Positions 1 through 64,000 of a DNA stretch of 64,000 nt are shown piece by piece. The notes beneath the pieces were generated by a model. That model was not told the DNA's origin, ran no database searches, and saw only the letters and a list, made by a program, of their open reading frames with translations. The DNA is taken from NCBI GenBank assembly GCA_951406725.2, contig OX597837.1, positions 47,926,001 through 47,990,000 of the forward strand, given 5' to 3'. Source of the stretch: Octopus vulgaris. Its lineage: Eukaryota. Position numbers and translations under genes: made by a program. Numbering within the stretch: position 1 is the first letter of the stretch; each line of letters starts with the position of its first letter.

Positions 1-1139
1 CTATAATCATTTCACTTGTTCATGTAAAGGAAAAAGAAATGGATCTCTGTCAGGTTCAACTCTTGGTTAGAGGAGATAGGACAGCAACCACAACCCTTTT
101 AAGGGCTCCTATAACTTGTGGGAGGAAGTCTTCTTCAAACTAGAGACATGGCCCAAAACTTGTAGTAGGCTGAACTCTGCTAAAGGCACCCAAGGACTAG
201 ATTGTTGGACTGCAGATTGTCTTGGAACAATCTCATTGAAAAAATCTACAATTATCATCTACCAATTTTCAACCCAATGATGTAAAAGACACTTGTCCAT
301 GATGCTACGGCAGTTTTCGGTTTTATTCCACCTTAAGATTTCTCTTAGGTTATATTATTTTATTTGGCTTTTCTTTGAGTAAGAGAGAATATAATGATTC
401 AACGTCACTTATACTAAAGTGTTATCATTATACCTAAAACCCTAACTACAGTTATAACGTCATAGAGATATATACGCATGAAATGCTATATTCATGACAT
501 GTATGTATAATATTTTCTTCGTGTCCTTTTAAACCACTATAAGAAACATAAATTAAAGATTACAGAAATGCATATTTATTTATGCTCAGTTGAAAAACAA
601 ACGTGAAGAGAAACATTTTCTTTTAATTAGTTTTTATTATATAAATATAACATTTTATATTATTTACAGTAGGAAAGAACTTTGTCGTGAAGAAGATCGA
701 CTATAAATTCATTAACTAATTTCTTCTTTTCTAACTAATAATTTAACCTACAAATCAAAATAGATTTGTGATTAACTCTAGACATGGCATGAAAATTACC
801 GATGTCTCAAAAGAGTGTGTCGTGGAGTTAAGTGACATCCAAACAACACTAAAGTTTTTTCCCCAAATCCAGGGTTTTTATAACTGCTCAACTTGACTAA
901 AAAGAATCGAAATTCAGGACAAATATTCTTTACGAAACTTTTAGAATCTTTATATGAGCAGTTATATTATTTAATGGGAAAAAACGAAAATGATAATTCT
1001 TCGGCAAAGACATGTCATATTGCGAATTCGCGCCACATTTCAAAATGGCTAAAATGGTTATTGCTACAATGCCATGGGATTGAAGCCAAGGCCAAGCAAA
1101 ATGTGTAAAGCTGCTGTGTAAAAGAAAGAGTGTAACTGT

Positions 1140-2330
1140 TGAAGTTGCATGAATATGTTGGTAGTCCATCAGTGTCTGTGTTCTCACCAATGAGAGCACA
1201 TGTGACTCTGCATTCTAGAGCTGGAAACACATGCGCACCGACAAGTGTCACAACAATAATCTGTTGTCTGGATTGAGCCAGATGCTGTCCTGTGATGTTT
1301 GTGTTTTGCAGCAGCAACATGGTGGTGGTGGTCCTCTTTGCAGACAGTTGCTGCTGCATCTGAGGTGAGAGATGTCTATGTTGATCTGTCTGTGGCTGAA
1401 GCTTCAAGTTCGTATGAACTAATGCTGCTCCATTTGCGGTTGCTTTCTAGGATGTCCTTGTACCTCAGTTTAAGCCATCCCTGTTTGTGTGACCCCTGCT
1501 TGCCAATATAACAGCTGTCAGCCATTCTGATGATATGGCCAGTCCAGCATAGCTGAACCTTCAGCAGCATTGACCCAATGCTTTTTCAATCAGCTCTGTC
1601 AAGCACTTTTTGGTTTGTCACTCTGTTCTGCCAGTAAATGTCCATGATACTGTGCACTACCCTTGTATGAAACTGCTTGATGTGCAGGCAGTATAGGGTC
1701 TATGTTTCACACCCATAGAGTAGTGTAGAGATGACTACAGCCTTGTAGACTGAGCTTTGTTGTCAGTCTGATGTCTTTTTGCTGGAGGTCTTTCACTTTC
1801 AATCTTCCAAGTGATTGGCTGGCCCTGCAGATTCCATATGAGATTTCGCCGTCCAATGATCCATCAGCTAAGATTGTGCTGCCAAGGTACTTGAAGCTCT
1901 CCACACACTTAAGCAGAGCCCCACCAGTAGTGGTGTATGGCTGTAGGTGAATTGTATTTGAGGCTGCTTGAACTAAGACCTCCATTTTCTCAAGGCTAAT
2001 AGTCAGTTCAAAGAGCCTTGAAGCTTGTACAAATGGTTGACAATGGTCTGCTGGTGATTTTCCTTGTGTACTATGAGGGCACTGTCATCTGCAAATAGGG
2101 CTTCAGTGATGAGCTTTCCCACCATCTTGGTTTGACCAGAGAGTTGGCAGAGGTCAAAAACAGAGCTATTTGAACAATATTTGACGTATATGTCCAAATC
2201 TAGGTCTTCCACTATGTAAACCTACATAAAGAAAAAGTTGAATAAGATGGGGCAAGTACATAGCCCTTTTTCACGCCATTGGGAATGTTGAAGGAGTTCA
2301 ACATTGCAGAGAATTTGACTGTTAAACATC
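1140..2330 (-). mobile_element. Decayed RTE (BovB-like) LINE, RT and C-terminal region
   Basis: Broken minus-strand frames give ITEALFADDSAL (YADD-type motif), VESFKYLGSTI...EISYGICRASQSLGRL and LLKVQLCWTGHIIRMADS, all typical of RTE ORF2. Stops and frameshifts present; ends approximate. Confidence 0.85.
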
Positions 2331-3008
2331 TGTAAGAGTTTTAAGTAGAACTGCTAAAGCCAAACCCCATAGTTGTTCTGGTACATAATGCTTTGTTGAG
2401 TATCTGGGTAGAAGGGACATATATATATATCTATAATTAATTCCAAAGCAATGCTAGGTTTTAAATATATATTTTGAAAGACCCACATTTTTTATTTTTA
2501 TTTATTTTTTTTTTATTAGTAGAGTTAGGCAAACTCATGTGGTTAAGGAATTCACTTTGTAATCATATGGTCTTGGGTTCACTTCCACTGTGCAGAACCT
2601 TGAGCAAAACATCTACTGTAGCTTCTAATTGAACAATATCTTTGTAGTATCTCTGTGTTTCTCACTGATAGTGGGGCTATGAGAATTGAAGGAGGAGATG
2701 TAAGCTGCCATATCGAATAAAATTGGTTTTTAATTTTGTAGTAAAGAAAAAAGTTTATGGATTCAGAGTATATTTTGTCTTTTCATTTATACAGGGTAGT
2801 GTGAGAGCCAAATGTTTTTGTTTTTGTGAAAATGGGTTAATGTACACTGTGTCTCTACACATAAGAAGCTACCAAAAAGGTTGATGACATAATAAACATT
2901 GCTTGAGAAAAGCCCTCCAACCTAAATCAGTATGGAAAAGTGGGTGTAAGACAATGATCTCAAGTCTGTTGATTGTTTCAAAACATAATTTCTCTATTTG
3001 CATTGCAG

Positions 3009-3142
3009 GTTACCAAATTGCCTATTCACAGTTGGCTTTTGCTGGTAGAAAGGAACATGACCCTATTGGGAACTTAGTTCCAGACTTAAAGATTAACTTA
3101 GCCAAATGTCTTGGAAAGTTGTCTGAACAGAACCCTGGGAGA
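3009..3142 (+). CDS. CSE1L: Exportin-2 (CAS/CSE1) penultimate coding exon
   Basis: ttgcAG acceptor and GTAAGT donor. Translates (G)YQIAYSQLAFAGRKEHDPIGNLVPDLKINLAKCLGKLSEQNPGR, matching the CSE1L C-terminus as I recall it (GYQTAFSQLAFAGKKEHDPVG...PGR). Upstream exons are not seen in the window. Confidence 0.95.
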
Positions 3143-4979
3143 GTAAGTATGACACATTGTTCAATTGATTTACTTTTCTAAATATTTCAGCCTACAGCAC
3201 TACTGTAGGCTTTAGTGATATTGCTACTTGTTTGAACAGGTTTTACCTGGCCTGAGTTAGCTGTTACACTCTCTAGCTGTAAAAATGCATCCAAATCACA
3301 TAAACCCTTGTTAAAGAGTTAAAACTTAGATAAGATTCTCGACTCCGCTAGATCTGTTTACATTCAACATCATTTGTATTATAAATGGTGAAGCTTAGAT
3401 ACAAATGACACTTGCTTTGCAAGTCATACACCATCCATTTCTGACCTGATTGATATCACATGCCAAACCAAAACTGATAAAATCCATGGTCACTGACCTT
3501 AAAAGTATCTTCGAATTTGCCAATTTTGTTTCTTTTGACCACAAGAAAACATAATCACACTATACCTTCCTTTAATCATGAGCAGCACTGAGCTGGAATC
3601 CTCAAAATCAGTCCAGTTGTTGGGTTTCATCATCACTGAAGATTTCTCCTGGAGAAGCACATCTTTAACATAGCTGGAGTCATGTTCCAATTTCTGCCAC
3701 ATGTCTTTAGGGCTAGAAAATATGTCAGTTCCCCTCCACTCACAACAGTTATCAACACTGTACAAAACTCAAGTGAGTATAGCTCCCACATCTGTGATGC
3801 TGTTGGTGTTGATGCACACTTTGACAGCCTAGACAACATTTTCAATTTCCAGCCCTCATTGTTTTGTTTTTCTTTTCCTAAAGTTTTAATCGGATGGCTT
3901 GGCATATGTGAAGCAGTTTTGCAATTTTAGCATGTATTCAAGATATTTCGTGGGATTTAGTGTGCATGACATCCTATTAAAATGTGCACCTTTTGTTTTA
4001 GAAAGTACTTCTTACACAATATTTGGTATGTAGGAGTTGTGGATAGTCTTTTCAGTGTATCTGGTGGTGTTGGGCAACTCCTGACCATCACCAGCAAATG
4101 TTACTTTCAGGTTCAAAATGTTCATGCAGGCCACATTTTTTTTTTTTTCAATTAAAATTTTTTTTTTATAGGGAAATATTGGTCACATAAAAGCCAGGGA
4201 TGTGAAGTTATTTTTTTAGAGTTGGTAAAAATGTACTAATTCTGACTAAAAGTAAATTGTAATATAATTGATTAAAATTACTAATTTTACAAATCTCTAA
4301 TTGATTATTTTCTGTGCTGAAAATAACCAAATTAAATCTAAGGTCTTCAATGGAGAGAGATTTGGCAGAAGTAATTCGGTTTCTAAAAACAAAATATCTT
4401 TAGATTCAACCTTGTTCTACTTCATTCATTTTAGTTTTATATTCAAACAATGCTTTAACCTCAAATTTGAAGCATTATTTAATTGAGAGTTTATTTTGTT
4501 TTGAATGATTTAACTTGTGCAAGTTTTAACTTTGATAATTTTTTCCAACTTGTAAACAATGGTGTTTTGGAGTTTCTTTTTTAGTATTTTTTTTACTTAA
4601 ACCCTTTTATTTTTTTCTTTTGATAAGAACAGCCCCTCCCCTCCCTTTTTAAAAAATGTTTTGTAAGTTTTGTCTTCTGCTTAACTGTTTGTAACTTCTT
4701 TAATAAATAATATTAACCCTTAAATTCCTGTAGTGTTTATCATCATCACCATCAATTAATGTCTATTTTCCATGCTGGCTGGATCCAGATAAACGACAGG
4801 GCTGCATTGTGCTCCAGTTACTGGATACCCTTCCTAATGCCAACCACTTTACATTGCTCTCTCTCTCTTTCTCATTGTAAATCTTCCAATCCTTTTAGAA
4901 ACTAGAGATACTAGCTTTTGGCTAGTATAAAAATTTATAAAAATGTGATTATTACATGAATTTGGAAGAAATTTGTTAA

Positions 4980-5750
4980 TCATACTATAATGGTTATTAT
5001 GTCCGTCCGTCTGTCTGTCTGAACCTTCTTCACGGTGAAACGGCTGGACCAATGGTTACAATGTTTTTTGAAATTACCAAGAAGGTAATTAGGTAGATTT
5101 TTAACGAAAATAATTTGAAAAAGTATGATTATTTTGTATCTATTGAGGGTAATTGTTCAGTTTACGGCGTACAAAAAGTAAATCAGAATTACAGGCATAA
5201 AAAAAAATAAATAAAAATTGAAGGGAGATAACTTCTAATAAAAGAAGCAAAGGAATGTAAATGAACTTACTTTTCCACTGAATTACACAATATAAGAAAG
5301 TTTTAGTTTAGGATAGCTTTATCAATGAATGATTGTGATGGCTTTGGCTCAACCACGCTATTATGACCTGGAAACGGAAATCAGGAATTGGTAGGGCTAA
5401 CAGGAAAGCAGCTGCTATAAAACAAGAGGGAATCTAACATTGAATACAGACAAGCCCAACAGAATAAGGATACAGGAACTCATAGAATTCACTGTGATAC
5501 AGAAGTCAGAGTGTCGGAACAGAACAGGGATATGATGCTAGCTTGCCAAATAACACAGAGAAATCCTCAAGTGAGAGCTTCAGAACAAAGCTGGGACACT
5601 TTAGCTCACCAAGTAACACACAAAAATGCTGAAGCGAGTGCTTCAGAACAGATAATAAACATTCTAGCTCACTGAAAATCAAGACAATTGCAGTTTTCTA
5701 TAAAACTGGTATTCTCATTCAAAGTAAACAAGGCACAGGTCCAGCTTTAG
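4980..5750 (+). mobile_element. Non-autonomous Helitron/DINE-like element inside the CSE1L intron
   Basis: The 5' part has the (GTCC/GTCT)n microsatellite followed by acggctggaccaat, as in DINE/HINE-like elements. The 3' end resembles gcacaggtccagct..ag. The interior has degenerate tandem units. Confidence 0.45.
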
Positions 5751-6459
5751 ATTGCATAAGTGTATTTCTACCCACTCTGATATTTACACACGGCCAGTTA
5801 CACGTCGCTATGAGTAGAGCAATGAACTCAAGTAATTTGAAAATTAGTGTCGACCATACACAAAATATTGTCTACAAAGAAGTTTTGTAACCATATTGAT
5901 ATTAAAATTCATTTGCACATTTTTCAATACATACTGCTGTTATGACTTCCCTCCCTCAATTTCTGCTTCCATCATAGATGGGTAGATTTGCTAGTAAGAT
6001 GTAATGATTCTTGGTGTACATTGTGCATGTGGTTTTTACTTGTTATCATGTCACTGTCAGCTAATCATGTAGGTTTAATACAGTTGATGAGATGTAGGTG
6101 CTTTCACATTTACATCAATTCCTGGCCATTCATTTGCTGTCTACGAGCTGAATTTCTGTTTCAGTGGTCACTAGTTTGCAAGCTGCCAACTATCATCAGA
6201 AAAAGGTATTCTGCTCTAATCAAAATGATTTGCCCTGTTTTCTTCAGAAAAAGTTTTGGCTTAGCTCAAAGTTTTGTGGGATCCCTCATTACAAATGAAA
6301 AGCATTGCTATAATGATGAGCTACATGATGACTCCACTCCAGTCCAGATCACTGGTGTCTACAGATGATTCTGAAATATTATATGGATTATTTTCTTCAA
6401 GTTGAAGTTCTCTTTAATTAAGATATAAGTAAATAAATCTTTATAAATAATGGTTTCAA

Positions 6460-6640
6460 ATTTTGGTATAAGGCTAGCAATTTTAGGGGAGGTGTTAAGT
6501 TGATTACATCAAACCCAGTGCTCAACTGTACTTATTTCATCAAGCCAAAAGGATGAAAGGCAAAGTCAACCCTGGTGGAATTTGATCTCAGAATGTGCAG
6601 ACAGACAAAATGTTGCTAAGCGTTTTGCTCTGCTTGCCAC
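6460..6640 (-). mobile_element. tRNA-derived SINE with Nin-like central domain
   Basis: Reverse complement of the family core ctttgcctttcatcc...aataagtac seen in many copies in this window. Confidence 0.7.
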
Positions 6641-7320
6641 TTTTCATTGTGAATAACATCACTGAATTCTAACTCACTGCTTCAGGTATTACCTGCCATG
6701 ATGCTTGTAAATTGAAAGAAAGAAAAACGATTTCACTTAATCGCAAAAAATACATTGTAAAGAGGCTAAACTTTGTTTATGCAGAGTGCATAGTTCCTGT
6801 GTATTGGGCTCCAAACAACACGTTTTGAACTGCATTTACATACAGTTCATGACTAATCAATAATTGCAGTTATTTTCATTACTTTCATCATCATCATTTA
6901 GTGTCTGTTGTCCATGCTGGCATGGGTTGGACATGTTAAAACCCCAACAATAATTCAACTGTAGCCATTCAACTCAAATTTGTTACTGAAAAGTAGCCTG
7001 ATGGTTCATATTAGCTGTGTATGTTATTTATTGTCAGTCATACTAACTTGAAAGTTCTGTTAAAAACCTGACTAATGGTTGTTCACTAGAATTACTCTAT
7101 GTACCATAGTCATACAGTTTTTAGTAATGCTTTTCATTTAGACTTTAATTGTTTGAAGCCTAAACCAATACTTTTTGAAAATATTTACTGCCGTGGACAT
7201 AATCAATTAGCTACTTTTTTACCTTTTCTGATTACAGTCAACTAATTATACTTGATTATCATATTAAATTTTTTTTTTAACATGATATTTATACTTTAAC
7301 TTTTTAATTTTTTTCTGCAG

Positions 7321-7410
7321 TTGACTCCACTAATCAAATCTGGTTTACAGCCTGAAGCCACACAATATCTCCAGATGTACCTGCAATCTGCTGGCGTTAA
7401 TCTTATGTAA
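7321..7410 (+). CDS. CSE1L: Exportin-2 last coding exon
   Basis: Long polypyrimidine tract plus ctgcAG; phase 0, matching the previous exon. Translates LTPLIKSGLQPEATQYLQMYLQSAGVNLM*, similar to the CSE1L end (...AEALQYLQGYLQAASVTLL). Confidence 0.93.
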   Translation: MTPLIKSGLQPEATQYLQMYLQSAGVNLM

Positions 7411-7803
7411 TATGTGTGTCTGCCTGTGCACATGTATGTATGCCCTGTGTGTAATGTTATATTAAGACATTCTATCTCTTTTTCAGTACATACACTAACA
7501 TACATACATTCACTCACACTATTCACCAACGTCTGACTTTCATGCTGATATCTTAAGGCTATTACTGCAGCATGAAAAACCACAGCTTGATGGCCCAATG
7601 GTCACATCATGATCACACTGCTCACATTGTGATTACATGTTGACTATACAGTTATATTGTGGCCACACTGTAACATGGCGACCACACACAGTGACATTGT
7701 GTTCATTGTGTGGCCATCTAATGGTCTTACTGTGATTAACTGCATAGTGACCAAGCAGTAAAGTGTATTATTTATGTTGCTTGTTACATAAATTGTCCGA
7801 AAT

Positions 7804-7829
7804 AATAAAATTCAATAAAGAATAATAAA
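7804..7829 (+). promoter_or_regulatory. Probable CSE1L polyadenylation signals
   Basis: Three AATAAA hexamers (7804, 7814, 7824) about 400 nt after the stop, followed by T/GT-rich sequence. Confidence 0.65.
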
Positions 7830-8619
7830 TTTGATATTTTAAACAGTTAAGCTTTTTGTTGATTTTTATTATTTTTTCCTTAGCTCTGTCTCTATTTCTT
7901 ATTTCTACTATTTTGCTGATTGAACAGGTTTTGGGTATTTTTGGTGTTTAGTCCCAGGTTAACCATGGTTCAGTAGACCTATTACATTAAAAATATTCCA
8001 TCTGTGATCATTCTCATAATTTTTTTTGTTTCTATTTTAAAAATTTTATATGCATATTGTCTTTAGGACAATATATGAGCCATGGTATGTCTAGGACTAC
8101 ATTAACCAATGTGTCAGTCATAGCATATCAAGGATTACATTATCAAGATTATCAGAGTTGTCCTGAAAGTAATGCAAATGCGGAAGTGATTTCCATTTTT
8201 GTCTCCTTCAACTCAGGTGTCAGCTGCTGAGGTACTTCTTTTACACAGGTTTTCTAATAACTTAAGTTTTCTAAGATCTTCAGTAAAGCATTGCAACTAC
8301 AGTCTGATCATGCAGCAACTCACCAATTGTGACACATTTGTCTGCAGAAATCCTTTTGTCTACTCATGATTCATGTCAGTGGTCAAAGCTGATGATCACT
8401 CACAGCAATGAAGAGGAAGAATTAATCTACCAAAGTATGCAATCTAAGACTGTATTATCTAATGTGTCCTGCTGTTGTAATTCAGGTCTAGATTACAGTG
8501 TGTCAGTCACAGTATCTCTCACATTATTTTATCCAATGTATCAGCCATAATATATCTAGGATTGCACTTTCCTACCATTTTTTTCTTCAGATGATAGAGT
8601 ACAATTTGGTGGGAATATA

Positions 8620-11600
8620 TAGAGGTTGTCAGGGTGTGTGATAGGGTACTTAAGCTCTGGCTAGTCCTACAGAACAGCACAACTACAATTATCTCTGCCT
8701 ACGCCCCACATGCGGGGCTACCAAATGGTCAGAAGGACCACTTTTATGATACCCTTCTGCAGGCTACCTCAAAGATGAGTGGAAATGACTTCGCCTTTGT
8801 GGCTGGAAACTTTAATGGACATGTTGGGCGGGAATCTGGTATCTTCACTGGGCTACACGATGGCCATGGTATTGGCACCTGAAACGATGAGGGGACTAGG
8901 CTACTGGAAATCTGTGATGCATGTAACCTTTTAATCTGCAACACTAACTTCAGGAAGCCAAACAGCCATCTGATAACCTGTCAGTCAGGGGACTCTGCTA
9001 GCCAGATTGATTTCATCCTCACCAGACAGCTGGACGCAGGGTTGCTCTTAAATACAAAGACCCTCCCAGGTGAAGAATGTACCCCCCAGCATAGGTTAGT
9101 CATTAGTGACTTTACGCTCGAGGCCAGAAGGATACCTAGAAGCAGACCAATCCAGAAAAGAAGGATTTGGAAGCTAAAGAACTCTTCACACGGTCAGAGA
9201 TTTAGGACTACAGACGTCGGACATAGAAGGTAGTTGGAAATTCCTACGGGACAGCTTGCTGAATGCCACAGACCAAGTCTGTGGATGGGGTAAAGTCCCT
9301 TCCAGACCCAGAGTTACATGGTGGTGGAATAGAACAGTAGACAAAGCCGTTAGGGCAAAGAAACAGGCCTGGAAAGCCTTGAAGGATGGTGGTAGCAGGG
9401 AACGGTACCAGGTAGCCAGAAGGGAGGCTGGGCGGCAGGTATACATAACCAAGAGTGAAGCAGAAAAGAAGAGGTTTGCCAATGTCCAGAGACGTGAGGA
9501 CCAAAGAACTGAGGTATTTCGGATTGCAAGACAGTTTGTGAGAGAAAATTGTGATGTCACAGGAGAGAAATGGATGATGGTGCACTTGCTTTTAGTGATT
9601 CTGAAAAGAAAGAGTCTTGGAGACGCCATTATGAAAGACTGCTGAATGTGAGGAGAGCCTTCCAAATGTTGACTCAGTAGAGGGACCAGCTATCCAAATA
9701 GACGAAGCCAGGAAAAGCCCGTGACCCATCAGGAATCACTGCTGAGATGCTTAAAGCATCTGGTGGTGTGAGCTATGGCTTCGTCACCCGCATTGTAAAC
9801 CAGGTAGTACATACTGAATGACTGGTGTAGCAGCACCATAGTTAACTGCTACAAGGGTAAAGGTGATGCTCTAGATAGGAATAACGACAGGAGTATTAAA
9901 CTGCTGGATCAGGTGATGAAGGTCACAGAGAGGGTCATAGTCCATCTCATTAGGGAGAGAGTCTGCTTAGATGAGATGCAGCTTGGTTTTGTTCTGGGTA
10001 GAAGCACCACTGATGCCATATTCCTTGTTCGACAACTGCAGGAGAAATACCTAGCTAAAGATAAACCCCTCTACTTAGCTTTTGTGGACTTGGAGAAAGC
10101 CTTTGACAGGGTCCCCGATCCCTTATCTGGTGGGCAGTGTGGAAACTGGAGATTGACGAATGGTTGATAAGGGCTGTACAGGCCCTATACAGAGATGCCG
10201 TTAGTTGGCAACGAATATAGTGAAGAATTCCTGGTAGAAGTAGGGGTCCACCAAGGTTCAGCCCTTAGTCCCCTTCTATTCATCATAGTCCTCTAGGCAA
10301 TAACAGAGGAATTCAAGACGGGTTGCCCCTGGAAGCTCCTCTATGCTGATGACCTGGCCCTCATAGCAGAATCACTACCGGAACTAGAAAAGAAATTTCA
10401 GGTGTGGAAGCTAGGTTTAGAATCAAAGGGCCTTAGAGTAAATGTAGCAATGACCAAAGTTATAGTCAGCAGAAAGGCGAACTCATCACACACCCCGTCG
10501 GAGCAGGGCCACTGTGATCTGTAGAAAAGGTGTAGGTAGAAACTCCATAAGATGTACCCAGTGTAAGCTATGGACGCATAAGAAGTGCAGCAACATCAAA
10601 GGAAAATTAACTGATAAGATAGCTTTCATGTGCGGCAGATGCACGGGCAATAGACACCACAGATACTCAGAAAACAGATTCCATCACACTCCAGGGAGAG
10701 AAACTAGAATTAGTTGATAGTTTCCGCTACCTAGGAGACCAAGTTAGTAGTGGAGGTGGATGCTCAGAAAGTGTCACCACTAGAATACGAATAGCCTGGG
10801 CAAAGTTTAGAAAGCTCCTACCCCTACTGGCGACAAAGGGCCTCTCGCTCAGAGTGAAAGGTAGATTGTACGATGCATGTGTGCGAACTGCCATGCTTCA
10901 CGGCAGTGAAACATGGACTGTGACTGCAGAAGACATGCGTAGACTTGAAAGAAATTAAGCTAGCATGATCCACTGGATGTGTAATATCAGTATGCACACA
11001 CAACAGAGTGTAGGCGCCCTGAGAGAAATGCTGGACATAAGAAGCATCAGATATGGCGTGCAAGAGAGACGTTTGCGCTGGTATGGTCATGTACTGCGGA
11101 TGGATGAGGAGAGATGTGTGAAGAAGTGCCACTCCCAAACAGTTGAAGGTATCAGGGGAAGAGGTAGACCCAGGAAGACATGGGATGAGGTGGTCAAGCA
11201 TGACCGAACGTTGGGCCTCACAGAGGCAATGACGAAAGACCGATATCTCTGGAGATATGCTGTGACTGCAAAGACCCGTCTGCTTCCGTTACCAGTTTCG
11301 CATAGCCCCAACCCATCAAAAGTACCTTGGATTGCAGAACGACCTGCTGTGCTTACCTTGGATCGTAGGGTGACCTGCTGTGCTTGAGGAGACCTATTGA
11401 GTCAAGTACATCAATATCAAAATAAATATTAAATGGAAATTGTAGTTACGATACCTGTGCCGGCAGCGCGTAAAAAGCACCATCCGAACGTGGCCGATGC
11501 CAGCGCCGCGTTAACTGGCTTCTGTACCAGTTAGGGTTAGGGTTAGGCACGTAAAAAGCACCAACCGATCGTGGCCTCTGCCAGCCGCCCCTGGCACCTG

Positions 11601-11773
11601 TGCCGGTGGCACATAAAAAGCACCCACTACACTCACGGAGTGGTTGGCGTTAGGAAGGGCAGCTAGCTGTAGAAACACTGCCAGATCAGACTGGAGCCTG
11701 GTGCAGCCTCCTGGCTTCCCAGACCCCGGTCGAACCATCCAACCCGTGCTAGCACGGAAAACGGTGATGATGA
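8620..11773 (+). mobile_element. Near-complete ORF2 of a decayed RTE-clade LINE (APE endonuclease, RT, PHD-like finger) with its 3' UTR
   Basis: IISAYAPHAG...AGNFNGHVG (endonuclease); GFVLGRSTTDAIFLVRQLQEKY...AFVDLEKAFDRVP; LLYADDL; RRLRWYGHVLRMDEER...GRGRPRKTW. Ends in a (GAT)n tail. Many stops and frameshifts. Confidence 0.95.
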
Positions 11774-12109
11774 CTGTCAGGGGAGAAGGTGGTGCCCTTG
11801 ACACTTAACAGGGAATCTAGCGAGAGAGAGAGAAGGAAGAAGAGTGTTTAGTAACCAGGTCTGAGTAATTGTAACAGGGTGGTCTTTTCTGGTAAAAGGA
11901 GTAAGTGTACAACTAGACTATTGACAGGGTGTGAACCTAGATTACAAATCCTGCAAGGTAGATCCTCCAATTACTGGAAGATGAGACGAAGTTGACCATG
12001 ACAGAATCTGAAATGTCTGTGAAGTCCATTGCTTGACCTGCAACCCTGGTCACTAGTTGTGTTCTGTCTATGTGTTTTACACGCACACACATTTCTTTAT
12101 TGCCCAAAA

Positions 12110-12272
12110 GGATTAAGTTGATTACATCGACGCCAGTGCGAAACTAGTACTTATTTCATCGACCCCGAAAGGATGAAAGGCAAAGTCGACCTCGGCGGAA
12201 TTGGAACTGAGAACTTAGCGGTAGACGAAGTACCGCTAAGCATTTTGCCCGGCATGCTAACGCTTCTGCCAG
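12110..12272 (-). mobile_element. Nin-domain tRNA SINE
   Basis: Contains gtacttatttcatcgaccccgaaaggatgaaaggcaaagtcgacctcggcggaat, the reverse complement of the family core. Confidence 0.8.
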
Positions 12273-12275
12273 CAC

Positions 12276-12470
12276 CATCATCATTCAACATCCGTTTTCC
12301 ATGCTGGCATAGGTTGGACGGTTTGACCTGAACTGGTGAGAGTAGTGCCACACCAGGTTCCATTGTCTCTTCTGGTATGGTTTCTACAGCTGGATGCCCT
12401 TTGTGACATCAACCACTCCACAGAGTTTACTGGTTGCTGTTTATGTGGCACTAGCGCTGGTGTTTGTTTT
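12276..12470 (-). mobile_element. RTE 3'-end fragment or RTE-tailed SINE
   Basis: catcatcat...cgttttccatgctggcat.ggttggacgg is the reverse complement of the RTE 3' UTR end at 11700-11773. Similar copies lie near 4740, 6885, 31250, 50075 and 53470. Confidence 0.75.
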
Positions 12471-12479
12471 GCAGGGGTG

Positions 12480-12538
<59 letters not shown>

Positions 12539-12542
<4 letters not shown>

Positions 12543-13320
12543 ATACTTTAATACACCATTACATATGAGTAAAGGCAATATATAAAATGAAATGAGATAT
12601 ACAGTAATAGTAAAAGTAAAAAGATAAAGAGATATAAGTAAAAAATTTTCAAATATAATATGCAAATAAATCAAAACTGACAGCTGTTTCGGCAGTGAGG
12701 ACGTCATACCTCATTTAACCTATAAGCCATAAAGGCAGGTATAAATGAGGCAGTTAAGTTAGCTTTAGAATTTTATGAACTGTACCACGGATTTAATTAT
12801 TATTTTTCATCTCCATATGTGTTAGCAATTTTTTTTTTTATAAAAAAAACTATTAGCCAAATATGTATAATATCGGTACTTATTAATATTAATATATACA
12901 CTGTTATATATTTTGTTTTATATTGTTCTGTTTACCTTCCTTTTTGTACAAATGTGTATTATATTATATAAGTGTAGCATTATGATATATAAGTTTTTAT
13001 ATTTTACATTTTTATATTTATATGTATATGATTATATAATATTTTTCACTATTATAACAAATTTAATTTAATTCTCTGAAGAGGCCGTGGGGCATCCTTG
13101 TTAATGCCTCATTTATACCTGCCTTTATGGCTTATAGGTTAAATGAGGTATGACTGTCCTCACTGCCGAAACAGCTGTCAGTTTTGATTTATTTGCATAT
13201 TATATTTGAAAATTTTTTTACTTATATCTCTTTATCTTTTTACTTTTACTATTACTGTATATCTCATTTCATTTTATATATTGCCTTTACTCATATGTAA
13301 TGGTGTATTAAAGTATGGAT
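12539..13320. repeat. Long inverted repeat (~215-bp arms), Penelope-like inverted pseudo-LTR
   Basis: 12539-12752 is the reverse complement of 13105-13320 apart from two 1-nt indels. The spacer is about 350 bp and the unit lies between (TA)n tracts. Confidence 0.9.
13070..13185 (+). ncRNA. Type I hammerhead-like motif with extended stem II
   Basis: CTGAAGA (13076-13082), then a long hairpin ggccgtgggg...cctcactgcc, GAAA, palindromic ACAGCTGT and a GUC site. Stem I pairing is weak. Confidence 0.6.
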
Positions 13321-13553
13321 TGAGTATCATCGGATAGTTGATGTTTTACTGATTTAAGTATGTTTCTCCATTCTCTAATTTTGTAGTATTAATTTACGGT
13401 AATATTATTACCTTTACCCATTTAATACAATAGATGAACTGATTGCTTGACAATTTTTAACATCTATGTATTATTTTTGTTGGGTACCTATCTAGCAGTA
13501 TATTGGATATATATTATCCCATGGTGGGTTGAATTTTCAACCCCTATCTCATT

Positions 13554-23934: not shown

Positions 23935-26204
23935 AACCAGTTGTTAGACCCCAGTATGCTTTAGATTAAAGCGTTAGAAGAGTATAGAGCAGTAATATCA
24001 ATTAATAAATGGCAAAAGAACAGGAGCTAAATAATCACCTTTATTAACTTACAGCTGTTTCTGCTATTAAAAAGCATTGCACTCGGAGCTGGTTTGCTTT
24101 AAATACTTTAAATGCTTAAATATGTAACATGTCGCTATATCGAATCGAGCCTGATTTTTTTTTCTGTATTCAGTTAGAATTTCTTGAATATTACCCATGC
24201 GATAAAAAAAAATCTAACCAATCACTATTTCTCCTAAAACTGGCTCCAGAAAAATTCCATCTTTTTGCGCCTTTCTCATTGAGCCTATACAGCACTATAA
24301 ATTCAGCACACCTTGTCTACTTGATAGAGAGTATCGACAGACACCAATAGGAGAAGCCCAACAGCAGCTATACATTAACGATCGGCGACCGCAACACAAC
24401 GCCCAGCAGCTAACTTTTTGACTGCTACAATTAACACCAAGTACAAAAACATTCAAACTATGTTTTGTCGTTCGTAGGACTTGACAGTATTTACTTTTTA
24501 TTTACGAGAGGAATAAAAACTTTGTTTATCATAATTATCACAGATATCTGTTCTTCCTAGTATAAACCAATCAACAACTAAATGCCCTATCCTTTGACAG
24601 CAAAAATTCCACAACATAAAGAAGAGAAACAGACGATCAGAAAGGGAGAATAGAGTCAGATGGCCACAGTCACATAGTGCTGGACAAACGGACAGAAGAG
24701 GGACAGTTGCATATCCTTCCTAATGCCAATCATTGAACTGGGTGCACCTAGTGAGGTCACCAAGTAGCTCACAGGGTAAGAGCCTTCAGCTGAGAGGGGG
24801 TTGTAGCACTGAGGGAGATGGCTTTAAGCCAGGTGAGGAGAGGTGAATGTATGATAGAGGATAGAAACAGGTGTATTGTAGCAAAAGAGATACATGGCTA
24901 CCCTAGTTAGAAAAGGAGAGAAGATGATAAAGAAGTGTCAAGATATACTCTCAAGTTATAGAAAGGGGAACATAAGTGGTCCAGAGGATTGGACAAAATG
25001 AAGTTGGGAAGCATGTAAAAGGCAGGTGGTAAATGAATAAAGATGGGGATAAGGCGAATGCAGTGAATGATGAAAATGAGATGTGGTCCTTTGTGAACAT
25101 CAGGTGGAAAGGAGGAATTAATAGGCACCCAAGCATTTGAACCTGGTATTCAACCTAAGAATAATTCCTTCCATCACTCCAACCAACCTCCAAACCCCTA
25201 AGCCACTAAGAAAAAAAAAAGAAAGATAAAATGTCTAATTGCTGTTGAGGGAAGAGTCAAGCCCTAGTAATCTATATTGTAAACTAGCCTTGGCACATAA
25301 ACTTGCGCAGGCATATCAATCATTTCTACCATAGGAACAAGGCCTCAAATTTTGGAGGATGTTCATTACATCGATCCTAATGCTTGGTACTTATTTCCTC
25401 GATCCCAAAAAGATGAAAGGCTAAGTCGACCTCAACGGAATTTTAACTATAAATGTAAAGATAGACGAAATACCACTAAGCATTTTGTCCAACAAGCAAA
25501 CAGTTCTGCCAACTTGCACATGAATTTATTGCATTTTGGGAAAAACTATTTTAAAATGATGTTGACAATATTCAGTTGGTGTAGGGAATATTGATTTACT
25601 TAGAACTGTTGCATTCAAATTGTCTTCATAAAAATGTGTCAAAGTAATAATAAAATATAAACAAATACAGAAACTTATAATATAATTTTACTCTTACATT
25701 TTTCTTTAAGAACCTTTTCACCTGTGAATAAACTATTTTCAGTAACTTTGTTTTCATTGCCTGTTACTAGATAGCCATCTGGTATTGTGGTAGATATGTT
25801 ACTGGCATGTATGCAATGATAAAGTGGTTATGTTCACAACTGAGTAAATGATTGCCGTATGTACAATACATACATGCACACACACACAAACACACACTCA
25901 CACACACACACACAGACGCGCGCGCACACATACACACACACGCACACACACACACAAACTGAACAAGAGATGAGTGCATCGCATTAACACAAAAGCACGA
26001 CAGCGTGGATGCATTAGAAACCCTCAACATTTCCAAATAGGCTGGAATTTTTCAAACTTATCTCAAAAGTTTGAGACATGTCGACCGTAAATGTGAGTCA
26101 CAGTGGTTCAAGACGTTTTGTTTAAAGTGACATTTCATATTGTTGAAAGTTTTCGCAATTTATTAAATTTTTATAATTTCTCATTATTTTTATTATTACA
26201 TTGT

Positions 26205-26420
26205 CGAGCTGGCAGAACAGTTAGCGCACTGGATGAAAATGCTGAGCGGTATTTCGCCCGTCGCAACGTTCAAATTTCAAATCCCTTCGAGGTCGACTTT
26301 GCCTTTCATCTCTTCGGGATCGATAAATTAAGTACCAGTAAAACACTAGGGTTGATATAATCGACTCATCTCCACCTCCCCCAAACTGCCCTTGTGGCAA
26401 AAATTCTTCTTCTTCTTCTT

Positions 26421-26483
<63 letters not shown>

Positions 26484-26895
26484 ATTATTATTATTATAAG
26501 GCGGTGAGCTGGCAGAATCGGTAGCACGCCAAGCGAAATGCTTAATGGTATTTCGTCTGCCGCTACGTTCTGAGTTCAAATTCCGCCGAGGTAAACTTTG
26601 CCTTTCATCCTTTCGGGGTCGATTAAATAAATACCAGTTACGCACTGGGTCAATATAATCGACTTAATCCGTTTGTCTGTCCTTGTTTGTCCTCTCTGTG
26701 TTTAGCCCCTTGTGGGTAGTAAAGAAATAGGTATTTCGTCTGCCGCAACATTCTGAGTTCAAATTCCGCCGATGTCAACTTTGCTTTCATCCCTTAGGGG
26801 TCGATAAATTAAGTACCAGTCAAATACTGAGGTCGATGCGATCGAGTGTACCTCCCCCCACAAATTCAGGCCTTGTGCCTATAGTAGAAAGGATT
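26205..26895 (+). mobile_element. Cluster of three Nin-domain tRNA SINEs with (TTC)n/(TTA)n tails
   Basis: gagctggcagaa (A box-like), gagttcaaattcc (B box) and ctttgcctttcatcc..ggggtcgataaattaagtaccag, repeated three times. Confidence 0.85.
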
Positions 26896-26897
26896 AC

Positions 26898-26945
<48 letters not shown>

Positions 26946-27701
26946 AAATTTCTAAAGTAAGAAAGTGATGTTAAGACTTACGTGCTGTTCCGATGTGAAA
27001 GATTCAATGTTGATAGTTGAAAAGTATTGTTGGTTTTGTAAGTGCGTGTGTATAAGAATTTTGTGGGCATGCAGGTTTGTGTGGGTGTGTAAGATTAGGT
27101 TGGGTTGGAGGGGTAAAGGAGAGAAAGTCACAACAATTACTTGACGGATAAGTAGGTGTAGGTAGATTTCAGGTGAGAGTTTGCTTTAATTGTTCCTTCG
27201 TTATTTTGTTCTATCTTGATTATTTGGAGGGTAGAAGGTAGGGGGCACATCATAAAGAAGTGGTTCTCATGACAGTGAAGAAAAAGAAGTAGAAGACAAA
27301 TATTAAATTCGACCGATCATACACACACATGTATGTAATAGACATATGTCCAATATGATGTGTGTCCAATATGTTTTGAGTTCAGTTAAACATGGGGCAT
27401 ACACACATACATCACATACATGTGTGTATGTGCATATATGTATAAGTATATGCATGTATATGTATAAATTATACGAATGAATCTATCTGTTTATCTACCT
27501 GTCCGTCTGCCTGTCTGTCTGTTTGTCTTTGTCTCTGTCTCTCTCTCTATATATGCATGTATGTATGTATGTATGTATGTATGCATATATGCATGTATGT
27601 ATGTATGTATGTATGTATGTATGTATGTATGTATGTATGTATGTATGTATGTATGTATGTATGTATGTATGTATGTGTGTATGTATGTAGGTATGTATGT
27701 A

Positions 27702-27764
<63 letters not shown>

Positions 27765-27822
27765 AACATAAAATAAAGGTTACGCAAGAGTAAAAAGATA
27801 TATATATATATTTAACTTCACT

Positions 27823-28320
<498 letters not shown>

Positions 28321-28345
28321 ATATATGTATAATTATATATATATA

Positions 28346-29553
28346 TTAAGGTGACCCGCTCTACGCGCGGGTAAGAGTGTGGTTGTTACTTTCTGTTGCT
28401 TCCTTTCGGCACGTAAAAAGCACCATCCGAACGTGGCCGATGGCAGCGCCGCCTTGACAGGCTTCTGTGCCGGTGACACGTAAAAAGCACCAACCGATCG
28501 TGGCCGCTGCCAGCCCACCCCCATGGCACCTGTGCCGGTGGTACGAAAAAAGCACCCACTACACTCACGGAGTGGTTGGCGTTAGGAAGGGCATCCAGCT
28601 GTAGAAACACTGCCAGATCAGACTGGAGCCTGGTGCAGCCTCCTGGCTTCCCAGACCCCGGTGAAACCGTCCAACCCGTGCTAGCACGGAAAACGGACGT
28701 TAAACGATGATGATGATGATTCTCCCTCTTTTTTCTCTCTCCTTTCTCTCTCCCTTTTTTACTTCTTACTCTTCCTTTCTCTCGGATTCTCCCTCACTTT
28801 CTCTTACTCTCTATCTTTATCTATCTCTCTCCCATTTATAAACAACAAAACATCTTGAGTAAGTTGAGAAAGAAAGTAGTTTGAAAGATCAATCATAAAT
28901 ATCAGGCAGCGACAACGGAAAGGTCTGCTTCAAGGCAGAAAGCAAAACACTAACATTTAAAAGGGACAGACGAACTTGCGAGCTGAAAAAAAAAATATTG
29001 GAAACCAAAATTTGAAGGGATGGAATCTGAAGATAGTAGAGTCACCATGGCTAGCATTTCTTAATGACGGACAGCAACGTAGTGGCAGTTTAACGGCTGG
29101 CGTAAAATTTTGAACTTGATGTAAAAGAAAATTCCTAAACACCAAGTTTTGAAGTGATTCTTTCGCACGACAGTAGACTCACCATGGCAAGCATTCAAAA
29201 CTTCTTCATCATGGACGGCAACACATTGACGATTTAAAAGGCTGGCGCAAATTTTTTAGCTTGATGTAACAGAGAATTCCTAAACACCCGCTCCTGTAAA
29301 TTTTAATCCCCTTCAGCCCATTTAGACCTCTTTTCACACTTTGGTTAATTTAACCCGATTTCATTCGGGTCTAATCGGGCCACATTTTATAAGATGAGGA
29401 ATTTTGTCCTAGATGTCACGCCTTTCATTTGAGGAAAAAAATAGTTGCCATGCAAACTCGCCAACACTTTTAACATAGGTGTACATATTTTCAGCTCAAC
29501 CGACCACATAATGCACACATTATATATATATAAGTACATATATTCACATTATT

Positions 29554-29615
<62 letters not shown>

Positions 29616-30449
29616 TTTGTGTGTGTGTGTGTGCGTGTGTGTACGCATTATATATATAAATGTATACAAATTGTTTATATATATATTTATATAAATACAG
29701 ATATATACACTTTGTATATATACATTATATATACATATTTATATATAGAACACACACACAGACATATATAAATTAACCCAATAAATATCTGATTCATAAT
29801 ATATATTTGTTCTCATGATTGTGTTGTGGTGGTGGCAGACAGACATAGAGAGAGTGTGACAGCGCTGTCGAAGGCGACGGAAGAAGATAGTAGACTTTCC
29901 CTCGCTTTCTCTTACTCTCTATCTTTCTCTATCTATCTCTCTCCCATTATAAACAACAAAAGATCTTGAGTAAGTTGAGAAAGAAAATATTTTTACGCTT
30001 TTTAAACCCTTCGTCGTTATTCTCATTCACTCTATATTACTTTCTCCCTTCCTTTCACTTTCTCTCTATAACGTTATAGAGAGAAAGTGAAAGGAAGGGA
30101 GGTAGACGCTGTGAAACGACGTTATAGAGAGAAAGTGAAGGTAAGGGAGGTAGACGCTGTGAAACGACGTTATAGATAGAAAGTGAAAGGAAGGGAGGAA
30201 AGAGAGTGAGTGATGGAGGAAGACAGATACATAAAAGAATGAGAGTAGACTTGTCAAAGTGTGTTTTTGGCCCTAGCAACGACACCTTTTAAGATGGGGA
30301 TTTCTAACCTAGCCCACTGGCATCGTCACCTCATTTTACATGTCCCTGTAAATTTTGGAGTCAATCCGACGGGATCTAGTGGCCTTTAACCCGTTCTCAA
30401 TGCCAAAACCAGACAAACAAACAAACAAACAAACTTTTCGCATTTCAGA

Positions 30450-30455
<6 letters not shown>
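28346..30455 (-). mobile_element. Non-autonomous Helitron/DINE-like element with nested inserts
   Basis: Minus-strand 5' end ...ataattctgaaatgcgaaaagtttg(tttg)n gtctgg, also seen at 55027-55125 (+). A GC hairpin acccgc-gcgtaga-gcgggt lies just before the end near 28346. Assigning both ends to one element is inference. Confidence 0.5.
28405..28720 (+). mobile_element. RTE 3' UTR copy or RTE-tailed SINE
   Basis: Closely matches 11465-11773; (GAT)n tail. Confidence 0.85.
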
Positions 30456-30510
<55 letters not shown>

Positions 30511-30520
30511 TATAAATATA

Positions 30521-30609
<89 letters not shown>

Positions 30610-31925
30610 TGTATATATATATATATATATATACACATATATATGTGTGTGTAAATAATTTACTGCTCTAACTTTAGAGTGTGCTTCTTTTTCGGGTATA
30701 TGATCTACTGATGATCTACATATATACATGATGGCTGCAGACTCGTGTTCGAATATTGCTAACGCCTTATCGAAAGTCCCACTCATGCGACGACTACGAC
30801 CAGCCATGTTTGTGATAGGTCTTACTTTTTTTTCAAACGATGCCTGTGCATGATGATTTTTTTTATAGGGGGGAAATGCACATTTCCCTGAACCTAACAT
30901 TTTTGCAACCCCCTCATTTTAACATGTAATAGCCCAACTCCCGTAGTCGGTTCATTATCGATTTTTATTGAAATCCAATTAACCTATAATTGAACTGGAT
31001 GTTAGTTCAACATGTATACAAAGTTTGGCGAAGATTGGTTCCTTGGTTTGGGCAGCAAGATGGTAACAGAAAGAGGACAGACAGAAAGGGTAAAAATTGC
31101 CATTTATGTGTGTGTGTGTGCAAGTGTATATACATGTGTGTTTGTAAACAATTGTGTACAGTAAAGCTAATCGTTTAAAGTGGATGGAACACTTGGAAGG
31201 GGGAGACCCAGGAAGACATGGAACGAAAACTGAGGCTTATGAAGGAGATGATAGGAGGGGCGTTAGGAAGGGTATCCAGCCCTATAATCTTGAAGAACAG
31301 ACAATGGAGCCTGGTGCGGCTCCTGTTAAATTGTCCAACCCATGCCAACGTGAAATATGGTTGCTTAATAGTGACGATGATAATGATGATCAATGAATGC
31401 CAGTTATAGAATGAAATATGGTGACTGCTCTCTATTACTGGAGGTGAACATCCGGTTTGTGATAGCAATGAAAAAGACGATGAAATGAACTAAGCAAGGG
31501 TTAAGTTAAGTGTTATGTCACTTGGTACGAAAAACACCATCTCTGAGGGTTAGGGTCAGCAAGAATTTTCTGGAAAAGAGTTTATAGGAACTGTGAGAAT
31601 CTTTACGGGATGTACTCTTGTAGAAATAAAATGTGTGTAGTGGTACTACATGTATAGCGTTTGCGTGAGGAGGAGCTCCCAAAAGCATCTGGGTTCGTTA
31701 GTGTTTTCTTTCATGTTTTGGTTAAATTCATGGGGCGTTTATGTATGGAAGCGGTGTGTGTAGGGGTACAATATATATGGGGACTTATTTGTGGGTGACG
31801 GAAAATGGTTTATTGGGTGAATGCTCGTTGTGTTAGGGCGTGTGCGTTTGTGTATGTTCTGGTCAAACACTTTGCTAGATTCCCAGGTATTGGTGGTATG
31901 AAGGCCGAAACTGGGGGACTGGTAA

Positions 31926-33320
31926 TTATAGTGACGATAGGATACACAAGTATGATATGATGTGCTTCCTTTCTTGTGGGCAAAGATAAAAAATTTCACG
32001 TCTGCTGTTCAGATAGATGCCTTGGTGACGAGGGATCTTTAATATCGCTCTTTTCGCGGCCAAGTATAATCTACATTTCCTGCTACTATTGAAGTATGCT
32101 TTACGTTTCTCTAGAATCCTCCACTTTATGTTGTACTTGGTTGCGCTTTCTTTCAACGACCATACGTGCTTGGTCATGGTTGTGGCGTTACGTCTCTCAG
32201 GGATGCTGCAGGAAGACCAGTAGTTGTCATAGCAGTATCTAAAGTAGCCTTCAGTTCCTCCTATGTACATTCGCATCATTTGGTTACCCATTTGGTCCTA
32301 TTGCTGTTACCTCTGCTTTGTATACGACGATTCCCGTATTACACTGGCTGTTCAGTGGACATGTGTTACCATTACATGAGCATTCTACCTGTCTCGGGTG
32401 TGGGCCTACCTACTAAAATCTTTTTTATATTGGGTGCACAGCTAAAGGAAACTTTCAAAGTGTATCTATTAAATATTTTACTGAACCTATTTGTACGAGA
32501 GAAGTGTTTGTCTAAGGAAAATCTTACCTACCCGGGTAGGTGTTGTGAACCACAACACTTTCTGGTGGCAATTTATTTTGGTGGGTGGGGTAGGATCTGT
32601 CGTATAACTAATTCTTTCCTTGAAACCGCTGGCGGGCAGAACCTCATTATAGTACAGGGTAGCAACATCAAAAAGTCTTTTACTGGGAGATAGGTTGGAG
32701 ACACTTCTGTTAACGCCCTTTACCAGATTCTTGATAACTATGGCTAGATGACAGGAACATGTATTAATATATGATAGCTTCTCATTTGGCTTTTTAATTG
32801 GTCTATAGACACCAGACTCCAAGTCCAGGTCACACCAAGGAAATCCACCGTTTTCTGATTGGTTTCTATCGTGATTTTCAATCCAAGGAAATTCATAGTG
32901 CTGGTGAGATCCTTTCTAAGCTTATCTAGTGTGTGGCCATTTTCCCCTGTTGATATTGCCAGTGTGCCATCCCTGTAGAGGCCGAAGCTAGCAGAAAGGA
33001 AATTCTTTTTGAGTAAATCTAGGACGAAGAAACCAACGAGGTCACACATGCCAGCACTGTCAAAAGCGCCTATTGCTATGTCGAAGGAGCCTTCTGGGTC
33101 AGTTCGTTTGACCCAGGCTGACTCCTTATTGAAGAGTAGGGTTCTTCTGGTATGCATGATAATTCGTATGTACTCATCACTAACTTCAGTGTAGGACCTA
33201 GCGAAATCCAGTACCTTGAAAAGAAATTCGCTCAGTGTAGATGGGTAAAAGTCCACAATATTGAATTGGATAAAACTAGCTTTACCCTACTTTCCTCTAT
33301 TGGTTTTAAACTCAACCAGC
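31926..33320 (-). mobile_element. Decayed Penelope-like element (RT plus C-terminal GIY-YIG), possibly Naiad-like
   Basis: DFYPS...FDIAIGAFDSAGMCDLVG...GLYRDG (RT); NFLGLKITIETNQKTVDFLGVT; YIGGTEG...TKHVWSLKE...IKWRILEK...CRLYLAAK...LNSRRE (GIY-YIG endonuclease). Frameshifted. The clade call is tentative. Confidence 0.85.
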
Positions 33321-33959
33321 CTTCTCACTGGTCAAAAGGGATAAATATCCCCCGAGAAAATATCCATTAATATTATATCACCTGAAGAAATGAATTCATG
33401 AAGATAATCAACTCGATGTCCATGAATACTACAGACTACACTACAATCATCCCACGAATACAGACTGTGATTTTAAGAGATGTGATTATATATATATGTA
33501 TATTTTTTATTTAAAAAATTTTTTTTTATCTAGTTTCAGCTCACGAGTTGTGGCCATGCTGGGGCACCGCCATTTGATGTTGCTACATGATTTTACTTCA
33601 CGAATGCTTTTTAGCAACTGCCATTTGGTGCATGAGAGAGTTCGATGAAGCTGCCCTCATCTGCACCTCCTGCCGTGAAGTTGGTTCATCCAGGACACCC
33701 GACAGGAAGAGATCCAGTCCTACTTTATATATATATATATATATATATAATATACATGTGTGTGTGTATGTGTCTTTGTATGTATGTATTTATGTATGTA
33801 TTTATGTATGCACGTATATATATATGTGTCCATATATATGCATGTGTGTATATATATATATTATATATCCATGTGTATATTCATGTGTGTGTGTGTGTAT
33901 GTGTGTGTGTATGCATACACATACACATACTTTATTACTTTGTCCCATGCATTCCTAAG

Positions 33960-34620
33960 TCTCCCTCATTCACAAGTTCCAACCACTTTAAGTGGTCAGC
34001 ACTTCTTTATGCATCTGTCCTCATGCATACGCATCACATGATCATGCCAGTGCAGTCTCCTCTTTACATCTAATTCCTCTTTAGCATAATTTTTTCTCTC
34101 AGTAGCCTAGTGCTCTGTTGTGTATGTACATTGACATTGCACATTCAGCTGTACATGTTTGTGCCATTTACCTGAAGTGGGTAGGGTCCTGTCTACTTAC
34201 TTGGTTACGAAAATCTTATTTTTTGCTAAGTTAACCTTAAGGCCCTTCAATTCCAGGTTGTGCTTCCACACCTGGAAGTTTTGCTATGAGAACATGATCA
34301 TCAGCATATAGCAGTTCCCCAGAGCAGCCAGTCTTGAATTCCTCTGTTTTAGCCTGGAGGACAATGATAAAAAAGGAGGGCACTGGGAACTGAGACCTGA
34401 TGAATGCCTACCTGTGCACCAAATTCATCACTACTTTTGGTTAACTCTCACCTTTCTGACAGAGTCTCTGTACATGGCCTGTACAGCTTTCACAAGCCAC
34501 TTGTCTACCCTTAACTTCCCCAGAACCCACCATATCACGTAGTGGGGTATTCTATCACGTAGTGGGGTACTCTATCTGGGTACTCCAGATCAACAATTTC
34601 CAGGTAAGTCCTGTGAAGAT
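33960..34620 (-). mobile_element. Old RTE LINE fragment
   Basis: Reverse complement resembles 10080-10450 (EEFKTGC...ELLYADD) and the 11000 region. Confidence 0.75.
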
Positions 34621-37606
34621 GGACTGAACATAACAGAAGGAGACACTTGGAATGGAGAGTTGGTAAAGAAGCCACAAGATGTGTGATGAAAGGTTTCAGA
34701 CAAAGGACACTAAAATAAAAATAATAATAAAGGTGAAGGGAAGAACAAGCATATAGTGCATGTAGTTATTTGGCAAAATAAAGAAAAAGAAACAATAACC
34801 ATCCTGAAATATAGGATTATCTGTTTCAACACATGATTTCACATCAGGAATCTTGCAAAAAAAAAAAAATCTTGAAAAAAAAAAATACATAAACATAAAA
34901 TTTTTTTAATAATTTGTATATATATATATTTAATACACAACTCAGTGAGAATCAGAAGTACTGAGAGAGAATAGTAACTATAACAGCTATTTAGAGCATT
35001 TAGAAACTGACATTCTGAATGATTGGAACTTCCTTTGCTGCAGAGGTTGAATAATAGAGGAACATGTCCTATTCTTTCACCTTTTAGCTTAGAAGATAAG
35101 GTCCATTCAAATCTGCATTATCTATACTGTCCATGGTAGTAGTAGCATTGGTGATGGTAGCAGCAATGGTAATGTGAGTGGTGGTTATGGTTGTAGTGAT
35201 AGCAAAAGTTGTGCTTAAGGAGATGGCTGTGATCGTGGTGCTGGTTTTAATGGTGGTAAGGGCTGTGTTGAAGGAGATGGTGGTGGTGGTGGTGGTGGTA
35301 TAGATGGTGATTTTAGTCCTGTAGTCATCATGTTCTTGTCCACTTCAGCATTAAACTCTACAACACCTGTATTCTTTATTTCCCTCCCTCTACCATACCC
35401 ACCCTCTGTCCACATCCTTGTACATTGTCGATCCTATATTTGCACCATGTCTTGACTCACTAATAACATTGTCTATCTGTCAATATCTCAAGAGGACAGT
35501 TGATTGGCAGAATTATCAGACACAATGCTTTCTAGTATTTTTTTCTTACTCTTTATGAAGTAAATTCAAATATTGCCAAGTTCAATTTTGCCTTTTGTCT
35601 TTTCAGGATCAATAAGATAAAGTACCAGTCAAGTACTATGATTGATGTAATCAAATAATCCAGTTCTCTCAATATTGATGGATTTATATCAGAAACCAAA
35701 TTAGAAATCAAAACACTGGTGGGTCAGCATTGTCAATGCAAAGAGCCAGAACAAATACTAGTATTTGTTTTGACTTTTTATATTCTGAGTTTGTGGCATA
35801 GTGGGTCATGTACCAAAGATGTCAGGCAAGTGAAGGGTTCAACCAAAAAGCCTGCCCAGAGGTGGAAGGAGAAGTGACATCAGGTAAGGAACAAGGAGAT
35901 TTGAGAGATCTCTTTTGAACTGAGGATTTGGTTAGGATGAGCACGTGGTTGGAGTCTCTGCATACTCTAGCTTCTTTCTTGTAGTTGTGGTAGTGAAGGT
36001 TTCTGAGTTGCATAGTAAAATCAAGTTCCTTTTGAAATTGTTCCCAGAGGTTAAGGTCAGAGGGTTTTTGTCTTTTATACTACGGGGTTATTTCAAGACT
36101 GATAAAACAAAGTACCATTCAAGTATTGGTTAATTTAATCTACTATTTCCTGTCACTCTTCTAATTTTCTGAACTTGAGTCCATGTTTGGATGAACATGG
36201 TCTGAATGAACTGGCTTACTGTAAACATGCCCTTTTTGGGTACAGTGCATAAGAGGGGGGATGTAAAGATGCCACAAATATCTGCTCAGATGGAAACATT
36301 TGTTTGGCAAAGGATAAAATCAGTTCAGATATGTTAGTGGGATTACAGCTCAGCACCTGGAGAGATAAGTCCATGCAAACAGACAGAATTATGGCATGCT
36401 GGACAAATGGATCAGTTAGACTGACCTCTGGCAGATGTGGGATGAGGTTGTATGCTAGTCAAGGCTCAAAGTTTGAGGACAGATACCAGCTTGGTTGGAC
36501 TCCAGTTGATTCTTTTACAAGCTCCTCTTGAAAAGGAAGGTCAGTATAGGAAGTGAGATGCTGTCCTCAAGTGACCGCTAACACCATCAGCATCACCATT
36601 ACTCTGCAATCACTTCTGCTGTCATGTTTATTTTAAATTTCCTTTCATAGTCTTGCTGAGGGTTGTCCCACAGAAAATGTTTAACCACTAATTGTCTTGT
36701 TTTCTCAATTCTTACACTTTCTAATAATAATAATAATTTCTGATCCAAGTGCAAAGCCAGCAATTTTGAGAGGAAATGGGTTAGTTGATACCATCGTCTC
36801 TAGTACTTCATTGGTACTATATTTTATAGACCCAGAGAAGATGAAAGAGAAAGTTGACTTCAGTTGGATCTGAACACATTAAAATGAAGTACTAATCGTA
36901 TACTGATGTGAGTTGAAGTATTTGTCTAACCTTTTCTCTTCAAAATTGCTGGCCTTGTTCCATCTATCCATCCACCTCTACCCCACCCTCTAACATAATG
37001 AACCAATGATGGGGCCTTTCAGCTTGCATAAAATAGTATCCAAATCACCCTATAATTATATACACAACCCCTGTTTTAGAAAGGACACATTAGATAATGT
37101 GGTCCCAGGTTCTTGCTACATTGCAAGCAACTTAACAGTTACAGAGAAAATACCTTTGATCTTCGGTGTACTGAGTCAAAGTTGACCAGGGGTTAAACAA
37201 CATTGACAAGAGACTCTCCAGATGTGCTAGAAATAGCAGCGATACCGTGTTCAAATTACATCATCTTAAGAAATAAAGAAACAAATTACACTACAAACTC
37301 ATAAATAAATGGGATTGCCATGACGACAATACAGGCTACATAACCACCATAACCACAAGCACATTATATCCACATTTTATCCAATGAAATGCCAAGCTCA
37401 AACAGCAAATGTGTATGTATGTGACTCTCCAACACCTGCACGTATGTTTCATTATTCTCCCATTACCTCTTCTGTTCTTCCCATTCACCTCTCACAAACG
37501 CCTTCTACATCTTTCTGATAATAAAATCAACTTTTGAAACTTAAGTAAACACTTCATTCGCTTACTAGCAAACTACTTCAACATGACAATCTGCTGAACT
37601 ACATAT

Positions 37607-37651
<45 letters not shown>

Positions 37652-37741
37652 ATCCAAACAAGAAAACACAGAAAAAAAAACACAGCAACACGAGGACGTG
37701 GAACAATTAAAGTATTATTTGATGCTCAGGAAAGCAGGGAA

Positions 37742-37781
<40 letters not shown>

Positions 37782-37831
37782 TATGTATTCGTATATACAT
37801 ATATATATATATATATACATACATACATATC

Positions 37832-37936
<105 letters not shown>

Positions 37937-37994
37937 ATATATGTATGTATGTGTGTGTATATATATATGTGTGTGTATATGTATCTTTATATAT

Positions 37995-38472
37995 ATAAAA
38001 CTGAGAATGTGTGTCTGTCTGTGTATTTCCCTAAAACTTGAGAACTACACAACCAATTTCATTCAAATTTTACACATGCCTTACTTAGGGTCCGGGGAGT
38101 GTCATCGGCAAAAAAATGTTCAACTTCTTGCCTAGAGCGAGCCCATAGCAATATCATATCTTCTCCACTATTTCAGTATTACGTGTTAAAAGTGAAACAA
38201 AAACGTTTCTCTATTTTATGTCAGATACTTTCACTTTAACAATAAAAATAATAATAACAATTGAATTATATGTTGTAATTAATAATTAAAATCAAACTAA
38301 AGTATAATATTATCGTTACATAACAAAAGTAAAAATATAGCAATTGGTATAAAATTACATCAATGACTTGAACTTGAATCAGTGGTTTCACATGAATGGG
38401 AATAAATAAAAAATAAAATTTAAGTGCAGAAATGGAATAGTCCAGATGGAGGTGTGCACGGCTTTTAGCTAG
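37995..38472 (+). mobile_element. Helitron/DINE-like non-autonomous element
   Basis: Starts tatataaaactgagaatgtgtgtctgtctgtg...accaatttcattcaaatttt and ends gtgcacggcttttagCTAG. Confidence 0.55.
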
Positions 38473-38826
38473 CATTAAGCATTCTACTGAGTACCGCTGT
38501 TAATTTATTTCTGATCCATAAAGGCCTATAGCTTCAACAGAGTACTGCTTTTTGGTTTACCGTAAGATTTGTTGTTATTATTATTTCTGTTTAACTATTG
38601 TTATCACGTTTGTTGGTTATTCGTAACAGAAGCGTTGTTGTGTTGCATTTGTTAAATAATTGTAAACCATAACCCTCCCCCTTTGGGAGAAGGAGCTTTG
38701 GTTATTGTTTAAAAATTGAATTGTGTCCCTTTTTTCGCGCCTGTTGATCGACGTGGTTTCGTCGACCGAGAATTCTTGGATTCGGTTTCGAATCTAGGCT
38801 TAGAGAAGGAAGTTCTAATTCTTACA

Positions 38827-40271
38827 TTACCAACACGTGTCATGTGAGTTGCGGGTCGCACTGGGGCTTCGGTACCGTCTGCCATCTCGTCGCGATCGGC
38901 TGGTGCTTCGGCGCTGGGAACTAAGCGATAGGGCCTGAATTTGGTTGGTGAGGGTCTGAATTTGAGCAGCTTGCTGCATCATTAATGCACGCAAGTCCGA
39001 AATCTCGGAAGAACTGGTTTGTGCACGGAAGGGATTGGTACTGGGAGTGACTGGCGTCACCGTCGATACCGTTGGATATTTGTGCGGTACTTCGGCTATT
39101 TTGTCAGCTAGTTCCGCCAGTTCTTCAATGGATGTATTTTCTCTAGTAGAAGCGAGAACAACCTGGGTATTGGAGGGCAGACGCTGGAGAAAAAGCTGCT
39201 TGAAAATTTTTTCCGGGAGGCTCTCATCTCCGAGAAGCTGCTTCCTTCTACAAAGAAGCTGGGACGGCGTTTTGTCACCCAATTCTTCCGATATCAGAAG
39301 CTGGTGAAGTCGTTTCTGTTGCGATTCGGAGGTTCTGTTTATCAGCGTGGTTTTAAAGGTGTCGTACGACACAGAACCGGGTGGTGCCATGATAAGATCA
39401 CGGACAATGTGTGTGATTTCTGGTGACAGAGAACCGATAAGATGCGAAAGTCGAGACGCATCGCTCAGTATTCGGTGAGAAGAATACTGTACCTCTATAT
39501 GGTGAAACTATAATGCAGGGTCGTGGGTCCAGAATGGTAGAATTTTCAAATAAATCGCCGCTTGGAATGCCATGTCGATCGGAGGTATGATGTTGGCCGC
39601 TGGATTCTGTTCCGGCAGGGCCTTTGTGTTCGTTGGAATTCTCATGTGTTTCGTTGCCGGGTGATGTGCAAGCTGTAATTCTTCGACGCGGTTGATGAAG
39701 CTGGTTCCGGGGAAGGCGCTATTCGTTTGACGGGGTCACAAAATGTAGTGGATGTGTGTGTATGTAAATAAATGCATAAACTGTTTCATGATTAAAAAGG
39801 GATTTATTTACAGGGTTATCAGTACACTACATACAAATGTAAGCAAATGCTACGAATTGCTTGTATAGAACACATATTAAAGATGAATATGTTTGTCTGT
39901 GTGTGTGTGTGTGTGTGCGTGTGTCATTCGAAACAGTAGTCGATAGATACTGTGAGCATTGTCGTCTGCTAAAACGCTGGGCGAGATTGTGTTAGCTTTC
40001 TCTGTTTTTCCCTTGTATTTATAATATTTGAGACAGCTAGAAAAAACAGACATAACGCAATAGAGACAGTGCTCTATTTAGGTGAGCACTTGTCCATTTG
40101 AACTTAACCTGACATGGCTTAGGTCGCAGGTCAAAGGGAGATGATCAATCACTTTTTGACAACAAAGAGATTCTTAAATTTCGCGCCTCTAAATGCATTG
40201 GTTTGGACGAACGATGAGTCTTGGATTCGATTTCGAATCTAGGCTTAGAGAAGGAAGTGCTAATTCTTACA
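38827..40271 (-). mobile_element. Gypsy LTR retrotransposon remnant: 5' LTR (~39744-40271), PBS and truncated gag
   Basis: LTR runs TGTAAG...CACTACA, followed by a PBS-like ttgtgaccccgtc. gag-like LPFWTHDPAL*FHHIE...YDTFKTTLINRTSESQQKRLHQLLISEELGDKTPSQLL. pol is absent. Confidence 0.85.
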
Positions 40272-40282
40272 TATGCACAAAC

Positions 40283-40341
<59 letters not shown>

Positions 40342-40344
<3 letters not shown>

Positions 40345-42090
40345 TCATCATCATCATCATTATCGTTTAACGTCTGTTTTCCATGCTGGCATGGGTTGGA
40401 TGGTTTGACTGGGGTCTGGTTAGCCAGGAGGCTGCACCAGGCTCCAGTCTGATCTGGCACTATTTCTACACCTGGATGGCCTTCCTAACGCCAATCCCTC
40501 CAAGTGTGTAGTGGGTGCTTTTTACGGGCCACCAGCGCAGGGAGCAGAGGGGCTGGTATCGACCATGATCGGATGGTGATTTTTACATGCCACCGGCATG
40601 GTGATTACAATTACTATTTCCATTTGATTTGATGCACTTAACTCAATAGGTCTTCTCAAGCATGGCATGTCACCTTACGATCCAAGGTACTTGTAGTGAG
40701 TGTGCGATTTGAATATAGAGGCACCTACCTTCTCTTCGTGGCGACGGAGATCCTCCAGAGATGACTGGTCCTTCCTCACCCTACCCGAACACTAACGATA
40801 GCAGCTGCTAGCCCCAAACCCTTAGCGTCGTCCACGCACGTCTTGTCGCCAGCACGACCCACGTTGGAAAGGTCAATTTTCGCCCCCTGCGCACGCTTGA
40901 CAGCTGACCCCTTCTGCTTACCCCAGCTTCCGGTCAACGCACCCTGCTGCTGACGTCTGGCTGCTGACGTCATCCCACAGTACTTTTGAGTGGGCTGGTT
41001 ATGTAACACTGGTGTAGGTTACAGCTGTGAACTCACTTTATTTTCAGGGTCTTCGCAGTCACAGCATATCTCTAGAGGTCTTGGTCTTTTGTCATTGCTT
41101 CAGTAAGACCCAACATTCGAAGGTCATGCTTCACCACCTCATCCCATGTCTTCCTGGGTCTACCTCTACCCTGGATTCCTGCCACTGTTTGGGAGTGGCA
41201 CTTCTTCACACAGCTTTCCTCATCCATCTGTTGTACATGACAACACCAACGCAAACGTCTCTCTTGCACGCCACATCTGATGCTTCTTATATCCAATATT
41301 TCTCTCAGGGCGCTTACACTCTGTTGTGTGTGCATACTGATATTACACATCCAGCAGATCATGCTAGCTTAATTTCTTTCAAGTCTACGCATGTATTCAG
41401 CAATCGCGGCTCATGTTTCACAACTGTGAAGCATGGCAGTTCGCACACATGCATCATACAATCTACCTTTCACTCTGAGCAAGAGGCTCTTTGTCACTGG
41501 TAGGGGTAGTAGCTTACTGAACTTTACCCAGGCTATTCTTATCCTAGTGGTTACACTCTCTGAGCATCCACCCCCACCCCCACTACAGAATTGGTCACCT
41601 AGGTAGCAGAAGCTATAAACTACTTTTAGTTTCTCCCTCTGGCATGTGATGGAATCTGTTTTCTGAGCATCTGTGGTGTTTATTGTCCCTGTGCATCTGC
41701 TGCACATGAAAGCTTTCTTCCTGGTTAATCTTATGCATCCATAGCTTACACTGGGCACATCTTATGGAATTTCTACCTACACCTTTTCTACAGAATGAGC
41801 AGTGTCACCTACCTGAAGGGGTGTGTGATGTGTTCACTTTCCTACTTACAAGAACTTTGGTTTTTGCGACATTAACTCTAAGGCCCTTTGATTCTAAACC
41901 TTGCTTCCACACCTGAAATTTCTTCTCCAGTTCTGGTAGTGATTCTGTTATGAGGGCCAGGTCATCAGCATAGAGGAGCTCCTAGGGCAGCCTGTCTTCA
42001 TTTCTTCTGTTATTGCCTGGAGGACTATGATGAATAAAAGGGGGCTGAGGGCTGATCCTTGGTAGACCTCTACTTCTACCTGAAATTCTT
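40342..42090 (-). mobile_element. RTE LINE 3' half plus 3' UTR (same family as 8620-11773), with a GC-rich insert at ~40695-40980
   Basis: YQGSALSPLLFIIVLQAITEE, CSESVTTRIRIAW, RGRGRPRKTWDEVVKHD; (CAT)n tail at 40342. Confidence 0.92.
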
Positions 42091-42092
42091 CA

Positions 42093-42860
42093 GGTATTTT
42101 CGCGCCCGACTTCCCAAAATGTGTCTGAATAAACATTGCCGGACAGTAAATAGAGACTCGGACATTGCTTAGAAAATAATTTTCATTTTTAACCTCGTAT
42201 ATAGTATGCACTAGGGAATTTGACCTTTAAATTTTGGGGGGGGAAATGCGGATTATACTCGTGGATTTACGGTAGTTGTTTTAATTTACTTCAGTACCTG
42301 ATTAGTACTTTTCTTTTTACATTGGAAGACTGAAAATGTTTTAAAATCAACCTCAAATTTGTTCACTACAGACTGGTGTTTCTCTACCATTTTTTTTGCC
42401 TACCCTTTGATTTCTATTTTACTCAGAAGGACCCTCATAGCGATTTGATATTTAAGAAAACTCCTATTGTATTTTTATAATTAAATATTATTAGGATTTT
42501 TATTTTTAAAAATTGTTAAAACATCAAGTGTTTTGAAGAAGTACGTACCTTATATAATCGACTATAAAACACCTTTGCCTATAAGACGCACTCTAGATTT
42601 ACAAGGTTAGGGAAAAAAGTCAAAATTGAAGAATTTGGGGAGGAAAAAGTGGGGGTGGCATTTAACACTACCGATTTTTGGCAATTTTCCGGAATCTCCG
42701 TATCCGAAAACAGCAAATTTGGGAGAAAATGGCGGGAGGGGAAGGACGGAAGTCTTTCCGAAAAAATCTTAGGATTTTTTATAGGATGCGCTTATAAGTC
42801 GCACTCCCAACTTTAGGTGAAAATTTAAGGGGGAAAAAAAGTAATTGAGTATATACGGTA
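42093..42860. mobile_element. Two pogo/Tc2-like MITE remnants
   Basis: Ends ...gcggattatactcgtggatttacggTA (42273) and ...gagtatatacggTA (42860), plus internal tataagacgcac/tataagtcgcac, all typical of TACCGTA-terminated TcMar elements. Confidence 0.55.
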
Positions 42861-43067
42861 TAACTTATTGCATATGTATTTTAACAACAAAATCTTAACT
42901 GGAACCTTAACAAGTCATAATGAAGAGAACTAATAAATCCGAGAAAGATCTCTCATATATGCTGAAATTATTCTTTACTTTAAGAAAGAATAATTCTTAT
43001 AAACATTATTTGTCATTTGTCAAAATAAACTGTAAATGTATATATATAATCTGCTTTACAATGGGAT

Positions 43068-43170
43068 TAATTTATCACTGAGCAAATACGGAACTAAAGC
43101 GGCTGAAAATTAGTCTCTGACTTTTCGCAAAGCATTGTGGGATTGTCGTTTCAATTTTAATAGCGGCAAG
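43068..43170 (+). promoter_or_regulatory. Candidate housekeeping promoter, copy 1 (ZNF143/SBS-like motif)
   Basis: gcattgtgggattgtcgt matches the reverse complement of the ACTACAnnTCCCAnnATGC motif; followed by aatagcggc. Confidence 0.5.
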
Positions 43171-44046
43171 TTTGTAAAAAATATGTGAATTCGACTTCTG
43201 GACTTTAATTTCTCTTCAACTTGGAAATATTTGTCTTGTTTTTTCACTGAAAATTGTTTATAAGTTAGTGCTTTTATGAATACATATTACTTAAAATGGA
43301 TTTCGATGAATAACATTTGAGAGAAATGAATATCGACTGCCGTCAAAAATATTCCAAAGTTAGTTTTTGTTTTTATTGATAACTCACAGAAAAAGATTTG
43401 TCCTGCATCTAAAGAAGTCAACAGAAGAATTTCCAGTCATAAATTCTCGAAGTTGCTGTTTGTCCTCCACCGAAAAAGTAAGAATTTATTAATATTATTG
43501 TTGAACCATTTATCTTCTTAAGTTTTGTGTCAATTATGATGTATAGGGATAAATATATTGATTCTTAAACAAGAGACCTCTTTCTACCACCTACCTACAC
43601 ACACACACACACACACACACACCTTTAAAAATAAGTCTATTACTTCAAATGTTAATGGTTTCTGTTAAGGCTCAGCAATTTTTAAACGATTTCTTGACTA
43701 GAATTTGGTTTGTCAATTGTTAAAATAACTTTCAGTTCTTTAGACGTTCACATGATTAACAAGGCTAACGTGGGGTGGATAGAAATAGCAGTCAAATTAC
43801 TCTCAGATCCATACAAGATCATGCAATTGTTCAGTCTTGGAGCCCAATAACAAATCAACTTAGTTGTTTATGAAAGAAATCGATATTTAGAGAGTGAAAA
43901 CGTGTTTTTCTCTCTTTTTTGCTGGAGCACCGACTTTGGTCGAGCAAATTGACCCCAGGACTTATTCTTTGTAAGCCTAGTACTTATTCTATCGGTCTCT
44001 ATTGCCGTAAACAACGCACACACACACACACATATATATATATAAA

Positions 44047-44184
44047 CGACGGGCTTCTTCAGTTTCCGTCTACCAAATCCACTCACAAGACTATAGTAGA
44101 AGATACTTGCCCAAGGTACCATGCAGTGGGATAGAACCCGGAACCATGTGGTTCGTAAGCAAGCTACTTACCACACAGCCACTC
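44047..44184 (-). mobile_element. tRNA-derived SINE (third family; many copies at 54815, 55510, 55680, 59960-60990, 61590-62000)
   Basis: Minus strand gtggctgtgtggtaagtagcttgct...ggttctatcccactgc...ccttgggcaag...gatttggtagacggaaactgaagaagcccgtcg with A/B-box-like motifs. Confidence 0.8.
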
Positions 44185-44618
44185 ATATATATACACATAC
44201 ACACGACTGGTTTTATTCATTTTCCAGGAGGGTGGACTGCTAAAAAATGCAGTGAAATCTGGATATGTTAGAAACAGCAGTCAAATCTCTTATATGGAAA
44301 TCTTTATGTGTGAGTGTGCGTGTGTGCTAGTCACTCACCCCCACATTCGCTTGACAACCGATGTCGGTGTGTTTATGTCGACGAAGCTGAGCGCCTTGGC
44401 AAAAAGTGACCGATGGAATAAGTACTAGGCTTACAAGGAATAAGTCCTGGGATCGATTTGTTTCGACTAAAGGCGGTGCTCCAGCATAGCCGCAGTCAAC
44501 ATGTGGGAAAAAAAAGTCAAAACTGAAGAAGTTGGGGGGAAAGGCGGGGACAAAGTTTCACAATGCCGATTTTTGGCAATTTTCCGAAAACGGGGATTTT
44601 TGGCAGACACAATTACGA

Positions 44619-44725
44619 ATTAATTTACACCGAGGAAATACGGAACTATGGTGGCTGAAAATTGGTGTCTGACTTTTCGCAAAGCATTGTGGGATTGTCG
44701 TCTGTATGATTTGAATGGCGCGAGA
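44619..44725 (+). promoter_or_regulatory. Candidate housekeeping promoter, copy 2
   Basis: Paralogous to 43068-43150 with the same gcattgtgggattgtcgt motif, followed by a YY1-like aatggcg and a GTAAGT donor near 44767. Confidence 0.5.
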
Positions 44726-44829
44726 TTCAGTTTTTTATTGAATATTGGTCCTGCAGAGTGAAAGAAGTAAGTAAGAAATTATTATTAGACTGGAGAATGA
44801 TACTCCACATCACCATTAAGGACTTTTTC

Positions 44830-45240
44830 GTTTTCAATGTACTCGAGTGTTGTTTATGTTATTGTTGTGAAGTGTGGTTGCATGTTCGAAATGTAATTAG
44901 ATAAGTTGTCAACAGACATTCTAACTGATTTGTCAGTCGGGAAGCATACAATCTCTCTATTTTTTAATTTGTTATGGCCTTTCTTAATTTTGGTGTCAAG
45001 ATCACGGGTCTTATTTTTTGTTCGTTTTTGTTTATGCCTTTGGGTGTAATTAGAGAAAGCTGACAGGAGTTTGGATTTAGTAAGGGTAAACTTTGCTGTA
45101 CTGGAACGAAAACAATTGCAGCATGGAAGGTGTTTATAAGCCATTTAAGAAACACACAAAAAGCGTTAGATTCACTTTAATATTTAAATTTAATTTGTCA
45201 AAATATTTTCGTTGTTTTGAGACTGCGACTTCACTGACAA
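44830..45240 (-). mobile_element. Penelope-like element fragment (region N-terminal to the RT core)
   Basis: KKGHNKLKNREIVCFPTDKSVRMSVDNLSNYISNMQPH contains the PLE-type DK motif. Confidence 0.55.
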
Positions 45241-45523
45241 AATTCCGTGCTGCATCTGAGAAAGTAACAGTTAGTTCATGATATATATGTACGTACGTAT
45301 GTATGTATGTATATGTGTACATGTATGTGCGCATGCCTATACGCATGTATGTATGTACTTATGTACTTGTGAGTATTTAGGAGAAATAGACGTGTCTGTG
45401 TGTGTACATGTGTATGTACTTGCGAACGTATGTTTATGTAATATGTGTCAGTTCAATTTGTATACTTGACTGTTACCTTGCCACTCGCTATGCAAGTACA
45501 TCTCTTTCTCTCTCTCTCTCTCT

Positions 45524-45563
<40 letters not shown>

Positions 45564-46560
45564 AGAGAAGAGAGAGAGAGAACAGATTGTAACATAGATA
45601 AATATATAGACAGAAATAGATAGTCAGAAGAATAGACATACCAACTACCAAACACCTAGAAAGATAGACTGCTTGATAGCTCGATAGATATATAGATAGA
45701 TGCTTATGTTTTTTTATTGCTACTCATCACTCATTTTGTCCATTTTATGTTTCTCACCTGTACTGCCCTTTGTAAAGAATTAGCAAACAGCTGTTTTGCA
45801 ATAAAGGCTTGAATGGATTGAGAGCCATATGATAAACTGGTGAAGGAAGCATGGATTTAAACTCTGCCTTATTAGTTGCTCATTGGTGAAATAGCATAAA
45901 AAATATTGTTTATGGTTAAGATTTCTTAATTAATATCAGTTTCTATATTAGTGTATGCATCTTTAGTGAAATGATGATGAACTCTCTTACAATATGACTA
46001 TGTGAATTGCTGAAATTATGGTATATTGTAAATTTCACGAATATTTGAATGACAGGAAAGCTATCCTGTTTCCTAACATGCAGATTTATTTTTCCCAAGT
46101 CATTTGATTAATTGGTCATGTTTGTAAAACAGGGGAATGCCTCAAATTTTAGAGGAAGTGGTTAATTGATTAAATTGATCTTATTACTTGACTTGCACTT
46201 TTTTTATCAACCATGAAAGGAAGAGAAACAAAGTTAGCCTCAACAGGATTTGAAACTAGAATATAAAGAGCTGGTAGAAATATTGGAAGGTATTTTGCCA
46301 ACACTCTAACAATTGTGCCTCTCCACCATCTTAAGTTTAATAGAATAAAATCTGTGAATGAATTTTGATGAATTTCTTGTGTAGTTTTAATGAAAGTTGG
46401 TCTCACATTGCTTGCATTTATATCTTTCCTGAGACATGTAAAAGTTTCCATTTGCAGAAAGAATTGCTACTTGTCACTTCAAATAAAGAGTATTGAACTG
46501 ATATTAAAGCCAAAATTTTCCTTTCGCTACTATTAGGATGTTTTTCATTTTTACTTTCAG

Positions 46561-46923
46561 GGTTAAAAAATGAATGATTACACTTATTGGTTTACATGCG
46601 AACTTTTGTTTATTTTATATCCTTCTATATGTTGGATATGCAAATTTCACGAAGTGGGGATAGACACAACTGTCTTCACACAACCTACTTCAGATTACTC
46701 CACTAAACACAATACTCTAATAAATAGAAACTCTGAACAATGTCAACAACTTCCATGAACTCCCAATGACTCTCTTTGTCTCAACCAATATGCTAATTTT
46801 TTTATAAGAGTTTTGCTAGTCCATTCTTCCAATCCCATAGGGGTGCCAATGACTCTCACCACAACAGTTTATACATGTATAATTTACCAAAACAAGTATC
46901 CCCATGCGAAGCTTCACCTGTAT
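46561..46923 (+). pseudogene. Exon-like segment with ATG, hydrophobic N-terminus and one in-frame TGA
   Basis: Strong acceptor tttttcatttttactttcAG, ATG at 46570 and GTAAGT donor at 46924. The 118-codon frame is open except for TGA at 46756-46758. No homology recognised. Confidence 0.35.
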
Positions 46924-47439
46924 GTAAGTACATAACTTTTTTGTTAATTTAAGTTTTCTGTTAGTTAACCATAGCTGTTTGTAAATTGAACACCTGTTTC
47001 TCTGTGTATATTGAACAATTTCCATAAGATATATATGTTTGCAAATGTAAAATATGTTTGTTTCCCAATGCCATGGTTTAGGGTCTAGTTCTACTGTGTG
47101 GCATTTTGGGCAAGAGTCTTCGACTATAGGTAGGGACCAACAAATGCATTTTTAGTGAAAGTGGTTGATGGGAACTATATGAAGCTTATTGCATGTGTGT
47201 GTATACACCATATCAATTATGTGATGCATGTTATAGGTAACTGTTGACAAAAAGTGCAAAATACTCATTGAAAAATCAAAATAATTTAGAGTAATGTCAA
47301 GAAGGGATGTGGAATGGATAGTGAAAGGTCTGGCTTGGAAGGTGTCCCACAGTATTGCAGCCTGGGCCTATGTGTCATCTTGCTACTGCAAGAGAGTACA
47401 GACCATTGAATGTTTGTGAAATATTGGCATCTAAGATTA

Positions 47440-47870
47440 TGAACTCTTTGGATTTACTGATTACCTTGATGTCAGTGAGATTGCCATTGTCAAACAAGAG
47501 ATTTGTTACCTTAGTAAGTGTCTACCCTCCAACCATGTGTTCCTCTGAAGAGAAAAAAAGACTAATATTTTATCTTTCATGAAAAAAGCTTCTATGCAGT
47601 GTTCTTTCTGCTTATAAAATCTTCATATTTGGTGATTTCAATGAAAGCATTTGCAGAGATAAAAAAGTTTGGGATATAATTGGGAAACATGAAGCCAGAA
47701 AATGCAATAGTAATGGCTTGTTTAGTACTGCAAGTGTGTTCGATTTTTGCATATACTGGGTAACTGTCAATCTCCTAGTGTGGAGCATGCTGTATTTGAG
47801 CACCAAATATGTGGGAGTATTTATGTGATCAAGATGAAAGGCAATTAGGTCTCTCATTAATTTCTGTTTG
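47440..47870 (+). mobile_element. RTE (BovB-like) endonuclease remnant
   Basis: LMSVRLPLSNKRFVTLVSVYPPTMCSSEEKK, with downstream IFGDFN. Confidence 0.75.
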
Positions 47871-48127
47871 GTGAGTTGGCCCTGAGGAAAAATCTAGGCA
47901 ACAAATTGAAATTAAGGCATGAATGCATTAGAGACACTTAGAGGATCTAGATCAAATTAGAGAAAGTGAAAACATCACAAAGTTTTTGATGGAAAAAATT
48001 GGTTCATGTTGGAATGAGTGAATTTGAATGAATGTCAATAAAATCTTAGTGTGCATGAAAAGCTTGAGAGAGATTTTTGAAAAGGTCTTAATATTAATGT
48101 TTCCATTGTGTTTTGCTTCAAAAACTA

Positions 48128-49336
48128 CATAGACATGACAGAATTAAATAGACATCCTTATAATTGTTAAAATTTATTTAAATTATTTATTAATTATTAT
48201 AATGTGAATATCTAATATTTAGTAGACAGGCTCCTTGCATTTTTGAATGCAAGGACCCTAGCAGGCATGCTACTGATCTGATGAATATTCTCTTCATGAT
48301 TTTCTTGCCAAGTTTCTTGCAGTAATATCAAAAGATCTGGCTTTAAGGATGCTTTCTTTTTCTTTTTAGGAAGTATCCCATCCATCATGCCTCAGAGGTG
48401 TTCAGTAGGGTTCATATCTGGTGATTGGCTTAGCTATGGAAGCTTTTTAATGCCATTCTCTTCCAACCAATCCTGGGTCTTTTAGTTGTGCAAGAAAGCC
48501 CTATCTTCCATAAATAGTGTTATTTAATCATTTTACCCCTGGAGGTTATAGGAAGAAGATTTTTCTATAATATGGACACATTTATCTGAGTTTATGTATC
48601 CCTCACATTCCACCATTTCTGATTGACTATTGCTCCAAACTGCTCTCCAGACCATCACATGTTTCATTGTTGGCTGCAATATATTCACGTGAAAATATTG
48701 GTGACTGATTCTCCAGACCCACATTCGACCAGTGTCAGAAAATACAGCAAATCTGGATTCATCAGAGAATTTGACAGTGTCCCAAAGTGCTAGTGACCTC
48801 TCTACCATCTCACTTGTCCAATCTTTTCTCCATTTGATATTGGCTGGTCGAAGCAGTGTCTTCTTTCTTGCTGCTCTGCCATAATAGCCAATTTTGCAGA
48901 GATAACTGACAGCTATTCTGGGACTGACATCAACTTATTCTGCTATATTGGAGGCCTTGCAATGAGGATTATCTTACACACTTCTCTTAAGAAAGCAAAG
49001 TGTTCTGTCAGAGGGCCTTAGTCTACCTGGGTAAGGTGATATGGACTACTTTCCCGTTTAGTGAATTGAAAAATTACTCTATTTACTGTAGAAAGTGGAA
49101 TCACAATGTTTTCTGTGGTTTTAGGCTAAGTCAGCCTTGAAATAGGCGCAGCATATGGCCTCTTTGTAAATTGGACATTTTTAAGGCTTCTTTTGTACAT
49201 GGCATGATTAAACAGTTACATATAGAACCTGAAACATATAAATGTCAATTAATAAAAAAAATATAAACCTCTTCAAGTTATAATAACCATAAAACAATGT
49301 GTTAATGGGTATCTATTTACTTTTGTCATGTTTGTG
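48128..49336 (-). mobile_element. Decayed Tc1-like DNA transposon with both TIRs and TA target duplication
   Basis: TA|catagacatgacagaattaaatagacatcc versus the reverse complement of the right end, TA|cacaaacatgacaaaagtaaatagataccc. Transposase remnant WDTVKFSDESRFAVFSDTGRMWVWR...MVWRAVW. Confidence 0.9.
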
Positions 49337-50949
49337 TACAAATGTATCATTTGTTACAACTGCACTTTGAAAGAAAAAGAAAACCTTTAGTAGAAAATTA
49401 GCATTAGCTACGACAACGTTACCCAACTATTAAATCTTATATTTTTCAAACTCATGCTAGGATGGAAAAATGAACGTAGGTATGAGACTTATTTTTACAC
49501 ATGTATTGATGCATATAAAACATGAAATTATGTTGTCTACATACTTAAATACTTGCAATTAATTCATTGTAAGAACATAGAAATTTGACAGGTTTTCTTG
49601 AGTTGTTGCTCATCTACAATAATCTGATAAGTTTGAGGTTATTGTTGGTTGCATAAGATTGTCATTGAATTTTCTCTCGACAGAAATATCTAATCATTTT
49701 ATCCATACTAGCATGGGTTGTGTGTGTCATGTTGATATCTGTTTCAGTTTAATTCCCTCTGCAATAGTTTCTTTTTTTTGTGTTTATGCAATATGGTACT
49801 TTCATAAAATACAGTCGTCTCTTGCCTTACACAGTATTCTGTTTCTTAGTTTCACTTTAGCACAATTTTGCTCATTTTCCTCTATTTCTTTCTTTTTGTT
49901 TTTGTTTTTACAAATATAGAAGTAGTAATTGCTTCAGTTTCTCATTATATTTTGTTAAATATTTTTGAATTTGAAATATTAAAATTGATTTCACTGGAAA
50001 TGAAAATTCAATGTATAAAATTAACTTTAAACTAGATGTTCAGCATCAAATGCAAAAGTTTTACAAAAAGAATTGTCCTCATCATCATCATCATCATTTA
50101 ATGTCCATTATCTATGCTGGCTTGGGTTGGACAGTTTCATCAGGGCTGGTAAGCTGAGGGTCTGCAGCAGACTCCAGTCTGATTTGTCATTGTTTCTATG
50201 GCTGGATGCCCTTCTTAACATCAAGCACTCCATGAGTGTTGTGGGCAGGGGTTGTGAAAAAAATTAATTGATGGGAAATTAATTACAATATATTGTCTTC
50301 TAAGGCACGGCATGTCATGAAAGGTGTCGGTCATTAGTCATTGCCTTTATAAGTTTCAACAGTCAAAGATCATGCATTACCACCTTGTCCAATGCCTTCT
50401 TATGTCTGCTTCTTCTGCCATGTAGCATAGTTGTCTGCACAGGTATAATAAATCTGGCTTTCACTCTGAAGGAGAGACCCTTAGTTACCAAACAGAGGAA
50501 GGAGCTCTCTGAATTTGCTCAGCCTATTTTTATTCTTGCAGCCACACTCATCCACCTCTGCTACTGACTTTGTTGCTCAACAATCTTTATCGTACTCCTC
50601 TGGTATTTGATGAAGCCCATTTTCTGTACACTTTTAGTGTTTACTGTACATGTGCACCTTCCACATACAAAATATATTTTCCCAGTTTACCTTCCTCTGA
50701 TATTGCTACACCTATTATGTGTTATACAGAGTACATCTACCTACCTATTTCCTTCATATTGAGGATGGCCATGTACCTGAAGGGCTTTACGATTTATCTG
50801 TTTTCCTACTTACTAAGACTTTGGGTTAGGGTTGGGTAGGTTAATTCTGTGACCTTTCAATTCTAGACCTTGCTTCCGTACGCACAATTTGTTCTCTAGT
50901 TCTGGTAGTGATTTAGCTATAAGAAGAAGCTCATTAGTAAATAAGTGTG

Positions 50950-52876
50950 AAAACTCTTTGCTTTCACAAACACTTTATGTACACTGATTGAAGCAATGAA
51001 AAAAAAGGTCCTCGGTATACCTGAAACGTGAAGGAAAATATTTGGATAATGAAACGAATAATGTATGGCTAATTGAATGTAATGTAATAAATGATAATAT
51101 ATGAGTGTTCAGTTGTCATCCTCTATGCCCTCCCCAATTCCTTTGAGAGAAGCAAAGAAGACTAATAATATGTATTAAATGATTAACGAAAATAATAATT
51201 AGTGCAAGAGACCCTTAATCAATATTGACGGTGTGACGATCAAGGAGCAACGTGTCAGTTGTGCATCAGGCTTTTGTGTCAGTCTTTGCGAGTCTGGCAG
51301 AGCGACAAACAGGACAATTGCTGGATGGAGGATAAACTGCATCAGGCAAGGGTCACTTTTGGAAAGCAGGGGTTTCAAGGGGTGTTGGGGTATGACCACT
51401 TGTGGTAAAGGTGGGGTAAGTTGGCGTGGCTCTGTGGGTAGGCGGTGAGATGCATTTCTGGTCATGGTAATTTTGGAGTTGGGAAGTGGGCATTGGTGTT
51501 GCAGCTGCATGAGGTGCTGTTAAAGTCGGTTGAGAAGGTAGTCTCATCACTGGTGTTGGCGTAGGGAACGCATGTGGTCCAGACACCATGAGCAGTGGGC
51601 CATGGGGAAGAAGCAGTAGATACTTCCAGAGGAATTTTGTTGCACAGTGTGACTCAGCCTGATCCATCCACTCTCAACATGTACAGATCGAAATGACGTA
51701 CATCTAAATGGCACCAGTTTTCCCCCCATTTGTAGGATTGGGTCAAACTTGGCTCTGGATTAGGACATAGTTCGAAAGAAGTGAGCATGTGTGTTTTGAC
51801 AACCGTTCAGTAGCACTCATGTTGTGTTTACGCAGGTCTTCTTTTCAATAAGTCATAGTTTCATGCCATGTGGAATGTAGCTTGTACTTGCCGGGATGGA
51901 TGGGAATAAAGTATTGTATAGGGCTGCCAAAGATGCACATGGCTGGGGACAAGTGTGTGTCCCGGTCAGGTGTATTTCTTTATTGTAGCATTGTGCACTG
52001 GAAACTGTCAGTGTTAAGGAAGCCATTGGTGTCAGTGTTGTCTGTAACGAGGCCCTTTATTGTCTCAATACCGACTTTGGCGCGGCAGTTGTCATGGGGA
52101 AATGCAATGGCGGTGATTCTCCCCAATTGTGGAAGAAGGTACAATGTCAGCTCATAGCTGATAGGGCAGTGTTAAGTGCCTGTGCGCCATTCGATGCTCC
52201 TTTAAGATGGTTTTCCAGACCTGTTAGGACATACCACCATTGTCTGTCACCAATTGACAGATGTACCAATGGGAATAGGCTTGATAACTCCAAGTGGAAC
52301 ATTCCGGTCGAGACCTGCTTTTACTTCCTCTTGCCAATGAACCAGGACTGGTATGGGCGTATGGTGGGCGACTGGTTTAGCATTAAGCGGATCGGTTGGT
52401 CAGACATCTTGGAGAATTGCCGATGGTTGCAGACGTTGAATGTGCTGGAGCTGTAGTATTGTAGCAGCTACTTCCTCAGGCGACAACGTTTTTCCTCAGT
52501 GGCTGGGAATGGTAGTGTAGTTGGAGGAGGGGTTTGTATTTGTTGTAGGTGGCAGGTGCATACATTCTGTGTCATTGTTGCAGATGATCGATGAGGCTTG
52601 TCAGTACTCTCTCCCATGGATTGTTTACAGGCCAACTCATGGCACAATCAGGTGCAGGACAGGGTACGTTGGTCATACTGACTCGCTTTTTGTCATAAAT
52701 AAGTCTGACAACTGTTTGCTTTCACCAATATTTTACGCAGTCTGAAGCAATGAGTAAAGGGTCTTCAGTATACCTGAAATGTGAAGGGAAAGATGATGGA
52801 TAATAAAATGAATAATATATGGCGAATTGAATGTAATGTAATAAATTGTAATATATGTGTGTTTAGTTGTAATCCT
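50950..52876 (-). mobile_element. Internally deleted Gypsy (Mag-like) LTR retrotransposon with two ~170-bp LTRs, inserted in an old RTE fragment
   Basis: Diverged direct repeats at 50950-51122 and 52710-52876; PPT-like ggggagggca next to the 3' LTR. pol remnants LLQYYSSSTFNVCNH and HTPIPVLVHWQEEVKAGLDRNVPLGVIKPIPIGT. Confidence 0.8.
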
Positions 52877-54007
52877 GTAATCAGCATAGAGGAGTTGCTA
52901 GGGTCTGCCTGTTTTATATTTATCTGTTATTACCTGAATGATTATGATACCAACAAAAGTCAAGTACATAGGTTTATACTTGGTTAGGTACTTCTCCTGG
53001 GGTTTCTTACCAGAAATATATCATGACTGGTGTTTCTTCCTGATACAAAACCAAATTGCATCTCATCTAGATTAAGTCTTTTCCTAACTAGTTGGGCTAT
53101 GATCCTCTCCGTGATTTTCATCATCTGAAGAAATTAGTGCCAGTGCAAGCACTTTATTTTTAAAGCACACATCAGGCATATGTTAACATATTAGCAATGA
53201 GAAAGCGCTCTAATCGATGTCTACCTATATACATACATATATGCAGGGTAGCCATGTACTTTCTCTACAGCGACACACCTCTGCCTGTCTCTCTATCATA
53301 CTACAGGTTAGGATGAAGCCACCTCTCTCACTACTAGCAGTCCACTCATCCTTGAAATTTACTTTTTAATTTTACTAGTGTCAGTGTTACCAAAACTTTT
53401 CTCAGACATAGAAACCATGTGAAAACAGACATTAGATGTACGTGTAGTAATTCATCTCAGATAGTGTGAAATAGTCCAACCCATGACAACATGAAAAACG
53501 AATGTTAAATGATGATGACACACATACACGTTAATTGTATTTCTTATATTAATTTCAATAATTAATTTGTTTCTATTTATAAATAAAAACAATTGATTTC
53601 GCATGAGAATGATTAGTTTGATGACTTGTGGAAGCAATGTACTGTGTAAATGTAAGGACAACTGTATTTATTAAACAAGTGTATTTCATGATTCGACACA
53701 TAGATAAAACTTGACTTTCAAATGTTGGTTGATATTTTGCTTGTTGTTTGCATATCATGCCTTGTATTATAGATCCCAAATGGCCAAAGGTAAGTGGTCT
53801 TTCTTATTTTGGTGTGGGTTTGCTGTTAGGATTGGTTTTCAGAGTTTAGTCTATATTAGGGTCAGCTTGAGGATTTGTGAAGGGTTTTTAGAGAGAATAG
53901 TCAAGTAAGAGATCAAAGTTTGAACTAGGGGTTAGGATTTGGGGTGATGAGGAGGGTAGAGATTGAACAGGTTTATTTATAGTGTTGATGACTGTTTTAT
54001 ATCGGGT

Positions 54008-54478
54008 TTAGCATTGAAAAGCAGGGATGAGGGCTGGGTGCTTAGATAAGATGCGGATGTCAAGTTGACCCAAGTTATCTCCATGGTGGTCTTTGGCATG
54101 TTGGTAGAGTATAGAAGACTGTTTTCTGTCGTCAAGTTGTCTTAGATGTTCATTTATCCGTTCCGCAATGCTCTTAGACGTCTCCTCTATGTACATCATG
54201 TTCATGTCCTTACAAGCACCTTCTATGCATCTTATATTGTAAACTACATTTCGAGTTCTACAGTTAATACCAGGGCTAATTCTACATGTCATGCAGTTAT
54301 CAATTGTGCATATGGTATTCTTAAACGGGCATGTCCTTCATAATTGTGACCTGACGGAGTTCCTTGGCTTTTCAACAATTTTAATGTTGAGTTTGGTCTC
54401 TTTCAGAGCTTTTCTAAATCTAAGGGCTAGTTCTCCATGGGCTGTGGTCTCTACTAATATCACTCCTTGAATTTTTAC
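54008..54478 (-). mobile_element. Penelope-like GIY-YIG endonuclease remnant
   Basis: CPF...C..C...NCRTRNVVYNIRCIEGAC...YIEETSKSIAERINEH...LYQHAKDHH. Confidence 0.85.
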
Positions 54479-54761
54479 TGGTGAGTGTGTATTTAATAAT
54501 AAGGCACTAAAAGAGAAAGACTCTCCCCAGACACAACAGAATATACACTGTTTTCGCTAATTACTCTTTCACTCACTTTTGCTACTTTCAGTTATTTGAC
54601 TGTGGCCATGTTGGAGCACCGCCTTCAGTCAAACAAATAGAGCCCAGGACCTATTCTCTTTTGCTGAACCGTTCAGTTACGGGTGCGTGAAAACAGCAGC
54701 ATCGTTTGTCAAGCGATGTTCGATGGATAAAGAGGCATACAAACGTATATGTATGTATATA

Positions 54762-54806
<45 letters not shown>

Positions 54807-54992
54807 CACATACATTGGGCTTCTTTTAGTTTCCGTCTACGAAATCTATTCACAAGGCTTTGGTCACCCCGAGGCTATAGTTGAAGACACTTGTCCAAGG
54901 TTCCACGCAGTGGGACTAAAGCCAGAACACTGCGGTTCGTAAGCAAGCTACTTATCACAAAGCCACTCCTACGCCTAGCAGTATATATAGCA

Positions 54993-55028
<36 letters not shown>

Positions 55029-55126
55029 ACTTATAAAACTGAAATGCGAAAAGTTTGTTCGTTTGTCTGGAATGGTTTAAAGGCCACTACATCCCATCGG
55101 ATTGACTCCAAAATTTACGGTTTGTA

Positions 55127-55423
55127 AGCAATCATTCTCACAGAAATGCGCGCACAAACAGACACAGAATGTCACGGTTTAAAGGTCAACATGTTTAAAA
55201 CATAAATAGCTACGAGTTTGCGTACATGCATGTCTCTATGTGCATGGGTGTGGACGTGTGTTTCCAGAATGTCGCAGTTTTAAGGTCAACATATTTAAAA
55301 CATAAATAGGTACGAGATTGCGTCTTTGCATGTATCTATATTCGTGAGTGCGGACGTGTGGGTGTTTGTGCGTGTGTGAGCACAGTCCACCTATACGCAA
55401 GGTGGTTGCATTGTCTTATGGAA
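55127..55423 (+). repeat. Local duplication unit; paralog at 60979-61260, more diverged copy at ~60195-60420
   Basis: agcaatcattctcacagaaatgcgcgcac...ggttgcattgtcttatgg is nearly identical in both copies and has an internal ~100-bp tandem subunit. Confidence 0.85.
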
Positions 55424-55849
55424 CCCCATTAATGAACTCATTTGCATACAAACAATTAGGGATCACCTTGAACTTGTCCGGTTAACAAACAGTAGTGTCT
55501 GAATGGGAATTAGATTGCTTACCTAACAAATGTTTCCGAGTTCAGTCCCACTGGGTGGCATGTTGGGCAAATGTCTTCTACTATAGTCTCGGGCCGACCA
55601 AAGCCTTGTGAGTGGATTTGAGAGACGGAAACTAAAAGAAGACTGTCGTATATATATATATACATATGTATGTAGCAGTAAGAGTGGCTGTGGTATGTAG
55701 CTTCCTTTCCAAACACGGTGATTCTGGTTCAGTCCAACTACGTGGCCCCATGGGCAAGTGTCTTCCAATATAGCCTCGGACAGACCAACATTTCTGAGTA
55801 GATTTGGTACACGGAAACAGAAAGTAGCCCGTCGTATAATAGATAGGTG

Positions 55850-55881
<32 letters not shown>

Positions 55882-55900
55882 TATATGTATGTATATATAC

Positions 55901-55947
<47 letters not shown>

Positions 55948-56959
55948 CATAGGTATATATTGACAGATATATGTATATACATATAGATATTTAAATATAT
56001 AATGGATGGCAATAATGAGACATCCGACTCACTAGAGAGAGCAGTTAAACTCCAAAAAATCGTAAAAGTGTGTCATGTCTGAATAATATTTTCGAGAGTT
56101 ATTTCCCTCTGTACATTATAATTTAATCAAAGTAATATAATTATATGTAAGGAAAGTAACTCTGGAAGATGTTATCTAGTTGTCTCCCTTCCGAGAGTTA
56201 ATTTCTCTTGCATATTATTTTATTATTGTTAAAATATAATATTCAAGGGAAGTAACTGTAGAAGATACTTTGTAGTTGTCTCCCTTAAGTATGTAGTTCT
56301 CGTAATATACACTTTCAGTTATTTCACTGTGACCATGGTGGAGCACCGCCTTTAGTCAAGCAAATCAACCACAGGAATTATTCTTTGTATGCCTATTACT
56401 TAACGTATAGGTCTCTTTTGCAGATCCGATAAGTTATGGGGACGTAATGTTCGATGTACTGAATTAGTAGGTATTTATTTATTGTAAGAACTTCAATTAT
56501 CATAAATTATGGGCTAAGAAAGATACTAGAAACTTTTTTGATATACCTATTGGGGCTCCTTGCATGTGTGGGACTGTTTTTATTTATGTGAGTGCCGGTA
56601 TTTTCATTTCAGTGTTTGTGTGTGTGTGTGAGAGTGTTTTCATTTCTGTGTGCGCGAGTGTGTGAGCGACTGAGTGTTTCTATTTGTTTGTGTGTGTGCG
56701 ACACTTACAAATACAACAAACACTTTGACCATTTGTAAGATGCATACATTTGAGATCACTAACTACTAAATCAAAACAAGTTCAATTTATTGCACCTTTA
56801 GTGACTTCAGATGTTGCTCATATTTTTCCCATATGTCGACAATGTATTAATTTCACAAGTGGATGAAAGAAATTCTCATACTGGAGTGGAGGGAGCTGAT
56901 ATTCTAACTGCGAGTGGAAAGCACCCAATGCCCCTTTACATTCTGAATAAATTGTATGT

Positions 56960-57130
56960 TTAGTTAGTTAGTTAATTTGGCTCAAAAGCAAATAGCAAGG
57001 CCATGTAGGGGGACATGGAGTTAAGTACAGGGTGGTGTTCATCTAAAGAGTTCAGGCCACTTGAGGTTCAGGGAGGCTTTGAACAAAGCGGTCGTCGGCA
57101 TCTTCACCATCTCGTCTGGCAGCTTGTTTG
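56960..57130 (-). mobile_element. CR1-like LINE 3' end with (TAAC)n tail
   Basis: Minus strand NKLPDEMVKMPTTALFKASLNLKWPELF followed by a UTR and (taac)n. Confidence 0.75.
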
Positions 57131-58023
57131 TGCTAGTTAGGGTTAGGGTTTTATGTGTGAGTGTGTAACTGTGTTTTCATTTCTGTGTGTGGGTGCGTAT
57201 GTGTGTGTGTGTGACTATTTTCATTTATGTGTGTGTGTGTGTGTTTGTGCGTGTGTAAGTGTGTGAGAGTTTGGATGTGTAACTGTATTTTTCATTTCTA
57301 TATGTGTATGTCTGTGTGTTTGAGCATGTTCGTATGAGTGTTTTCTTTTCTGTGTCTTCGAGTGTGTAGGTATGTAAATATTTTCTTTTCTCTATTTGTC
57401 CGCGTGTTTGAGTGTGTGAATATATAGATGTGTATTTTCACTTCTGTGTGTGTTTGTGCGTATGTGAGTGTGTGAGTATTTTTTCAGTGTTTTTGTTCGT
57501 GGGACTGTTTTTATTTGTGTGTGTGTGAAAGTGTGTTTTGGTATTTTAATTTCATTGTTTGTGTTGTGTGAATGTTTTCATTTCTGTGTGTACATGTGTG
57601 TGAGCGTCTGTGCGTTTTTATTCGTTTGTGTGTGTGCGACAATTTCAGCTACAACAAACACTTTAAGCATCTCTAAGATACCCACATTTGAAAATCACTA
57701 ACTGCTGAATGAAAAGAAGTTCATTTTATTGCGACTTGTTACATGTTTTGTTTAAGTCCATAGACATTAATGGCTTTGCAGTCAAGTCTAGTCAAGCAAT
57801 TTGTCTCCTTTTTTGTTAAATCGTGTTGGAACTGGTGGATAAGAGTAGACAGTTTGGTCATTATCTTCGATTGACTGTAGTTGTTGATGTTTTTAACCGA
57901 TGCTGGTGTGTTTTATTCCCTGTATTTTAGCGGTTCGGCAAAAGAGAACAAGTTAGAATAAATACTAGGATTACAAAGAATAAGTGCTGCGGACGATGTG
58001 CTCGACTAAAGGCGGCGCTCCAG

Positions 58024-58077
<54 letters not shown>

Positions 58078-58081
<4 letters not shown>

Positions 58082-59126
58082 GGTATGTAGAAAAATACAA
58101 CATGGACAAGAACGTATAACTCTTAGAAGACGACACAATAAACACGGACAGGACATTCGAAACCCTCAGTCTTCAGTCAAGAACCGGATCATCGTAGTAA
58201 TTTCGGCTGATTAATCTTGAGATTACTAGATCACGGCCAGCCCTCAAGAAAAACCAAGCAACGAGCATTAGAAAAACTAAGCTGGAAGCGTAGATTTCCT
58301 GGAAGAAGGATCGAATGCATACGAACACCAGGACAGCAAAAGGGACAGATATAAAAAAACAAAAAACAATAATGGAATACAGAAACATGAAATACAGAAG
58401 CATTAACGGTGAAAACAACAGTGTCTTACGACTGATAACAAGCAAACAAATTTTTTCTCTGGCGCAATGGAAAAAGCCTTTATAGTGGCGGACGAAAACA
58501 GCGATGTTAACAGAACGAGGGTCAGAAGCTGAAAGGCAGATTTCGGCCAACAGTCACGTGACAGAGAAGAGGAAAAGAAAAGAAAGAGAAGCAAAGGAAG
58601 AGAGAGAGAGAGGAGGGACAAACGCAACAAAGAGAGAGAAGAGAGAAAAGAAGGAATCAGAGAGGAGAAGGGATGGGTGTCGAAGAATGACCTGTGAGTG
58701 CAGAGCGAGACAAAGAAATAGGAGGGTAGTGGAAGACTAGACCAAAGAATCAGAGGAAAGAGAAGAGAAAAAGAGGATGAGTAGAGAGAAAAGAGAGAGA
58801 GGGAGACAGATCAAGTAAAAATGAGAGAGAGAGAGAGACAAACAGAGAGTCGTACCAATTATTAAGAATATGTGCTCACATAAATGTTAAGGGGGGTACG
58901 GGGCGCCTGGAATATATGTTAAGGTATGTAGAAAAATACAACATGGACAAGAACGTATAACTCTTAGAAGACGACACAATAAACACGGACAGGACATTCG
59001 AAACCCTCAGTCTTCAGTCAAGAACCGGATCATCGTAGTAATTTCGGCTGATTAATCTTGAGATTACTAGATCACGGCCAGCCCTCCAAGAAAAACCAAG
59101 CAACGAGCATTAGAAAAACTAAGCTG
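58078..59126. repeat. Direct repeat, ~207 bp x2 (58078-58284 and 58919-59126), partial-tandem pseudo-LTR-like unit in (TA)n
   Basis: The copies are identical except for a 1-nt indel; period 841 bp; AG-rich spacer. Confidence 0.9.
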
Positions 59127-61260
59127 ATATATATATATATATATATATGTACATACATACAGATATACGTCTATATACCCACACACGCATATATACTATC
59201 TAAAGCAAAAAATAAACTTGATTATGTCCGAAGGGTAGTACTAGATAACATTATTACTTTATATATTTGTGGGGTGTAGTGAAATGTAAATGATCAGCTA
59301 GTCAATGTTTATTTGTTAAAGGTACCAGCAGATTACTTGGATGTGTATGTGTCTCTGTTGGTGTGCGCATGGTCGTGTCATCTTTCGTAGTCGTAAAACG
59401 AACACACCTATTACAGAAATTACAACATGAAAGGTATTATATGACGATTAGGAGATATTTTCAGCTATCTCCCTAGTGAACAGGTTATAGACTTTTGTCG
59501 CTATTTACTCTTTTACTCTCATTTACTTGTTTCAGTCATTTAACTGTGGCCATGCTGGAACAACACCTTCAGTTGAGCATATCGACCCCAGGATTATTCT
59601 TTGTAAGTCTAGTACTTATTCTAACAGTCTCTTTCGCTGAACCTCTAAGTTACGGAGACCTAGACATATATATATATACATACACACATGTATATAAAAG
59701 CACGTATTCGCACACACAGAAATGGAAATACACACATTTAACCCTAACTCATAGTTTCATCTCCCTTTGGCATTTAAACTTACAGCACTTAAATATAAAA
59801 ATGAATCTCAAACCAAGGAAAGTAACTCCTTCTACATCCCTTACTTGACAAGAGTTACATCCGTTGATTGATACTAATACAATTTAACATTAGGATACGT
59901 AAATAGTGTTTGAATAATAATAGGCTGGAATGGATTAGGGTTAGGGTTAGGTTTAGGTTTAGAAGACAATTGCACAAGATGAGAGGCAGTGGGAATGAAA
60001 CTGAAACCATGTGGTTCGTAGGCAAACTACTTACCACAGCCATTCCTGCGCCGATATTCATATACACGACGGTCTTCTTTCGGTTTCCCTCTACCAACCC
60101 TACTCAGAATACTTTTGTCGGCCCGGGGGTATAGTTGAATATACTTGCCGAAGGTGCCACGATGTTGGATTGAACCCAGCACATTGAGGTTGGTGAGCAA
60201 ACACTCTCACACACATGCGCGAGCGCAAACAGACACAGAGATGAAAGCACACATATTGGCTGACCCAGACACTCATAAAATTTTTTAAGAATGTCACGGT
60301 TTTAAGGTCAACATATTTAAAACATGAAATAGCTTTGCATGTATCTATGTGCATGAGTGCGGAAGTGTGGGTATTTGTGCGTGTGTGAGGACAGTCCACA
60401 CATACCCAAGGTTGTCACATCGGCTAATGTGACCCACCCGCGAAAGTGTTTCACTCAGACATACACATACAGATATACGTGTATATACCCACGCATGTAT
60501 ATGTAGTGTCTAAAACAAAAAAGAAACTGTAAGGGATGGAACGGGAGTTCTTTCCGTTTTATTAAGAAAACTTGCATCTGTATGTGTGATAGTACGTGCG
60601 TGCATTCTCGTGTGCCCTTCGAGTGCGAACAAACACACACACACACACACACACACACATTTAAATATATATACGATGGTATTTTTTCAGTTTCCTTCCA
60701 CTAAATCCAATCACAAGGATTAGTTCGGCCTTGGGGTACAGTAGTAGACAATGGCATAAGATGACAGGCAGTGGGAGTGAACACCAAACCATGTGGTTCG
60801 CAAGCGAACTACTTACAACATAGCCATTGCTACGCCGATATTCATATATACAACGGGCTTCTTTTAGTTTCCCTCTACTAACTCCACTCAGCATACTTTG
60901 GTCGGCCCAAGGCTATAGTTGAATACACTTACCAGGGTGCAACGCTGTTGGATTGAACTCATCGCATTGCGGTTCGTGAGCAATCATTCTCACAGAAATG
61001 CGCGCACAAACAGACACAGAATGTCACGGTTTAAAACATAAATAGCTACGAGTTTGCGTACATGCATGTCTCTATGTGCATGGGTGTGGACGTGTGTTTC
61101 CAGAATGTCACAGTTTTAAGGTCAACATATTTAAAACATAAATAGGTACGAGATTGCGTCTTTGCATGTATCTATATTCGTGAGTGCGGACGTGTAGGTG
61201 TTTTTGCGTGTGTGAGCACAGTCCACCTATACCCAAGGTGGTTGCATTGTCTTATGGGAA

Positions 61261-61360
61261 NNNNNNNNNNNNNNNNNNNNNNNNNNNNNNNNNNNNNNNN
61301 NNNNNNNNNNNNNNNNNNNNNNNNNNNNNNNNNNNNNNNNNNNNNNNNNNNNNNNNNNNN
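61261..61360. other. Assembly gap (100 N)
   Basis: Run of N; true size unknown. Confidence 1.
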
Positions 61361-61758
61361 GACAACCACTGCTGATGTGTTTACATCTCCGTAACTTAGT
61401 GGTTTGGTTGAAGAGACCGATAGAATAAGTACTAGGCTTATAAAGAATCAGTCCTGGGGTCGATTTGCTTGACTAAAGGTGGTGCTCCAGCATGGCCACA
61501 GTCAAATGACTGAAGTAAAAGAATATACACATGCGCACACACACACACACGGATGTATGTATGAATGTGTGAATCGATATACTTAGTGAGATGCTGGCAT
61601 GACTGGATGCAGCTTTTGCTTAGTAATCACGGGATTCTGGTTCAACCCTGCTCTATGATGTCTTGGGCAAGTGTCTGTTATGATAGCCTTGGGTTCAACA
61701 ATGTTATGTGAGTGGAAATGGTTGGTACTATATGGAAGCAAACCTTATATATATATAC

Positions 61759-61796
<38 letters not shown>

Positions 61797-62307
61797 TCTC
61801 TCTCTTTCGGAGAGGCACAAGCACCTACACGCACATATACACACACGGCAGTAACTTCCGCCTGCCGAATTCAATCACAAAGTTTCGGTCGGCTCGGGGC
61901 TATAGCAGAAGACACCTACCCAAAGTGCCACGCAGTGGGACTGAACCCGAAACCATATAGCTAGGAAACAAGCTCCCTAACCACACAGCCATGCCCGCGC
62001 CTAATATATATATATGACTGGATTGCCTGTGTTCAGTCTACTGCAGGATGAAGGTCTCAGCACGTTCTCTCCACCAACCATGGTCTGATGTGGAGGTCAA
62101 GAATTTGAGCTTAAGATCCTACTGGTTTGATGAACCTTTGCTATTACACTGGTTTGACATGTCTTGGCAGAAGGATGCTGTCTTTTTCCTTGTTCTCTTA
62201 CCCAGGAGTAGTTAAGTCGATTACCTTAACCCATCCTGAAGTCGACCTCAGCGGAATTTGAACTCTGATTAAGAAATGTTGATTTTACTTCTTTTTATTA
62301 TTCACAG

Positions 62308-62366
62308 TTGGTTCCAGAACATGTTGTGATGACACCTGAAGAGAAGTCTGAACTCTTGCAGCGATA
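62308..62366 (+). CDS. POLR2E: RNA polymerases I/II/III shared subunit RPB5, internal exon (59 bp)
   Basis: ttcacAG acceptor; [19 protein letters not shown](Y) matches RPB5 [20 protein letters not shown]; donor GTATCCTTT. Confidence 0.95.
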
Positions 62367-63463
62367 GTATCCTTTAGACTGTGACTGCTGCTGTTGTTGT
62401 TGTTTTTTCTGTTTAAGCACATCTCCCTGCATGTGTGTGTATGTGTGTATATATACACTCACACATGCTGTTTTGCTCTCTCTTCCTCCTCTCCCCCTTT
62501 CTACTTCCCTTGTGTATTTCTTTTTGTTATCATCTCTTCACTTTTCTCTCTCCCTCCTTTCCCTTCTATTTAAACCTGTGATGATGGTAAAAGACATACT
62601 TCTTTAAATATGTATGCTTACACACACACACACACACACACACTCTCTCTCCTTTCATTCAAATGCACCCTTCCCCTTCACACATGAACCTGCACTCACA
62701 CACACACACCTTCCCCATCTACATCCTCTTCTGAATCCTGGAATGGGTGGGATTCTGTGTTGTTACTCACCCTGCCAGAAATACTAGCTAAACGTCCCTC
62801 GTCTGTTATCACTAACCACTGTAGCCTAAACTGTGGACACAAGTATGTTATCAGAAGGCTCACCATACAACTGCAAGGTTCCTGGCGGCACCATTCCTAG
62901 TTTCGGTCGTCTTGGGGTGTGGCAGTGTTGATCCCGTAAACGACAAGGTACTGTTGGTCACTGATTCAGATATAAAGAGAACTAAATCAGTATTGCAGCT
63001 TGACCTGTTAGAAACAGCAACCAAATTTCTTTAAAATTATATTCTACCATCTTGGAAAAAAGAAAGGACACATGAGGCAATGTAGTGAAATGTAAAAAGA
63101 CTGGATAGCCATCGTCGGAATGTCATATAGATCTGCTCAGTGTGGGATTGTCTGGGGCCAGACAACAATAAGTAAGCAAGCAAAAGTTGGGATGGCCATG
63201 GTTGAGAGGCTTCTGATCATAGATCTGTTCAAGCAGAACTGACCTAGGGCTAAACAACAGCATGATGCTCTCTTTCTTCCTCCTCATTCCACTTAAGAAC
63301 TTTGTTTTCTCCTTAATTACTCTGTTGAGGTCAACTTTGCCTTTCATCCCTTTCAGGGTTGGTAAAATAAATACTTGTCATGTACTCAGTGGGGGGGGGG
63401 GACATAATCGACCCCCGTCCCCCCAAAAAAAACCTTTATTTTCTCCTTAATTCTTGTCACCAG
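62367..63463 (+). other. POLR2E: U12-type (minor spliceosome) GT-AG intron
   Basis: 5' splice site GTATCCTTT; branch site TCCTTAAT at 63444-63451, about 13 nt before the cAG; the frame joins correctly across TA|T (Tyr). Confidence 0.92.
63319..63433 (+). mobile_element. 5'-truncated Nin-domain SINE with target-site duplication
   Basis: gaggtcaactttgcctttcatccctttcagggttggtaaaataaatac core and an A-rich tail, flanked by ttttctccttaatt at 63305-63318 and 63439-63452. Confidence 0.8.
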
Positions 63464-63542
63464 TAAGTTAAAGGAATCACAATTGCCCCGTGTCCAACAA
63501 GGAGACCCTGTTGCCAGGTATTTTGGACTGAAGAGAGGTCAG
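63464..63542 (+). CDS. POLR2E: RPB5 internal exon (79 bp)
   Basis: (Y)[26 protein letters not shown] matches RPB5 [26 protein letters not shown]; donor CAG|GTAGGC. The last exon is beyond the window. Confidence 0.96.
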
Positions 63543-63778
63543 GTAGGCAGCTTTGTTATCTTTTTTTCTTTTTTCTTTTTGACTTCTCTCATTCATCCAC
63601 AACTTTTCTTTCTTTGGTATGGCCTGTCCTAGCTCTGTGTGATGATGGTCTCTGAATGTGGGATGGAGCATGGCTCTGTGAAACGTTATTTCATCTGGCT
63701 GTGTGTGGTTTAGCAGTGTATGGCTGGACCCAGTTGTGTATGTATAGTGCAGTCACTTACTACAGAGAACCCCTTCTA

Positions 63779-64000
63779 TTAGGTTAGTGCATAATTATTG
63801 CAGCTTTTTTTCAACAAATTTTATTCAACAAAAACATCTTTAAATGACGGTCAATTTTTTTCATAAAAATGCGTATCGAAAATCAGATCCACGTTCGTCA
63901 TTTTCTGCTCTACCACTTTGAGAAAGGTTGGAATGCAACACAGTAATTTCACGATCTCAATGAAGGTTTTGGTGAAGGAACACTCAGCAAAAGCCAAGTT
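63779..64000 (+). mobile_element. Mariner (Hsmar1/cecropia-like) transposon 5' end, pseudogenised and cut by the window edge
   Basis: TA|ttaggttagtgcataattattgc TIR; ATG at 63869 gives MRIENQIHVRHFLLYHFEKGWNATQ*FHDLNEGFGEGTLS (mariner HTH region with a stop). Confidence 0.85.

Follow-up and report, generated by a model that had tools for sequence, protein, structure and literature searches.

The window, the 64 kb of forward-strand octopus DNA analysed here (C24:47926001-47990000, within a 2.8 Gb assembly), contains part of the gene for RPB5/POLR2E, a subunit common to all three nuclear RNA polymerases. Residues 144-210 of the protein (PF01191) are encoded by two exons that flank the intron of interest and by the final coding exon, which lies about 18 kb farther along. 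The first, a 59-nt exon at 62308..62366 on the plus strand, encodes residues 144-162 and ends with the TA of Tyr163 (RNA contigs and a protein match); the next, of 79 nt at 63464..63542 on the same strand, is followed by a U2-type GT donor (RNA contigs and a PF01191 match). Compared by eye, the peptides of the RPB5 exons are identical to Octopus bimaculoides P0022 and O. sinensis P0023. The coding exons lie at a single locus in the assembly, and the exon that follows the intron is present there in one copy. Residues 1-141, which occupy about 490 nt in RNA contigs, were searched for in the assembly and not found; a gap of 100 N stands at 61261-61360, 950 nt upstream of the first RPB5 exon present, and a match to the upstream exon on C13 with one mismatch was rejected as chance. 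No tRNA was detected in the 64-kb window by ARAGORN.

The minor intron and its orthologues

The intron between the two exons is a GT-AG intron of 1097 nt (62367..63463, plus strand) whose signals place it in the minor, U12-type class, with dependence on the minor spliceosome being predicted from those signals. The GT donor, GTATCCTTT at 62367..62375 (plus), meets RTATCCTT and pairs with the 5' end of the genome's own U11 at -7.2 kcal/mol. A branch motif fitting TCCTTRAY is found at 63444..63451 (plus; branch A at 63449 or 63450), and A63450 is 13 nt from G63463, the last base of the CAG acceptor (63461..63463, plus) used in RNA contigs. The same genome contains a U12 snRNA (125 bits) and a U11 snRNA (94.5 bits), complementary to the branch motif and the donor respectively. 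U11-like copies above the Rfam cut-off were recorded at five places (L103, L104 and three more), along with three U12-like matches (L038-L040), two of them above the cut-off. At L100 an intron with a U2-type donor contains a further U12-like branch motif, about 45 nt ahead of the final coding exon (C24:48007908), which is probably there by chance.

The normal joint, 62366^63464, was seen in four of five RNA-type runs (X1, X3, X5 and X10; three studies, two organism labels), carried each time by a single continuous contig, 764-920 nt long and with a depth of 105-352. Run X6 has no cover on the RPB5 exons. All of these runs consist of assembled contigs, from which rare paths are lost, and none is on record as RNA.

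Human and mouse POLR2E have a minor intron in the same gene with the same 12-nt donor context, the octopus 12-mer being identical to theirs (Olthof et al. 2019, PMC6717393, supplement file 1), and there too TA precedes the donor, meaning that retention would read TAG as in octopus if the frame is taken from orthology (PMC6717393). The mammalian introns are much shorter, however, at 72 nt in mouse and 124 nt in human compared with 1097 nt, and the supplement rows for this gene report neither a SINE nor a duplicated branch motif (PMC6717393).

We compared 78 metagenome RPB5 loci at the intron position, of which 40 are continuous, 16 lack an exon match, two are unclear and 20 carry an intron. A U12-type donor is present in seven of the 20 orthologous introns, and its occurrence at the same position indicates that the intron is ancient; all seven have a CAG acceptor. 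With orthologous acceptors placed by homology and some loci being near-duplicates, the first acceptor is YAG in 20/20 introns and GAG occurs in 0/24 acceptors, while AAG stands at the second exon copies of L141 and L154 as candidate sites. YAG is dominant among U12 acceptors in general, a preference that is backed here by the orthologues alone. The exon ends in TA before the donor G in each of the 11 orthologous loci examined in detail, and none of the seven distant U12-donor orthologues has a second strict branch motif within 150 nt upstream of its first acceptor.

The metagenome loci also vary in ways of their own. Twelve of the 20 orthologous introns have a U2-type donor (L137, L148, L149, L150, L154, L156, L160, L169 and near-duplicates), and comparison of the donor sequences suggests conversion of the RPB5 intron from U12 to U2 type in several lineages. 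At L136:1265-1552 the orthologous intron combines a non-consensus donor that starts with GC with a U12 branch motif of good quality, spaced 13 nt from its CAG. In four metagenome animal contigs the intron is followed by two in-frame, diverged copies of the RPB5 exon (L141:2615/2762, L150:1216/1499, L154:681/983 and L169:4620/5223), which are likely to be either-or exons. A single U12 donor in L141 faces two U12 branch motifs, one per exon copy (11 nt to CAG and 9 nt to AAG), and the donor before the paired copies is U2-type in L150, L154 and L169. No precedent for paired RPB5 exon copies was found in the papers searched.

The SINE fragment and its flanking repeat

Close to the intron's 3' end lies a 115-nt insert (63319..63433, plus strand, sense) that aligns with positions 83-188 of a 211-nt SINE consensus (83 matches, 20 mismatches; 19% diverged), a consensus built from 15 copies, many of them chosen for likeness to the window copy. 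The fragment is cut at both ends: it starts directly after the upstream copy of a flanking repeat, within a B-box-like motif of the SINE, and at its 3' end it lacks the tail and about 23 nt of the consensus. The family is dispersed and high-copy, with 203 copies in 673 kb and 860 candidates, 40 of which were scored. Its full copies have A- and B-box-like motifs (identified by eye) and flank duplications, and we liken it to tRNA-derived SINEs; the octopus tRNA-derived SINEs of Ohshima and Okada (1994), as cited in PMC4758252, are similarly short and abundant. The upstream intron holds an antisense fragment of the same family (62239-62268, minus strand), inverted relative to the insert and separated from it by the 59-nt exon. 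The two can pair, although this pairing loses to a local hairpin in the global fold.

As the preliminary description had reported, a 19-bp repeat with one mismatch brackets the truncated SINE and carries the branch sequence twice. Its copies at 63300..63318 and 63434..63452 (both plus), identified from the sequence and, for the upstream copy, a flank-repeat scan, are identical at 18/19 positions, and the similarity extends to 24 nt at 88% (21/24; 63295-63318 and 63429-63452), with the result that the upstream copy may start at 63295. Each contains TCCTTAAT, beginning at 63310 and 63444, the only two plus-strand matches to TCCTTRAY in the 64-kb window; the upstream copy of the branch motif thus occupies 63310..63317 (plus), with its branch A at 63315 or 63316.

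The flank repeat of the window copy scores 16. Chance can be rejected as its origin because mismatched flank pairs never reach 14 (0/438 and 0/489). Among SINE elements picked by position, 7/123 score at least 12 (repeats of 12-29 nt) compared with 1/489 mismatched pairs, and 6/123 reach 14 compared with 0/489. The best account by far is that the repeat is likely a target-site duplication of the SINE, its length falling within the family range, and the origin proposed in the preliminary description is upheld to that extent. The missing 3' end is atypical, as an intact 3' end and tail are expected after target-primed insertion. The 3'-short state is also found in 26/123 elements of the family, and L006 is another 3'-short copy with a flank repeat of 15 nt.

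DNA-type contigs bear on the two junctions unequally. Contigs of runs X18 and X19 extend from 62662 through the upstream repeat copy into the SINE, to 63348. The X18 contig has one difference from the assembly and possibly comes from the source sample, and the X19 contig, with five letter differences and gaps, represents another haplotype; since both cross it, the 5' junction of the insertion is real and shared by two haplotypes. A contig of run X20 stops at 63178. None of the matches listed for X18, X19 and X20 covers 63384-63459, and the 3' junction is therefore documented by the assembly alone. No second copy of 63400-63560 exists elsewhere in the genome. An empty site, which would appear as a 134-nt skip, was absent from the matches listed for the three DNA-type runs, which leave 63384-63459 without cover; no look-alike was on record for relatives, and none of the 78 metagenome RPB5 loci was recognisable as the octopus locus.

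The decoy acceptor

Downstream of the upstream branch motif an AG (63328..63329, plus) forms a GAG, and A63316 is 13 nt from G63329, exactly the distance from A63450 to G63463, so that the equal spacing noted originally holds at both sites. The decoy AG is inherited from the SINE consensus: an AG is present at this place in 134/164 family copies, as GAG in 101. Truncation points that would put an AG at exactly 13 nt make up 4-7%, rising to 13-21% for 11-13 nt and 40-69% for 10-20 nt. Both the AG and its spacing are explicable without selection. A second AG inherited with the SINE fragment, a U2-like CAG after a pyrimidine run (63355..63356, plus), is 40 nt from the upstream branch A and is a minority variant of the family (23/171 copies).

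Splicing at the decoy would join the TA at the exon end to G63330, giving TAG, and would add 134 nt, out of frame, as described before. The stop would fall at codon 163, with the next junction 212 nt further on. This would make the product prone to nonsense-mediated decay (NMD), as originally proposed, under the rule used in the minor-intron survey, by which a later junction must follow the stop at a distance of more than 50 nt (PMC6717393). The "instant stop" is correct as to the codon itself; its special character does not hold up. Splicing to the CAG at 63355-63356 would likewise yield TAG, plain retention of the intron also reads TAG, and 25/44 intronic AGs have a purine after them and would lead to a stop, the common reason being that the Tyr codon is split with TA at the exon end. 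Retention values for the mouse POLR2E minor intron of 0.031-0.126 are given for six of 11 tissue columns in the supplement of PMC6717393. Since retention reads TAG, and the same intron shows retention in mouse, a path to that truncated message exists in the gene even without the decoy.

The two branch motifs have identical predicted pairing to the genome's U12 (-6.7 kcal/mol each). Their predicted folds differ. The upstream motif at 63311-63317 is complementary to the start of the SINE at 63324-63330, and the resulting 7-bp hairpin (63311..63330, plus; -6.2 kcal/mol) is predicted to bury both branch As together with the decoy AG. Its pair probability is 0.67-1.0 in six local contexts and 0.85 in a fold of the whole intron (1.4 kb), in which the unpaired share is 0% for the decoy AG and 54-61% for the real branch As. 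The predicted cost of opening the stretch from branch to AG is 7.2-8.3 kcal/mol at the upstream copy versus 3.2-4.9 at the real site, whereas the cost of opening the branch region alone is equal (2.9-4.1 versus 3.0-4.3 kcal/mol). The hairpin is short and was noticed post hoc, with a z-score of -2.0 at 32 nt and -0.85 at 50 nt. It requires two C-to-T changes from the SINE consensus; the completing 7-mer is found in 3/164 copies, and 3/160 other SINE copies set behind the same flank fold as well. This rare state, noticed post hoc in a predicted fold, may reflect survival bias or selection for silencing. A strong G/C hairpin is also predicted in the 3' part of the SINE just upstream of the real branch site (63390..63425, plus; -24.6 kcal/mol, with 11/200 shuffles as stable); it consists of an expanded G run and a C run of the element, and similar G-run expansions occur in L007 and L028.

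Among the joints listed, the decoy joint 62366^63330 was found in 0/5 RNA-type runs, which is a weak test in contigs: these drop rare isoforms, and the lack of the joint therefore leaves room for decoy use. Joints ending at 63326-63332, including those from 62256 to 63330 with foreign letters, are from other SINE copies and do not represent the decoy. The RNA runs have no cover at 63424-63463 beyond the exon contig (depths equal those of the exon contig alone), which we do not count as proof, the stretch also being without cover in DNA-type runs, where X19 and X20 have none from 63384 on.

A silenced by-product or a control switch

The anatomy of the insertion, the duplicated motif and the use of the normal acceptor are established here. 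The reading we favour, and regard as probable, is that of a SINE flanked by a likely target-site duplication in an intron that is spliced at the normal CAG, with the decoy GAG used rarely or never. In this model, a truncated SINE came to lie 13 nt upstream of the branch motif of a conserved U12 intron, and the 19-nt repeat brought with it a second branch motif. U11/U12 would be able to engage either motif, with the downstream one, which has an open CAG and a 79-nt exon, presumably winning. The upstream motif would lose on three counts, namely the G at -3 of its acceptor, the predicted 7-bp hairpin in which motif and AG would be folded together, and an exon of 213 nt instead of 79 nt. Should a decoy product be made on rare occasions, translation would end at codon 163 and the message would pass to NMD, as it would with the intron retained. 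It is likely that the insertion in this essential gene owes its survival to the silence of the decoy and not to a regulatory role. The caution in the preliminary description that a GAG decoy may be weak is the likelier reading of the site.

It is possible, though we think it unlikely, that the decoy is leaky and unregulated, with the upstream branch and the GAG being used in about 5-25% of transcripts that are then cleared by NMD, the loss being tolerated. The identical U12 pairing and optimal spacing of the upstream motif are consistent with this, as is the lax, distance-driven choice of U12 3' sites, with an optimum of 11-13 nt, described in PMC3584512 and PMC1874599, and NMD would hide the product from steady-state RNA. 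Reports on how often such choices are made point both ways: U12 introns are said to undergo almost no alternative splicing, with alternative 3' sites possibly representing errors (PMC3584512), and alternative 3' sites are counted among the commonest events near mouse minor introns (PMC6717393). Against leakiness, GAG is not seen among the 24 orthologous acceptors and the AG is predicted to be buried; moreover, RPB5 coding exons lie at one locus only, so a large drain would be costly.

Regulated use is harder to sustain. In a structure-gated version, which we consider very unlikely, the two C-to-T changes completed the hairpin, and its opening by temperature, a helicase or the level of U12 snRNP would divert RPB5 to NMD; in a weaker form, selection would have completed the hairpin to silence a harmful decoy. 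The original proposal, in which a poison acceptor made by the transposon could tune RPB5 levels by way of NMD, we judge highly improbable, also if hairpin opening is taken as the trigger. In its favour, the stop lies 212 nt ahead of the next junction, two haplotypes share the 5' junction of the insertion, the branch motif is intact in spite of the 19% divergence of the SINE copy, and control by alternative splicing coupled to NMD (AS-NMD) exists with the minor spliceosome in the form of the USSE (PMC3584512, PMC8329584). However, nothing in the arrangement needs selection for use: the AG is ancestral, chance gives its spacing in 4-7% of cases, the stop is generic and is already provided by retention, and an intact 8-mer would be unremarkable at 19% divergence. 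Conservation across species was not seen among the seven distant U12-donor orthologues, no decoy junction was seen in the contigs, weak test that they are, and the decoy has a G at -3 unlike all orthologous acceptors seen and is predicted to be base-paired.

Harder still to credit is the proposition that the cryptic site that matters is the CAG at 63355-63356, with the major spliceosome joining it to a U2 or cryptic donor farther upstream when minor splicing lags, or with U12 acting on it at long range. This site is a YAG after a pyrimidine run, in a variant seen in a minority of copies, and cryptic U2 sites are known to switch on when U12 splicing is compromised (PMC8329584), but it lies 40 nt from the upstream branch A, and a U12 donor cannot in general be combined with a U2 acceptor (PMC3584512). 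Least credible of all is that the repeat is no target-site duplication, arising instead from an older local duplication with later insertion or from an assembly error in the 3' half, for although the SINE lacks its 3' tail, the 3' junction (63384-63459) has no independent DNA contig and the assembly is missing RPB5 residues 1-141, the repeat abuts both ends of the element at a length within the family range, L006 is similarly short at its 3' end with a flank repeat, and contigs of X18 and X19 span the 5' junction.

The favoured reading, a tolerated insertion with a near-silent decoy, can be set beside several known systems. Transposon-supplied acceptors, such as MIR/AluSp in BLOC1S2 (PMC6822395) and LINE-1 in RB1 intron 14 (cited in PMC8819188), resemble the octopus case in that the element brings an intronic AG. 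Those acceptors, however, are sites of the major spliceosome whose use is seen in RNA (PMC6822395, PMC8819188), whereas the octopus site is a putative U12-type acceptor with a branch of host sequence copied by the duplication. The cryptic U12 3' sites of WDFY1 and LKB1 (Chang et al. 2007, PMC1874599; Turunen et al., PMC3584512) share with it a single U12 donor and rival acceptors whose products usually have premature stops, but they follow mutation of the real sites (PMC1874599, PMC3584512), and in octopus the real branch motif is intact and a complete second one accompanies it. The USSE AS-NMD switch of SNRNP48/RNPC3 likewise combines a repeated U12-type signal with an NMD-prone isoform (PMC3584512, PMC8329584). 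It is the donor motif that the USSE repeats, with conservation and demonstrated regulation (PMC3584512, PMC8329584), in contrast to the octopus repeat, which is of the branch motif, is young and is of putative use. The literature searched, a body of work that leaves most subscription papers outside it, yielded no description of a U12 branch site copied by a target-site duplication.

The arrangement is likely to be a tolerated accident, a silenced by-product of insertion as opposed to a control switch, and on present evidence it is likely a single-locus curiosity, real and tidy, without function. If regulated use were true, it would constitute a transposon-made minor-spliceosome switch on a subunit of Pol I, II and III. 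As it stands, two identical U12 branch motifs at identical spacing face one donor and are set apart by the -3 base, the local fold and the length of the exon, which offers a ready natural experiment on how minor introns settle their 3' site. The locus also illustrates one way for an essential gene to accommodate an insertion at its own branch site.
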